From NCBI RefSeq assembly GCF_024124665.1, contig NZ_JAMXSB010000005.1:293672-357671 (forward strand): a stretch of 64,000 bases of DNA. Reading direction: 5' to 3'. The notes under the pieces are model-generated. The model was not told the DNA's origin. It made no database searches and saw nothing but the letters and a program-made list of their open reading frames with translations. This stretch comes from Pleionea sp. CnH1-48. GTDB lineage: Bacteria > Pseudomonadota > Gammaproteobacteria > Enterobacterales > Kangiellaceae. Of the stretch, positions 1 through 64,000 are shown one piece after another. The position numbers were made by a program, and so were the translations under genes. The number at the start of each line of letters is the position of its first letter. The first letter of the stretch is position 1.

Positions 1-191
1 GCTGGCTTTAACTAAGGAGACTTCTTTAGGCAAAAAGTAAGTGACGAGACTATTCGCCCAGACAGGGAAAGACAGGTAAGCAATAGAGCACAGCAGTAGA
101 CATAGTAGAAAAACTCTAACAGCCCATTTATAAAACAATCTTGTTACTCTCCGGACAAAAAAAAGGCCACTGATATCAGTGGCCTTAATGT

Positions 192-1472
192 TTATTGCTC
201 GCGAGCAATGGCTCGATGACCAATGTCAGTTCTAAAGTAGACATTGTCCCAATTAACTTTGTTCAATCGGGCATAGGCTTTTTTCTGTGCCTCAGTAACC
301 GAGTCACCTAAGGCGACAACACAAAGTACACGGCCACCAGCAGTAACCACCTGCCCATCGGCAACCTTGGTACCTGCATGGAACACTTTCGAGTCATTTT
401 CTTCGGCATCCAACCCAGAAATCGCATCACCTTTGTTATAGCTCTCAGGATAGCCTCCAGCCGCCATAACCACGCCAAGTGAAGGTCGAGGGTCCCATTT
501 GGCCTCTACTTCATTCAGCTTTTGCGCAAGCGAAGCCTGACACAGTTCAACTAAATCAGATTCTAGACGCATCATAATAGGTTGAGTTTCAGGATCACCA
601 AAGCGACAGTTGTACTCTAGTACTTTAATGTTGCCTTGCTGATCGATCATGACACCAGCGTACAAAAAGCCAGTGTAGGGATGCCCCTCTGAATCCATAC
701 CTTTTACCGTAGGCCAGATAACCTGTTCCATAATGCGATCATGGATTTCCTGCGTCACAACAGGAGCAGGAGAATAAGCCCCCATACCGCCTGTATTAGG
801 CCCAGTATCACCATTGTCACGGGCTTTATGGTCCTGTGATGTCGCTAGGGGCAATACATTTTTTCCATCAACCATCACAATAAAGCTGGCTTCTTCGCCG
901 ACCAGAAATTCTTCAATAACCACTCGGTGACCCGCATCGCCAAACTTGTTTCCAGCTAGCATGTCGTCAATAGCTGCAAATGCCTGCTCTTCGGTCTCTG
1001 CAATAATAACGCCTTTACCTGCAGCCAATCCGTCTGCTTTGATAACGATAGGAGTTCCCTGCTCTCGAACATAGTTTTTCGCCTGCTCAATGTCAGTGAA
1101 ATTGCCATAAGCCGCCGTTGGAATGTCATGGCGAGCTAAAAAGTCTTTAGTAAACGCTTTAGAGCCCTCTAGTTGGGCTGCACCTTTCGTTGGTCCAAAG
1201 ATATTCATGCCAGCCTGCTGAAAAGCATCAACCACTCCAATAACAAGAGGTGCTTCAGGACCAACGATGGTTAATTCGACACTATTTTCTTTGGCAAAGG
1301 TCAAAAGAGCGTCAATATCTTCCACGCCAATATTGACGTTCTCCAATTTGGGCTCCAGCTCCGTCCCAGCATTACCAGGTGCAACAAATACTTTAGTTAC
1401 TTTAGAAGATTGAGCCGCTTTCCAGGCCAAGGCATGCTCGCGGCCACCGCCACCAATAACGAGAAGGTTCAT
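192..1472 (-). CDS. purD: phosphoribosylamine--glycine ligase (GAR synthetase)
   Basis: Full-length 426 aa with the ATP-grasp GARS N-terminus '[18 protein letters not shown]' and collinear conservation throughout. Confidence 0.95.
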
Positions 1473-1580
1473 TTAGGGAAGATCTCCAGACAATCAGATG
1501 TTAATGGGTAAATTTTATCTTGATCAGAAAAGAGTATAAAGCCGATTAGCAGCATTTATAGGCAAGAAGAGAGAAAAATA

Positions 1581-1617
1581 GTAAAAAAGTAAGAAGCTAA
1601 CCCTTTGTTAGCTTCTT
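1581..1617 (-). terminator. rho-independent terminator downstream of the OMP gene
   Basis: Hairpin aagaagctaac/gttagcttctt at 1591-1617, followed on the minus strand by a U-run (A-run 1581-1590 on the plus strand). Confidence 0.6.
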
Positions 1618-1632
1618 AACATAAGATATATC

Positions 1633-2187
1633 TTAGAACTTGTACTGAACACCAACGCGGAAGCCGTCAGAGTCATCATCGTCCTGATCCAGACGAGTCC
1701 ACTCAACGTAAGCGCCTAACTGCTCGGAAGCTTTAAAACGAACACCACCAGTCAGCTCAACATTCTCGTGGTTGGCATCCAGATCTTTGTAGAAAACTTC
1801 ACCGTAAAGCTCGATATTTTCGGCAACGTTTGAACGGATACCTGCGCCTAAGCCCCAACCATTTTGGCTAGTGTTATCTGTATCAAAGGCAACATAGTCC
1901 ATGTGCATGAAGATAGAAGTTGCATCAGAAATAGGCCCCATGATTCCCAGACCAACTACGGTCGAATCCAACTCTTCTTTTACGCCTGCTTCGCTGCCGC
2001 TGATATCTTCATGGCCCAGGTTTACGAAGAAGTTATCAGAGATGCTAGCATTAGCGCGGATAGAGAAACCATCCAACTGATCAAAATCAACATAACCCGC
2101 TTCTACAAAATCAAACGTTGGATTTTCGGCGAATACTGCGCCACTGGAAAGTAATGCAACAACAGATGCTGTTATTATCTTTTTCAT
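1633..2187 (-). CDS. small outer-membrane beta-barrel protein (OmpW/OmpA-like, opacity-type), paralog 1
   Basis: Signal peptide MKKIITASVVALLSSGAVFA, alternating amphipathic beta-strand pattern, and a C-terminal aromatic ...QYKF typical of an OMP signature. Confidence 0.7.
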   Translation of the reverse strand: MKKIITASVVALLSSGAVFAENPTFDFVEAGYVDFDQLDGFSIRANASISDNFFVNLGHEDISGSEAGVKEELDSTVVGLGIMGPISDATSIFMHMDYVAFDTDNTSQNGWGLGAGIRSNVAENIELYGEVFYKDLDANHENVELTGGVRFKASEQLGAYVEWTRLDQDDDDSDGFRVGVQYKF

Positions 2188-2440
2188 GAATTAGCCCTTG
2201 TTTACCTATAAAGTGAACTGCCATCGCTCCATGTCGAACGACTTCAGTTAATTCTCCTGAATTATGCCGCCTTGGGGCAATAATAATTGTTACGGTGGTC
2301 ATCCGTTCTAAGACCTACCAGATGACTCAAACAGTCAGATAGATTTTCGAAAAACACCGGGGCATTAGATTATATTTATTTCACCAGTAAATATTGGGAA
2401 TTAATGCTATTGCAAAGAGAATTAAAAAAGGTTAATGAGA

Positions 2441-2470
2441 TACAAAAAAAGGACTCAAATGAGTCCTTTC
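2441..2470 (-). terminator. rho-independent terminator downstream of OMP paralog 2
   Basis: Hairpin aggactca-aat-gagtcct (2450-2467), with an A7 run at 2444-2450 on the plus strand that gives a U-tail on the minus strand. Confidence 0.65.
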
Positions 2471-2492
2471 TTACTACCACAAAGGTTTAACC

Positions 2493-3050
2493 TTAGAAAC
2501 TGTATTGGATACCGAGGCGGAAACCATCGTTGTCATCACCTTCACCAACAAAGTATTCAGCAAAGCCACCGAAGTTTTTGTTAAAGCTCTGACGTAACCC
2601 TAAAGTAAGATAGGTTTCTTCTAAATCAACTGACTCGATATCACCATCTTTACGAGATAACTCAGCAAACAGCTCTGTACCAGCACGAACGTTAGAACGA
2701 ACACCTGCGCCAATTTCAAAACCGTCACCAGAAGCGCTACCGGCATTATTGTCGAATTCCCAGTCAAGGTAATCAACATGAGCGAAGAATGAAGTATTAG
2801 ATGTTACAGGCATTTTAAAACCAATACCGATTTTTACTTCATCAAGATCGTTGCTATCTTGACTTAGGATTTGATAGCCACCATTAAAATAAAAGTGATC
2901 ATTGATTTCTGCATTTCCTCTTAATACAAATCCATCGGCTTCATCCAATTCTGCATAACCGAATTCAACGAAATCATAAGAAGGTTGCTCAGCTAAAGCA
3001 GCGCCAGTAGAAAGAAGTGCGATTGCAGATAACGCGAATAATTTTTTCAT
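2493..3050 (-). CDS. small outer-membrane beta-barrel protein, paralog 2
   Basis: 185 aa with signal peptide MKKLFALSAIALLSTGAALA. Same length and architecture as 1633..2187, with shared motifs (YDFVE.GY, GAG.RSNV, GFR.G.QY.F). Confidence 0.7.
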   Translation of the reverse strand: MKKLFALSAIALLSTGAALAEQPSYDFVEFGYAELDEADGFVLRGNAEINDHFYFNGGYQILSQDSNDLDEVKIGIGFKMPVTSNTSFFAHVDYLDWEFDNNAGSASGDGFEIGAGVRSNVRAGTELFAELSRKDGDIESVDLEETYLTLGLRQSFNKNFGGFAEYFVGEGDDNDGFRLGIQYSF

Positions 3051-3188
3051 GTGTTTTTTCCTTCATGTTTAGTTTAAAACTCATCCTGTTTACAGACAGA
3101 AAATGATAAGTTTATTGATGTACACAGAACATCAACAAGATTTGTTACGTTCTGCGTACATACTATCAAGGAAAAAATGAATGAAACC

Positions 3189-4760
3189 TTAATGACGGAA
3201 GTGTCGCATTCCTGTGAAGACCATGGCTAAATTATGTTCATCTGCAGCGGCAATAACTTCTTCGTCGCGCATAGACCCACCAGGTTGAATAACAGCTTTA
3301 ACGCCTGCTTCTGCTGCCGCATCAATACCATCACGAAACGGGAAGAAAGCATCGGAGGCCATAACAGAACCTTTTACTTCCAGGTTCTCATCAGCGGCTT
3401 TAATTCCTGCAATTTTCGCAGAGTACACTCGGCTCATTTGACCAGCACCAACGCCGATTGTTTGCTCTTCACGCGCATAAACAATCGCATTAGACTTAAC
3501 AAACTTTGCGACTTTCCAACAGAATAAAAGATCGCGCATTTCTTCTTCCGTTGGCACTCGCTTAGTGACAATTTTTAAATCTTGCTCAGTAATTAATCCA
3601 AGATCTCTGTCTTGAACTAACAAACCGCCGTTCACACGTTTGTAATCAAATGCTTCGGCAGGTTGTGCCCACTGCCCACACTCTAATAAACGCACATTTT
3701 TCTTTTCGCTAACAACCTTGGCAGCAGCAGCAGAAATAGACGGAGCGATAATTACTTCGACAAACTGGCGCTCAATAATTGCTTTGGCTGTTGTTTCGTC
3801 CAGTTCTCGGTTAAAAGCAATGATGCCACCAAAAGCTGATGTAGGATCGGTTTGGTAAGCGCGCTCATAGGCTTCTAACAAACCCGCTCCAACAGCAACA
3901 CCACAAGGGTTTGCATGCTTAACAATAACGCAAGCTGGTTGGTCAAAACTTTTAACACACTCTAATGCAGCGTCAGTATCAGCAACATTATTGAACGACA
4001 ACTCTTTGCCTTGAAGTTGCTTTGCTGTTGATACCGATGCTTCAGTTGCACTTTCTTCAACATAAAAAGCAGCTCGCTGATGCGGATTTTCACCGTAACG
4101 CATATCTTGAACTTTTTGATATTGAACAGAGTAAGTATCTGAGAAAGTATTGGCTTCTTCTTTATTCTCTAAACGAGCACTTAAGTAATTAGAAATAGCA
4201 CCATCATATTTTGCAGTATGACCAAAAGTTTTAACCGCTAATTTATAGCGCAAATCGTAATCAGTGCCTTTGTGCTCTTTCAGTGCAGAAATCACATCCG
4301 CGTAATCATTATGATCAACGACTACGGTTACATCATTGTGATTTTTTGCGGCAGCACGCAACATGGTTGGGCCACCGATATCGATGTTTTCAATTGCCAG
4401 AGGTAAGGTGCAATCATCGCGAGCAACGGTTTGTTCGAAGGGATACAAATTAACAACGAGTAAATCAATCCCAATGATACCGTGCTCATCCATTACTTCG
4501 TTATCAGTACCTCGACGACCTAAAAGCGCGCCGTGGATTTTTGGATGTAGTGTTTTGATTCGTCCGTCCATCATCTCAGGGAAGCCTGTATATGATGATA
4601 CTTCAGTTACGTCGATATCATGTTCAGCCAGCAACTTTGCTGTTCCACCAGTTGATAGAATCTCAACGTTTAAAGCGGCTAACTGTTGTGCAAATTCAAT
4701 AATACCTGTTTTGTCCGAGACACTGATCAGCGCACGACGGACAGGTCGCAATGTTTGCAT
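3189..4760 (-). CDS. purH: bifunctional AICAR transformylase / IMP cyclohydrolase
   Basis: 523 aa. N-terminal MGS-like domain '[11 protein letters not shown]' and the AICARFT domain are both collinear with PurH. Confidence 0.95.
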
Positions 4761-4844
4761 GGAAAAACCTCTTGGTTAATCGATGTAGGAAAAGAATAGA
4801 TGATGCCGGCAAGAAAAGAAATCTTGCCGGATATAAAGAATAGC

Positions 4845-5141
4845 TTAGTTAAGGCCGTAGATTTTCAACTTCTTGCGAAGTGTGCCACGGTTTAGCCCAA
4901 GAATAATGGCTGCTTTGGTTTGATTGCCGCGAGTATATTCCATAACACGCTCTAGCAATGGTGCTTCAACTTCAGCTAAAACCATGTCATATAATTCAGA
5001 AGGCTGCTGTCCATCCAACTGCGAGAAATAGTTCTGGATGGCAGTGTTCACGCTTTCGCGCAGGGTAGGCTGTTGAGATACTGGTGACAGTTCAACATTC
5101 TCCTGAGTCGCTATGGTTTCCATTGTTTCTAAAATGCTCAT
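4845..5141 (-). CDS. fis: DNA-binding protein Fis
   Basis: 98 aa. C-terminal HTH '[29 protein letters not shown]' matches Fis nearly residue for residue. Overlaps dusB by 4 nt, as in the dusB-fis operon. Confidence 0.95.
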
Positions 5142-6124
5142 GCTGCTTTTGCCTGTTTTGCTCTTTGTTGTTGAAAGTACTGCTTCGCAGCCGATAATTG
5201 TTCGTCAGCCTCTTCGATGCGGTTAAACGCACGACGAAAATCAGAACTATCGAGCTGCTCCTTCAGGTACCAGGAAACATGCTTTCTTGCTATGCGTGTC
5301 CCCTGATGCGCCCCATAAAATGAGTGCAGTTGACTAATATGCCGCAACATAATGTCTTCTACCTCATCAAGTTTTGGTTCATCCAACCGTTGTCCGGTAC
5401 GAAGGAAATGCTCGATTTCTCGAAAAATCCACGGACGTCCTTGTGCTGCACGCCCAATCATAATCGCATCCACACCCGTATAATCCAGCACATAACGTGC
5501 TTTTTCTGGGCTGGTGATGTCGCCATTAGCAATGATAGGAATAGACACATTCTGCTTGATGTCGCGAATAACGTCATACTCTGCTTCACCGCCATAACCA
5601 CATGCTCGGGTACGACCATGAATAGCCAGTGCTTGAATGCCTGCCCGTTCTGCTATTTGTGCGATCTCTAATCCATTTTTATTGTCAGAATCCCACCCGG
5701 TACGAATTTTTAGCGTAACGGGCACTGACACAGAATCAGTAACGGCGAATAATATCTGTTCAACCAGCTTAGGTTCTCTCATCAAAGCAGAACCAGCGGC
5801 CTTATTACAAACTTTCTTTGCCGGGCACCCCATATTGATATCAACAATCTGAGCACCCTGTTGCACATTGTAGCGAGCGGCTTCAGCCATCATTGCCGGA
5901 TCAGCTCCAGCAATTTGAACAGAACGCAAACCGGTCTCACCACGATGATCAGAACGCAGCTGACTTTTTCGGGTATGTCGGAGTTTTGGATTAGAAGCCA
6001 CCATTTCGGAAACGGCGGTGCCTGCTCCCAACTCTTTACAAAGCTGACGGAAAGGACGATCAGTCACGCCCGCCATAGGTGCCAGAACTAACTGATTTTC
6101 CAGTTGGTACGGACCTATCTTCAT
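5138..6124 (-). CDS. dusB: tRNA-dihydrouridine synthase B
   Basis: 328 aa. Dus TIM-barrel motifs 'LAPMAGVTD', 'DINMGCP'. Position upstream of fis. Confidence 0.9.
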
Positions 6125-6252
6125 AATACTTCGGACTACCCTGCCAGGACTGGTTAAGAAAGCGCCAAATCATACACTTTTTGCCAAACTTTGAAAACGA
6201 AAATTTTATTAGATTTCGACTTCTTTTTGATGTTTTTAATGAAAACAGACGC

Positions 6253-7839
6253 TTAATGAAATTTAAATTCGTATCCCAACACTCCAGGATGAGGATTTTG
6301 CGTTTTTATCAAGATATGGGCTTTCTTACCGGAAGGCATAGCGATGGCTTCGGATAAGTAATCGTCGGGTGTGAATTGTTCACGTGTTATAACCTTGCCA
6401 TTGGTGTCGGTAAATTTTACCTCCACCACTGGAAAGGGTTGTTCGAAGACGGCGTTATTACGCAGAATCAAATCAAACTCCAGCATGTCGGGATTGTCTC
6501 GCCCTGGTTGAATACTGCGCTGAACCAGCTCAATTTTATCGACATCCCGTCTGGGTTTTAATTCACAGGGAAGTAATGAGCACATGGAATGAACAGTACC
6601 TCCCCAGGTATCGTCCCAAGCCAGCGTCTGACGCTCTGTCCACAGGTGAAATCCGCCAAAACCTAAGCCACCAAGTATCAAAACCGTTAAGATAGCCCAC
6701 TTTAGTTTATGGCTACGTCCTTCGATCATTTCATCAAATTCATCAAGAGGATCCGGATCGAGTGACTCATTGCGCAAATTATCCGATAGCATCCCCATTG
6801 AAGGGTCGGAAGGATCGTCTGCCTGAACGGATTCCTCTTCATAGACAAATTCATTTTGCAGAGGTGCATCTTCAACCAGTTCCTGCTCAGAAAAAGTTTC
6901 TTGCTCTAACTCATAGGTGCCATCGGCGTGCCGAACTTGGTCAGATTCATCCTGAGGCTCTTCATAAGAATCAGACAATGTTGATGACGCATAAGGGACG
7001 CCACTTTCTGCATCCATTTGCAGCATTCGTTCTACTTCTGCTACCGCCTCATCTTCCATTTCGGGTTCTAATATATTAGGCAGCTCAGCGACATGCTGAT
7101 TTTCTAGTGAGCTCACATCATCAGAAACAGGACTTACTGTCTCTTCGGTATCCGCCAGAGAGAAACTATCGTCTATCCCTTCAAGTTCCAGTTCCTGATC
7201 AGCGAAATTGTCTGGCTCACTGTCTTCACTAGCCACTTCCTCTTGAACACCCTCATCAAGTTGCTCAAAAGTCGCATTATCGTCTTCTACAAAGCGCTCA
7301 ATATCTTCCAATGAAGGTTCTAACTCAGGCTCTCCTTCATCCAGCGAAGATAAACTCATATCCTCAACAGATTGCTCTATCGATTCTACTTCACCCATTT
7401 CTGGTTCCGGCATAGGCTCACTTTGATGAATAGCATGATCTGCGCTCTCATCAACTTCTTCACTGGTTTCTTCCGCCGAAGTCTTGCCATAGCTTTCAAT
7501 AGGAAAGTGAGCCTCTTGGGTCCCTTGAGAATACATAATATCCAGCTCCGCTTCTGGAGATGCGGTGAGCAGCCCTCCTTCATTAACGGATGGCTCCAAT
7601 GCTGGAGAAGTATCAATAAGACGCTCAATAGAATCGGTACTCTCAGAAGACTGTACTTCTGTAGGAGTGGGAGGTGGAGTTGCTTTCTTTTGTTTTGGAC
7701 GCACAAGAGAATCGGTTGCTTTAAAAACCGAAAGACATGCACCACAGCGGACTTTTCCGTCAGCCAGCTGAAGCTGTTTTTGAGTCACTCTAAACACAGT
7801 CTGGCAGTGCTTACAGCGAGTATAAACGTATTCCGACAT
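6253..7839 (-). CDS. MJ0042-type zinc-ribbon / DUF3426 protein with a long poly-acidic linker
   Basis: N-terminal zinc ribbon CxxC...CxxC ('RCKHCQTVFRV...RCGACLSVF'). About 330 aa of D/E/S-rich low complexity. One TM (WAILTVLILGGLGFGGF) and a C-terminal DUF3426-like beta domain. Confidence 0.7.
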   Translation of the reverse strand: MSEYVYTRCKHCQTVFRVTQKQLQLADGKVRCGACLSVFKATDSLVRPKQKKATPPPTPTEVQSSESTDSIERLIDTSPALEPSVNEGGLLTASPEAELDIMYSQGTQEAHFPIESYGKTSAEETSEEVDESADHAIHQSEPMPEPEMGEVESIEQSVEDMSLSSLDEGEPELEPSLEDIERFVEDDNATFEQLDEGVQEEVASEDSEPDNFADQELELEGIDDSFSLADTEETVSPVSDDVSSLENQHVAELPNILEPEMEDEAVAEVERMLQMDAESGVPYASSTLSDSYEEPQDESDQVRHADGTYELEQETFSEQELVEDAPLQNEFVYEEESVQADDPSDPSMGMLSDNLRNESLDPDPLDEFDEMIEGRSHKLKWAILTVLILGGLGFGGFHLWTERQTLAWDDTWGGTVHSMCSLLPCELKPRRDVDKIELVQRSIQPGRDNPDMLEFDLILRNNAVFEQPFPVVEVKFTDTNGKVITREQFTPDDYLSEAIAMPSGKKAHILIKTQNPHPGVLGYEFKFH

Positions 7840-7856
7840 CGGCGTTGAGCCCTTCT

Positions 7857-8771
7857 TTATTGTTTTTTTACGCCTTCTAATCGCACCCAGTCTTCCTGTT
7901 GGACTGGAGGCTGCATATTAAACCATTTTGAATAAACCTTCGATACTTCTTCGGCTTGCTCAGCTAACAGTCCAGACAACACCAGCTGTCCCTCTGACTT
8001 AACGAGTGCAGAAATGCTTTCTGACAACTCTGCCAATGGACCGGCAAGAATGTTAGCCACAACCACGTCAAAAGTTTGTTCATTAACAATATCTGGCATT
8101 CCCACGTCAATCGCATCAGCGGGCAAATCGTTACGAGCCATATTGTCTTTGGTTGCTATGATAGCCTGTGGATCAATATCAATAGCACTGGTTGATTTTG
8201 CCCCAAGCTTCGCAGCAGTAATCGCCAATATACCAGATCCGCATCCATAATCGAGCACGGTTTTATTGGTAAACGAATAGCTATCCATCCACTTTAAGCA
8301 TAACGAAGTGGTTGGATGTGTCCCAGTTCCAAATGCCAAACCGGGATCAAGCATAATGTTAACGGCATTCGGCTCTGGAGCCGCTTTCCAGCTCGGTACA
8401 ATCCATACCTTTTCGCCAAACTGCATCGGATGAAAATTATCCATCCAGGCGCGTTCCCAGTCTTTATCTTCGAGCGCTTCAAAATGAGGAGAAACAATCG
8501 CCTGAGCAAGAGAGTGCGACGCAATGGCGGTCAAGATTTCATTAGTGTCGACTTCAGCATCAAATAGTGCTGTCACCTTCAGTTGATTCCAGAGAGGAGT
8601 TTCGCCAGGTGCAGGTTCAAGAATAGGGTTATCTTCTGCATCTTCAAAGGTCACAGAGAGCGACCCTAGCTCCGAAAGGTAGTCTGTCACTGCTTCAACA
8701 TCGGGCTGAGTCGTACGCAGTCTTAATTGTAACCAAGGCATAATAACGTTTACATAATCATAAAGGCCCAA
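7857..8771 (-). CDS. prmA: ribosomal protein L11 methyltransferase
   Basis: 304 aa. SAM-binding motif 'VLDYGCGSGILAI'. N-terminus 'MPWLQLRL' is typical of PrmA. Confidence 0.9.
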   Translation of the reverse strand: MGLYDYVNVIMPWLQLRLRTTQPDVEAVTDYLSELGSLSVTFEDAEDNPILEPAPGETPLWNQLKVTALFDAEVDTNEILTAIASHSLAQAIVSPHFEALEDKDWERAWMDNFHPMQFGEKVWIVPSWKAAPEPNAVNIMLDPGLAFGTGTHPTTSLCLKWMDSYSFTNKTVLDYGCGSGILAITAAKLGAKSTSAIDIDPQAIIATKDNMARNDLPADAIDVGMPDIVNEQTFDVVVANILAGPLAELSESISALVKSEGQLVLSGLLAEQAEEVSKVYSKWFNMQPPVQQEDWVRLEGVKKQ

Positions 8772-8776
8772 GCATA

Positions 8777-10120
8777 TCAGAGTTTGCCGCTTCGTTTAAT
8801 TTCAAAATAGCTATTAACTATGTGAGATGCTAATTGGCGTGGTACCGAATCAACCGAAATAACGCCTTCCCGGTAGAAGTGTTCACGTAGCTGACTGCGC
8901 TGCTTTAAGTAATCCACCGTTTCAGCATAACGAATAGCATCATCCAAACTCTCAACCGGCTGCTCCATCACATCGTCCAGCACCTGTTCTCTCAGATTTG
9001 CCAGCAGTACCAGATGGTGCTTATTCAACATACGGATGGCTGGCTGTAACTCAGTAATGTCTTCATCCCTAAAGTTAGAAACCAGTACCACTAAGGAGCG
9101 CTTACGGATTTTTCGATTCAGCTCTGTCGCAACGGCAATAAAATCCGAGGCATTCAGATGAGGATGCAGATCATAAGCCTGATTGAGCATGGTATTAATA
9201 TGCTGTGTTCCTTTTTTGGGTGGCAGCCAGCGTTCTTGTCCACCAAAGCTCATCATACCAACGGCATCACCCTGCTTTAATGCAATGTAGGCCAGTAGCA
9301 ACATGGCATTTAACGAATGATCAAAATGACTGAGTTGACCATCACGAGTACGCATGCGTCGTCCACAGTCCAGTAAAAAAACAACATTTTGATCTTTCTC
9401 TTCCTGATATTCTTTCGAAATCAGCTTGTGCAAGCGCGACGTCGCGCGCCAGTCTATTTGTCTAAGAGAGTCACCAATTCGATATTCTCGCAATTGATGA
9501 AAGTCCATTCCCTCACCTCGGCGCTGCATCTGACGGATCCCCATTTGAACCGTCTGCTGATCAGCGGATAAGAGAATAAAATGATGTATCGTGGCAAAAT
9601 TAGGGTAAACCTTAACGACTTCTTCTTCGCCCGACCGTTGCAGGCGCTGCCACAATCGTAATCGAGAGTACAACAGCAAACGGACACGACCAAAGTGTGC
9701 ATCTCCACGTCGTAACGCCCGTAACCGATAAGAAAATTCTAAATGCTCACCGCCTGCAATCACCTGATTTTCAGGCACCCCCTCAGTGTCACAATGCTCT
9801 GGATAAGCATCGTTAACAAAAACCCGGATCGGATACTTTTCTCTATTAACAACTTTAAGTTTGACCTTCACTTTGGCATCAACAGGTATGCTTTGTGAAA
9901 CACTACGCTCCGCATGCACGGCAGTTGGCAGCAACATCAAAACAAAGTCAGCCAAAGCAATGAATAGCAAGGCCACGCCAAAAATGCTCCAGCCTTGTAA
10001 TAGCCAGTCACTGTAGTGAGGCCATTCCATTACTTTCTCAACAACGGCAAGAGTTAAGGCTAACGCCGACCACATAAGCCATGCAAAGACGATCAATAAG
10101 AGGTTTCGGGATGGCCTCAT
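8777..10120 (-). CDS. DUF58 (vWA-like) protein, partner of MoxR
   Basis: 447 aa. N-terminal TM segments. DUF58 core 'VFLLDCGRRMR...' Overlaps the MoxR gene by 4 nt. Confidence 0.8.
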   Translation of the reverse strand: MRPSRNLLLIVFAWLMWSALALTLAVVEKVMEWPHYSDWLLQGWSIFGVALLFIALADFVLMLLPTAVHAERSVSQSIPVDAKVKVKLKVVNREKYPIRVFVNDAYPEHCDTEGVPENQVIAGGEHLEFSYRLRALRRGDAHFGRVRLLLYSRLRLWQRLQRSGEEEVVKVYPNFATIHHFILLSADQQTVQMGIRQMQRRGEGMDFHQLREYRIGDSLRQIDWRATSRLHKLISKEYQEEKDQNVVFLLDCGRRMRTRDGQLSHFDHSLNAMLLLAYIALKQGDAVGMMSFGGQERWLPPKKGTQHINTMLNQAYDLHPHLNASDFIAVATELNRKIRKRSLVVLVSNFRDEDITELQPAIRMLNKHHLVLLANLREQVLDDVMEQPVESLDDAIRYAETVDYLKQRSQLREHFYREGVISVDSVPRQLASHIVNSYFEIKRSGKL

Positions 10121-11103
10121 TTGCGTGGGGCTTCCACATGACTAAGAATATCTGCAATCACGTCATCCGCCTGAATGCCTTCTATCTCCATTTCAGCAGA
10201 AAGCTGAATTCGGTGACGCAAAACACCGGTTGCTACAGATTTAACTTCGTCAGGAGAAACAAAGGGCTGCTCACGAATAAATGCCAGCGCACGAGCACAG
10301 CGAATTAACGCGATACTGGCCCGTGGACTTGCTCCCATACGAATACCTGACCACTCTCGAGTTGCTGCAGCCAGACGAACAGCGTACTCAAATAAGCTAT
10401 CGTCGACATCTAAATTAGCAGCAGCACGTTGGCAGGCCAAGATATGCTCCGGATTCGCTTGCGGTGTAAGTCCCTCAAGCAATGCATCGTTGTTCACTTT
10501 TCCCGTCGTCACATTTTTAACCAGAGTGACTTCATCTTCAGTCGATGGATAGGTGACAAACACTTTCATCAAGAAGCGATCCAGCTCAGCTTCCGGCAAA
10601 GGGTAAGTACCTTCCTGCTCTAGTGGATTTTGCGTAGCCATCACCATGAAAGGAGGAGTGGATGAATACGAGTGCCCTTCGATAGTAATTTGTTGCTCTT
10701 GCATGACCTCCAGCAACGAAGCCTGTGTTTTAGCTGGCGCTCGATTGATTTCATCCGCTAGCAACAAATTGGTAAACACAGGGCCTTTACGAATACGGAA
10801 TTTTTCTGACTTAGGATCATAGATAGCATGCCCCGTCACATCACTTGGCATCAGATCAGGTGTAAACTGAATACGAGAAAAATCACCACCAAAGCAACGC
10901 GCTAATGATCGCACAAGAAGCGTTTTACCAATACCCGGAACACCTTCTAACAACAAATGTCCAGCAGCAACCAGGCATACCAAGGTTTGCTCTACGATGT
11001 CATCTTGACCAATCAACACACTATTAACTTGTTGACGAATATTTTGAATCACTTGTGACAGCTCGTGATTAGAAGGCTGTTGATTTACTTGCTCTTCACT
11101 CAT
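10117..11103 (-). CDS. MoxR-family AAA+ ATPase
   Basis: 328 aa. Walker A 'GVPGIGKT', Walker B 'LLADEINRA'. MoxR-type C-terminal lid. Confidence 0.9.
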   Translation of the reverse strand: MSEEQVNQQPSNHELSQVIQNIRQQVNSVLIGQDDIVEQTLVCLVAAGHLLLEGVPGIGKTLLVRSLARCFGGDFSRIQFTPDLMPSDVTGHAIYDPKSEKFRIRKGPVFTNLLLADEINRAPAKTQASLLEVMQEQQITIEGHSYSSTPPFMVMATQNPLEQEGTYPLPEAELDRFLMKVFVTYPSTEDEVTLVKNVTTGKVNNDALLEGLTPQANPEHILACQRAAANLDVDDSLFEYAVRLAAATREWSGIRMGASPRASIALIRCARALAFIREQPFVSPDEVKSVATGVLRHRIQLSAEMEIEGIQADDVIADILSHVEAPRK

Positions 11104-12245
11104 ACTTTATTCCTGATCTGTTGCAATAGCTTGACCTGTTCAGTAAACCCGATGATATCGTTATCTACTTCAAATAAGGCCAACTCGATTTGTTGTCTAT
11201 TTAATGCGGTCTTATGCTCTAACCACTCAATTTTTGTGTTTCTTGGTAAATTCTCAAAATCTCTAACATGCTTCTTAATACGAACCGTTACATCTTCACG
11301 TAAAGACTTCAACAAACCATAATGCCCATTGTGCCGTAACTTAAACTCAGCAGAGGACACGATATGTTGCATAAGTTGCCTTCTAACATTACTGAACTGG
11401 GCGAAAACGGGAGCCGTTTTTATTTGTTTATACCAAATAAGAAGGATCATAAAAGCGAAGAAAGAGACGATAATTGAAGAACCATACTGCCAAAACAAAC
11501 TAAAAAGAGAACGCACGTTGGTATCGTAAACGACCCACAGTTTGTCTGTATGGTGAGTGAGCTGCCACAAAAACATAGCATGATCATTTTTTTGAACATT
11601 CCTGTTTTTAAGAAAGTGTGCACTGCTTAAAACGGTAACCAGTCCATCACCATACTCGTATTGGACAACATGATTACCATTATCACTTCCACCAATAAAA
11701 GTGCTACTACCTTCTGAGTCGACCAGATAGTACTTACCGTGAAAATCTACTACCGTATTTTTTTCTGCATCAGTAAACGTAAACTCAGAGACCGCATCAT
11801 AATCGTAAGTTTCGTTTTCATATAAGCGCAGGCCTAACTCATCAAGAATAGGCGCTCCACTTGCGCCATTAGCATCATCAAATATTTCGGTTGCCACAAC
11901 AATAAGATGACCACCAGACTGAGCGAACTTTTTCAGATTTTCGAGTCGGCGTTCACTTAGAGCCTTACGTGAGTTAGTAAATAAATAGGTGTGCGAACTA
12001 TCCAACGGAGTATCAAGGAAAGTAAAATCACTGACGAGCTCAGCAGGCAATTGAACTTTCTCCAGAAACATCTGCGAAGCCAAGAAAGGATTTTTTATCG
12101 CTTCCAGGCTCATACCTTCATTATGCTCAACGTGTTCGATTTGAATATAGTGCCAATAAAACGTTTTATATAATCCAAACAGAAGCACAAAGAAAGCAAC
12201 AGCAACCACAGGCATGCGAACTTTTTTTGACTTAATATCAATCAT
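11100..12245 (-). CDS. DUF4350-like protein (MoxR operon member)
   Basis: 381 aa. N-terminal TM, then a soluble domain. Start and stop overlap the neighbours by 4 nt. Position matches the conserved operon, so the family assignment rests on context. Confidence 0.55.
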   Translation of the reverse strand: MIDIKSKKVRMPVVAVAFFVLLFGLYKTFYWHYIQIEHVEHNEGMSLEAIKNPFLASQMFLEKVQLPAELVSDFTFLDTPLDSSHTYLFTNSRKALSERRLENLKKFAQSGGHLIVVATEIFDDANGASGAPILDELGLRLYENETYDYDAVSEFTFTDAEKNTVVDFHGKYYLVDSEGSSTFIGGSDNGNHVVQYEYGDGLVTVLSSAHFLKNRNVQKNDHAMFLWQLTHHTDKLWVVYDTNVRSLFSLFWQYGSSIIVSFFAFMILLIWYKQIKTAPVFAQFSNVRRQLMQHIVSSAEFKLRHNGHYGLLKSLREDVTVRIKKHVRDFENLPRNTKIEWLEHKTALNRQQIELALFEVDNDIIGFTEQVKLLQQIRNKV

Positions 12246-13849
12246 GATGCCTCCTGAGGTTCAGGCGTCAGAAACATACCGTTCCAACGCAAACACAAAC
12301 TTTGCATCAAAGAATTCCCAGGCGGCTGATGAGCATAAGCAAATACTCGCCATGATTGAGTGAGTTCACTAAAAAACGAAGCTACGTTTTTATCGACAAC
12401 AGAGTCTACGATACGCACACACTCTAACTCCGTATAACCATCTTCGAACTCGCAATGGTGAGACTCGATCAACTGGAATAAAGTAGCACGATAAAGTAAT
12501 GACATAGCAGCACGACATTCGCCCTGCTGCCAAAGTGTCCATGCTTCATCGGCTGGAGAGTCAGGCAGAGATTCCTCATTAATCTCCAGACCAAACAAGA
12601 CATCTGGCTTCGCTTTTTTCTTTTTCCCTCTTTTAAAACTGGAAGAAAGATACTTACTTTCACTGAACTTCACAATTAACCATACGATAAGACCAAATGC
12701 GCCACACCAAAGCAGTATTTCAAATATAAAGGCCAATGACTTGCCGAATCCAGAGAATCCCGACAGGTCAGCAATTTCTTTGTCTTCTTCTACATCAAAG
12801 TCAAAAAAGTGCCTTTTCTTTGTCACCGTTTTATTAAAAGCCTCACTCTCAATAATTTCTTCAATGGTTTGTTTAGCTTGCTCATGTTCGATCGAAACTT
12901 TCTCTACCTCTGGCTCTTCAGCCAAACTATCACCTGGCGCAATCCCAACCGATAACACCAGAGCCAAACAGCAGCTTGCGATCAAGGCACTTTTCTTTCG
13001 CTTCTTTTCCTTTTCGTCAATACGCTGCCTTAGTTGCTTAAAAGTTAACTCAATGTCCCAGGCTTCAAGAATGGTTCTTTGGTTGATATATAAAGCGAAG
13101 CCTCCAGTCACATAAAATGGCGATATAAAACTGATCACTAAATAATGTATCAACACCTGAGAAACCTGAACGGCCATAACGGTGTCAGTCCAAATCAGCT
13201 CTCGTACCAAAGTAAAAATACCATCAGACTCTAACGCTAGCTTATTTCCCAGTTGTTTCAATAACCACTCAAGATAGTGCTCTGGAACAAACCAGATAAC
13301 CATTAACACAAGATTAAAATACACAACGAAGTGAAGAAAGAATAACAGCAATGTAAGCCAGGAGCCCGCACCCGATGCCTGCATGTGAAGAGTTTGAATA
13401 CGGCGACTGCGCCTTTGCCCGCTCAAACCTTCTAATTGAATAACCGCAGCATCCATCGATCGCGTAAAGCCCAGACGACGATACGTAAGAGTAGGAAACC
13501 ATTGCACAAAAAAATAACCAGGTAAGGACTTTAAAGTATCTTTAATGGAGGGGTACTCTCCAAACAAAGCCCGGCTGGTAAAATGCAGAAGCGGTCTCTC
13601 CCACAAAGGTTTTAACCACCAAAAACCAACAATAATCCAAAAGCCATATTCAGGGAAAAATATAAGTGGCAGCAATACAGGAATAAGAGTCACAGCAAAC
13701 CAAATGCCCCATAACGAGCGCCAATGGTGATGAGCCATGCGAAACCCTAAAGCCAAGGCTTCCCACCCACTTCGAGGCCTTACCTTTGCCGTCATTGACT
13801 CAAGCTTCATGACGAGCTCTCCGTGGAAACAACAAGTAAACGTACACAA
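12242..13849 (-). CDS. polytopic membrane protein with DUF4129-like C-terminal region (MoxR operon member)
   Basis: 535 aa with multiple TM helices. The true start is probably internal, because the ORF overlaps the upstream gene by 50 nt. Family assignment rests on operon context. Confidence 0.5.
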   Translation of the reverse strand: MCTFTCCFHGELVMKLESMTAKVRPRSGWEALALGFRMAHHHWRSLWGIWFAVTLIPVLLPLIFFPEYGFWIIVGFWWLKPLWERPLLHFTSRALFGEYPSIKDTLKSLPGYFFVQWFPTLTYRRLGFTRSMDAAVIQLEGLSGQRRSRRIQTLHMQASGAGSWLTLLLFFLHFVVYFNLVLMVIWFVPEHYLEWLLKQLGNKLALESDGIFTLVRELIWTDTVMAVQVSQVLIHYLVISFISPFYVTGGFALYINQRTILEAWDIELTFKQLRQRIDEKEKKRKKSALIASCCLALVLSVGIAPGDSLAEEPEVEKVSIEHEQAKQTIEEIIESEAFNKTVTKKRHFFDFDVEEDKEIADLSGFSGFGKSLAFIFEILLWCGAFGLIVWLIVKFSESKYLSSSFKRGKKKKAKPDVLFGLEINEESLPDSPADEAWTLWQQGECRAAMSLLYRATLFQLIESHHCEFEDGYTELECVRIVDSVVDKNVASFFSELTQSWRVFAYAHQPPGNSLMQSLCLRWNGMFLTPEPQEAS

Positions 13850-14783
13850 AAATCCACAAGAATGTGCCTACGGTATATTTTGTAGAAATAGCCAGCGTTG
13901 AACTTGACGACCAGAAAGCTTCAATAAAGGCCGCCAGAATTAAAAACAGGGTAGCGCCATACATCAAAGTAACCGCATCTTTAGCCGCTAACTTTAGCGC
14001 ATCCATACGGGTCAAATTACCTGGAGCAACGAGCGCCCAACCGAGCTTAATACCGGCCATTCCGGCAATAACAATGGCAGTTAGCTCAACAGAACCATGC
14101 CCAATAACAAAAGGGAAAAATGTAGAGGTATATTCAATATTGGTGATGTGGGCTGAAATCGCGCCAAAAAAGACACCATTGAATATCAAAAAAAATAAAG
14201 AACCTAGTGTAAAAAAGATCCCTGCCGCAAAGGTACGAAAAGCGATCCCAATATTGTTCTGGATGTAATGTCCGAACATTCTTACATCGGTATCGGATTC
14301 TCTCTCTCGTCCGATAGCTCCCGACGACGGGTCATACATAGCCTCAAAAGAAGCGACTTCAGAAGGTGGCAGCAAACTGTAAATGAGCTCGGGACTCACG
14401 ATTGTGAGAGCAAACATGATCAGTGCCGGACCATAAAAAATAAAGCTCGTCAGCCAAAAGAGTCTGGCATTGTCTTGAACTTTTCGAGCAAAACCATGAA
14501 AGACAAAGTTCAACACTTTTTTGCCAAGTCCCCAGCGACGTTGATAAAGGATTTGATGTCCTCGCAACGCCAATCGATCCAGGCGCTCAACTAAAAAAGG
14601 GCTGTATTGACGCTCTTTGGCGACGGCCAGGGAATGACATAGCTTACGATATAAAGCAGGAAATTCATCCAATAGTTTATTGTCCAAGGCTCCCTGTTTT
14701 GAACGTTTATCGTATAGCTCAATGATCAGAGCGCTTCTTTTCCAGCACAGCTCGTATTGCTTTTCAAATTCTTCTTGTCTCAA
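13800..14783 (-). CDS. SpoIIM-like (DUF95) membrane protein
   Basis: 327 aa. Cytoplasmic N-domain of about 100 aa, then 5-6 TM helices. 4-nt overlap with the RDD gene. Confidence 0.6.
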   Translation of the reverse strand: MRQEEFEKQYELCWKRSALIIELYDKRSKQGALDNKLLDEFPALYRKLCHSLAVAKERQYSPFLVERLDRLALRGHQILYQRRWGLGKKVLNFVFHGFARKVQDNARLFWLTSFIFYGPALIMFALTIVSPELIYSLLPPSEVASFEAMYDPSSGAIGRERESDTDVRMFGHYIQNNIGIAFRTFAAGIFFTLGSLFFLIFNGVFFGAISAHITNIEYTSTFFPFVIGHGSVELTAIVIAGMAGIKLGWALVAPGNLTRMDALKLAAKDAVTLMYGATLFLILAAFIEAFWSSSSTLAISTKYTVGTFLWIFVYVYLLFPRRARHEA

Positions 14784-15463
14784 CGTCGACCTCTAAGCCA
14801 ATTGGCAATAGCAAGCACTTTGTTCATACGCTTTTCTGATGAATCCGCTTTTAACATGGGCGCTAGAATATCCGTTAACTCATTGCAGCGATCTTTGCTG
14901 AGTGTATCAATACGTTCACCGAAATGGAGTATCGCACTCTGCTCATCAGAAAGCAGTGACACATCAGGCGCCTCTGCCTTAACTTCTTTTATCACAACTT
15001 CTTGAACTTCTTTCTTACGATGAATAACAATGGTTCCAGCCGCCAGGTCGCCTAGGCGCTTAAAATTGGAGTTCAAGAACATGCAGGTGACCCCAAACAG
15101 GTGAAAACCCGGAAAGGCATCTGCAAACCTCAATAAGTTACGCACGATTGAAGCCGCCCAAGAAACAGGGGTGCCATCGTCATTAACCACCAGAATACCC
15201 ATGGCTTTTTTGCCTGGTGTTGCTCCATCATTAAACATTTCAAAAAAAACGGCATAGAACCAATTAAGCAAAAAATAAAGAACGGCAAAAATACCCGCAC
15301 CAAAATTGCCAAATAGGCTAAAAACATTACCAATAATAATAAGAATGACCAGCTGAACAACCGCATCAATCATATAAGCCAGTATGCGCTCAAGAGGGCT
15401 GGCTACTGGCAAGCTCAATTCAATACCTTCAGGTATCTCTACCGTGTGGCTTGTATCCAACAT
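14780..15463 (-). CDS. RDD-family membrane protein
   Basis: 227 aa. 'LERILAYMIDAVV' and 'R..D' motifs with TM helices. First gene of the operon. Confidence 0.65.
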   Translation of the reverse strand: MLDTSHTVEIPEGIELSLPVASPLERILAYMIDAVVQLVILIIIGNVFSLFGNFGAGIFAVLYFLLNWFYAVFFEMFNDGATPGKKAMGILVVNDDGTPVSWAASIVRNLLRFADAFPGFHLFGVTCMFLNSNFKRLGDLAAGTIVIHRKKEVQEVVIKEVKAEAPDVSLLSDEQSAILHFGERIDTLSKDRCNELTDILAPMLKADSSEKRMNKVLAIANWLRGRR

Positions 15464-15785
15464 CTTAATTCCTTAGTTCCTTCATCCATCAGATACTCGG
15501 GCAGTTTACTGCATATTCAATGAAAAGCCTATATTCATTATCTGAGATTACGGACGATGGAAGGCATTGGCGATAGATTAAACAAAAATGCAAACCGATT
15601 CGCAATTCGAATGATTACAACTTGGACACTCAGAGTAAGCAAAGTAAGGTGCAATGGAAAGCTTAGGACACGAGGTCAAGATTGCCAACGATGCAGGTTG
15701 TTTAATAAAGCAATCCGTCGGCAAACCAAATTGATTTGATAGCTTTCAAACTAGTTGAACTGACTAATATTTCGACCCCTATATT

Positions 15786-15812
15786 GCCCAGTTTTTTAAC
15801 TGGGCTTTTTTT
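15786..15812 (+). terminator. intrinsic terminator oriented on the plus strand
   Basis: Stem gcccagtt/aactgggc with loop tttt, followed by T7-8 on the plus strand only. No plus-strand CDS lies upstream. Confidence 0.5.
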
Positions 15813-16413
15813 ATTTAGGTGCCGTTTGTTCAAACGAGTCTCTTATCGAGTGTAGCTTGTAATGTTCAAGCAGCGGCGAATGCTGCTTCCAGTCAAGCTC
15901 AGGATGTCTAAAGCTCAAATAATCCAAAAGACACAAGCTATTAATAGACAACAGGCTCCACATCTCCCCATAAAGTGGAAGTAATCTGGATAATTCTTTC
16001 GCCCCGCGTTCGAGAGCAGCAATAAAACGCTCTTTCCAAAAAAGAGACTCCAAAGCTTCTGCAGCTCTCATTTTCTCCTGTTGCAGAGCAACTGAGGTAT
16101 CCAGCAAGCCGGACACTAAAGAATAGGTCTTTCGAGCCTGCCAGTTATCCTTAACAGGGGCCCACAACTTTCCTTCGTTATGTTCAGAGTCAAGATACTG
16201 ACAAATCACCTCACTGTCATAAAGACTTTCTCCTGACTCTAACAGCAAACAAGGAACCTTACCTAAGGGATTAGTTTGCAAAAAGTCAGGCTCATTATCA
16301 AATGGATGACTCGAGTACTCGATATTAGAAAAGTCCAAGCTGGCTTCTCGCAGCATAATACGAGTAGCTCTGGCATAGGGTGAAGCCGTCGAATAAAAAA
16401 GTTTCATTGTCAT
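15811..16413 (-). CDS. glutathione S-transferase
   Basis: 200 aa. GST N-terminal thioredoxin-like fold 'KLFYSTASPYARATRIML' plus a C-terminal helical domain. Confidence 0.8.
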   Translation of the reverse strand: MTMKLFYSTASPYARATRIMLREASLDFSNIEYSSHPFDNEPDFLQTNPLGKVPCLLLESGESLYDSEVICQYLDSEHNEGKLWAPVKDNWQARKTYSLVSGLLDTSVALQQEKMRAAEALESLFWKERFIAALERGAKELSRLLPLYGEMWSLLSINSLCLLDYLSFRHPELDWKQHSPLLEHYKLHSIRDSFEQTAPK

Positions 16414-16426
16414 CTCAATTAAGTGC

Positions 16427-17914
16427 TTAGTTAGCTATCACAGTACGTCCCTGTGCCCATTGCTTCAATTGAGCAAACTGCTCAGCCATAACAACAGAAA
16501 GAGGACGAGTTTTATCGATTTCCTGTAGCAAAATACTATCACTCAAAGTGACTTTTTGGCCATAGCTAGAATAGAGCCCCGAAACAACTATCTGCTCGAT
16601 CTCCGAGCCAGTAAAGCCATCGGTTTTCTGCGCCAAAGCAGGCAAAGAAAAATCACTGGCGCTCATTTTTCGTTTTTCTAAATGAATTTTAAAGATCTCC
16701 ATGCGAGCATCAGTATCAGGCAAATCAACAAAGAAGATTTCATCCAGTCGCCCTTTGCGCATTAACTCAGGAGGAAGTTTAGAGATATCGTTTGCGGTTG
16801 AAACAACAAAAACGGGTTTATCGTTCTCCGCCATCCAGGTTAACAGGGTACCGAGAACTCTTTGTGATGTGCCACCATCATTGCTCTCGGTTGATATTCC
16901 TTTTTCAATTTCATCAAACCATAGTACACATGGGGCCATTAGCTCCGCCATGGTCAGCGCTTCACGTAAATTCTTTTCGGTTTCACCATGATACTTGTTG
17001 TACAGTGAACCAAAATCCAAACGCAATAAGGCAACTCCCCACATACCAGCAACCGCTTTCGCCGCAAGACTTTTACCACCACCCTGCACCCCAACAAGCA
17101 TGAGTCCTTTTGGCGGATCGAGCTCAAACTCTTCACGGCGATGAAAAATAGCCTCTCGCTGCTTAAGCCACTGCTTTAAGTTTTTTAAGCCTCCAACTTC
17201 AGCAAACTTGGCCGTTTCATATTCGAAACTCAGCACACCATCCATATTTAACAGCTCGAACTTTGCCTTATTCACAGCAGGCAGCTCATCTTCGGTGATA
17301 GCCCCGTCATCGCTAATGATGTTTTGAATCAACTGACGAGCATCTGCGTAAGTTAAGCCCTGCAAGTTACTGATCAGTCGAGCGAGGGTATTCGAGTCCG
17401 TGCGCACCCGCTTATTGTGCTTGCGAGACCAGATTTTGGCTTCACTGCGAATAAGCTGCTCCAGCTGTTCTTTGTTCGGTAATGCCATACTAAACTGGGA
17501 TGCAAATCGGCTGATTTCTGCTGGCAAAGATAACTCATGAGAAATAAACACCAAGGTATGGCCATTGGTTGTGTCGAGTGAAATCTCTTTTATCAGACGG
17601 ATAATTTGCGGGGCTTCTTGAAGGTAAGGATGAAAGTCACATAAAACGTAAATAGAAGGTCTACGCGCCGTCTTGATATGCCGTAAAACATCTTCTGGGG
17701 TCTGAGTATCTTCAAGGGCATGCAATGGTTGATTAACATCAACACGCGACAATCCATCAACGACATCCCAGGACATCAAAGGCTTGTTAAAGGAAAACGC
17801 GATGTTAGATAACAGGTCAATCGCTCGTTTTTCTTCGTGAGTCTCTATATTAATAATTGGGATACTTGATTGAACCAGTAATTTAAGGTCGTTTAACTCT
17901 GTCTTTCCACTCAT
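16427..17914 (-). CDS. AAA-family ATPase
   Basis: 495 aa. Walker A 'GVQGGGKS', Walker B 'VLWFDEIEK', second region of homology 'VVSTANDISKLPPELMRKGRLDEIF'. Confidence 0.85.
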   Translation of the reverse strand: MSGKTELNDLKLLVQSSIPIINIETHEEKRAIDLLSNIAFSFNKPLMSWDVVDGLSRVDVNQPLHALEDTQTPEDVLRHIKTARRPSIYVLCDFHPYLQEAPQIIRLIKEISLDTTNGHTLVFISHELSLPAEISRFASQFSMALPNKEQLEQLIRSEAKIWSRKHNKRVRTDSNTLARLISNLQGLTYADARQLIQNIISDDGAITEDELPAVNKAKFELLNMDGVLSFEYETAKFAEVGGLKNLKQWLKQREAIFHRREEFELDPPKGLMLVGVQGGGKSLAAKAVAGMWGVALLRLDFGSLYNKYHGETEKNLREALTMAELMAPCVLWFDEIEKGISTESNDGGTSQRVLGTLLTWMAENDKPVFVVSTANDISKLPPELMRKGRLDEIFFVDLPDTDARMEIFKIHLEKRKMSASDFSLPALAQKTDGFTGSEIEQIVVSGLYSSYGQKVTLSDSILLQEIDKTRPLSVVMAEQFAQLKQWAQGRTVIAN

Positions 17915-18074
17915 TCTTTAATTTCCAATGACTGCTTCGCTCGCCTTTGAGTCGATCTAACTCATCTACCATACAAACGATGTGCAGTTAACGCCTGCAG
18001 CTTTCAAAAGCGGTATGTTTATCTGGATGGGTTTTATTTATAATAATCTAAGTTTAACCAAAACCGAATCAATT

Positions 18075-18716
18075 ATGCGACATTATAATTTGCTCGATAC
18101 ATTGCTTACTAGCGCCGACAATGCCTTAAGGACTCTGGCAGGCGGCTACCAGACAACTCCTCGCTCTAACCCCAGCCACAAGGTGACCAATGAAAAAGAG
18201 CTAGATGACGCAGAAAGACGCCATGTAGCAGGCTTAATGCGCATCAATCATTGTGGAGAAGTTTGCGCTCAAGCGCTTTATCAAGGACAGGCCATCACAG
18301 CCCGCAATGAAGAAACTCGAGCAAAAATGGAGCTCTCTGCAAAAGAGGAAAATGATCACCTGGACTGGTGCAAAGACCGACTAACAGAACTTAACACTCA
18401 TACCAGCCTGCTTAACCCATTATGGTATGCCAGCTCATTCACCATCGGTGCCGTAGCAGGTTTAGCCGGTGATCAGTGGAGCCTGGGATTTGTCGTTGAA
18501 ACAGAGCGCCAAGTTGTTAAACATCTAGAAAGCCATCTAACTCAGCTACCAGAGCACGATCATAAATCCCGTGCGATTCTTGAAGTCATGAAAGAAGACG
18601 AAGCCCATCATGCTACCGCTGCACTTGAAGCAGGCGGTGCCGCCTTGCCGCAGCCAATAAAAGCAGCCATGTCAGCGATGTCCAAAGTCATGACAAAAAC
18701 GGTCTACCATATTTAA
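18075..18716 (+). CDS. coq7: demethoxyubiquinone hydroxylase (di-iron Coq7 family)
   Basis: Ferritin-like ExxH motifs ('CGEVCAQALY', 'EENDHLDW', 'MKEDEAHHA'). Probable start MRHYNLLD at 18075; the track ORF 17982.. carries a 31-aa unlikely extension. Confidence 0.85.
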   Translation: MRHYNLLDTLLTSADNALRTLAGGYQTTPRSNPSHKVTNEKELDDAERRHVAGLMRINHCGEVCAQALYQGQAITARNEETRAKMELSAKEENDHLDWCKDRLTELNTHTSLLNPLWYASSFTIGAVAGLAGDQWSLGFVVETERQVVKHLESHLTQLPEHDHKSRAILEVMKEDEAHHATAALEAGGAALPQPIKAAMSAMSKVMTKTVYHI

Positions 18717-19086
18717 ACAATCCGTCGTTTAATGCTTGCAGAGGCGCGACGATAAGAGAGTAGCCACGGATTGCGCCCTCTCAGCGCCAGAGCAACAGCG
18801 CCAGATAAAGCTAACAAAGCAGCTCCCCATTTAGGCGCAAGAAATAATGTTGCTAACAAAACGATAATAAATGCCACTATCCGACTCCCTTTTGTTGTCG
18901 TATCAGCATTCATAGCTATCGCACTATACAGCGCTCAGGTACGAATGCGTCTGATTCTATTTCGCTCTTTTTTCAATGAGCTAATCGGTGAAAATCGGCT
19001 TTGCGTGATTCCTAAAGACAGAAAATAACGCGTTGCCAAGATTCTTAACTGGGCATCAAGCTTGATGATAGATAGTTTAGTGTGAC

Positions 19087-19114
19087 CGACATAAAATGTC
19101 AAGACATAAAATGT
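19087..19114. promoter_or_regulatory. tandem palindromic site gacataaaatgtc (x2)
   Basis: Two identical 13-bp palindromes (GACAT-AAA-ATGTC) at 19087-19099 and 19102-19114, in the 465-bp gap between convergent coq7 and the OsmC-like gene. Confidence 0.45.
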
Positions 19115-19180
19115 CATCTAGAGCAGGAGCTACTCTCCTATCATTTAGACATGAAATAGGGGAGCAGCCGTAGTGGGGTT

Positions 19181-19573
19181 TTAAACAATCTCGTACGAAT
19201 GAGTAATATCAACATTACCAGTTAACATCAGTGCAACGGAGCAATACTTCTCTAACGACAGCCCACAGGCTCTCTTAACATGATGTTCAGAAATATCTTT
19301 GCCAGAGATCACATAATGAGCGTGAATATTAGTGAAAACTTTAGGATCATTTTCAGCACGTTTAGCTTCCAAATTACATTCGCATCCTGTGATTTCTTGT
19401 CGGGATTTTTGCAAAATCATGACCACATCAATTGACGAACATCCACCCACAGCCGATAAAACAGCTTCCATTGGCGACAGATGCTCTCCATTACCACTTA
19501 AGCGAGTAGTTTGGCCGCTTTCACACTCGGCCAGAAAATTTAAATCTCTTTCCCAAATTACTTTAGCTTGCAC
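19181..19573 (-). CDS. OsmC/YhfA-family protein
   Basis: 130 aa. OsmC-like fold with paired Cys ('GGCSSIDV', 'GCECNLEA'). Divergent from crp, as yhfA-crp is in enterics. Confidence 0.75.
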   Translation of the reverse strand: MQAKVIWERDLNFLAECESGQTTRLSGNGEHLSPMEAVLSAVGGCSSIDVVMILQKSRQEITGCECNLEAKRAENDPKVFTNIHAHYVISGKDISEHHVKRACGLSLEKYCSVALMLTGNVDITHSYEIV

Positions 19574-19710
19574 GAAAAACCTCTTGATTTAAGTGATCTA
19601 AGTCTCACAACTTATTGAATTTTTTACACCTATACCAGGCGTATTACTTTATGCTAAAGTGTTCTAAAATGTAAGACAATATACTATTTTAACGAAAAGG
19701 CATTAGTCAC

Positions 19711-20346
19711 ATGTCATTGCCAAGGTTTATAGCAAAAGATACAACGATGGAATGGTTTATTTCTCATTGTCATCGTCGACGTTATCCATCAAAAAGCACC
19801 ATTATCTACCAAGGTGATAAATCTGAATCTCTCTATTTTATTTTGGAAGGATCAGTCACCGTTGTTATTGAAGACAATGATGGTAGAGAATTAGTTTTAG
19901 CCTACTTAAATGCGGGTGACTTTTTTGGTGAAATGGGTTTGTTTGATGGTCAGGACATTCGTAGTGCCTGGGTCAAAGCAAAAGTAGAAAGTGAAATAGC
20001 AGAAATCAGCTATTCCAAGTTCCAAACTCTGGTTCAAGAAAATCCCGACATCCTAATGCGCTTATCAGCACAGATGGCTATCCGTTTGAGAAACACCAGC
20101 CGCAAGGTGGGTGATTTAGCCTTTATGGATGTTACTGGTCGAGTTGCTCGGGCTTTACTGGAACTTTGCAAAGAGCCAGATGCAATGACGCATCCAGATG
20201 GCATGCAAATTAAAATTACTCGTCAAGAATTAGGCCGTATTGTTGGATGTTCGAGAGAAATGGTTGGTCGAGTGCTAAAAGTACTTGAAGAACAACAACA
20301 CATTTCTGTAAAAGGCAAAACCATGGTCATTTTTGGGGCTCGTTAA
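19711..20346 (+). CDS. crp: cAMP receptor protein
   Basis: 211 aa, collinear with E. coli CRP ('[21 protein letters not shown]', '[23 protein letters not shown]'). Confidence 0.95.
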
Positions 20347-20364
20347 GATTCACTTAAAGAGCCT

Positions 20365-20946
20365 CTATTGAGTTCCATCCAGAAAGTTCTGCAGTAGTTG
20401 ATGACCAAACTCTGTCAAAATAGCTTCTGGATGAAACTGCACTCCTTCTAACGGCATCTGTTTGTGTCGTATTCCCATAATATATTCCCGCTGACCTGTT
20501 TGACTTTGTGTCCATGCAGTAATGTCAAAACAATCAGGCAAAGTATGCTCATCAACCGTTAATGAATGATAACGTGTGGCTTTAAATCCTGGCGCTAGCC
20601 CTTTAAAGACGCCGTCATTATTATGATAAATTCCTGATGTCTTTCCATGCATTACCTGCTTAGCTCTCACAACCTTTGCTCCAAAGCTTTGAGCAATGGC
20701 CTGATGACCCAAACACACACCTAAAATCGGCACCACACCAGCGTAATGGCGAATCACTTCAAGTGACACACCCGCCTCATTGGGCGAACAAGGGCCAGGC
20801 GAAACCACAATTTTCTCCGGCTTTAATCGTTTGATTTCCGATAAAGAAATATCGTTCCTTTTTACACATAAGTCAGCGCCCAACTCACGAAAATACTGAA
20901 CAAGGTTATACGTAAAGGAATCAAAATTATCGAGCATTAATAACAT
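20365..20946 (-). CDS. pabA: aminodeoxychorismate/anthranilate synthase glutamine amidotransferase component II
   Basis: 193 aa class-I GATase. '[18 protein letters not shown]', catalytic 'GVCLGHQ'. Confidence 0.85.
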
Positions 20947-20965
20947 GGAATAATTTCTAACTGTA

Positions 20966-21649
20966 TTAGGTATGAGCTATAGAAGAATTCAGCTGTAGCC
21001 AATCGTGAAGCTGCTCAAAATGATCAAAGACAGGGCCATCAAACTCATCGGTAATAGGACGTCCGTGATTATAGCCGTAGCTAAAACAAACGCATGACAT
21101 AGTGGCAGCGTGAGCAGCTTTAGTGTCGTTATGAGAATCTCCTACCATCAGCGAATGACTGGGCAAAATATCGGCTTGTTCGCATATCCATAATAGAGGC
21201 TCAGGGGAGGGTTTCTTTTGCGCTAACGAATCGCCACAAACCACCCATTCAAACAAGTGCTCCAACTTAAACTGCTTTAATAACAACTCAGTAAACACTT
21301 TGGGCTTGTTCGTACATAAAGCCAGACGATACTTAGTCTTAAGCAGTTCCAAATGCTCTTGTACTCCAGGATAAAGTTTTGAGGCTTCACCGAGCGATTG
21401 GTGGTAGTGTCGTTGAAAAATTTCAATCGCCAGCTTGAGTGTATCGGCTTCCGGTATTTGTTCGAGTTGAGAATATAAAGCTCTCTCAATAAGTTTTGCC
21501 ATACCATTGCCAATCCACTCGCCAACCCGCTGCTCTCCAGCAGGTTGATAGCCCAACTCCATCAACATCTTATCCGTTGCCAGAGCGATATCTGGAAGGC
21601 TCTCAATCAGAGTGCCATCCAGATCAAATATTAAGAGTTGATGCTCCAC
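20966..21649 (-). CDS. gph: phosphoglycolate phosphatase (HAD family)
   Basis: 227 aa. HAD motif I 'LIFDLDGTL'. Immediately downstream of rpe, as in the rpe-gph operon. Confidence 0.85.
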
Positions 21650-21652
21650 TCA

Positions 21653-22333
21653 CTAAGCTCGCTGTTGAGTCGCTAATTGCTCACGCATTTGAGTGATACG
21701 TTCAGCATAATCCTCAGCATTAAATATCGCTGAGCCAGCAACAAAGGTATCGGCACCGGCCGCTGCAATCTCTGCAATGTTATCCACTTTAACGCCGCCA
21801 TCAATTTCCAATCGAATATCAAGGCCACTGCTATCAATCAAAGCTCTTACCTGACGCAATTTATCCAGTGTTGATGGAATAAAAGATTGCCCACCAAAGC
21901 CAGGGTTTACCGACATCAGCAACACCATATCCAGCTTTTCGAGCACATACTCAAGGCAATGGGTCGGTGTGGCAGGATTAAGAACTAGCCCGGCTTTGCA
22001 GCCATGGTCTTTAATCACCTGAATGGTTCTATCGACATGCTTAGACGCTTCAGGATGAAACGTGATGTAGTCGGCTCCAGCTTTAGCGAAATCAGGAATA
22101 ATACGATCCACTGGCTCAACCATCAGATGAACATCAATAGGAGCCTTGATGCCATAGTCTCGCAGCGCTTTACACACCATCGGCCCAATGGTCAGGTTAG
22201 GAACATAATGATTATCCATTACGTCGAAATGCACCCAATCAGCGCCAGCCTGAATGACGTTATCCACTTCTTCACCCAAACGAGCAAAATCAGCAGACAA
22301 GATTGAAGGAGCAATAACAGGAGAATTTGACAT
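21653..22333 (-). CDS. rpe: ribulose-phosphate 3-epimerase
   Basis: 226 aa. '[17 protein letters not shown]' and '[14 protein letters not shown]' motifs. Confidence 0.95.
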
Positions 22334-22472
22334 GAATCTGGTCCAGAAATAATTAAACTGCCTATATTGTACTTAAAATCCGCTTTATCTCAAAAATGTT
22401 TCCACCTCTGCCAAGTGGTCAAAGCAAGCAGAATATGTCAAAGTAACCTCTCCCAGAACAAACCCGATCCCC

Positions 22473-23465
22473 ATGCGTTACTTAACGATTTTCTCACTCT
22501 TCATCATTCAATTTGCACAGGCTGCTGTGATAGCGCCAGATAAGCGCTGGCCAGCAGGAAGTCAACTCAACGTATGGTTTCTGGATGGTGATAAAGTCTG
22601 GCGTTCATTAGTCGAGCGTTATGCTGTTGAATGGAGCCAGTACGCCAATATTTCTTTTCGTTTCTATCATCAGAAGCCCTCCATCAGTCATATCCGGATT
22701 TCTTTTAAAGGTTACGACGGCACCCAGCTTGGCCGTCATGATGCCCTGACAAGCGACGAACCAACGATGCGTCTGGCAAGCCTTGCGCTACCTTCAACGA
22801 CAATGAAACAAAGACAACGCATTATCTTGCATGAATTCGGTCATGCACTTGGCCTTGAACATGAGTTTCGTCATCCAGACTGGCCTTATGGCGAGCAATG
22901 GCTGCGTTTACAGGCAGAGAGCTGCTCACAAAGGCTAAACTCTCTTTTTACGTCAGATACGGAACTGCGCCAACATTGCGCCCAAATCAATGCTCGATTA
23001 ACCAACAATCAAGTATGGCAATATCCTTATGATGAAGAATCCATCATGAATTATCCCATTGATGCTCAATGGTTGAGCAATCGCTCAACCCCTATAAAAG
23101 CCTCAACGTCACTCTCCCCTGGTGATAAATTAGCCATTAGCAACTGGTATCCGAAACAAAACCTGGTCGAAGCTTCCGATACAATTCTTCGTTTTAGTTT
23201 TAAAAACCATTGTGCACACTCTCTTTACCTGCGCCTATCCTATCGAGATGAGCAGCAGCAAAACCATAAGCAACAACTACTCATCCTTAAGGCACTAGAA
23301 CGTTCAACCGATTATAAGAGCAGCCAAAAAGAAATACGCTTTAACGCTCAATCCAACAATGGCGCTTTTAGCTGGCCTGCTCGTCTTGGCAACCAGCAAT
23401 ACGTAAGCCTACGGCTGGATCAACAAGCCGATAGCCATACCGAAATTCCTTTATACTGTAACTAG
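22473..23465 (+). CDS. secreted metzincin metallopeptidase with astacin-type signature
   Basis: 330 aa. Signal peptide MRYLTIFSLFIIQFAQAAV. Zinc site 'HEFGHALGLEHE' (HExxHxxGxxHE; the Glu after the third His is astacin-like). Confidence 0.75.
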   Translation: MRYLTIFSLFIIQFAQAAVIAPDKRWPAGSQLNVWFLDGDKVWRSLVERYAVEWSQYANISFRFYHQKPSISHIRISFKGYDGTQLGRHDALTSDEPTMRLASLALPSTTMKQRQRIILHEFGHALGLEHEFRHPDWPYGEQWLRLQAESCSQRLNSLFTSDTELRQHCAQINARLTNNQVWQYPYDEESIMNYPIDAQWLSNRSTPIKASTSLSPGDKLAISNWYPKQNLVEASDTILRFSFKNHCAHSLYLRLSYRDEQQQNHKQQLLILKALERSTDYKSSQKEIRFNAQSNNGAFSWPARLGNQQYVSLRLDQQADSHTEIPLYCN

Positions 23466-23653
23466 CTTATGCCCGTCGTATTTTAAATGAGGTCGGCGTT
23501 CGTTTACCGCCCCTGCCTTTCGAAATACTTTGGGTATATAATCCGCAAAAAGCCTCTCAATGATGAGTCGCCAACAATAAGACGTCAGGTATTATGGATT
23601 GCTACCAGAAGCGCTGTACTTGGCAACCCAAAGAAATCAGTTAGGATTGCTTC

Positions 23654-24451
23654 ATGAAAACAACTTGGACAGATATCTGCGTAAATCTTACCAACAAACG
23701 TTTTGATAAAGACCGTGAAGAGGTTATCAATCAGGCGGTTGAGGCCGATGTTAAACGCATGCTAGTAACGGGCACTAATCTGGAGCATAGTCGGCAAGCC
23801 GTCAAATTGGCAAACGCATATCCCGATCATCTGAAAGCGACAGCAGGGTGCCACCCGCATGATGCCAAAGAGATGACAGCGGCCTCATGGGTAGCATTGG
23901 AAGAACTCATTCGTTCGCCCGAAGTTGTAACGGTCGGTGAGTGTGGGCTTGATTTTGACCGCAACTTTTCTCCTGCGGATGTTCAACTGGAAGTCTTTGA
24001 GCGTCAGATACAATTGGCCATCAAATACCAGAAACCCTTGCTGCTGCATGAACGAAGTGCCCATGATGCCATGCTTTCGCTGCTGCAAAAATATCGAGAA
24101 CAATTGACCACATTGGTTATTCACTGCTTTACAGGCACTCGAGAACAAGTAAAACGCTATATCGAGTTAGATATTTATATCGGTGTGACAGGATGGGTAT
24201 GTGACGAAAGAAGAAATCACGATCTACTGGATGCTCTCAATGATATTCCACTTAATCGCTTAATGGTTGAGACCGATGCGCCTTACCTGACACCAAGAAA
24301 TCTAAAACCCAAACCTAAGAATGGACGAAATCTGCCATCAGTAGTGCCACATATAGGCAAAGAGCTAGCCAGCCACTATCAAGTTTCTCCATCAGAATTA
24401 CAATCAATCACAACACAGAACAGCATAGACTGCTTTAACTGGCCACTGTAG
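23654..24451 (+). CDS. tatD: TatD-family metal-dependent deoxyribonuclease
   Basis: 265 aa. 'ICVNL', 'GCHPHDAK', 'GECGLDF' motifs of the TatD amidohydrolase fold. Confidence 0.85.
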   Translation: MKTTWTDICVNLTNKRFDKDREEVINQAVEADVKRMLVTGTNLEHSRQAVKLANAYPDHLKATAGCHPHDAKEMTAASWVALEELIRSPEVVTVGECGLDFDRNFSPADVQLEVFERQIQLAIKYQKPLLLHERSAHDAMLSLLQKYREQLTTLVIHCFTGTREQVKRYIELDIYIGVTGWVCDERRNHDLLDALNDIPLNRLMVETDAPYLTPRNLKPKPKNGRNLPSVVPHIGKELASHYQVSPSELQSITTQNSIDCFNWPL

Positions 24452-24481
24452 TGTGACCAATAAACTGCTGAGGATTTAAGA

Positions 24482-26365
24482 ATGAGCGGAAGTCAATTTG
24501 AGTTGTTTAAACAAAAGCGTTTTATGCCGTTTTTTGTTACCCAGGCTTTGGGCGCATTAAACGATAATATCTACAAAACGGCACTGTTTATATTTTTCAC
24601 CTTTGCTGTCGCCGGAGACAGTCAAGAAGAATCAGGGCTTTTAACAAACCTGGCAGCCATCATTTTTATACTGCCCTTCTTTTTATTTTCATCGACATGC
24701 GGCCAGCTCGCAGAAAAGTATGAAAAGTCCGGCATCATCAGAAAAGTGAAGCTGCTCGAAATAGCTATAATGTCTTTGGCTGCCATCGGATTTTATCTTC
24801 AAAGCACTCCATTTTTGATCGGCGTACTGTTTTTAATGGGCACTCAATCAGCCATATTCGGCCCGATAAAATATGGCATTTTACCTCAACACCTAAGCAA
24901 GGAAGAATTAGTGGGAGGCAACGGCCTGGTAGAAATGGGCACTTTTCTGGCCATATTGCTCGGAATGATCCTCGGTGGCATTCTTATCGAAGTTTCAGAC
25001 GTTGGCCCTTATGTTGTTTCTTCAGTAGTTATTCTTATTGCTGTCACAGGCTATCTGTTCAGCCGGAAAATTCCTCAGGCACCAGCAGTAAATCCGGACC
25101 TAAAAATAAACTTTAATACCTTTAAGGAAACCTACAGAAACTTTTCTTTTATGAAAAAGAACAGAGTGGTGTTTCTGTCTGTTGCGGGCATATCCTGGTT
25201 CTGGTTTTTCGGTGCAACCATCATGGCTCAAATACCTAACTACACAAAATATACGCTGGGTGGAAAGTCAGAAATCGCCACATTAATACTGGCCGCGTTT
25301 TCGTTAGGTATCGGTCTAGGTTCCATGCTATGCGAAAGACTTTCTGGACGCAAAGTAGAGATTGGTCTGGTTCCTTTCGGGGCCATTGGTCTGACGATAT
25401 TTACCCTGGATCTCTATTTTGCTAACACCACAGCCGACGCCAGCCCAACCCTTGGCATTATAGAGTTTTTCCAACATGCACATAACTGGCGCGTGTTTAT
25501 CGATAGCATTCTCATTGGTGTTTTTGGTGGCTTCTTTATCGTTCCTCTGTATGCACTCATACAAACTCGTTGTGATCCATTGCATATCTCACGAACCATC
25601 GCCGGCAACAACATTATGAATGCCTTATTTATGGTGATGTCTGGCATCATGGCCATTACCCTGATAACACTTGGCTTTTCTATTCCAGAAATTATTTTAG
25701 TCACCGCAGTTCTGAATGCACTAGTTGCCCTGTATATCTTTACTCTGGTGCCTGAGTTTTTAATGCGCTTCTTAATATGGGTCTTTGTCAGTATCTTTTA
25801 TCGTTTAAAGATAAAAGACATCGAGAACATTCCAGAAAAAGGAGCTTGTGTATTAGTGTGCAACCACGTCAGCTTTATGGATGCCTTAATTCTCGCTGCG
25901 GGCAGCCGTCGTCCTATACGCTTTGTCATGGACCACAGGATCTTTAAAACGCCTATCCTAAGCTTTATTTTTAAAACGGCAAAGGCCATTCCCATTGCAC
26001 CAGCAAGAGAGAATCCTGAGCTTATGGAAAAAGCCTTCGATAAAGTTGCGGAAGTATTGGATAAAGGCGAGGTAGTCTGCATTTTCCCCGAAGGAAAAAT
26101 CACCTACGATGGCAATATGAATGTTTTTAAACCTGGCATAGAAAAAATCATTCAACGCACACCGGTACCTGTCATTCCTATGTATCTTGATGGTTTGTGG
26201 GGAAGCTTCTTTAGCCGCAAAGATGGCCCAGCAATGAGCAATATTCCAAGACGGTTTCGTTCCAAAGTCGCTTTAAACATAGGCGAACAGATCGCAGCAG
26301 AAGAAGTCACTGCCGAGCGATTGTTTGATGAAGTCTCAAAACTGAACAAAGAAGAGAATGAATAA
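24482..26365 (+). CDS. fused MFS transporter (LplT-like) / PlsC-family acyltransferase
   Basis: 627 aa. About 400 aa of 12-TM MFS, then a C-terminal acyltransferase with HxxxxD motif 'CNHVSFMD' and 'FPEGKIT'. Resembles a fused LplT/Aas lysophospholipid transport-reacylation pair. Confidence 0.75.
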   Translation: MSGSQFELFKQKRFMPFFVTQALGALNDNIYKTALFIFFTFAVAGDSQEESGLLTNLAAIIFILPFFLFSSTCGQLAEKYEKSGIIRKVKLLEIAIMSLAAIGFYLQSTPFLIGVLFLMGTQSAIFGPIKYGILPQHLSKEELVGGNGLVEMGTFLAILLGMILGGILIEVSDVGPYVVSSVVILIAVTGYLFSRKIPQAPAVNPDLKINFNTFKETYRNFSFMKKNRVVFLSVAGISWFWFFGATIMAQIPNYTKYTLGGKSEIATLILAAFSLGIGLGSMLCERLSGRKVEIGLVPFGAIGLTIFTLDLYFANTTADASPTLGIIEFFQHAHNWRVFIDSILIGVFGGFFIVPLYALIQTRCDPLHISRTIAGNNIMNALFMVMSGIMAITLITLGFSIPEIILVTAVLNALVALYIFTLVPEFLMRFLIWVFVSIFYRLKIKDIENIPEKGACVLVCNHVSFMDALILAAGSRRPIRFVMDHRIFKTPILSFIFKTAKAIPIAPARENPELMEKAFDKVAEVLDKGEVVCIFPEGKITYDGNMNVFKPGIEKIIQRTPVPVIPMYLDGLWGSFFSRKDGPAMSNIPRRFRSKVALNIGEQIAAEEVTAERLFDEVSKLNKEENE

Positions 26366-26883
26366 TGAAAATATTAATTAGAATAATCCAGGCAATAACG
26401 GCTCTAGTTCTCTTGTTTTTAAGTATAGGAGTGTTTTCTGGAGACGTTACCTATACGAATTCAATCACCGTCAATGCATCACCGCAAAAGGCCTATCAAA
26501 TTTTTACCGATAGCAACAACACAGAAAAATGGCTAACGGGCTTCAAGAGCTTTGAAAACATCAAAGGTGAGCCTTTAACAGAAGGCAGCGAATGGTGGGT
26601 AACGATAGAGCAAGATGGCGAAGTCATGAAGATGAAAGAGGTGGTCACTAAGGTAGAACCAAACAAGCACTTTGCTTTCACTCTAGACAATGAAATGATG
26701 ACAGTAGATATTGCGATTGATTTCGTTGCTCAAGGCAATAAAACAGAAATTAATGTAAACAATCGAGTCAGTGGAAAGAATATCTTGTGGCGCTCTATGT
26801 TTGTTTTTATGACCTCAGCGATGCAAAGCCATTCTCAGAAAGATTACGATAAACTTGCTGTTATTATTAATGAGCACGAATAA
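26365..26883 (+). CDS. hypothetical protein with N-terminal TM/signal, possibly SRPBCC fold
   Basis: 172 aa. Start overlaps the upstream stop (taATG). Hydrophobic N-terminus. Weak polyketide-cyclase-like pattern. Confidence 0.4.
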   Translation: MKILIRIIQAITALVLLFLSIGVFSGDVTYTNSITVNASPQKAYQIFTDSNNTEKWLTGFKSFENIKGEPLTEGSEWWVTIEQDGEVMKMKEVVTKVEPNKHFAFTLDNEMMTVDIAIDFVAQGNKTEINVNNRVSGKNILWRSMFVFMTSAMQSHSQKDYDKLAVIINEHE

Positions 26884-26894
26884 ATAAGAGTAGA

Positions 26895-26926
26895 TAAAAA
26901 AGGGTGTCGAATCTACTTCGACACCC
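26895..26926 (-). terminator. rho-independent terminator
   Basis: Stem gggtgtcga/tcgacaccc, flanked by A7 on the plus strand that gives a U-tail on the minus strand. Lies just downstream of the minus-strand gene 26934..27803. Confidence 0.6.
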
Positions 26927-26933
26927 CGTCAAC

Positions 26934-27803
26934 CTAACTGGCCTGTGGAAAACCGAACTGATTGCCACCTTCTGTTCCAGCCAAAAAGCCATTCATAATA
27001 AAGATCACCAGGCCTCCAAGAGGAATAAACGCAATCAAATACCACCAGCCTGATTTGTCCTGATCATGCAAACGTTTCACATTAACGGTAATGCCGACAT
27101 AGATCATGAGCACCATGAGAACCAGCGTTAGTATACCCATGATAATAACACCAATGCCGCCACCAGCACCGCCACTGCCAGATGTACCTACCACCAACGA
27201 AAACAAAAACATAAAGACGAAAGATAAAACCATCGGCAAGATAAAACCGTACATCCACCAGGTGCGACGATTAATGCGTCCGTTGAAAGATAATAGAATA
27301 TCTTTCGGAGACATCTCGACATACTGCACAGTGCTGTAATCAACCACATCGCTTTCGGGCGCAGCATAAAAGTCTTCTTCGACATCGTTACCTGCAGGCT
27401 CTTCAGGCGGAGGAGTCACCTCTAAACTATGCCCCATCATTTGGCCTTCGTTTTCTTCACCACCCTCAACCTGGAAGTTCGCTGGTCCATCATTCGATGT
27501 AGCGGCTTCTTCTTCGTCAGTAGGTTCCAAGGTCCAAGCTGGCGCAGCAACCTCAGGCTCTTCGTTAATGGCTTCCAGGCGCACACCTGCACCTCGTTGA
27601 GTGATGGCTCGCTCAAATTTTTCAGCGGTCGCTTTGTCCACTTCTTTCTTAATAGTTTTAGGTGCTTTTGCAAGAATCTTCTCGATTTGCTCTTCGCTCT
27701 TTTTAAACAAAGCGGCCAAAGCAGGTACAACGACCTCTCGTTCTTGAATCAGTTCACCAGTCAAAATGACATTATATTTTGCTGCTTGCAAAACACCCTC
27801 CAA
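26934..27803 (-). CDS. ribosomal L7/L12 C-terminal-domain-like module fused to a DUF805 membrane domain
   Basis: 289 aa. N-terminal 'YNVILTGELIQEREVVVPALAALFKKSEEQIEKILAKAPKTIKK..AEKFERAITQRGAGVRLE' parallels the L7/L12 CTD. Acidic linker. C-terminal DUF805 hallmarks 'RINRRTWWMYGF...NVKRLHDQDKSGWWYL'. Confidence 0.65.
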   Translation of the reverse strand: MEGVLQAAKYNVILTGELIQEREVVVPALAALFKKSEEQIEKILAKAPKTIKKEVDKATAEKFERAITQRGAGVRLEAINEEPEVAAPAWTLEPTDEEEAATSNDGPANFQVEGGEENEGQMMGHSLEVTPPPEEPAGNDVEEDFYAAPESDVVDYSTVQYVEMSPKDILLSFNGRINRRTWWMYGFILPMVLSFVFMFLFSLVVGTSGSGGAGGGIGVIIMGILTLVLMVLMIYVGITVNVKRLHDQDKSGWWYLIAFIPLGGLVIFIMNGFLAGTEGGNQFGFPQAS

Positions 27804-27919
27804 CTCATTTGCAATTTGATATTGTCATCACTCTTAATTATCACAAAGTTGATATCAAGAGCATTCAATATCTGTTAAATAATTTTGTTAAATTTACAAG
27901 TTTCTTATGCGTTTAAAAA

Positions 27920-28357
27920 CTATACTTTCAGCCAGAAAGTCACAGGACCATCGTTACATAAAGAGACTTTCATATCGGCTCCAAATACACCAGCTTCAAC
28001 ACTTTCATACTGATTTTTCGCATAATCCAGTGCGTGATGAAAAAGGGCTTTACCTAGTTCTGGTGCAGCGGCACTACTAAAGCTGGGCCGAGTACCCTTG
28101 CGAGTGTCCGCAGGCAGAGTAAATTGAGGTACGAGCAGCAATCCGCCTTGAATATTATTCAAGCTCAAATTCATCTTTCCTGCTTCGTCTTCAAATATGC
28201 GATACCCCAGCATCTTTTGAATAAGTCGCTCAGCTTGCTCTTGAGAATCACCTTTTTCAACACCAATGAGTGCCAGAATTCCTTTTTCGATTTGTCCTGT
28301 TATTTGTCCACTCACTTCAACTCGTGCATCAGTCACTCGCTGAATCAGTCCAATCAT
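27920..28357 (-). CDS. dtd: D-aminoacyl-tRNA deacylase
   Basis: 145 aa. 'MIGLIQRVTDARVEV', and 'SNGPVTF' near the C-terminus. Confidence 0.9.
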   Translation of the reverse strand: MIGLIQRVTDARVEVSGQITGQIEKGILALIGVEKGDSQEQAERLIQKMLGYRIFEDEAGKMNLSLNNIQGGLLLVPQFTLPADTRKGTRPSFSSAAAPELGKALFHHALDYAKNQYESVEAGVFGADMKVSLCNDGPVTFWLKV

Positions 28358-29309
28358 GCGTTACAATCCAATGCATATCTTTAGAAGCGCGAACCAGAGC
28401 ATCGGTTATACCCGGATCCAAGTTCGCATGACAGGCATCTCTTATAACATGAAGTTCGGCTTCAGGCCAGTGGTGTTGCAATAACCAGGCCGAATCGAGG
28501 GGACAGAGCAGGTCAAAACGTCCATGAACGATGATGCCAGGAATTCCTGATAACTTGTGGGCATTTTCGATAACCCGGTTGTCTTCGAGAAAACAATTTT
28601 GGCGGAAGTAATGAGCCTGGATTTTGGCCGTTGTCATCGCCACATGAGGATCATGGAAGCGTTTAATCCAGACATTGCTATGATGGAGCAAGCTGCTTTT
28701 GGCATACCAGGTCGCCCAACTTTTAGCAGCAGACATACGTGCTAATTCGTCCGTCCCTCCCAGCCGATCAGAAAACACTTCCAAAACGTTGTCATGGTCC
28801 TTGGAGTGAAGAGATTGCACAAACTCTTCCCAATAATCAGGTACCAAACGGGGAATCCCGGTACGAAAGATCCAGTCGACATCGGCCTCACGCCCCAGAA
28901 AAACACTATGAATGATCAGCCCATGAACTCGCATGTTAAAGCTTTGCGCATAGAGCAACGCCAGAGTACCGCCCCAGCCGCCACCAAATATCACCCAGCG
29001 GTCAACCTCAAGATGCTCTCTTATCGCCTCTAAATCATGCAGTAAATGTTCGGTTGTATTGGCTTCTAATTCATTGTCGGCAAGAGAACGACCACACCCA
29101 CGTTGGTCAAAAAGGATAATGCGGAATTTTTCGGGATCAAAAAAACGTCGATGATAAGAAATCGACCCTGTTCCTGGGCCTCCATGCACATAAAGAACGG
29201 GCAGTCCTTTGGGAGAACCGCTTTCTTCGATATAGATTTGATGCCCATTGCCAACATCCAGCAAATGCTCGGCATAGGGTTTTATTTCTGGGTACAGAAC
29301 CTGCATCAT
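28329..29309 (-). CDS. pip: proline iminopeptidase (alpha/beta hydrolase)
   Basis: 326 aa. 'LYVHGGPGTGS...FDQRGCGRS' prolyl aminopeptidase signature. 29-nt overlap with dtd. Confidence 0.85.
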   Translation of the reverse strand: MMQVLYPEIKPYAEHLLDVGNGHQIYIEESGSPKGLPVLYVHGGPGTGSISYHRRFFDPEKFRIILFDQRGCGRSLADNELEANTTEHLLHDLEAIREHLEVDRWVIFGGGWGGTLALLYAQSFNMRVHGLIIHSVFLGREADVDWIFRTGIPRLVPDYWEEFVQSLHSKDHDNVLEVFSDRLGGTDELARMSAAKSWATWYAKSSLLHHSNVWIKRFHDPHVAMTTAKIQAHYFRQNCFLEDNRVIENAHKLSGIPGIIVHGRFDLLCPLDSAWLLQHHWPEAELHVIRDACHANLDPGITDALVRASKDMHWIVTHDWTDSASD

Positions 29310-29493
29310 AAACCGCCGTTTTTTCTTTATGTTAGCACGCTAGCGCTAGAAGTCAGGCAAGAGAGCGAAAAAATCTCTATTCATGAATAGGAAATGTCTT
29401 ACATTGAAATAGGATATGACTTACAGAGATAGATCGGCGGTTACGATAGAGTAGATATCGTCAATCTCCTACCTGCAATTTTAAATTTGACAC

Positions 29494-29519
29494 ACCCCGG
29501 CGAAAGCCGGGTTTTTTTT
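29494..29519 (+). terminator. GC hairpin plus T8 (intrinsic terminator, possibly bidirectional)
   Basis: ccccggc-gaaa-gccggg followed by T8. Flanking CDSs are on the minus strand, and an A-run precedes the hairpin on the plus strand. Confidence 0.5.
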
Positions 29520-29533
29520 GCTTTGCAAAAAGT

Positions 29534-29917
29534 CTATTGCTCAGACTCTTTAGCATCTGTGTTTTCTTTTTCGACTTCGCCCTGAATAATACGAACATAC
29601 CCTTTGGGCAGTGCACGCTCATCCAACTCATGCTCATCACGAATGTTATCGTAGGCAATTTGCACGCAGGGACGCTCCGGATTCTCGGCCATGCAGCGAC
29701 GATATTCCTTTTTTAATGATTCCAATACGGGTTCCGCTTTCGGCGGCTCAACATAACCTAATAAAGCACGGGTAACGTCAAGAGCACTGGTTTCTGCACA
29801 TGACGTAAGAAAGGTAATAACGACAAGACTTGCAATGATTTTAATGGACAATTCAACATCCCCTATCGAGTTAGCTGTACAAAGCCTCGACAGCACAGCT
29901 AAGTCGCTGGCCACCAC
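29534..29917 (-). CDS. hypothetical periplasmic lipoprotein
   Basis: Lipobox 'FLTSC' after a hydrophobic stretch. The true start is probably internal to the track ORF. Confidence 0.45.
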   Translation of the reverse strand: MVASDLAVLSRLCTANSIGDVELSIKIIASLVVITFLTSCAETSALDVTRALLGYVEPPKAEPVLESLKKEYRRCMAENPERPCVQIAYDNIRDEHELDERALPKGYVRIIQGEVEKENTDAKESEQ

Positions 29918-30000
29918 TTTGTGATCAGAACCGATAGACCGTAAAAACGGACATCGGTTCCTTAAAGTTTAGACCAGAGATATCTATCGACGGCTAGAAA

Positions 30001-31827
30001 TTAATCTTTAGAACGTGCCGCACGCTTACGCTCGTGCTCTTTCAAGAACTTCTTACGTACGCGGATGTTGTTTGGAGTCACTTCAACCAGCTCATCATCA
30101 TCGATGAACTCCAGTGCCTGCTCCAGAGTAAAGCGGATAGGCGGTGTTAATACCAGGTTTTCATCGGTACCAGCCGCTCGAACATTAGTTAGCTGCTTAC
30201 CTTTTAGCGGGTTAACCGTCAGGTCGTTATCACGTGAGTGGATACCGATAACCATGCCCTCATAAACTTCCACACCATGGTCAATAAACAAACGACCACG
30301 ATCCTGAAGAGAAAACAGCGCATAGCCTAAGGCTTTTCCGTCACCATTACTGATAAGAACCCCATTATGGCGTTGTGCCAAAGCACCAGGAACCGCAGGA
30401 CCGTAATGATCAAAGGTGTGATAAATAAGTCCGCTACCAGAAGTAGCTGTCATGAACTCAGTCTGGAAACCAATCAAGCCACGGGCAGGAATCATAAAGT
30501 CCAGACGAACACGTCCTTTCCCATCCGGTACCATGTTGGTCATTTCGGCTTTACGCTCACCCAGCTTCTCCATGACAGAGCCCTGATGATCTTCTTCGAT
30601 ATCAATGGTTAGATTTTCGTAGGGCTCCTGCATTTCACCATCAATTTCGCGCATGATAACTTCAGGACGTGATACCGCTAACTCAAATCCTTCACGACGC
30701 ATGTTTTCAATCAATACAGACAAGTGCAGCTCACCACGACCCGATACCTTAAACTTATCAGGATCATCAGTTTGCTCAACACGTAAAGCAACATTGTGGA
30801 TAAGCTCTCGATCCAGACGCTCAAGGATCTGACGAGAAGTCAGGAATTTACCGTCTTTACCTGCAAATGGCGAGTTATTTACCTGGAAAGTCATGGTCAC
30901 AGTTGGCTCATCAACAGACAGCGCAGGCAAAGCTTCCACCGCCTCTGGAGCACAAATAGTGTCAGAAATTTTAGGGGCTTCAACACCCGTGATCGCAACA
31001 ATATCACCTGCCGTCGCGCTTTCAACTTCGTCACGCTCTAAACCAAGATAACCGAGCACCTGGCCAATTTTACCGTTACGAGTTTTGCCTTCTGCGTTGA
31101 TGATAGTAACAGGCATGTTAGTACGTACCGTACCACGAGTAATACGACCAACCGCAATAGCACCAACATAAGAAGAATAATCCAGCTGAGAAACCTGCAT
31201 CTGGAACGGACCATCAAGGTCAACTTTGGGCGGCTCAACAATATCGACGATAGCCTGAAACAAGGCTGTCATGTCACCTTCGCGAGTGTCCTGATCGTCA
31301 GAAGCATAGCCATTCAATGCAGAAGCATAAACAACGGGGAAGTCTAATTGCTCGTCTGTTGCACCCAAGCGATCAAATAGGTCAAAAACCTGATCCATAA
31401 CCCAGTCAGGACGAGCGCCAGGGCGGTCAATTTTGTTAATCACAACAATGGGTTTTAGACCTTGAGCAAAGGCTTTTTGCGTTACAAAGCGAGTTTGTGG
31501 CATAGGGCCGTCTACCGCGTCAACCAGCAGCAATACTGAGTCAACCATCGACATAATACGCTCTACTTCACCACCAAAATCAGCGTGTCCAGGTGTATCA
31601 ACGATATTGATACGGTAGTCATTCCAGCGTATTGCCGTATTTTTTGCCAAGATGGTAATGCCACGCTCTTTTTCCAGATCATTAGAGTCCATGATCCGCT
31701 CTTGAGGCGCCGCGCGCTCAGACAAGGTGCCTGACTGCTGTAATAGCTTATCAACCAGGGTAGTTTTACCATGGTCAACGTGTGCGATGATCGCAATGTT
31801 TCTTAAGTTGCTGATATTTGATGACAT
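30001..31827 (-). CDS. typA: ribosome-associated translational GTPase BipA/TypA
   Basis: 608 aa. G-domain '[15 protein letters not shown]', '[14 protein letters not shown]'. EF-G-like domains. Confidence 0.95.
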
Positions 31828-32336
31828 TTTATGTGCATGACCTTATATAAAAACAGAACTTGTACACATAAATGTACATATTCTAAGTCGCCCCGAAAGC
31901 GGGCTCTGGTATAAAAGCGAGCAATTATAGAATGAACTATTTAAAGTTCCTAAGTTTATTTTAAAGATAGCAAATCAATACTAACTCGCTAACAAAAAAT
32001 CTGCTGGCAAAAGATTCTTATAGATGCCTTTGGCAAACATCTCAAAACCAATATAACCTCTTGTTTTTATTATTAATATCTAAAAAGCAAAACAACGCTT
32101 TCGAAAACTCGCCAATAACTTTGCCTCGATCATACAGCGCAAAGATGACATTTCATTAATTCGGTCACTCGATAGTTAAATACGAAGTCCTGCGTTTCTC
32201 TTACATTTTCTCGCGGATTTTCTTCCGCTAAGTCAGTGTTCGTCACAAAAAAAGCACCCGCTTGGCTAACTTTCTTGACACATGCAATAAATTTTTCAAC
32301 TCTATGGTTATTCAAGTACAACCAACGAGTTCTCTT

Positions 32337-32810
32337 ATGAAAAAACTATTTCTGCTGCTTGTGGCTGGTTTGTGTTCTATCACAACCTTTGCAAACCCTT
32401 ATCTGACAGGAAACAAAAAGCTGGATCGTAATTTAATTAATATTGATCACGAAGCCCGTCGCGATAAAGATAAATATGTCAAAAAGCTTAAGAAGAACTT
32501 TGATATTAAAGAAGAGCAATACGAAGAGTTGCATCTAGAACGCGAATGGAGTCCTGGCGATATTTATCTGGCACTGTCTATCGCTAAGGTTAAGAAAGTC
32601 AATATTGATATAGTACAACGCCAGTTTCAGCTCCACCGAACCAAAGGCTGGAGCGCCATACTAAAAGCGCTTGAAATCAAAGACTCAACACCCGCCTACG
32701 ACAAGATTCAATCGACGGTTAAAAAAGGCACCCCCAAGCGGGATTATGAAGAAGAACGACTCAACATTTACGAAAAACACAAGCAAGAACTGAAGCAAGA
32801 CAAAAAATAA
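32337..32810 (+). CDS. secreted lysine-rich hypothetical protein
   Basis: Signal peptide MKKLFLLLVAGLCSITTFA at an internal ATG of the track ORF 32262... Charged K/E-rich mature part. Confidence 0.5.
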   Translation: MKKLFLLLVAGLCSITTFANPYLTGNKKLDRNLINIDHEARRDKDKYVKKLKKNFDIKEEQYEELHLEREWSPGDIYLALSIAKVKKVNIDIVQRQFQLHRTKGWSAILKALEIKDSTPAYDKIQSTVKKGTPKRDYEEERLNIYEKHKQELKQDKK

Positions 32811-32843
32811 CCTTGTCCCCGAGGCTTCACGCCTTGGGGTAAC

Positions 32844-33236
32844 TTACCAGCTAGACCAGGACATAGGATCCACAAACCAGTCACCGTCGACATTATGCAT
32901 GCGAATCGATAAGCGCTTTTGTTTACCTTTTTTGAACACAACTCTGACTCTCACCGTTGCTCTATCCTTAGTAATCGATGTCTTTATCGCGTCAATAGTG
33001 TCCAGTCCTCCTCGAAACTCACGAGTTGTACTTCGTGCCGTTGATTTTCCGGTCACAAACAGGCGATAGTCTTCTGTTGACTCCAAATGTTTTTTTTCAA
33101 CTAACATCTTGAAGCGCTTAGTATTTGCGGTATACACAGCCTCCACATATTCGACAGCCACTGCCTCGGGACTGGACAGATCAACACCGCAAGAGGTCAG
33201 CAATACGATAAAAACAATAACAATTAATGATCTCAT
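32844..33236 (-). CDS. hypothetical lipoprotein
   Basis: 130 aa. Lipobox 'LLTSC'. Confidence 0.5.
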   Translation of the reverse strand: MRSLIVIVFIVLLTSCGVDLSSPEAVAVEYVEAVYTANTKRFKMLVEKKHLESTEDYRLFVTGKSTARSTTREFRGGLDTIDAIKTSITKDRATVRVRVVFKKGKQKRLSIRMHNVDGDWFVDPMSWSSW

Positions 33237-33482
33237 TCAAACACTTCTTTTTTGTTTCCCCTAAATGCAGAGTATAGAACAGCTGCCAACAACTGCCTCT
33301 ACAACCCTCGTTTTCGTGACATGAGCGTCAATATTTGACTAAATTCGATGAAAAATGAACAATAACGCGACCCAGTTAACCCTGCTATTGGATATTTTCC
33401 GTTTTATAAATTCATTCTTGTATAACAAATATGCCACTAGCATTTGATTGTCTGTACATAATAAGGGCGCACATTTTTCACA

Positions 33483-34055
33483 ATGAAAAGACTCACAGTA
33501 TTTATTCCAGGCCTCCTACTCGGCCTGTTCCTTCAATCGTCTGGCCACGCTTTGGACATGACCAATCCAGATTATGAATTTGGCTATCGAGTAGCAAAAA
33601 AAATCTACCTAATGTCTGAAGACGACGGTTGGAAATTGCTTGATCAGTGTATGCGCAGTAGCTACAAACCCGAGTCTTACTGGCGTGTAACTGCCAAACA
33701 AATTGAGTCTCTGGAAAAAATGCTAAGCAAAGAGATCAACAAACTCTCAAAACAAAGCGATGCATTTTCTCCAGGAAAGCTGGAACAATACGGTCGTCAA
33801 TACATAGGATTTAAAAAAGAAGGAAAGACGTTTTACTACGGCAACTTTTTCCCTACAGAACATAAACTGCAAGTAGACCCTCAACATGATGCCGTTGTTC
33901 TTTGTCGAGGCGATAAGCGTTTTTGGGGCATGCTGTTTAACGTGACAGACTTTAAATTTGAAGCCATCGAAAAAAATGATCGCTTTGTTAAACCACGAGG
34001 CATGTCATTGCCAGGAGAAGAAGATCTGCCTCCTCCTCCTATTCCGCGAGGATAA
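33483..34055 (+). CDS. secreted hypothetical protein
   Basis: 190 aa. Signal peptide MKRLTVFIPGLLLGLFLQSSGHA. Pro-rich C-terminus. Confidence 0.45.
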   Translation: MKRLTVFIPGLLLGLFLQSSGHALDMTNPDYEFGYRVAKKIYLMSEDDGWKLLDQCMRSSYKPESYWRVTAKQIESLEKMLSKEINKLSKQSDAFSPGKLEQYGRQYIGFKKEGKTFYYGNFFPTEHKLQVDPQHDAVVLCRGDKRFWGMLFNVTDFKFEAIEKNDRFVKPRGMSLPGEEDLPPPPIPRG

Positions 34056-34105
34056 CAAAAGCCTTTCGCTCTGCAAGAGCAGAGCATCAGAATTGATCGA
34101 AGCGG

Positions 34106-35149
34106 CTAGTGAGTCGCTTTTATCTGAGCTCGACTGCTAAACCACTCTTTGCCTTTAGCAAACACAATCAAACTAAGCAACAATACGCCCCAAAACTTAT
34201 CCAGCCAAGAAAACTCATGGTGCATCACAGAGTGTTGTGCCTCAAGCCCCAAAGGCCACCATTGATCAACCATCCAGTTAGTCAGTATGCCAAACAGGAA
34301 GGCCATCCCCAGCACTCCGACTAAATATGCAATAAGAGATTGAGTGCCTAACTCTTTACGAATAATTCCCAAAGTTCCAATGTTGGTTGCAGGCCCGGCC
34401 AACATAAACACCAACACCGCTCCAGGAGAAATACCGCTCACCAAAAAGCCGGCGGCAATAGGTGTCGAGGCCGACGCACAGATATACATAGGTACGCCAA
34501 TAATCGCCATGATCAGCATGGCTTCAACCCCCCCTCCCCATTCTGCCAACCACTGCATAGGAACAAAGGTTTTGATTAATGCCGCAATCGCAATACCAAC
34601 GATCAACCACACAGCAATATCCGCCAGCATGGAGGTAAAAGAATAGGCCAACCCATCTTTTACACGCTCAGGTAACGACTGTTTTTGTTCCTTCTGTGCT
34701 TTAGCCGCACAACAGCTCACAGGTTCAGCCGATGAATGGTGTTGCTCTGTCACTTCTTCTCTACGCACCAGCAGTCCGGCCGAAATCGCGCTGCATATAG
34801 CCGCAATAGGCCGAATGATAGCCATAAAGGGGCCTAGCAAGGCATAAGAGAGAAAAATAGAGTCGGCTCCAGTCTCAGGCGTCGCCACCAAAAAAGACAC
34901 GGTAGAACTCTTTGAAGCGCCTGCACGACGTAATCCCAGAGCAGCAGGTACCACGCCACAAGAACACAGTGGCAATGGTGCACCAATCAAGGCAGCCTTA
35001 ACCGTATTGATACGTCGATGGCCACCCAATTGCCGCTTCATCCAATCCATGGGAATTAAGGCCTTCATCAAACCGCCAATAAAAAAGCCCAACAGCAGCC
35101 AGGGCGCCGATTCCAAAAACAGAGACACCAGATTTTGACTCAACGACAT
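34106..35149 (-). CDS. ArsP-like (PF03773/DUF318) permease
   Basis: 347 aa polytopic protein. 'PLPLCSCGVVP' resembles the TPFcSCS motif of ArsP organoarsenical permeases. Cys-rich loop 'VSCCAAKAQ'. Confidence 0.65.
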   Translation of the reverse strand: MSLSQNLVSLFLESAPWLLLGFFIGGLMKALIPMDWMKRQLGGHRRINTVKAALIGAPLPLCSCGVVPAALGLRRAGASKSSTVSFLVATPETGADSIFLSYALLGPFMAIIRPIAAICSAISAGLLVRREEVTEQHHSSAEPVSCCAAKAQKEQKQSLPERVKDGLAYSFTSMLADIAVWLIVGIAIAALIKTFVPMQWLAEWGGGVEAMLIMAIIGVPMYICASASTPIAAGFLVSGISPGAVLVFMLAGPATNIGTLGIIRKELGTQSLIAYLVGVLGMAFLFGILTNWMVDQWWPLGLEAQHSVMHHEFSWLDKFWGVLLLSLIVFAKGKEWFSSRAQIKATH

Positions 35150-35559
35150 GGCTCATCCTCCACACTTTCTAATGCCTGTAAAATAGTGCAATCACGTGCC
35201 GACTCTTCTCCACCACAACAACTATCATGCAACCTGGCCAATGCTTTTTCAAACTGCTGTAATTGAGCCATTTTTTCTCTGACCTCCAGTAGTTTTTGTT
35301 CAGCAACCGTTTTGACATCCTGGCAAACTCTGGCTTCGCGGTTTAGCCGCAGCTCTAACAGCTCTTGCACTGACTTTAACGAAAATCCCAAAGCTTTGGC
35401 TCGACGAATAAAGTGCAATCGAGACAGATCGTCTTCGGTGTACAGACGGTAACCACTTGCACTGCGCATACTGGGCTGAGCAATAGATTCTTTATCATAA
35501 AATCTAAGGGTATCAATGCTGAAGCCGCTTAATTCCGACGCTTGTTTAATACGATACAT
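35140..35559 (-). CDS. MerR-family metal-responsive regulator
   Basis: 139 aa. N-terminal MerR HTH 'ASELSGFSIDTLRFYD'. C-terminal Cys cluster 'HDSCCGGEESARDC'. 10-nt overlap with the permease. Confidence 0.75.
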   Translation of the reverse strand: MYRIKQASELSGFSIDTLRFYDKESIAQPSMRSASGYRLYTEDDLSRLHFIRRAKALGFSLKSVQELLELRLNREARVCQDVKTVAEQKLLEVREKMAQLQQFEKALARLHDSCCGGEESARDCTILQALESVEDEPCR

Positions 35560-35652
35560 AACGACAACTCATGCCAAATGACCTGATACTGTCCAGTATA
35601 AACCCTGGAGTGACCTCCAGAGTCAACCATTAGTTAATCGCGAAGAAATATC

Positions 35653-36222
35653 TTAAAGACGACGTGATTGGGCCAAAAACTGAATGAGCTGCTCAATTAA
35701 ACCACGTTGAAGCTGCCATAAAGAAGAACGCTTACCCGGGAACCGGGTACGAAAATAGGTATCCAGATTCTCGGATACAATAAAGTCCAGCTCAATTCGG
35801 TCTCCGGCAAACCCGCGATGAGGCCAGCTCGAAAAATGCTGATTGGCGAAGTCAATCAACTCCTGTTGCACTCTGGCCTCCAGAGTCAGCTCTGCGTCGA
35901 GTAAGGCCTGCTTAATATCCTGGGCATTGTTTTCTGACGCTTGACTGATCCGCCGCCATAGCTCACGACGGTACTGCCGAAATTCAGACACCCAGCCATC
36001 GGCCTCTTCTATAGCTTCTACCAAGAGTGCAATCTGCTCTGGCTTGATAAGTTGCGGATTCTTTTGCGATACCCACACGATAAAAAGAATCAGATTAACA
36101 TTGAACCCGTACTCTTCTTGAAGCACCAAACACGACTCTTGCACCTGCCCACTTTGATAAAAATCAAAACTAAACTGCCAGAACTCCTGCTTATCAAAGC
36201 TATGCTTTGTCGCATCATCCAT
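35653..36222 (-). CDS. hypothetical protein (DUF2390/TIGR02444-like)
   Basis: 189-aa soluble helical protein. Weak family recollection only. Confidence 0.35.
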   Translation of the reverse strand: MDDATKHSFDKQEFWQFSFDFYQSGQVQESCLVLQEEYGFNVNLILFIVWVSQKNPQLIKPEQIALLVEAIEEADGWVSEFRQYRRELWRRISQASENNAQDIKQALLDAELTLEARVQQELIDFANQHFSSWPHRGFAGDRIELDFIVSENLDTYFRTRFPGKRSSLWQLQRGLIEQLIQFLAQSRRL

Positions 36223-36323
36223 ACTTACTGTCTACCCACAAACATCTCAATACCCATTAATGTATCTAATTTTCGGCCTTCGTAGTTAAAACTTTTTTTA
36301 AAAATCGACAAAGTGCGGCTCCA

Positions 36324-37634
36324 CTACTCTTGGTGCATAGCTAAATAATCCAGAGCTAATTGCGACATCACCTTCACTCCGGCTTTCATACCACTTTCGT
36401 CAATAAAGAAGTCTGGCGTGTGATGGGCCGGGGCTTCTGAGGGTTTCATACTGGCTTTACGTCCGCCCAGAAAGAAGAAAAAGCTGGGTACTTTTTCGGC
36501 ATAAAATGAAAAGTCTTCCGCGCCAGTAATCGCATTCATCTCCAAGACATTACTTGCTCCCAACACCGCTTCAAGTGATGGCAACATCTTGGTGACCAGT
36601 TCTGGATTATTGTAAGTCACAGGATACGCCGTGGTATAAGGCAGCTCTAGGGTCGCCTTAGCTCCCATACTGGCAGCGGAATGTTTAACCACATCACGAA
36701 GATTCTTATGCAGCTGCTGACGCATGCCCTCATCGAGAGTACGAATGGTGCCAAGCATTTCGACCTGTTCAGGAATGATGTTAGAACGAACGCCACCGTG
36801 GATACTACCAACGGTAATAACCGCCGCATTTTTAGTTAGAGGTAGCTGGCGACTGACAATGGTTTGAATGTTGTTGATCATTTGCGCAGCCGTCACAATC
36901 GGATCGATACCGTTCCAAGGCGTTGAGCCATGCACTTGCTTACCATGAATCGTCACTTTGAAATTATCTACCGCGGCCATCAGACCGCCTTTGCGATAAC
37001 CAATACTACCGACTTTCATACGCGACGAGATATGCAACCCAAACACCACATCAACGTCAGGGTTAGACAACACTCCTTCACGAACCATTAACTCAGCACC
37101 ACCTTCTTCACCTTTAGGTGCACCTTCTTCTGCAGGCTGAAAGATAAATTTGATGGTTCCCGAAAATGCATCGCGGTGCTTAGATAAAACTTCAGCCACC
37201 CCCATTAACATGGCGACATGAGTGTCATGGCCACAAGCGTGCATGACCCCCACTTCTTGATCGTTGTATTGCGTTTTTACTTTCGACGCAAAAGGCAAGT
37301 CCACTCTTTCGGTCACAGGTAAAGCATCCATGTCAGCCCTTAACGCCACCACGGGTCCATCGCCTTTCCCTTTCAAAATCCCAACGACTCCGGTATGAGC
37401 CACTTTGGTTGTCACTTCAAGCCCCAAAGCTTTTAAATGTTTGGCGACTAATTCTGCCGTCTTAAACTCACGATTGGACAATTCAGGATGCTCGTGAATA
37501 TGGCGTCGCCACTGAATAACTTTGGATTCAACCTTATCGGCTGCATCTTCAATAGACGGACGAGATTCAACTGCCGCGGCAGATGAGGTAAGTACCACCA
37601 AAAGGGCAAAGAGAGAAAAAGTTTTCATAATCAT
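36324..37634 (-). CDS. secreted M20D-family amidohydrolase (aminoacylase/hippuricase-like)
   Basis: 436 aa. Signal peptide. 'WRRHIHEHPELS', 'ALRADMDALP', 'HACGHD' metal-binding motifs. Confidence 0.8.
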   Translation of the reverse strand: MIMKTFSLFALLVVLTSSAAAVESRPSIEDAADKVESKVIQWRRHIHEHPELSNREFKTAELVAKHLKALGLEVTTKVAHTGVVGILKGKGDGPVVALRADMDALPVTERVDLPFASKVKTQYNDQEVGVMHACGHDTHVAMLMGVAEVLSKHRDAFSGTIKFIFQPAEEGAPKGEEGGAELMVREGVLSNPDVDVVFGLHISSRMKVGSIGYRKGGLMAAVDNFKVTIHGKQVHGSTPWNGIDPIVTAAQMINNIQTIVSRQLPLTKNAAVITVGSIHGGVRSNIIPEQVEMLGTIRTLDEGMRQQLHKNLRDVVKHSAASMGAKATLELPYTTAYPVTYNNPELVTKMLPSLEAVLGASNVLEMNAITGAEDFSFYAEKVPSFFFFLGGRKASMKPSEAPAHHTPDFFIDESGMKAGVKVMSQLALDYLAMHQE

Positions 37635-37751
37635 TATCTTTTTTGTTTGGAAGTGCCAAGCAAAGACGTTGCCCTGCTTGTGAATTTATTTTCATTGTTT
37701 ATCATGCCCATAGACTCTTTAGCAATAAAAACGAGATCAGGCGATAGAATA

Positions 37752-40700
37752 ATGAGCAAAAAAGCATGGCGTTTTTGGGTAGATCGAGGCGGTACCTTTA
37801 CCGATATCATTGCTGTCGATCACGCTAGCAGACTGCATTCGCTGAAACTTCTATCAGAAGATCCAGCACATTATGAAGATGCCATTGTTGAAGGCATTCA
37901 ACGCCTCCACAACCATCAAGATACCATTGACGATATTCGCATAGGCACAACGGTAGCTACCAACGCTCTGCTCGAACGAAAAGGTGCCAAGACACTTTTG
38001 CTCATCACACAGGGTCTAGGTGATCTTTTAACCATTCGCAGTCAACATCGTTCGCATCTTTTCAACCAGAACATCATTAAGCCGAAGCCACTCTATTCCG
38101 CCGTTATAGAAATTGAAGAGCGAATGTCGGCAGAAGGTGAGCCCGAAATATCACTCAACAACGCTCATTTGCCACCCACGTTAAAACGTTATGTTAACGA
38201 TGGCTACGACTCCGTTGCTATTACTTTGATGCATAGTGTAAAAAATCCAACCCATGAGTTAGCCTTGGCTCAAATGGCAAAAGCAGCGGGCTTTACGCAA
38301 ATATCTCTTTCTCATCAAATTAGCCCACTTCCTCGATTGTTGCCTCGAGCAGAAACCACTGTCGTCGATGCTTACCTCTCTCCTATCTTGAAGCAGTATA
38401 CCCAAAGGCTGGAGCAGCAATTAAGCGCCAAGCAATTGCTCTTTATGCAAAGCAGTGGCGATCTTACCACCGCCAGCGAGTTTGATGGAAAAAACGCCAT
38501 ACTGTCAGGACCCGCTGGTGGTATTGTTGCTATGGCAAGAACAGCACAACAAGCAGGCTTTGATAAAGTTGTTGGCTTTGATATGGGTGGAACATCAACA
38601 GATGTATCATTATTTACTCATGAGCTCGACAAAACTTTAGATAATGAAATCGCCGGTGTTCATGTTCGTGCCCCCATGTTATCTGTTCACACTGTCGCAG
38701 CTGGAGGAGGATCTAAACTCTGGTTCGACGGTGCACGCTTAAGGGTCGGTCCAGAGTCGGCAGGAGCGCATCCAGGTCCCGTTTGTTACCGCAAAAAAGG
38801 GCATCTGACCGTGACCGATATTAATGTCTTGTGCGGTAAGATAAGAGCGGAATATTTTCCTCAGGTTTTTGGTGCTTCAGGAGATCAACCGCTGGATGTG
38901 CAAGCAACACACAGAGCTTTCGAACAACTGACCACACAAGTTAACTCTGCCACCCAACAAACCTTAAGTACTCATGAGCTAGCGAATGGTTTTATGAAGA
39001 TAGCCATTAACAATATGGCCAATGCGATTCGCACCATATCAACACAAAAAGGCATTGAGCTTTTTGACTTTGTTATTAATGCGTTTGGTGGTGCAGGAGG
39101 ACAACATGCCTGCCTCGTTGCCGATGAGCTGGGCATAAAACAAATTTTTCTGCATGCGCAATCCAGTTTGCTTTCAGCATACGGCATGGGATGTGGGTAC
39201 AAAGGTGTAGAAACCACACTGCCCTTAAACGAAGGTTTATCTGCTCAAACTCTTGGGACGATCAGCGAACACATTACGCCAGTCTTAAAACAACATGCAG
39301 CCAAACTCGAGCATCACAGCAACACACAAACGACGATTAAGCTCGGCTTAAAATATTCTGGTAGCGATACTTTAATCATGGTGCCTTTGAGTGACCAGAA
39401 TCAAATCGAGCAAAGTTTTTTGCAACAACATCAAAAGCGATTTGGTTTTGTTGATCACAATGGCAAATTGATTATCGAGCAAATCCACATACAAAGCACT
39501 CTTCCAGAACCATTACTCGACACTAGCGAAACACTGCAAGCCGAAACTTTGCCACCCAATATTCACTCAGTCTGGTTTACCGATGAGTGGGTAGATACGC
39601 CTTTTTACGCTTTAGATAACTTACCGAGCCATAGTCAAATCAAAGGGCCTGCTGTCGGCTACAATACTAATACAACACTCGTTATAGAACCCGGATGGCA
39701 AGCAACAAAAAAACCAGGTGGACACTGGGTACTCACCCGCGAGGATGCACGAGCAAAACCTGACGCCAATGACACCACACTTGATCCCATAAGGTTAGAA
39801 ATTTTCAACAATCGATTCATGCACATTGCCGAACAAATGGGCATGGTACTTAAGCAGACCGCTCGCTCAGTGAACATCAAAGAGCGTCTGGATTTTTCCT
39901 GCGCACTATTTGATGGCCAAGGAAACCTCATTGCGAATGCACCTCACATGCCAGTTCACTTAGGATCCATGAGCAGCAGCGTGCGTCATGTGATCCAACA
40001 CAACTCAATAGTGAATGAAGGAGATGTGTGGATGCTTAACTCACCCTATCATGGCGGCACCCATTTGCCTGACATTACGGTCATAAGTCCAGTCTTTGTC
40101 GATAATCAATGCCAGTACTGGGTTGCCTCTCGTGGTCATCATGCAGACATTGGCGGAACCACACCAGGTTCCATGCCAGCTCATAGTCAACACATTGATG
40201 AAGAAGGTGTACTGATTGAAAACTTTCATCTAGTTAAGCAGCACAAATTGCAGCAACGAGCGTTGGAAGAACAGCTAAAAGGACATCCATTTCCGGTAAG
40301 AAACTTCCAGCAAACACTGGCAGATTTAAAAGCTCAAATTGCTGCAAACCAATGTGGCATTAACGAAATAAAATCAGCGGTTGAGTACTTCGGCAATCAA
40401 ACGGTGTCTGCTTATATGACATACGTGCAAGACAATGCAGCCGAGATGATCAAACAAGCCATTAGCCAATTAAAAGATGGCCACTTTCAGTATCCAATGG
40501 ATTGCGGAGCGGTAATTCGTGTTGCCATTCGTATTGAAAATGACAGCATTACGATGGACTTTACGGGTACCAGCCCGCAACAAGATAACAATTTTAATGC
40601 GCCTTTGTCGGTTACTCGAGCAGCGGCTTTGTACGTATTAAGAAGCCTGATAGATGATGACATCCCCTTGAACGAAGGATGCCTTAAACCTTTAAAGCTT

Positions 40701-41297
40701 GTGGTACCCGAAAACTCTCTACTTAACCCCGAGTATCCAGCAGCTGTGGTGGCAGGAAACGTTGAAACCTCGCAATGTTTGACCGATGCGATCTGGGGGG
40801 CATTAGGATTGCAAGCTGGAGCACAAGGCACTATGAACAATCTGATCTTTGGCAACCAGGAATATCAATATTACGAAACCATTGCCGGTGGTTCTGGAGC
40901 AGGAAAAAATCACAACGGAACAGATGCCGTGCAAACGCACATGACCAATTCTCGCATGACCGACCCCGAAATTCTTGAGCAGCGTTTCCCAGTTTGTTTA
41001 GAAGAGTTTTCTGTTCGGAAGAACAGTGGCGGGGAAGGAAAATTTAATGGCGGTAATGGCATCCTAAGACGCATTCGATTTAATGAGCCCATGACGGTAT
41101 CAATACTTTCTAATAATCGCACACATCAACCATTTGGCATGATGGGCGGCGGGTCTGGTCATCCTGGAGAAAACAAGATTATTCGACAAAACGGTGAAGA
41201 AATGCCTGTGGCGTCAGCCAGCGAAGTATCGGTAGAAAAAAACGACCGTATCGAAATCAAAACACCAGGAGGTGGCGGTTATGGTTCACCTCAATAA
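37752..41297 (+). CDS. 5-oxoprolinase (fused hydantoinase A/B)
   Basis: About 1181 aa from the internal ATG MSKKAWRFWVDRGGTFTD (hydantoinase A N-terminus). Hydantoinase B C-terminal half ('NSPYHGGTHLPDITV'). Confidence 0.85.
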   Translation: MSKKAWRFWVDRGGTFTDIIAVDHASRLHSLKLLSEDPAHYEDAIVEGIQRLHNHQDTIDDIRIGTTVATNALLERKGAKTLLLITQGLGDLLTIRSQHRSHLFNQNIIKPKPLYSAVIEIEERMSAEGEPEISLNNAHLPPTLKRYVNDGYDSVAITLMHSVKNPTHELALAQMAKAAGFTQISLSHQISPLPRLLPRAETTVVDAYLSPILKQYTQRLEQQLSAKQLLFMQSSGDLTTASEFDGKNAILSGPAGGIVAMARTAQQAGFDKVVGFDMGGTSTDVSLFTHELDKTLDNEIAGVHVRAPMLSVHTVAAGGGSKLWFDGARLRVGPESAGAHPGPVCYRKKGHLTVTDINVLCGKIRAEYFPQVFGASGDQPLDVQATHRAFEQLTTQVNSATQQTLSTHELANGFMKIAINNMANAIRTISTQKGIELFDFVINAFGGAGGQHACLVADELGIKQIFLHAQSSLLSAYGMGCGYKGVETTLPLNEGLSAQTLGTISEHITPVLKQHAAKLEHHSNTQTTIKLGLKYSGSDTLIMVPLSDQNQIEQSFLQQHQKRFGFVDHNGKLIIEQIHIQSTLPEPLLDTSETLQAETLPPNIHSVWFTDEWVDTPFYALDNLPSHSQIKGPAVGYNTNTTLVIEPGWQATKKPGGHWVLTREDARAKPDANDTTLDPIRLEIFNNRFMHIAEQMGMVLKQTARSVNIKERLDFSCALFDGQGNLIANAPHMPVHLGSMSSSVRHVIQHNSIVNEGDVWMLNSPYHGGTHLPDITVISPVFVDNQCQYWVASRGHHADIGGTTPGSMPAHSQHIDEEGVLIENFHLVKQHKLQQRALEEQLKGHPFPVRNFQQTLADLKAQIAANQCGINEIKSAVEYFGNQTVSAYMTYVQDNAAEMIKQAISQLKDGHFQYPMDCGAVIRVAIRIENDSITMDFTGTSPQQDNNFNAPLSVTRAAALYVLRSLIDDDIPLNEGCLKPLKLVVPENSLLNPEYPAAVVAGNVETSQCLTDAIWGALGLQAGAQGTMNNLIFGNQEYQYYETIAGGSGAGKNHNGTDAVQTHMTNSRMTDPEILEQRFPVCLEEFSVRKNSGGEGKFNGGNGILRRIRFNEPMTVSILSNNRTHQPFGMMGGGSGHPGENKIIRQNGEEMPVASASEVSVEKNDRIEIKTPGGGGYGSPQ

Positions 41298-41385
41298 ACT
41301 CTCATTCATTTTTGATTCATGATTGAGTCGCTACAATGCGCCTCTTGCGCACCATTGTTGATGTTATAACCATGAGGAGAGGGGA

Positions 41386-44241
41386 ATGCCCCAAATTGTT
41401 TCACTGCTAATTTCTTTTAGCCTGTTATGTTGTTCGCTTGCCACGGCGGCAACACCCAATCAAGATTGGAAAACATTAGAAACACAGCACTTTCGAGTCT
41501 ATTTTACTCCTCCTTATCAAGAATGGGCCGAAACCACGGCTTACCAACTCGAAGATATTCGACAACATGTTCAAACGGATCAATCACGTACCATTGACGA
41601 AAAAATAGATGTTCTGGTTTTTGATCCCTTGAACTTAGCCAATGGCTCAGCCATACCTCTTAGCCACAAACCTACTATTCGACTCTACGCCACACCACCA
41701 ACTTCGGACTCCATGATTTCATATATGCCAAACTGGCAACAGTTGCTGGTGCTGCATGAATATATCCATGTAGTTCATCTGGCACAAAAGAGCCGCAATG
41801 ATTATCGACGCACTGCGGCTAAAGTCTGGGATCTATACGATGCCGTCACTATTCCTGGAAACCGCTGGGTAGCCGAAGGATACGCCACGCTCAAAGAATC
41901 TCAAATGACAGGCATGGGCAGGATTTATTCAGATAAAGCCGAAGCGTTTGTGCGCCAGCTTGCCAGAGAAGGTGCCATGCCAAACTATGCGCAGCTAAGT
42001 GCAACAGAAGGTACCTACCGAGTAGGTGCTTACGCCTATCTTATCGGCTCACGTTTTTTACGATGGATAGAAAAAAAGTACGGTGAAGACAAACTCAACC
42101 ATGTTTGGACTCGGTGGCGCGCAGTAAAATCCCGTTCATTCGAAGAAGCATTCAATGGACTTTATCCTGTCTCGGTACAAAAACTTTATCGTCGTTTTGT
42201 CGCAGAGATGACTCACGAAACATTATCCAGAGACACTCACTATCAACCTAAGCAAACAAACGAATGGCTTAACAATAGCTATTCTGCTTCAGCACTGACA
42301 ATCAGTCCTGACTCAAAGCGAATAGCGCTGGTAGAAAGCAATAAAAAAAGCCAAGTTTTTATTAATATTTACAGTACCGATGAAAATAAAAAAGCAAAAG
42401 AGTTATTCAAGAAGCAGCAAAAAGCAATATTAGAAGCCGATCCCAAAGACATTCCATCAGTAGAGCCGAACCTGTTTAAACGCAAAAAAGAATTCACTAT
42501 TGAACCGCTAAACTCTCAGGCATTGTTTGATCCTCAATGGATAGATAACGAAAATCTTATCTACGGATCGCTCACACGAGATAGCGACGGTAATATGCAC
42601 CGAGACTTGTTTTCTTGGAATATGAAAACACAGGGCATCAAGCGTTTAACCCATCATGCCAATGTTCGACGTTTCTCGCTACTCCCTCAACAGAATTCCG
42701 TGGTTGCTGAAATCAATCGTCATGGTTATTCACAACTGGTAGAACTCGATCTTAACAACGGCCAATCAACACTTATTTCAACCAAGATCTTTGGAACTTT
42801 TTATGATATGCCCAGAGTGTCGCCAGATGGCCAACAACTAGCATTTCTACAAAAGCAGCCCAACCAACTGTGGCAACTCAAGCTTGCTCAAAAAGTTTCA
42901 GGTTCCTGGCAAATCGATAATAGCCGAACGCTTCCCGCACCCAGCAACTATCAATATCTTTCTTATCCACAATGGGACAAAAAAGGGAACAGCCTGTTCT
43001 ACGTTGCGGGAATCCAGGGTGAATTGTCGGTGTATCAACTATCGCTGAAAGAAAATAAACTGCAAAAACTGACTAACGGCCAACACTCAGTATCCTGGCC
43101 AACACCTTTTAAAGAGAATGAGCTGTTATTGCTTGAAGAGTACAGTGATGGGCCCGATGTCTACCACCTTGCTTTAACATCGTCGGAGCCAGTCACTCAG
43201 GTCACCCTCTCCGCAAAGCCTAAGTTACCAACACAATTAAGCCGAACGGTTTTGCCCAGTTATGATCCCAGTAAAAAAATCCGTTCGGACATTAAAAATT
43301 ATGGTACAGGAAAACAAAGACCCACCTTCGTTTTAGGTTCTTCATTTAACCAGGCTGCATTTGAACTCATAGAGCTGGGTGTCAAATCAGAAGACATGCT
43401 GGATCGTTTAGAATGGCAAGTCAATCTGAGTCAGAGTACAGAGAATGCATTACAAGGTTGGGGCGGACACCTTCAATGGAGTGGTTGGCCAATCACTTTA
43501 GCCATTGATGTTTTTGACTATGAAATCAATACTCTTGAACAGGAAGACCAGGCCCTTAATGCCATCTATGACCGTCAAGGTGTACTGCTATCCGCTAGCA
43601 AAGGCTTTATTCAAAATAACAGTCAATTTCAATTATCTGGCGCCATATTCTCTGGAGAAACTAATCAACAAGATGAAGACTATTGGCGCCTTGGGTGGCA
43701 ACATCAGTGGCAATACAATCATCAATCCACACAATGGTATCACTATGCAAAGCTTGATTGGTTAGAGGGCAAAACGGGGCTCATTGATTGGCGCGGAACC
43801 AATGGAGAGTTACTGTTTGGAGGAAAACACTGGGGCATCGATTGGCGCGTCGGAGGACAATGGGCCAAACGACTGGATGTAGACGCCAGTACTCCATTGT
43901 TATCTCTTGGCGGATTCGAGTCTACTTTAATGCAGAGCAAGTATCACCCCAATGCTCAGTTTGCTCCATCACTGCCTTTTTATGCACAACAAGGTAATGA
44001 CTACCAAAGCTATCTGATTGAACTACCGGAAATGATAGGCAAGCTAAACCTGTTCTTTCAAAATCATCAAATGGATCAATCGCAAGAACTGGATATTATA
44101 GGTCTACGAAGAAGCACCCGACTGGACATTGGCATAACAGGTGCCAATGATATCCAACTGGATTTTGGTATCAGCCAGATAAGCTCTGATATAACAGAAG
44201 ATAAAGTAAGACTTTGGGGTAGCCTGTTTTATCGATGGTAG
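41386..44241 (+). CDS. large secreted protein: gluzincin-like peptidase domain, TolB-like beta-propeller, Q/W/G-rich C-terminal putative beta-barrel
   Basis: 951 aa. Signal peptide. 'LVLHEYIHVVH' (HExxH) with downstream 'WVAEGYATLKE'. Propeller repeats (SPDSKRIALV, SPDGQQLAFL). C-terminus ends ...LFYRW. Confidence 0.6.
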   Translation: MPQIVSLLISFSLLCCSLATAATPNQDWKTLETQHFRVYFTPPYQEWAETTAYQLEDIRQHVQTDQSRTIDEKIDVLVFDPLNLANGSAIPLSHKPTIRLYATPPTSDSMISYMPNWQQLLVLHEYIHVVHLAQKSRNDYRRTAAKVWDLYDAVTIPGNRWVAEGYATLKESQMTGMGRIYSDKAEAFVRQLAREGAMPNYAQLSATEGTYRVGAYAYLIGSRFLRWIEKKYGEDKLNHVWTRWRAVKSRSFEEAFNGLYPVSVQKLYRRFVAEMTHETLSRDTHYQPKQTNEWLNNSYSASALTISPDSKRIALVESNKKSQVFINIYSTDENKKAKELFKKQQKAILEADPKDIPSVEPNLFKRKKEFTIEPLNSQALFDPQWIDNENLIYGSLTRDSDGNMHRDLFSWNMKTQGIKRLTHHANVRRFSLLPQQNSVVAEINRHGYSQLVELDLNNGQSTLISTKIFGTFYDMPRVSPDGQQLAFLQKQPNQLWQLKLAQKVSGSWQIDNSRTLPAPSNYQYLSYPQWDKKGNSLFYVAGIQGELSVYQLSLKENKLQKLTNGQHSVSWPTPFKENELLLLEEYSDGPDVYHLALTSSEPVTQVTLSAKPKLPTQLSRTVLPSYDPSKKIRSDIKNYGTGKQRPTFVLGSSFNQAAFELIELGVKSEDMLDRLEWQVNLSQSTENALQGWGGHLQWSGWPITLAIDVFDYEINTLEQEDQALNAIYDRQGVLLSASKGFIQNNSQFQLSGAIFSGETNQQDEDYWRLGWQHQWQYNHQSTQWYHYAKLDWLEGKTGLIDWRGTNGELLFGGKHWGIDWRVGGQWAKRLDVDASTPLLSLGGFESTLMQSKYHPNAQFAPSLPFYAQQGNDYQSYLIELPEMIGKLNLFFQNHQMDQSQELDIIGLRRSTRLDIGITGANDIQLDFGISQISSDITEDKVRLWGSLFYRW

Positions 44242-44273
44242 TTATTTTATTGTTGCTCATTGCCCCATGAGCA

Positions 44274-44318
44274 GTAACGGTTGAACTTGGTTGGTCACCT
44301 CTACCAAGTTCACCGTTA
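44274..44318. other. long near-perfect stem-loop downstream of the 951-aa gene
   Basis: gtaacggttgaacttggt ... accaagttcaccgttac: 17-bp stem with one bulge and an 11-nt loop. No adjacent U-run. Confidence 0.6.
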
Positions 44319-44376
44319 CGAGATATTCGACTTTAATAGCTGGGCGCAGTAATATGCCTCAAAAGGCTCGAATGTT

Positions 44377-45114
44377 ATGCACACCATTACTTATAAAGAA
44401 AAATTTCAAGCGCTCGCTTTCTGGTTATCCTTCCCCTGGGTAATCCCGCAAGGTCTATGGCTTAAGCATACTGCTGCACGCTTTCCGGAGGCCGAAGGTC
44501 CAAGAGAAGGCGTTATTGGCGAGTCTCAACCCAAACAACGCTTTTTAGCTCTTGGTGACTCGGTTATTGCAGGGGTAGGTCACGAGTCAACAGGCACCAC
44601 CCTCGCTTATAGCCTGGCCTCCTCACTCAGCGAAAAATCTCAAAGCTCCATCGAATGGCAGCTCGTTGGCCGCAGCGGTTTTGACAGCGGTGAAATCATC
44701 GAACAACTTCTGTCAGAGATTGCAGCGCAACCTTTCGATTTTATTTTTATCTCCACTGGCGTGAATGATGTTACCAATATGGTGAGTGCGACTCGATGGC
44801 AAGCAAACCTGTTAACTTTGTTCAAATATCTAAGAACTCATTCGCCTAATGCAGTCATTGCGCTTTGCGGTGTACCGCCAATGGATAAATTCCCTTTGAT
44901 CCCAAAGCCACTTAATCGCGTACTTGGGCTAAGAGCTTCCTTACTTGCCAGTGTTGGCGAACGCATCTGCTCACAACAAAACTGCATTTACATTCCGGTG
45001 CCAACGTTGTTATCAGACGAGAGCTTTGCCCATGATGGTTATCATCCATCCCCCATGGTTTGCCAGCAATGGAGTCAACAGCTGGCCGATGAATTACTGA
45101 ATCCGATCAAATAA
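44377..45114 (+). CDS. SGNH/GDSL-family hydrolase
   Basis: 245 aa. 'LALGDSVIAG' (GDS block I), 'DGYHPS' (block V, Asp/His). Confidence 0.75.
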   Translation: MHTITYKEKFQALAFWLSFPWVIPQGLWLKHTAARFPEAEGPREGVIGESQPKQRFLALGDSVIAGVGHESTGTTLAYSLASSLSEKSQSSIEWQLVGRSGFDSGEIIEQLLSEIAAQPFDFIFISTGVNDVTNMVSATRWQANLLTLFKYLRTHSPNAVIALCGVPPMDKFPLIPKPLNRVLGLRASLLASVGERICSQQNCIYIPVPTLLSDESFAHDGYHPSPMVCQQWSQQLADELLNPIK

Positions 45115-45214
45115 AGCCACCTCAAGTCGCAACAGTTTATACCTTTCTATTTTTCTCACCAGATGATGACAATGCAGCATCATCTGGTAAAGTGCCTATA
45201 CGAAACCTCAATGG

Positions 45215-47890
45215 ATGCTTCTTATGATATGGCTTTTGACTGCCACAGGATTTTTACTGGGTTTACTCACTGGAGAAGGGAGTGTTGTTGCTCTTTATAC
45301 TGCCGTTGGCTACCTTCTGGGCAAAGTCAGTGAACAATCCAAAGTCATCAAAACACTTCAAAGCAAACTTGCGACACTGATTGAGCCTACTCATAAACGG
45401 CATTCAAACGTCCCTTCAGAATCACCACTCAGACAAGAAGAGCCACGACCTCAAACTGATGTCGATGAGGAAGAAACACTATCCATTGACGATGATATAT
45501 TGATGCCAGAGCCTCAGGAGCAAAAACAACGCCCTCCAACTCCCACGACAGCCCCCCCTACTCCATCGCCCAAAAGAGAACCGGGGCTACTCAGCAAAAT
45601 AGGTCAATCTATTTTCAATTACTTTACCACTGGCAATCTTATTGTTCGCGTGGGCATTATTTTGTTGTTCATTGGCGCGTCGTTTATTATCCGCTATGCC
45701 GCACAACACGATTTACTGCCTATCGAACTGCGCTTATCAGCTTTAGCACTAGGAGCTATCGTCTTATTTGCTTTCGGCTGGCGCCTACGCCACTCTCGTC
45801 GAGACTATGCCTTATTGCTGCAAGGTGGCGGGGTTGGCATTATCTATTTAACCGTGTTCTCTGCCTTTAAGTTTTATCAACTGTTGCCATCAAGTCTGGC
45901 ATTTCCTTTTCTATTGATATTCAGCTTTGTCAGCATAGGACTCGCAGTCAAACAAAATGCTCGCTCTATGGCGATCATGGGTATGCTAGGGGGATACGCT
46001 GCTCCTCTTATTACTTCTACGGGAGAAGGCAGTCATGTGGCTCTGTTCAGTTACTACTTGATACTGAACTTGACGGTTTTTGCAGCCGCACTGTTTCGAG
46101 CGTGGCGAAGCTTAAACCTTCTGGCTTTTATTTTTACTTTTGTTATTGGTTCAGCCTGGGGGTTATTCCGATACGAAGCCTCACTACTACTATCAACAGA
46201 ACTCTTTTTAATTACCTTTTTTGTACTCTTCAATCTCATTGCCATTTTTTATCACCGGGTCCAACAACCAACCAAAGGCAATCTGGTGGATGGCACTCTC
46301 ACCTTCGGTAATGCCATTATTAGTCTATCGATTCAGGCAGTGCTTGTTGATAGCTACGAATACGCTCTCAGCTTAAGCTTCTTCATTGCCGGAGTGTTTT
46401 ACTTTGTACTCAATAAAATAACCGCTAAACTCGACTCTCAAAAACCTTTGTTGTCACAAACTTTTAGCGCACTGGGTTTAATCTGTCTGACATTGGCTAT
46501 TCCTTTTGCGTTCGACAGTCAAATCACATCAGCCATGTGGACAATCGAAGGGGCAGGATTAATTTGGTTATCACTACGCCAGAAAATCCAATGGCAATGC
46601 GCTCTTGGGATTCTGGTTCAGCTAGGTGGGGTTTTATTTTTATTGCCCGAGTTTGAGCACGTACAACAATGGCAAATTTATCTTTCTATTTTAATCGTTA
46701 GCTTATCACTGATAACAACAGCAAGAATTTTTGAACGACACGATTGCGAATCTTGGCAAAAGCAACTGATATCGCCATATTTCATAGGCGCTTATGTTTG
46801 GTGGTTAATCACCGCACTCATTGCAGCAGGACAATTGCTCGAAACGCCGGAGCTGTATCATTTCAGCCTGGTGATTATTGGATTGCCCGCGGCCCTCTAC
46901 TATTATCTCGCACAATTCAGGCAATGGTCAGAACTGTCATTCAATTTATTAACGACACCTGCCTTAATCATGTTAGCAAATTTGATTTTTTTACTCGATT
47001 ACGAGCACCTGTTATTCGGCTGGGGGCTACTATTGATTCCTCTAAGCTGGGCAGGCAGTTATTGGTTGATGCTCAAAAACCGCCATCACTCAGCGACGCC
47101 TTACTATCACTTTTCGTTGTACTTGCTTATCACGCTGATTTTAAGCAGTGAAGCCTATTGGCTGGGTGAGCATACTCTAAAGGTAGCATCACCTTGGACA
47201 GGAGCCATGATAGGGTTAGTCATTGCGACCTCCCTATTCATTGCCATTGAGAAAGCAACGATATTTTTTGAAGAAGCAAAAGAAGTTTATCGCTACACAA
47301 TACCTCTTGTTGTTGCCATTGGATCGATCAGCTGGTTTTTAGTATACAACTTGCTATCGGCGAGCCAACCTCTGCCACTGCCTTACATTCCCCTATTCAA
47401 CCCAATCGATTTAACCACAGGGCTTATCGTTTATATGCTTTATCGTTGGTATAAAAAATCGTCGCTTGAGTATTTTAAGCTACCTGCACAAAGCCATTAC
47501 TGGATTGCCGGAGTCTTCAGCTTTATCTGGCTTAATAGCTTACTGTTACATAGCCTGCATTTTTACGCAGATATCAGCTATTCACTCTACGCCTTTAATC
47601 GATCGGCCCTCGTTCAAACCAGCCTCTCGATAGTCTGGACACTGCTCGCACTGGTTATCATGCTATTATCAAAACGTTGGCAACAGCGTCAGGTTTGGTT
47701 AGTGGGATCAAGTCTGCTAGGGATTGTGGTGCTGAAACTGCTACTCAAAGATCTATCAGGACAGCAAAGCATAGAGCGAATTATTTCGTTTATGGGTGTA
47801 GGATTTTTGTTACTGGTTATAGGTTATCTGGTTCCCATTCCGCCACAGCAACCCAATGGAGAGGTTAACGAAGACAAGCCCTCTCAGTAG
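45215..47890 (+). CDS. DUF2339-family polytopic membrane protein
   Basis: 891 aa. N-terminal TM, a Pro-rich linker, then more than 20 TM helices. Confidence 0.6.
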   Translation: MLLMIWLLTATGFLLGLLTGEGSVVALYTAVGYLLGKVSEQSKVIKTLQSKLATLIEPTHKRHSNVPSESPLRQEEPRPQTDVDEEETLSIDDDILMPEPQEQKQRPPTPTTAPPTPSPKREPGLLSKIGQSIFNYFTTGNLIVRVGIILLFIGASFIIRYAAQHDLLPIELRLSALALGAIVLFAFGWRLRHSRRDYALLLQGGGVGIIYLTVFSAFKFYQLLPSSLAFPFLLIFSFVSIGLAVKQNARSMAIMGMLGGYAAPLITSTGEGSHVALFSYYLILNLTVFAAALFRAWRSLNLLAFIFTFVIGSAWGLFRYEASLLLSTELFLITFFVLFNLIAIFYHRVQQPTKGNLVDGTLTFGNAIISLSIQAVLVDSYEYALSLSFFIAGVFYFVLNKITAKLDSQKPLLSQTFSALGLICLTLAIPFAFDSQITSAMWTIEGAGLIWLSLRQKIQWQCALGILVQLGGVLFLLPEFEHVQQWQIYLSILIVSLSLITTARIFERHDCESWQKQLISPYFIGAYVWWLITALIAAGQLLETPELYHFSLVIIGLPAALYYYLAQFRQWSELSFNLLTTPALIMLANLIFLLDYEHLLFGWGLLLIPLSWAGSYWLMLKNRHHSATPYYHFSLYLLITLILSSEAYWLGEHTLKVASPWTGAMIGLVIATSLFIAIEKATIFFEEAKEVYRYTIPLVVAIGSISWFLVYNLLSASQPLPLPYIPLFNPIDLTTGLIVYMLYRWYKKSSLEYFKLPAQSHYWIAGVFSFIWLNSLLLHSLHFYADISYSLYAFNRSALVQTSLSIVWTLLALVIMLLSKRWQQRQVWLVGSSLLGIVVLKLLLKDLSGQQSIERIISFMGVGFLLLVIGYLVPIPPQQPNGEVNEDKPSQ

Positions 47891-48091
47891 GGCTTGCCTT
47901 TCGAATATATACCCAAAGCATTTCAAGGTGCAGGTAGGCGGGCAGCAAGCGACTCCCCTGAGCTTAGATACACTAAGTGACTGGGGTGAGTGCGCGCAGC
48001 GCTGCAACTTAAAAGGCGACGGGGATATTCTCATAGCAATTTTTGGCGTACACAGTAAAATACGATTAATACTGACTTACGAGAATTACCT

Positions 48092-49621
48092 GTGCGCGTT
48101 CGACTCTCGGATCTGGAAGTTGATTACGAACAATTTTCAGTTATCAAGAATGGTGAAATAACCATCTTACCTAAGCTGTCCTTTGAGCTACTGGATTGTT
48201 TTATTAAACACCCAGGCAAAGTCTTAACCATTGAAGAGTTAATCGATCACGTCTGGACGAATTCACAGGTCAGTGACGAAACTGTAATACAAAGAATCAC
48301 TTTGCTACGAAAAGCTATTGGTGATAATGCAAAGTCCCCCCAATATATTGAGTCATTGCGTGGCAGAGGATATCGTCTGATCGCAACGCCTTCTCCCATT
48401 ACCGAAGAGAAAGCGCCTCTTAAGATTAAAAGCTCAGTCAGACGTTTTCTAGTTATTACTCTCGTCATACTATCTGTAGTTGCCAGTTACTATATCTTCA
48501 AGCCTTCACCATCAAACAAACAAGCATCACTCACTCAACGAGCTTACTATTATTTATCCATCGGCCAGCTACCTAATGTAACCAGAGCCATCGATTTGTT
48601 TTCTAAACAACTTGCCAACTCACCTAATGATGAAAAAGCCATCATCGGATTAAGTCGAGCGTTAAGTACATCCGTTTGTCGTTACAATCAACCCTACGCA
48701 AAAGCAGAACAAGCCCTCAAGTTAATTGATAACTACCTGGAGCAGCACCCCAATAATCCTGATATTTTAAATTCTTTAGCGTTTGCCTGGGACTGCCTCG
48801 GAAATCTGGAAAAAGCCTTCTCACACTACCAAGAGTCATTGCGGCTGGAACCGAATAACCTAGAGACACAGACTGAATTAGCCCACTTATTAGGAGTAAA
48901 AGGCTATTTGGGAGAAAGCCTGAACTTAACGAATAAAGTCTTACAAAAGAAACCTGACAATGCCATGCTTTTACTACAAAAAGCACAGATGTTAGAACTG
49001 CTGCAATATACCAGTGAAGCCGAAGCGATTTATAGAGACGTGTTCGAGCGCTTCCCCGACAATGTTTTTGTCAACGAGGCATTACCACGTTTTCTTTATA
49101 CTCATCAGCGCTTAAATGAAGCCCAGAAACATCTGGATATTGCTTTAACCAGAGGAATAAAAAGGAATGCTCTTTACCTCTACTATTCAGAGATAGTGTG
49201 GCTTACTAAAGGACAAAACGACGCTGAAGAATGGTTAAAGAAAGCAGCAGATATCAACCCAAACCAAAGCTATCCTCGCACACTTTATCAACTTCACTCT
49301 CAATCACTTTCCAGAGCAGCAGCTCAGGCAAAACTGGATGACTTGAAGCAGGCAGAACAATGGGGTGATACCTGGCCGATAAATTACATCGAAGCAGCCA
49401 TTATCAGTGTTCATATTCTAAAGGCGCCTGACAAAGCACTTAAATACTTACAACAAGCCGTTGCCTCTGGATATCGTTCTAACGAATATCTGTTAATGTC
49501 ACCTTTTCTCCAGCCTTTGAAACAACACCCTGAATTTTATCAACTGATAAAACACATTGGACAGTTGCGTTCAACAGCCAGAGAAAAGTTTGAATTATCA
49601 CAAAGTCATACTAACGTTTGA
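48092..49621 (+). CDS. ToxR/CadC-like membrane-anchored winged-helix regulator with periplasmic TPR domain
   Basis: GTG start. OmpR/PhoB-type trans_reg_C N-terminus ('ELLDCFIKHPGKVLTIEELIDHVW...LRKAIGDN...GRGYRL'). One TM. TPR repeats. Confidence 0.7.
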   Translation: MRVRLSDLEVDYEQFSVIKNGEITILPKLSFELLDCFIKHPGKVLTIEELIDHVWTNSQVSDETVIQRITLLRKAIGDNAKSPQYIESLRGRGYRLIATPSPITEEKAPLKIKSSVRRFLVITLVILSVVASYYIFKPSPSNKQASLTQRAYYYLSIGQLPNVTRAIDLFSKQLANSPNDEKAIIGLSRALSTSVCRYNQPYAKAEQALKLIDNYLEQHPNNPDILNSLAFAWDCLGNLEKAFSHYQESLRLEPNNLETQTELAHLLGVKGYLGESLNLTNKVLQKKPDNAMLLLQKAQMLELLQYTSEAEAIYRDVFERFPDNVFVNEALPRFLYTHQRLNEAQKHLDIALTRGIKRNALYLYYSEIVWLTKGQNDAEEWLKKAADINPNQSYPRTLYQLHSQSLSRAAAQAKLDDLKQAEQWGDTWPINYIEAAIISVHILKAPDKALKYLQQAVASGYRSNEYLLMSPFLQPLKQHPEFYQLIKHIGQLRSTAREKFELSQSHTNV

Positions 49622-50750
49622 TAGAAGGTAAAGCTTTTAATACATAGTCATTGATGATTTCACGAGATTGACTATGGCCATAGCGAGTATTGTAGGCTTC
49701 TGAAGTGATCAGGATAACCAGCTCTCGCTGAGGCAATATAACCAGATAATTACCACCATTACCCATCGCAGCAATACTCCACTCTTCCTGCCCGTCAATG
49801 TGATGCTTCATACGCCACCACTGGTAACCGTATTCATAGCCTTCTCTGGGGATTGCACGAGGCTTTGTCGACTGCTCAATCCAACTATTGCTAACAATTT
49901 TTTGACCTTCCCATTGACCACCTTTTATTAGGAGCTCGCCGAATTTGATAAAATCTCGACTGCGGTAACGTGTACCCCCTGCACCAGATGCAACGCCATG
50001 GGGAGAATAGTTCCATTTGACCTTGGTAATGCCCATAGGTTTATGTAGATATTCTTCCAGAAAATCATCCATCCCCTTTCCTGTGGCTCGTTCAACGATA
50101 GCTCCCAGCATAAAAGAACCAGCAGTACAGTAGGCAAAACTGCGCCCATATCGACTTTGCTCTGGCTTAGGTTCCCAGGGAACAAATCCTTTGATGGGAA
50201 TATCGAGAACAAACTGAACCCAGTCATTAAAAATGTACATTCGTTCTTCATGACCTCGAGAAAATTGATTCTCATCATTGCACTCTAACAAAGAGCTCAT
50301 GGTTAACAGGTCTTCTATGGTTATCTTATTTTTTATTGAAGAAGGATTCTTCCATTGCCTTTCATTTTCAAAGAAAGAAACCATGGTTTGAGATACCGAG
50401 TCTATATGGCCCTTTTCTTTAGCAATACCCACGGCAAGCGAATTGATAGATTTAGTCGCCGAACGCAGGTCATTCATGTAGTCGATATGTCCTTTATTAA
50501 AATACTGCTCATAAACCAGACTTCCCTGATGGTTAACCAAAATGCTGGTAATTTGTTTAAAGTCGCCTTGCTTAACTTTGTTCGTTAGTTGTTGCAACTC
50601 CCAACTTTTGGACTCGCCTTTGCTACTAGCCAAGGCCGAGCCCCATAAACTCATCAATAGAATAGAACTAAAAATTGCATATCTTAGGTACATCACATAC
50701 TCCTGTTTATTTGTCGTTGTACTACCTTGCTCAAAACTAAACAGAAACAC
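49611..50750 (-). CDS. beta-lactamase-fold serine hydrolase
   Basis: SxxK 'SATKS' active-site motif. Signal peptide starting at the internal MYLRYAIFSSILLMSLWGSALA, so the probable true start is about 50693. Confidence 0.7.
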   Translation of the reverse strand: MFLFSFEQGSTTTNKQEYVMYLRYAIFSSILLMSLWGSALASSKGESKSWELQQLTNKVKQGDFKQITSILVNHQGSLVYEQYFNKGHIDYMNDLRSATKSINSLAVGIAKEKGHIDSVSQTMVSFFENERQWKNPSSIKNKITIEDLLTMSSLLECNDENQFSRGHEERMYIFNDWVQFVLDIPIKGFVPWEPKPEQSRYGRSFAYCTAGSFMLGAIVERATGKGMDDFLEEYLHKPMGITKVKWNYSPHGVASGAGGTRYRSRDFIKFGELLIKGGQWEGQKIVSNSWIEQSTKPRAIPREGYEYGYQWWRMKHHIDGQEEWSIAAMGNGGNYLVILPQRELVILITSEAYNTRYGHSQSREIINDYVLKALPSIKR

Positions 50751-51104
50751 ACCAGAGAACCTGAAGAGCCCATAAAGTTATCCTAAAGGAAAAATAAAAG
50801 CTTAAATATCATAGAGTTAACTTCATCACTTTTATCAGCCTAATTTCCAACCAAAACCATCTTGTTACCAATATGCGGGTTTATCCCTCCTCTTTTAGCT
50901 CCGATATACCTTCCCAATAATGCCAACTCTTCTTCAAAATAGTCATATTTCTTATGAAAACTGTGGAAATAAAAGATAGAAACCTCATATAGTAGATATG
51001 AATCGCAGGTTGACTTCTTTAGCTCCTAAATTGTTTACAACTTCTATCCTTAAGAGGTTACTAAAACTTCGGAGGTAAAGAACCGCTTTTGTATACAGGA
51101 ACTC

Positions 51105-51373
51105 TAGGGCCTGTCGCTCTTTTGTTGACAGTCTCTGTTGTGACTAAAATGACATCAATCGCGGCGCAAGGAGTGTGGTTTGGTTATTCCAAATAAACGA
51201 CGAGCAACAAAGAGTGACGTCATTTTAGCCACAACCCTCAGGGCCAATCCCATTTTTCGCTCTGCTGCGTTAGAACATCGCTTATGTAGAATGACTACAC
51301 GGCGCTCGTTCCGCCTTGCCGAACAAAAAATGGGATATGGCAGGGACCATCAACCAAAGATCGACAGGCCCTA
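51105..51373. repeat. 269-bp element bounded by a 16-bp terminal inverted repeat (MITE-like, or a long-range structured RNA)
   Basis: tagggcctgtcgctct (51105-51120) versus its reverse complement agatcgacaggcccta (51358-51373), 15/16 identical. The right arm ends exactly at the ATG of 51374. Confidence 0.55.
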
Positions 51374-51826
51374 ATGATGACAAAATTAGATGCATTCAAA
51401 GCCTTAGCTCATGAGTTCACTCAACTCATGGAGCTGCCGAGTATTGATTTTGGCCCCGATGCAGGCTTTGGATTAGAGATGGGTGATATGGAGTTGAATG
51501 TTGGTTATCGAGAGGATTCCGACGAAGTTGTCGTTATTTCTTATCTTAACGAATATTCAGAGCAAGAATCACCAAGCTTGTACAGAAAGCTGCTGGATGC
51601 GAACTTTGCGTTTACAGAAAGCGGGCATGGTGCCTTTGGACTAACGCCTGATGAAAACCAGGTAACCTTTAGTACCAAGATGCCATTGCAAGGTATGACG
51701 GTTAAAGAGTTCTATGAACTCATTTCTCATGCTAGAAGGATCAGTAAACGATGGTTGGAGCAAATCGAAAAAGATTGCGAAGAACCCATCGATTTGGCTG
51801 AGCCAACTTTTGGCATTCGGATCTAG
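51374..51826 (+). CDS. CesT/SycE-like class-I secretion-chaperone-fold protein (YbjN/TY-Chap-like)
   Basis: 150 aa, acidic. Alpha/beta pattern matching T3SS class I chaperones ('ALAHEFTQLMELPSIDFGPDAGFGLEMGDMELNVGY..DEVVVISYL'). Confidence 0.55.
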   Translation: MMTKLDAFKALAHEFTQLMELPSIDFGPDAGFGLEMGDMELNVGYREDSDEVVVISYLNEYSEQESPSLYRKLLDANFAFTESGHGAFGLTPDENQVTFSTKMPLQGMTVKEFYELISHARRISKRWLEQIEKDCEEPIDLAEPTFGIRI

Positions 51827-51852
51827 TAGACCGAAGAGCTAAGGAGAACCTC

Positions 51853-52122
51853 ATGCCAATCGACATCAGCAAAGTGAACACACCTTCGACGTTACCAACG
51901 TCAGACCCCAACTCGGTCGAAAAAAACCAAGAGAGCGAATGGCAACCTGATCGTAATAAAGATTTTGATTCACCAATGACTATTAAAAGCCCCAAGCAGA
52001 GTTTTATTCAAATATTAAACTCCACCACTGACTTACCTATTGTTGACGATATGAAACAATTGAAAAGTATTGTTATTACTGAACTTAAAAAGTCTTCTAA
52101 AAGCTCTTTAGGCAATGATTAA
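51853..52122 (+). CDS. small S/P/T/K-rich predicted disordered protein (possible chaperone client)
   Basis: 89 aa. Good SD (aaggag, 9 nt upstream). Starts 26 nt after the chaperone stop. Confidence 0.45.
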   Translation: MPIDISKVNTPSTLPTSDPNSVEKNQESEWQPDRNKDFDSPMTIKSPKQSFIQILNSTTDLPIVDDMKQLKSIVITELKKSSKSSLGND

Positions 52123-52189
52123 AACTCGCCAGTGGATTTCGAAGTAAAAAAAAGAACGAAACGTAACGTTTCGTTCTTTTACTATGTTA

Positions 52190-53773
52190 CTACTTTGATG
52201 CTCCCGGCAGCGTCACCATTTCTCGCATTACGCCATCGAGGCCACCGTAAACCGTAAGCGTATCGATGCGATCAGAGACTCGCTCTAACACCTCTAGCTC
52301 TTTTAACCGCAATAATGTGGCATTGCCTTCCATCACTTTTGCAGTGTTATGCAACGAACGAGTTGCAGCGGTTTCTTCTCGTCGCTTAATGATGTTAGCT
52401 TCAGCCGTTTTTTGAGCTTCAACTACCTGGTTCAGAATATTTTTCATTTCGCCAGGCAAGATGATGTCTCTCACTCCAACCTGCTGTAACTCAATACCAC
52501 AAACCGCCACAGCCTCTTGAGCAGACTGAAACACCAGGTTATTTAACGCATCTTTATCGGCCAGCAACTCATCAAGTGTTTTCATTCCAACCGCTTCTCG
52601 CAACATAAGTTGCAAAGTTCGGTAAATGAAATCCTGATAATCAGCATGCTGTGTTACTGCTTTGACCGCATCAATAACCGAGTACTGTGCACTTAGATTC
52701 AAACGCAGACTTACTCGGTCTTTTGTTAGAATCTCCTGACCGCTCACATCCAGATTTTGTTGACGCTTATCGACCAGTTTAACCGACAGTTTTTTATTGA
52801 GCTTCCAGAACCCGAAGTGCCCAGACTCTAGAACCCCCTTAAGCTCACCACCATCAAATAACAAGGCATTCGCGTTAGTATTAACTTCAACATGCAAAAT
52901 CAGCTGGCGCGCTTTATCGCGAACCCGAGCGTTTTCACTTAGGCAAAGTTCTTGAACAAGATCCACTGGAACCGCTAGCCCTTCTTCAAAAGACAATGTT
53001 TTGAATTGCCACTGACCGCGTTGTTTCCAGAAACAAGCTTGTGATTCTGGAGCAACCAGATCAACCAAGCACCCATCCAGATAAGCTAATACGACTTCTT
53101 GTTTCGCGGTTTTAGTAACAATAAGGTGTTGCGATAACAGAGCTTCATATTCATTTAGCCACAATGGAAGCAATGCGCACTCTAGCTCACCATCACTGAA
53201 TGCAGCCTGCATAACATTGATGTTCTGTTTGCTATTCCATAGATAGTGCATTCCTTTGCTCAAAACGCTTTGCAAATTCTGCTCGTTGAGCAAAAACAAT
53301 CTTTCGACCTCGCTTACATTGACTTGCAGGATTAAACTTTTTAATTTTTCTCTAACGCGTACACTGTCCGTTGAAACTAAGACCGACTTTAATCGCTCGT
53401 CGATCGCTTGTCCCTCTACAATATCGTAGCTCAGAAACTCCCACTCACCTCGATCTTTCCATAAGGCTCGATACTCGTTAGGTTTAACAATATCAAATGC
53501 TCGACCATCCAATAGCACTAAAATAACTTGCTCTTCGCCTGCACGAACATACTCTAGATGTTCGGCAAAAACGTCATGCCGCTGCTTCCATAGAATTTCA
53601 AAATCAGGAAGCTCAAACATTCCGTTGCTGATAGAAAAGTTCTTAAACGATAGCTTTCCTCGAAAATCATAAAATCGATGTTCTCCCGTCGATAAAAGTT
53701 TTACCGGCAGGTTATTTTCCATAACTAACATCCGTTGTGTATCGGATACATTAAAAGTTTTAATTCCAAACAT
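52190..53773 (-). CDS. soluble SPFH/band-7 domain protein with tandemly duplicated N-terminal domain
   Basis: 527 aa. C-terminal stomatin/HflC-like SPFH region plus coiled coil. Two N-terminal repeats of about 110 aa ('QVILVLLDGRAFDIVKP..WKDRGEWEF' and 'EVVLAYLDGCLVDLVAP..WKQRGQWQF'). No TM. Confidence 0.7.
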   Translation of the reverse strand: MFGIKTFNVSDTQRMLVMENNLPVKLLSTGEHRFYDFRGKLSFKNFSISNGMFELPDFEILWKQRHDVFAEHLEYVRAGEEQVILVLLDGRAFDIVKPNEYRALWKDRGEWEFLSYDIVEGQAIDERLKSVLVSTDSVRVREKLKSLILQVNVSEVERLFLLNEQNLQSVLSKGMHYLWNSKQNINVMQAAFSDGELECALLPLWLNEYEALLSQHLIVTKTAKQEVVLAYLDGCLVDLVAPESQACFWKQRGQWQFKTLSFEEGLAVPVDLVQELCLSENARVRDKARQLILHVEVNTNANALLFDGGELKGVLESGHFGFWKLNKKLSVKLVDKRQQNLDVSGQEILTKDRVSLRLNLSAQYSVIDAVKAVTQHADYQDFIYRTLQLMLREAVGMKTLDELLADKDALNNLVFQSAQEAVAVCGIELQQVGVRDIILPGEMKNILNQVVEAQKTAEANIIKRREETAATRSLHNTAKVMEGNATLLRLKELEVLERVSDRIDTLTVYGGLDGVMREMVTLPGASK

Positions 53774-54030
53774 ATTATTTTCCTATATTGAATTTCTCAT
53801 CGACAAACATCAGTAGCAGACAATTTGAATTAACAAGGATGCTATATGAGAGGCCGTGCGCATCACTTAAGTTGAGCTACCTTGCTCATCACTGTCCATA
53901 AAGAACTTAAGTATGGTTACCAACGTCAATAACACATCGCTATTAATGAACCCGTTATCAGCGACTCATGCTTGCTGTTGCTTTTGCAACTGAGAAATCA
54001 TGTTTTCTTCAAAGTACTTATTCCAGATTG

Positions 54031-54106
54031 TGGCGTTTTAGGTCGGATTCGAACCGACTACCAATTGATTAAAAGTCAATTGCTCTACCCTATGAGCTAC
54101 AAAAAC
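54031..54106 (-). tRNA. tRNA-Lys (anticodon UUU) with atypical A/U-rich acceptor stem
   Basis: Hand-folded. Acceptor GUUUUUG/CUAAAAC (one U-U mismatch), D-arm GCUC-AUAGGGUA-GAGC, anticodon arm AUUGA-CUUUUAA-UCAAU, T-arm GUCGG-UUCGAAU-CCGAC, encoded CCA. Confidence 0.8.
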
Positions 54107-54497
54107 AATAATCAGATCCCTAGTCTGAGGACATTGTTGAAGGCTGGTACACAATAAAGTTAATAACCCTTGTGCCAGGTGGATGACGACTCCACTCCGC
54201 TAGCGCATCAATAAATGTCACCTCTGTTATAGCGAAGAGCGTGCCAACTTTTGACAAAAGCCTTAAAGCATTGATTTTATTATATATTTAATTTCTTAGA
54301 TGGAATTCCCAACAAATAAAACCTATCATTTTAGATAGATTGCAATCCAAAATAATAGCCACTCGACTTTTAACTTTGATAAGGCTACTTTCATACCAAC
54401 GCAGAATAGACTCAACGCAGCGGATAAATTGCCAATAGTGCTTTCAAAAGCAGTAAATTAGGCTTTTCTAGTAGTAGGCGCTAATAACGATTAACAC

Positions 54498-55271
54498 ATG
54501 CCGAGAAGATTACTCATTGCTTTTATATCCACTTTTATCCTCAGCGGTTGTTTGTCTTCCGTTGATACCAAAGGCACCTTTGCACCAAAGCCAGAGATTT
54601 ATTCAGACAGCGTTATTCAAGTGTATGCAGCGCGAACCAAAGGCAAGAAAAAGGCTTTAGCGGTCCACACCTGGATCAGCGTTAAACCTCGTGGTGCCCT
54701 TCATTACACCAGTTATGAAATTATTGGATGGCGATTAAGACGCTACGAAAGCGCCTTAGTCACACGCACCAACATGCCAGATAGAGACTGGTGGGGTCAT
54801 CAGCCTCAATTGCTACTTGATGTGCGTGGCATTAAAGCCGAGCAACTCATTCCCAAAATAGAACAGGCAGTTGCCAGCTATCCTTATGCTTCCACCTATA
54901 CCGCCTGGCCAGGGCCAAATAGCAATACCTTTACTGCTTACGTCGGCAAGCAAGTGCCTGAGCTGGGACTCGATTTACCCTCAACCGCAATCGGTAAAGA
55001 TTATCGCCCAATCAATCAGGTTGCTGGCCTGTCGCCAAGTGGAAGCGGTGTACAATTTTCGTTATGGGGTTTGCTAGGACTTACTTTTGGATATGAAGAA
55101 GGGGTAGAGTTGAACTTACTCGGGTTAAATCTGGAACTCGATCTCTTTGATTTAGCGCTAGAACTTCCAGGAATCGGTCGTATCGGATTGCCAGAAACCT
55201 CAGCGGATAACAAATCGCAAGCCGTTCAAGACACCGCTCAATCCCCACGCCCCACGGTTTTGGAGCAATAA
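54498..55271 (+). CDS. hypothetical lipoprotein (possibly DUF3750-like)
   Basis: 257 aa. Lipobox 'ILSGC'. Confidence 0.45.
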   Translation: MPRRLLIAFISTFILSGCLSSVDTKGTFAPKPEIYSDSVIQVYAARTKGKKKALAVHTWISVKPRGALHYTSYEIIGWRLRRYESALVTRTNMPDRDWWGHQPQLLLDVRGIKAEQLIPKIEQAVASYPYASTYTAWPGPNSNTFTAYVGKQVPELGLDLPSTAIGKDYRPINQVAGLSPSGSGVQFSLWGLLGLTFGYEEGVELNLLGLNLELDLFDLALELPGIGRIGLPETSADNKSQAVQDTAQSPRPTVLEQ

Positions 55272-55355
55272 ACTGTACTATTTTTAATCACTTTTATTGA
55301 AAAGCAGAACAAATTCTCTTACCCTTACAATTAATATTGCTTTTAGCGATATTAA

Positions 55356-55694
55356 TTGTACTGTCTTTTGCATGAGCCTATAAATATCACATCAAGGCTT
55401 AACATAATGGTAGGGGGCCTTGTGGGACATAAGCTTTTTTCATCTCATTATTCTAGTCAGCAGGATTTTAAAGAAGGCGACAAGGTAAGTGTGAGTGCGC
55501 TTCCAGACTGGTTAGTCGAAGCCGTCGATGAAAACAGCCTGAAGAATATCCATCAATGCTTACAAGCAGATTTGCAGATAATAAAAATTGAGGACGAGAA
55601 TATTGTCTGGTTAGAGGCCATCATAGAAAACTCTGACAATGAGTGGACTCTGCACCAGTTTGCCATCGATATCTATCATATTGTGAAAAACTAG
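55356..55694 (+). CDS. hypothetical small protein
   Basis: 112-aa ORF in an AT-rich accessory segment. No recognisable domain. Confidence 0.3.
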   Translation: MYCLLHEPINITSRLNIMVGGLVGHKLFSSHYSSQQDFKEGDKVSVSALPDWLVEAVDENSLKNIHQCLQADLQIIKIEDENIVWLEAIIENSDNEWTLHQFAIDIYHIVKN

Positions 55695-55703
55695 GTTTCT
55701 TGC

Positions 55704-56030
55704 CTAATCCCTGAATATCAGTTTCAGCTCTTCCACAACGACGCTTTTCAGTTGCTCAAACTGTCCCTGATAGGTCATGTCGCGAATCTCGACCTGATTG
55801 AGCCAAACATCCAATTCCATCTGACAACGTAGCCGATGAATCATCGACGTCGCCGACTGCAAATTTAGCATTAATTGTACGGCAACAGCTTCGGCCTGAG
55901 CATAACACAGCTGGATTTTCTCAGTACTCAAACAATGGTTAATCAATCCACCAAACTCAGAGTTAACATCTTGCTGTCCGTTCAGAAAACTCAATGATGG
56001 CTCATGGGAAGCAATGGTTGATAAATTCAT
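55704..56030 (-). CDS. hypothetical small protein
   Basis: 108-aa ORF convergent with 55356..55694. No recognisable domain. Confidence 0.3.
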   Translation of the reverse strand: MNLSTIASHEPSLSFLNGQQDVNSEFGGLINHCLSTEKIQLCYAQAEAVAVQLMLNLQSATSMIHRLRCQMELDVWLNQVEIRDMTYQGQFEQLKSVVVEELKLIFRD

Positions 56031-56713
56031 GCGCCTTACCCGCTAGTCAGGTTAGTAACCTTTATTAAAAACTCTGGTACTAACCGCAATAATTGTCATG
56101 ATTTAGGGGTGGGCAGAATACCTTATAGTGACCAATTTTCAATCAGCGAAATGGAGCGCTGTGAACTCTCTAATTAAATAGCGTTAAAAATTTCAATATG
56201 AAATTTGCTTTCTACTACTAAAAAGGGAGCTAACATAGATTTTCTTTAAAGATCTCTTACTTTATCAAATGCTTGTTCCCTCATACGCCAGTCAGCATCC
56301 TTATAAATATTACCTTCCAGATCACGTAACCTACCATTAATTAAATAGCCAGGAACTTCCATTCGTCTTTTATCAAGGATCCATACGCTGACCACTTTCG
56401 AAGAAGTAATTTTCTTGTCGAAGAGCGTAACCATAGACTACCTCGCTTATGTTAACTGATACTAAGACCTATCGTCGTGCTTTGGTAGAACATCTTTGTT
56501 GTTACGAAACAGCAACAGACTTTACTATTAGACACTAATGAATTCGACAATACACCTTGAAGGCAAGCAAATCCGACTTTGCTTACATAGAAGTAAGCCA
56601 TTGCCTCCGTCGTCGATTGTTTATTACCCAAAACAATAAAAATGACTGAGAGCAATGGCTTTTTTTATAGCAGATAGCAATTTTTAATGGCGAAAGTCTG
56701 ACACTCCAATGAA

Positions 56714-57895
56714 TTAAAGAGTAACGTCAACCTTCTGTGCCGAGCGGATAGCCTTCGCAACGGCCTTGTCGACAGACTCATCACGAGCTAATACAACACC
56801 CATACGTCGAGTTCCAGAAACTTCTGGCTTACCAAAAAGTCGCAACTGAGTATCGGATTCAGACAATACTTCTGATAACTGCCCAAAGTTCACTTTTTGC
56901 GATTCACCAGAAACCAAAATAACACGAGATGCGGAGGGTCCATGCTGCGCAATATTAGGAATAGGTAAGCCCAGAATCGCTCTTGCGTGCAATGCGAATT
57001 GAGACAAATCCTGAGAAATCATAGTCACCATACCGGTATCATGAGGACGAGGAGAAACTTCACTGAAAAAGACGCTGTCTTCTTTAATAAAAAGCTCAAC
57101 GCCAAAAATACCGTAACCACCCAGAGCTGATGTTATTTTTTCAGCAACCTCTTTGGCCCGAGACAATGCCAGCTCATTCATTGCCTGTGGCTGCCATGAT
57201 TCCTGATAATCACCGTTTTCTTGTCGATGACCAATGGGCTGACAAAAACTGGTGCCGTCTCGATGACGAACCGTTAACAAAGTAATCTCATAATCAAAAT
57301 CAACAAAACCTTCGATGATGACTTTACCCGCTCCTGTACGTCCACCTTCCTGCGAGTAATCCCACGCGGCCTCCACATCATCAGAGTTGCGCATGGTGCT
57401 TTGCCCTTTACCAGATGAACTCATAATAGGCTTTACAATACAGGGAAAACCGATGCGTTCTACAGCGGCCAAAAAATCCTCTTTGTTATCTGCAAACTCA
57501 TAAGGCGACGTTGCTAACTCAAGTTCTTCAGCAGCCAGGCGGCGTATGCCTTCTCTGTTCATAGTTAGCTGTGCAGCTTTGGCTGTGGGTACAACATTAA
57601 AACCTTCGTTTTCTAACTCAACCAGAGTGTCTGTTGCAATCGCTTCAATCTCAGGCACAATTAAATCTGGCTTCTCCAGCTCCACGACCCGTCGTAGCTC
57701 TGCACCATCTAACATCGAAAAACAATAACTTCGATCAGCTACCTGCATTGCTGGGGCTTGCTCGTAACGATCGCAGGCAATGACTTCACAGCCGTAGCGC
57801 TGTAATTCAATGACCACTTCTTTGCCTAACTCGCCAGAACCACATAGTAAAACTCGAGTCGCGTTTTCTGAAAAAGGCGTACCAATTGAAGACAT
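56714..57895 (-). CDS. purT: formate-dependent phosphoribosylglycinamide formyltransferase
   Basis: 393 aa, collinear with E. coli PurT ('[14 protein letters not shown]', 'MSSSGKGQS', '[11 protein letters not shown]'). Confidence 0.95.
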
Positions 57896-58240
57896 AAAGT
57901 TTCCTATTTAACTAAATGAGAAAATAGAGCGTCTTGTTGAAGTTGCGCTCCAATTGAAAGGGATTTTATCCTTTTTTTTAAACAATTTGTACTCGCAACG
58001 ACAACATACAAAAAGCCTACGTGCTATTCATCTTCGTTGTAGCTCAAATTCGACGACCAATAACTGACAAGATTTTTGAGTTTCTCTGATCGCCTTTTAC
58101 TTCAATAGCTTAGCAGTATTATATACCCAGATTTTCCCAATCATCCCACTTTTGCCCGCCATATCTCTCGTCAATAACAACCGCTTTTCATTAGGCTGAT
58201 TACGTACCGTCGGAGTGACCGACCTATTTAATCCGTTTCA

Positions 58241-58747
58241 ATGGAGAAAACCATGAATAACTTAAGAAAGCTTTTTGTAGTTACTGCTATGACATTGTCT
58301 GGTGCCGCTTCAGCTGTTCCTTGGTGCCATGGAGGTACTATCGTAGAAATCGCAAATATAAGCTGGACTCAGTCGGGCATTAATACCCACTTTACTGGTC
58401 CTATTCCTGGTGGCGTAGTTGATCCTCAGCGTTATATTGCATGGGAAGCCTCTCATAACTACGCAGGTTACTTCGCTGGTGGCGGTGGTTGGGGGAACGT
58501 ACCAGGTAAAGGACAGGTAAGAGTCCGCCCCTACGCACCTTACACCTATACCAACATGGTTTCCGGTTATCACACATCACAAGGCTTAAGCTTCAAGCTC
58601 GACAAATGTTATGCCACTCCACCACTGGTAGAAATCAAAGAGAAAGAAAAACTCGAAGTATTAAAACCACTCGATGGCATCGATGGCATGGAACGCTACT
58701 GGCGACAAGCTGATCGCGAAGTCACACCAATCGATAGTGAACGTTAA
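58241..58747 (+). CDS. secreted hypothetical protein
   Basis: 168 aa. Signal peptide. Gly-rich stretch 'GYFAGGGGWGNVPG'. Confidence 0.45.
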   Translation: MEKTMNNLRKLFVVTAMTLSGAASAVPWCHGGTIVEIANISWTQSGINTHFTGPIPGGVVDPQRYIAWEASHNYAGYFAGGGGWGNVPGKGQVRVRPYAPYTYTNMVSGYHTSQGLSFKLDKCYATPPLVEIKEKEKLEVLKPLDGIDGMERYWRQADREVTPIDSER

Positions 58748-59018
58748 TACTCCTGATTGTGCGGAGCAACTCGCTTCGCACTTTAGCCTATTTTTATACT
58801 CTTAAATTAAGCGAAACTGCCCCACACACCGCTTATTCTCTCACTTTTTACTAATTCGCCCCTAAAGCAAAGGTCTATTTCGGGGTCTAAATCTTTAAGG
58901 TAATAAAGTGATATTCTACAACTCAATAAACTACTCCTTGCTTGCATTCTATTGGTTTCCAATACTTTCTATTCTTGGTAAAATCTCGTTTCAATATATG
59001 ACAAGGAGTCATTAAATT

Positions 59019-60377
59019 ATGCAAGATAGAAGATATCTAAAACAGAAAAAAGAAGGCGGCGTGTATTTGGTTCAAATCGCTGTACCGACAGCATTACGTC
59101 ATCTAACAAATAACAAAGCCGTTTTAACACGTTCAACAGGAACAAATAATCTTAGAGAAGCCAGAGCGCATAGAGATGTCTTTTTGCGTGAATGGGAAAG
59201 TCTAAAACTACAAGCTGGAATAAACCCCAAAGGCCACCGTTTACGTTCTCTCGTAGCAGACCTTAAGCAATCTTATAAAGAATCGTTAGGAGATCATGAC
59301 ACGGCTCAAACTTGGCTTGATGGGCACGACCCTGAATATTATTACAACCAAGGCGATTTGATTATGGCAGACGCTATTAGAATTGCTAAGGGCGGCGAGG
59401 CTAAGTTTTCAGGTGTTCAAGAAGGTTACACACTTCCAGAAGTCGCTAAGGAGTATAGAAATACAATTCTAGGCAAGAAGTCCAATGACTACTTAATGAG
59501 AATATTTAAATCTGCGTCAAGGTGGGAAGAGTTTGATAAAGAATCTACACCTTTAAAAAATATTGGCAGAGCAAAAGTGGTTGATTTTATTGAGTACCTT
59601 TCAAAAGTTGAGGGGTTGAAACATAAAACCATTCGTGACATTTTATCAATCTTCAATAAAACATGGATTTATGCAACCAATAAAGAATATGTTATTGATA
59701 AAGCATCGCCGTTTACTGCTCACTCTTTAGATACTTTGAAAATCAACTCTTACGAAACGTTAACGCTGACTGAGTGGGAGGGAGTACTAAAACACTACAT
59801 TCCCAGATGTAAAACTATAGGAGCTAAGCTCTTTATGTTTCTGGGAATTAGCTCTGGTATGCGTATAGAAGAAATATCAGGACTTAGAAAAGGCGATGTA
59901 AAATATGTTGATGATGTATTATGCTTTCACGTTAATGATAAATATCGCTCTGTAAAAACCAAGAATGCAATTAGATATATTCCTGTTATGAATAGATACA
60001 TTGATGTAGTTAAAAAACTTGCAGAAGGAAATCCCGAAGACTTTTTATTTAATGAAGCAAGAAGAACTTCTAACAGGTTTGCGGGCTGGTTCAGTTATAA
60101 CATCAAAGAAGCTAAGCGAGCATTTGGAATAACATCACGTCAGAAATCATTCCACAGTTTAAGATGCAATATTGCAACAGCTTGTGAGAATGCCAAGATT
60201 GAAGAGCGAACCGCCGCGTGGCTTTGTGGACACTCTCACAATCAAACGTTAACTTACGGCTTATATTCAGACGGTGCAAATATTAAAGAAATCTTAAAAC
60301 CAGCCATAGATAAGGTTGAAAAGAAACTAGAACCTTTTTTACAGTTTGATAGCTTGGTGTTTAATACGGAGAAGTAA
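59019..60377 (+). CDS. tyrosine-type site-specific integrase
   Basis: 452 aa. Box I 'MRIEEISGL', box II 'FHSLRCNIAT', 'AAWLCGHS', catalytic Tyr region 'LTYGLY'. Confidence 0.8.
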   Translation: MQDRRYLKQKKEGGVYLVQIAVPTALRHLTNNKAVLTRSTGTNNLREARAHRDVFLREWESLKLQAGINPKGHRLRSLVADLKQSYKESLGDHDTAQTWLDGHDPEYYYNQGDLIMADAIRIAKGGEAKFSGVQEGYTLPEVAKEYRNTILGKKSNDYLMRIFKSASRWEEFDKESTPLKNIGRAKVVDFIEYLSKVEGLKHKTIRDILSIFNKTWIYATNKEYVIDKASPFTAHSLDTLKINSYETLTLTEWEGVLKHYIPRCKTIGAKLFMFLGISSGMRIEEISGLRKGDVKYVDDVLCFHVNDKYRSVKTKNAIRYIPVMNRYIDVVKKLAEGNPEDFLFNEARRTSNRFAGWFSYNIKEAKRAFGITSRQKSFHSLRCNIATACENAKIEERTAAWLCGHSHNQTLTYGLYSDGANIKEILKPAIDKVEKKLEPFLQFDSLVFNTEK

Positions 60378-60884
60378 AGAGGTGAGCTTAACGGCTCTCT
60401 TCTAACCCTTCATTTATGTCAACCTCTTTTCGAAGCCTTGAATCAGAGCATTTAGTATAGATACTTTTAAAACACTCCGATTCAAGCTTGCTAGCTCGCT
60501 ACTTCCAAAAGTAACAAAACGTGACTTTTAGGTTTTGGGAACCCCAATTCTTAAAAGCGATGAAACGTCGACTTTGAAAATCTAAAAAGAACAAGTTGTG
60601 CTTTTTGAACCGCCATAAAAAACACGCCACAACATAAAACAGGATTTCTTGTTACTCTTTCCCCTAAAACTACACTCAGCGGTTAGTCGCAATTTTTTGT
60701 CTCTGCCGTATCTTGATCAATGTGCATATTGCTCAGAAAACAACCGCACCCGAAATTTGTGGTGCGCCTAAAGCTTGGTTTTTATATATATTTACAAAAA
60801 GCGGTAAATTTAAACTCCGCGCTCATATTTATGTTATAAAAATAGAGGCCTATAGCAATTAACGGTAATAAGCATTTCTCTTAC

Positions 60885-61310
60885 TTAGCGTCTTCGTTTG
60901 ACTTCTTTTTCTAAAGCGTATACTTCACGGCATTTATGACAGAACTTTATTTTTGTCTTTTTTTTGTCTTCTTCCCAACACGGGCCATAGGCTACTAAAT
61001 TCACATGAGGGTATAGCATTTCAATTTTTTCTTGCTCACTTTTCGACGGAGGTATAACCGTACCATAAACCATCTCTACAGTGTCTTCTTGTAAATCTAC
61101 ATTATGAACATGGCAATACTCAAAAATTGACAGTAAGTGTTCATAATCACTAAAAGGATAATCAAACTTCTTTTGAAACCTTTCCCAAGCTTTCTCTTGC
61201 CAATAAAGCAACCGCTTTCCTTTTCCATCTATAAGCAAAGAGAGAAACTTTATATATTTCTCTTCTCCTAGCATTTCTCTAAACTGAAGTCTCACTGTTA
61301 GTTTATTCAT
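60885..61310 (-). CDS. hypothetical protein in integrative element
   Basis: 141 aa. Possible C-terminal Cys/His cluster (C..FCHKC). AT-rich codon usage. Confidence 0.35.
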   Translation of the reverse strand: MNKLTVRLQFREMLGEEKYIKFLSLLIDGKGKRLLYWQEKAWERFQKKFDYPFSDYEHLLSIFEYCHVHNVDLQEDTVEMVYGTVIPPSKSEQEKIEMLYPHVNLVAYGPCWEEDKKKTKIKFCHKCREVYALEKEVKRRR

Positions 61311-62071
61311 AACTTAAAAACACTGCTAATTGACTATTATTCACTCAGCAAGATGCCTAGTGAAGAAGGATATTTATAGCATAAATTTAAATACCTAAGA
61401 GAAACAATAGCTCATATCAACCCTGGTATTAGGCTATAAATATCGAATTACCTTTAAAAAACGTTTAGCTAACCTGCGGCCATGTAAATAACACTAGGCG
61501 GCGGTCTGAGAGGCTTTTATCTGTAGATATTTCTACCCCCTCCCCCTTAGAGATAAGATCTCAGAGAGGCTTATAAACAGCTTACAGATCACTTAAATCA
61601 GTACATGTGGCAGTCGTTAGTATTAGTGTTAAACCACCAGAGAAACTGTGCAAATCTGCATAATTCTTTTTTTAAGCGAATCTGAAATTTCCGGTTTGGT
61701 TATACAGCAGAATTTCTAAATACCCTGAAACGGGGCATTGAATAGAATACCCCAACATTCGAAATGGTAGTGTTCAAATGTCGGATATTCCTACTTTTAG
61801 GTGACATCAATGAGTTACAACAATACTTCACCTGATAGGGGTCGATGTTTCGTCGCCCCTCAACTCTGCATCAATAACACATCGCACTCAGGGCAACCTT
61901 TAAGCCAGACTTGAGAGTTCCTAACTGTCCTGAAACGAGACGGTCAGCAAATCCAAATACGGCGTTTCACCGTGTTTCAATATTATCAATAACTTACAAC
62001 GCACTCAGAGCTGACTTGTAAGCCGCTTGATGAAGCATTCAAAACTACCGAATAGGTACTTTTAAGTAAAA

Positions 62072-62785
62072 TCAATAACTTATAACTCCTTCTGACATTT
62101 CTAGCTTATCCGTAATCAAACGATTGTAGTTATAGCTCCTTACATCATCATTAGCAGGCTTTCTAAATGACACCTTGTTGCTCATAAATTCACAGTGCAA
62201 CGGTTCCTCTAGCTTCTTCTTTTCATGCTTATAACGCTGCTCCTTGCAGTATTCGGATAAGATAATTTGTTTCACTTCATCCTCGCTAACTTTAAGTATT
62301 GGAAACACATAAGCCACCTCGCCAGTGTCTTCATAAAAGGCTATATTCCCCTCTAATCGTATAACACTCTTTAGGTCTTCTGGTATCGGATAGTCCTGAA
62401 TACACAGCTCGTAGCTCTCTTCGGGCTCCTCAGAGCCAATACCTTCACCATCAGGCAATGTCCCTAACTCAAACACCTCTTGCCAATAGTCTCTTTCCTC
62501 GATATCCCATGCCCATCTTAAAGCAGGGTTAAGCATCAGATAGGACTTATCATAGATAGTTAACACCCTAGCCACTAAGCACCGTTCAAGCTCCTTAATC
62601 AGCCTGTAGTAAGCCGAATGGGAGAGCTTAAAGGTTTGATAGGGTTTCTTCGATAACACCAGTAAATTACATTTATCAGCTCTTGCAGCCACCTCCAGAA
62701 ATAGATTTAAAGCATTCTTGCTCATATTTAACTTAGCCACTCTTAGTAGCTCTGTGCTATCCATGCACGCGTATTTTCGTTTCAT
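62072..62785 (-). CDS. putative replication initiator of the integrative element
   Basis: 237 aa, basic N-terminus. The 5' end directly abuts the iteron field. Assignment is by context only. Confidence 0.4.
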   Translation of the reverse strand: MKRKYACMDSTELLRVAKLNMSKNALNLFLEVAARADKCNLLVLSKKPYQTFKLSHSAYYRLIKELERCLVARVLTIYDKSYLMLNPALRWAWDIEERDYWQEVFELGTLPDGEGIGSEEPEESYELCIQDYPIPEDLKSVIRLEGNIAFYEDTGEVAYVFPILKVSEDEVKQIILSEYCKEQRYKHEKKKLEEPLHCEFMSNKVSFRKPANDDVRSYNYNRLITDKLEMSEGVISY

Positions 62786-62885
62786 AAACCTCCTTATGAA
62801 TGAGTTTCAAAAAATGGGACAGCGTAAAACCTCTGCACACCTTACAGCACAAGGGCTATAGCCTAAAACACCGCCTTAACTTCCT

Positions 62886-63570
62886 ATTATTAAGAGAGAT
62901 TACCTTTAAGATTCTTAAGAACCTATAGCTTTATCTTTAAGACACCTATAGCAATAACAACAATGGTAAATTCTATTACACCTAATCTGAAATAAATCTT
63001 TAAGACATCTTTAAGATGGTCTAAGCGATGACTTAAGTTGTATCCATAGCTTAAAAAGTTTAAGAAATTTAATCAGCTATAACACCTATGACTTTGTAAC
63101 TATTGCTCATCCATTGAACATGTAATTAGTATATCGGCTATAGCTCCCTCTTAGGAGGCTTAAAGTTATCTTAAAGATAGCTCCTAGGTCAACTGCTTTA
63201 GATGGTGCTTATAACTACTGTTCTAATTTAACTCTTTCATACAAAATTCAATAGCCAATGACCAAAGAGCACTTTTAACAACACTCATAACCAAAACTGT
63301 TACATTAGTTTCTAAAGCTATAGAAGGTAGTGTCACACTTTTAAGTTCTCATCGCTTAGACTTTAATCAGCATCTTCTTTTTCAGTCCTTGAAAGGTGAA
63401 GTCCTAAGCCGTCTCATAGATGTGCAATAAACTTATCTTCATTGTTAAACGCTTATGATTAAATATTTAATTGTTCATCCTTTGAACATTGTAATTGGTG
63501 TATTACCTATAACTCCCTCATAGCCAAGCTAGAGATTATCTTAAAGATAGAGTTTAAGGTCAACTATGGT
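62886..63570. repeat. AT-rich iteron field / putative origin of replication
   Basis: At least 8 copies of TCTTTAAGA/TCTTAAAGA in both orientations, including tandem atctttaagac-atctttaagat at 62996-63019. Recurrent (g)ctatagc motifs. Two ~95-bp, roughly 75%-identical direct repeats at 63104-63195 and 63471-63568. Confidence 0.6.
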
Positions 63571-63605
63571 GTGGATATTTAGGCTAGGTCCATTAGCCAC
63601 TGTCA

Positions 63606-63896
63606 TCAATCCTCAAATACAGCCTCTTTGGGTAACTCCCAACCGTGCATATCTTCTGTTAGTAGAAAGTGTAATTCATCCATAGAAAGACTTTTTACTT
63701 GAGATGGTAACCAATTGTGCTTCTGAACCAGATAGTAATGTATAGCATCCATACCATTTAGACCTTGATATTTCTCTCGCCTTGCTAGTTCATCACCAAA
63801 GACAATGAGTGTATAATTTCGTTCTACACTGGTCTCAAATACTTTATGCACACTTCTATAAAATTCTCTTCTACTCATAATGCCTCCAACTAACAC
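63606..63896 (-). CDS. hypothetical small protein
   Basis: 96-aa ORF immediately beyond the iteron field. Confidence 0.3.
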   Translation of the reverse strand: MLVGGIMSRREFYRSVHKVFETSVERNYTLIVFGDELARREKYQGLNGMDAIHYYLVQKHNWLPSQVKSLSMDELHFLLTEDMHGWELPKEAVFED

Positions 63897-64000
63897 CGAT
63901 TAAACTATCAAGTAAACATTTCGAGATTTACAATTCACATAACAGCTTTATAAGATAATGTTTCTCTATCATATAAATATGCAGATAGAAAGTAGTCTTG

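Follow-up and report, generated by a model that had tools for sequence, protein, structure and literature searches.

A tRNA-like gene and an anchor-free SPFH protein with five tandem beta modules form a stand-alone cassette in Pleionea sp. CnH1-48

The minus strand of a 64-kb stretch of the Pleionea sp. CnH1-48 genome (the window hereafter, 64,000 nucleotides in all) carries a compact cassette made of a sigma-54-type promoter-like element, a tRNA-like gene, a gene for an SPFH protein devoid of membrane anchor, and an intrinsic terminator (Table 1). We propose, with a probability of about 0.6, that this self-contained unit belongs to the Band-7 and b7a-tRNA modules, which in most bacteria lie inside rtcB/rtcA RNA-repair (rtc) operons controlled by RtcR, that it has become detached from rtc genes, and that its soluble protein builds a membrane-free cage acting in RNA repair. 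The proposal starts from what is observed directly, namely the anatomy of the locus, the family of its protein, the neighborhood of related genes, the tRNA-like partner and the conservation of the promoter-like element with the closest relative.

The place of the usual SPFH membrane anchor is taken in this protein by the N-terminal beta subdomain of its own SPFH domain, present in tandem copies. In the proposed mechanism, we infer that the protein assembles into a ring or cage, as all SPFH proteins of solved structure do, and that its conserved C-terminal helix and tail mediate this assembly. Stacking of the beta modules would make the wall of this cage longer, as repeats do in the major vault protein (MVP), so that the number of modules would set the size of the particle. 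Together with the tRNA-like RNA, which it may bind, such a particle could serve tRNA and RNA repair, as a scaffold or compartment, once anticodon loops have been damaged.

Table 1. Features of the cassette, in window coordinates; (-) denotes the minus strand.
Feature	Position	Strand	Basis or remark
Sigma-54-type -24/-12 promoter-like element, TGGCAC-gctct-TCGCT	54231..54246	(-)	10/11 match to TGGCAC-N5-TTGCW
tRNA-like gene, b7a-tRNA type, anticodon UUU	54031..54106	(-)	ARAGORN tRNA-Lys(ttt); Rfam tRNA, 68.5 bits
CDS, 527-aa TM-less SPFH (slipin-type) protein	52190..53773	(-)	Stop codon at 52190-52192
Beta module 1 (type A), aa 3-46	53636..53767	(-)	Hairpin-motif HMM, module typing, AF2 five strands E4-47
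Beta module 2 (type B), aa 67-117	53423..53575	(-)	Hairpin-motif HMM, module typing, AF2 models
Beta module 3 (type A, duplicate), aa 142-189	53207..53350	(-)	Hairpin-motif HMM, module typing, AF2 models
Beta module 4 (type B, duplicate), aa 213-260	52994..53137	(-)	Hairpin-motif HMM, module typing, AF2 models
Beta module 5 (type C), aa 286-335, canonical N-terminal Band_7 beta segment	52769..52918	(-)	Pfam Band_7 from aa 296, hairpin-motif HMM, module typing, AF2
SPFH alpha/beta core, aa 339-438	52460..52759	(-)	Pfam Band_7, PDB stomatin matches, AF2 model
Long C-terminal helix, aa 441-502	52268..52453	(-)	AF2 helices H441-483 and H485-502; equivalent of the stomatin coiled-coil/wall helix
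C-terminal tail with conserved TVYGGL.G motif, aa 503-527	52193..52267	(-)	Conservation in 75 homologues
Intrinsic terminator, 14-bp stem and T-run	52150..52180	(-)	Starts 10 nt past the SPFH stop codon

The protein is 100% identical to the NCBI entry 'slipin family protein [Pleionea sp. CnH1-48]'. A sequence-only reading of this DNA had taken it for an SPFH protein lacking a membrane anchor, and both points are borne out. Pfam Band_7 (PF01145) matches residues 296-467 (E = 9.5e-29; 101.1 bits against a cut-off of 23.6), which places the protein in the SPFH superfamily, and stomatin-type sequences match its SPFH core and C-terminal helix with E values from 1.7e-21 to 1e-12. The first of these values belongs to the Pyrococcus PH stomatin in the PDB; human stomatin (E = 1.4e-16) aligns up to its residue 284, in the region of the C-terminal helix. 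An identity as HflK or HflC was rejected, the NCBIfam scores being 34.4 bits against a cut-off of 159.4 for hflK and 11.1 against 134.4 for hflC. Since the maximum 19-residue Kyte-Doolittle mean is 1.3, below the usual threshold of 1.6, the protein is predicted to have neither TM helix nor signal peptide. Residues 1-295 matched no domain in the profile libraries searched, Pfam among them. Conservation within the family is highest in the C-terminal helix and tail, with V508, G511, L512 and G514 nearly invariant among the 75 homologues. The tail has a low pLDDT in the AF2 monomer model, as would be expected if it folds only within an oligomer.

The same reading had described two tandem domains of about 110 residues. 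All eight repeat motif strings that it quoted are present (residues 83/227, 105/249, 139/283 and 147/291), and a duplication ahead of the SPFH and helical part is significant by formal self-alignment: residues 1-146 against 147-292 gave a Smith-Waterman score of 181 (aligned residues 7-145 and 151-289), compared with 28.1 +/- 4.9 and a maximum of 50 in 1000 shuffles (z = 31), and BLASTP aligned residues 61-186 with 203-329 at 30% identity over 127 residues (E = 8e-23 for the pairwise search space). None of the outcomes named beforehand as refuting that reading was thus observed. The unit of repetition turned out to be different, however. The duplicated block spans about 144 residues and consists of two smaller homologous modules, an A-B pair; the actual unit is a five-stranded beta module of about 48 residues, which recurs with a period of about 72 residues in five copies, in the order A-B-A-B-C, the fifth (C) being the start of the Band_7 domain. 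All module types align nearly gap-free, and a non-iterated HMM of SPFH-start hairpins detected 250 modules upstream at E<1e-3 when run on real sequences, versus none on 600 shuffled ones; module 3 of the Pleionea protein matched such an HMM at E = 9.6e-4. Judged by these alignments, the beta modules share their origin with the beta segment that opens the protein's own SPFH domain. Both A-B pairs are closest to the single A-B pair of P0002, the three-module protein of the closest relative, and the present order of five modules results from a duplication of the A-B pair, probably within Pleionea's lineage.

Rather than being peculiar to one protein, N-terminal beta modules and the lack of a TM helix are the rule in a large family, and such modules occur in all relatives. 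A repeat profile retrieved 1,529 clusters at 50% identity, all with a C-terminal Band_7 domain and with members of up to 924 residues. The number of modules per protein is three (the commonest), four, five, seven, or at least nine in the longest members (787-924 residues), and length follows copy number among proteins of three, four, five and seven modules. The registers of expansion differ (A-B-A-B-C, A-B-C-B-C, A-B-C-B-C-B-C and A-B-B-C), and the module sequences indicate that expansions occurred independently and by different routes across the family. The Pleionea protein is 58% identical overall to P0002, with about 32% identity in the fast-evolving N-terminal modules versus 73% in the C-terminal part, and fast evolution of the modules is common to the entire family. 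The architecture was also said to lie outside the commonly described SPFH subfamilies; it is indeed not a textbook one, but the family has already been described (Burroughs and Aravind, NAR 2016). It is a known but experimentally unstudied family, of which the Pleionea copy is a five-module member without adjoining rtc genes.

A clear TM helix was found in only one of the 69 apparently complete representatives of the family, which bears on the possibility that these proteins are peripheral-membrane scaffolds. Here, the extra modules would hold the SPFH ring against the cytoplasmic membrane, on its inner face and with no need of a TM helix, and the complex, rather than forming a free particle, would organize or tether RNA-repair factors, or something unrelated, there. 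The SPFH1-like subdomain contacts lipids in erlin, prohibitin and HflK/C, and the extra modules are copies of this subdomain. Nevertheless, the sequence of the Pleionea protein contains no amphipathic or hydrophobic segment, growth to five, seven and nine modules is hard to explain as membrane contact and easy to explain as a wall, and the partners of the family (RtcB, RtcA, RlaP and the tRNA-like RNA) are cytosolic. We therefore regard attachment to the membrane as unlikely.

The association of the soluble SPFH protein with RNA repair comes from the neighborhood of its relatives. In 80 related loci, the adjoining genes code for RtcB (55/80), RtcR (47/80), RtcA (37/80) and RlaP (22/80), and in the closest relative the order is RtcB, RtcA, promoter and tRNA-like gene, then SPFH, with P0002 lying directly after rtcB-rtcA. 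Given the overall and C-terminal identities to P0002, the Pleionea protein is, on sequence grounds, orthologous to the Band-7 proteins of rtc operons. A module made of a Band-7/SPFH protein and a b7a-tRNA was reportedly described in RtcB RNA-repair operons by Burroughs and Aravind in Nucleic Acids Res in 2016. As recounted in a preprint (bioRxiv 10.1101/312249), that work (Burroughs and Aravind, NAR 2016) tied a Band-7 protein and a tRNA-like RNA (b7a-tRNA) to RtcB RNA-repair operons, and the two partners were proposed to act beside RtcB as a pair of cofactors comparable to Rsr and YrlA. The Pleionea locus shares with this module a TM-less Band-7 protein and a same-strand tRNA-like gene directly upstream, and its orthologues adjoin rtcB, rtcA, rtcR and RlaP genes as those of the module do; it differs by its five beta modules, where three are usual, and by lying outside an rtc operon within 64 kb. 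Most relatives also share their genomic context with PaFlo8 of P. aeruginosa (PA14_60630), an SPFH gene embedded in the rtc locus whose deletion caused no phenotype in growth, virulence, motility, biofilm, tobramycin and oxidative-stress assays (PMC13086221).

Searches by tblastn with RtcB, RtcA, RtcR, RlaP and HNH queries gave no match within the window, so that there is no adjacent rtcB and, as judged with RtcR, no activator gene for a sigma-54-type promoter in these 64 kb. The SPFH/tRNA-like cassette is therefore detached from the rtc genes, at least over this distance. The signal that activates RtcR consists of 5' tRNA halves ending in a cyclic phosphate (PMC7790460). The promoter-like element lies about 125 nt upstream of the tRNA-like gene, where about 0.009 such elements would be expected per 900 nt according to shuffles. 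In the locus of the closest relative (L081), a perfect TGGCAC-ggcgc-TTGCA occupies the same position upstream of the tRNA-like and SPFH genes, and the Pleionea -12 box departs from this orthologue by a mismatch; the element is a putative promoter. A sigma-54 promoter common to the whole family was rejected: of 74 loci, only 5 have a strict or near-strict element in the 900 nt upstream. It is specific to some lineages, including Pleionea and its closest relative. The SPFH gene is monocistronic, with its own terminator; its two neighbors, one coding for a CesT-like chaperone and the other for a DUF3750 protein, are read from the opposite strand. No gene for an NfeD partner lies beside it, and no NfeD-like cluster was found among the conserved neighbors in the 80 loci. 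Membership in a defense system was discarded for want of a PADLOC match, as was an origin from a mobile element: the repeat region had no phage match, and its one match in a plasmid collection was a 1.69-Mb Photobacterium replicon.

Detachment from rtcBA and rtcR in the window, the low N-terminal identity to P0002 and the mismatch in the -12 box could together be taken as signs of an evolutionary remnant, a cassette decaying and functionless after the loss or separation of its rtc genes. We hold this to be quite improbable. The 527-codon reading frame is intact, all five modules are confidently folded in the AF2 models, the promoter-like element and a strong terminator have been kept, and the tRNA-like gene scores above the 40-47 bits that Rfam gives for many of its relatives. 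As to the divergence of the modules, it is a property of the whole family.

In the full-length AF2 model (pLDDT 88.3), five beta modules of five strands each are followed by the SPFH core and a helix of 60 residues, and the repeats alone were modeled with a pLDDT of 92 and a pTM of 0.78. For modeling, alignment A3, in which homologues were trimmed by the columns of A1, took the place of alignment A2, where MAFFT had placed the truncated query on the SPFH core of the homologues. The top Foldseek matches of the full-length model are stomatins, but the alignments with stomatin, HflK/C, prohibitin and erlin cover no more than about 250 columns, whereas MVP chains align with the entire query (590-655 columns; E from 1e-12 to 1e-9). 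Stomatins and slipins (human stomatin, Pyrococcus PH1511 and E. coli QmcA) also provide the best sequence matches to the SPFH core and C-terminal helix. Compared with them, the Pleionea protein lacks the N-terminal membrane hairpin or TM helix, its predicted beta modules starting at residue 4, has no NfeD partner gene and carries four additional N-terminal beta modules.

The likeness to MVP raises the question of descent. In both proteins, tandem small beta-sheet repeats come first, then an SPFH-like domain, then a long helix; both lack a membrane anchor, and each is associated with a small structured RNA, by gene adjacency in the case of Pleionea. The overall architecture of MVP is thus matched by the predicted model, and the longest members of the family approach MVP in size. 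Yet, that the Pleionea protein would be a true bacterial MVP homologue is highly unlikely. With Pfam at E<=1, Band_7 and Band_7_1 were the sole matches, neither Vault nor MVP_shoulder being detected, and relatives of 586-924 residues likewise gave Band_7 and Band_7_1 alone. Stomatin is the nearest sequence match of the SPFH core, and the repeats alone do not retrieve MVP significantly; they appear to resemble the SPFH N-terminal subdomain rather than vault repeats, which show no detectable sequence similarity or significant structural similarity to the modules of the family. No analogues of TEP1 or PARP4 were seen with the Pleionea protein, and the bacterial MVP homologues known from Myxococcales, Cytophagales and Oscillatoriales form a different set (bioRxiv 872010). 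Because the repeats are duplicates of the protein's own SPFH N-terminal segment, unlike those of vaults, and expanded recently and independently, the resemblance points to convergence.

The tRNA-like gene, which was absent from the earlier note on the SPFH protein, is the most informative feature of the locus. It is the sole tRNA detected by ARAGORN in the window, and Rfam found no other ncRNA near the SPFH gene. It lies on the same strand and ends 257 nt upstream of the SPFH ATG. Among 74 related loci with enough upstream sequence, drawn from many genera, ARAGORN found a same-strand upstream tRNA-like gene in 62, and Rfam recovered one in four of five ARAGORN-negative loci. Out of 82 upstream tRNA-likes, 13 have an A34 anticodon other than ACG, 10 a malformed anticodon loop and one a stop anticodon; the 32 other tRNAs of the same loci show no such anomaly. 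The GC content of the acceptor stem is 0.40 in the upstream tRNA-likes versus 0.68 in these other tRNAs. Because of these A34, stop and malformed anticodons, and because one tRNA body occurs with different anticodons, the sequences indicate that the family's tRNA-like genes are clearly not standard translational tRNAs. The Pleionea copy has an atypical acceptor stem (GUUUUUG/CUAAAAC with a U.U mismatch, G73, encoded CCA) that is common to non-Lys relatives and recurs with other anticodons in loci L080, L028, L047 and L014. Its high tRNA score, its encoded CCA and a body that shares 89% of positions 8-62 with E. coli tRNA-Lys would fit an ordinary tRNA-Lys(UUU) gene lying by coincidence next to an unrelated stand-alone SPFH scaffold, but this is very improbable given an A/U-rich acceptor stem that does not align with that of E. 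coli and is shared with other genera, the recurrence of the upstream arrangement in most of the 74 loci, with anticodons that change and are often non-physiological, and the orthologous tRNA-like gene and promoter kept within the rtc operon of the closest relative.

In the proposed role in RNA repair, the SPFH particle and its tRNA-like RNA would act like Ro60 and Y RNA, which are thought to assist RtcB. The pair holds a position analogous to that of Ro60 (Rsr) and Y RNA (YrlA) in rsr-yrlBA-rtcBA operons and follows the same logic, that is, a non-enzymatic protein and a tRNA-mimicking ncRNA encoded with RtcB/RtcA under the control of RtcR and sigma-54. The components differ, as the TROVE/vWA ring fold of Ro60 is unrelated to SPFH, and YrlA is a Y RNA with a tRNA-like domain whereas the Pleionea RNA is a near-complete tRNA. 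An argument for RNA binding from charge was rejected, the SPFH protein being acidic and without basic segment. More tentatively, and with less than even odds, the family could represent a bacterial membrane-free SPFH cage of vault-independent origin, with a wall length tuned by module number, holding or enclosing a dedicated tRNA mimic with a rapidly evolving anticodon loop. In such a cage, the mimic could lure or sense anticodon nucleases, or it could guide tRNA repair that depends on RtcB; the rapid change of its anticodons suggests a conflict with anticodon nucleases.

Every SPFH protein solved so far assembles into a ring or cage, and all of these assemblies are seated in membranes except the eukaryotic vault, the only membrane-free one (PMC12624060). 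With roughly 1,500 clusters, the family described here seems to have reached a membrane-free SPFH particle by a second, bacterial path, and its range of three to at least nine modules offers a built-in natural experiment. Its genetically linked RNA partner and enzymatic neighbors (RtcB, RtcA and RlaP) make two questions testable in bacteria, namely the purpose of membrane-free SPFH cages, as in the case of vaults, and the role of non-enzymatic cofactors in Rtc RNA repair. The Pleionea locus itself carries a more modest weight, as evidence that promoter, tRNA-like gene and SPFH gene can persist as a stand-alone unit. Should the cage reading prove true, the particle would be a bacterial counterpart of the vault or of the Ro ribonucleoprotein.

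The minus-strand ORF encodes a 527-aa protein identical to the NCBI entry "slipin family protein [Pleionea sp. CnH1-48]", in which Band_7 is the sole Pfam domain recognized (aa 296-467, E 9.5e-29), aa 1-295 matching no known Pfam domain. NCBIfam matches to HflK/HflC were sub-threshold only, which discards this identity, and PADLOC returned no match for the query. The sequence-only reading had described a protein devoid of membrane anchor and bearing an internal tandem duplication, and this observation is confirmed: the 19-residue Kyte-Doolittle mean peaks at 1.3, with neither TM helix nor signal peptide, and every quoted motif pair is present. The duplication is formally significant, with a Smith-Waterman score of 181 for aa 1-146 against aa 147-292 vs 28 +/- 5 in 1000 shuffles (z = 31; aligned spans aa 7-145 and 151-289), and BLASTP self-comparison gives 30% identity across 127 aa. 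The repeated block is nevertheless not a single domain of about 110 aa as proposed, but a composite of a ~48-aa motif, roughly V.V.d.e.GLL...G.L...L.PG.y..W......V...D, which recurs five times in the query with a period of ~72 aa.

Coordinates of features in the window, the query protein and related loci
Feature	Position	Strand	Remarks
Large DUF2339 membrane protein	window 45215-47890	+	
Winged-helix (Trans_reg_C) plus TPR regulator	window 48092-49621	+	
CesT-like chaperone	window 51374-51826	+	CesT/Tir-type secretion chaperone homologue; Pfam CesT E 7.9e-14
89-aa ORF	window 51853-52122	+	no family match
SPFH gene (query)	window 52190-53773	-	
tRNA-Lys(UUU)	window 54031-54106	-	ARAGORN; Rfam 68.5 bits
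Leader	window 54107-54230	-	~125 nt
TGGCAC-gctct-TCGCT	window 54246-54231	-	sigma-54-type; about 125 nt upstream of tRNA-like gene
DUF3750 protein	window 54498-55271	+	
Low-GC end	window 60001-64000		GC from about 0.42-0.46 to about 0.37 at window end
Module 1	query aa 3-46		
Module 2	query aa 67-117		
Module 3	query aa 142-189		
Module 4	query aa 213-260		
Module 5	query aa 286-335		beginning of Band_7 itself
T-arm-like fragment	L081 (locus of closest relative), about 2895-2945		
tRNA array	related locus L003, 7597-11408		flanking
tRNA array	related locus L005, 7995-11706		flanking
tRNA arrays	related loci L036 and L038		upstream of SPFH gene

We conclude that these modules repeat the N-terminal beta subdomain of the SPFH domain itself. 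A non-iterated HMM made from the SPFH-start segment of homologues alone detected, in real upstream regions, another 250 modules (E<1e-3) vs none in 600 shuffled ones; with the query by itself, the control was weaker, E lying between 1e-3 and 1. All module types are mutually alignable, nearly without gaps. AlphaFold2, fed a 75-sequence alignment, confidently predicted (mean pLDDT 88.3) five successive five-stranded beta modules linked via short helices, followed by the SPFH alpha/beta core (aa 339-438) and a ~60-residue helix; aa 1-292 modelled separately were likewise confident (pLDDT 92, pTM 0.78).

[quoted passage not shown] The query stands apart from both HflK and HflC. It is an SPFH superfamily member with a stomatin-like core, yet differs from canonical slipins by the membrane-anchor and NfeD criteria. 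Homology to MVP was not borne out by any test run, and no evidence was found for descent of the query from MVP; the likeness is one of overall architecture, both having beta repeats, an SPFH-like domain and a long helix without membrane anchor. The query belongs to the RtcB-associated Band-7 plus b7a-tRNA (Band-7-associated tRNA-like gene) family.

Among the matches listed, 576 of 600 were confirmed relatives, for the most part in Gammaproteobacteria. Across 80 related loci from species-representative genomes, drawn from the matches listed (at least 600 stretches), the neighbourhood is strongly conserved: 55 have RtcB next to the SPFH gene, 47 RtcR, 37 RtcA and 22 the nucleotidyltransferase RlaP, and HNH, CCA-adding-like and RNase-Z-like genes also occur. 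The gene of P0002, the three-module closest relative, lies immediately after rtcB-rtcA, and the five-module Pseudoalteromonas luteoviolacea genes follow the order RtcR | SPFH-RtcB-RtcA-RlaP. The rtc-SPFH cluster of Kangiellaceae/Aliikangiella and of some other loci is bordered by arrays of 7-17 tRNA genes of diverse anticodons that adjoin RNase-Z-like, CCA-adding-like and RlaP genes, an ensemble that could constitute a tRNA supply-and-repair island.

Of the 74 related loci whose upstream sequence was long enough, 62 have a same-strand tRNA-like gene ahead of the SPFH gene (ARAGORN, matches listed), mostly at 170-450 nt, and Rfam found one in 4 of 5 tested ARAGORN-negative loci. As a group, these are clearly not standard tRNA genes. 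Of the 82 upstream copies, 13 carry an A34 anticodon that is not ACG, the anticodon loop is malformed in 10, and one bears a stop anticodon, whereas none of the 32 other tRNAs in these loci shows any of these features; the GC of acceptor stems is 0.40 vs 0.68. The copy in the window, its single tRNA according to ARAGORN, stops 257 nt short of the SPFH start codon; its acceptor stem (GUUUUUG/CUAAAAC) is A/U-rich, with G73 and a U.U mismatch. Compared with E. coli tRNA-Lys, identity is 89% over positions 8-62, but the acceptor stem is unalignable. Other genera combine the same acceptor stem, D arm and T arm with anticodons that are CAU, UAU or malformed. The commonest anticodons in the family, CAU, UUU and GUU, are those of tRNAs hit by well-known anticodon nucleases (VapC, PrrC and colicin E5), so that a role as bait or sensor is, speculatively, conceivable. 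Several loci have 2-5 tandem tRNA-like genes, an odd call in related locus L004 has two T-arm-like segments, and L081 carries an extra T-arm-like fragment (GGGGTTCGAATCCCC), absent from the window, right behind its tRNA-like gene; the RNA partner thus looks prone to duplication and decay.

In the window, the SPFH gene is monocistronic, with opposite-strand neighbours on both sides (CesT-like chaperone and DUF3750 genes) and a terminator (14-bp stem) beginning 10 nt past its stop codon. The sigma-54-type element matches the consensus at 10 of 11 positions, with about 0.009 expected by chance per 900 nt (shuffles), and coincides in the upstream alignment with a perfect TGGCAC-ggcgc-TTGCA of the closest relative, whose tRNA-like gene is clearly orthologous and likewise has a UUU anticodon. 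Promoter-like element, tRNA-like gene, SPFH gene and terminator thus form a complete cassette. Genes for RtcB, RtcR, RtcA, RlaP, HNH proteins and a sigma-54 activator were not found in the 64-kb window, and the cassette seems to have been uncoupled from rtcBA. The leader contains blocks conserved with L081 (e.g., CCACCTGGCACAAGGGTTATTAAC vs CAACCTGGCGCAGCGGTGATTCAC; TGTGTACCAGCC vs TGCGTACCGGTT), possible signs of a regulatory site or of structure in the 5' leader, though a pair of sequences is too small a sample to decide. The DUF2339, Trans_reg_C/TPR and DUF3750 genes do not recur beside the SPFH gene in the 80 loci among the matches listed. The CesT-like gene and the 89-aa ORF, both convergent to the SPFH gene, may represent a chaperone-effector pair with no link to it, and the low-GC end of the window may be a compositionally distinct segment.

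Protein length follows module count in the 120 closest homologues, from three modules (about 383 aa, 104 proteins) to four (about 455 aa), five (525-554 aa) and seven (683-744 aa). A repeat-region profile run against 1.84 billion representative proteins matched 1,529 clusters at E<=1e-3 (826 at E<=1e-10), the longest members reaching 787-924 aa and at least nine modules, with a C-terminal Band_7 domain in all of those examined. Of 69 seemingly complete cluster representatives, only one has a clear N-terminal TM helix; the presence of this strong helix (LIIFLLILILLYVLLKLIF) before the beta modules in P0138, a 416-aa protein from the profile search, means that a membrane-anchored version of the architecture exists, though rare. 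Typing against the three positions (A, B and C) of the three-module form showed that arrays have expanded in several ways. The query and a Thiothrix-like group have A-B-A-B-C, the P. luteoviolacea group A-B-C-B-C, seven-module proteins A-B-C-B-C-B-C and four-module proteins A-B-B-C. The two AB pairs of the query score 79 and 95 bits against the single AB of P0002 vs 58 bits or less against any other A-B-A-B-C protein, and in the C-terminal part the query shares 73% identity with P0002 vs 55-61% with the others, so that its duplication probably arose within its own lineage. Sequence change is much faster in the modules than in the SPFH core.

All solved SPFH structures are rings or cages assembled via C-terminal helices, the vault being the sole assembly described as membrane-free and fully enclosed (PMC12624060). 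Conservation in the family is highest in the C-terminal helix and TVYGGL.G tail, which in the query align to the end of human stomatin. On these grounds we propose that the protein would form a homo-oligomeric ring or cage, in which stacked beta modules would lengthen the wall and their number set particle size. Together with the tRNA-like RNA, the particle could serve as scaffold or compartment in RtcB/RtcA-dependent tRNA repair, which fits the sensing by RtcR of 5' tRNA halves with cyclic phosphate ends (PMC7790460). Such a pair would parallel the Rsr-YrlA pair of rsr-yrlBA-rtcBA operons, as outlined in bioRxiv 10.1101/312249. Against over-confidence stand the absence of local rtc context in the 64-kb window, the acidic nature of the query, with no obvious RNA-binding patch, and the lack of phenotype in standard assays of a P. 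aeruginosa mutant of the rtc-locus SPFH gene, likened by genomic context (PMC13086221).

The architecture had been held to fall outside commonly described SPFH subfamilies. The family itself was reportedly recognized in 2016 by comparative genomics (Burroughs and Aravind), and to our knowledge has never been characterized experimentally; its association with RtcB is summarized in bioRxiv 10.1101/312249. New, as far as we could check, are the tandem array of SPFH-N-terminal-like modules forming the family's N-terminus, the variation from three to at least nine modules through independent expansions in different registers, and the ability of the cassette to exist detached from rtc genes, as in the window. 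The interest of these findings is moderate, and attaches mostly to the family rather than to the query gene.
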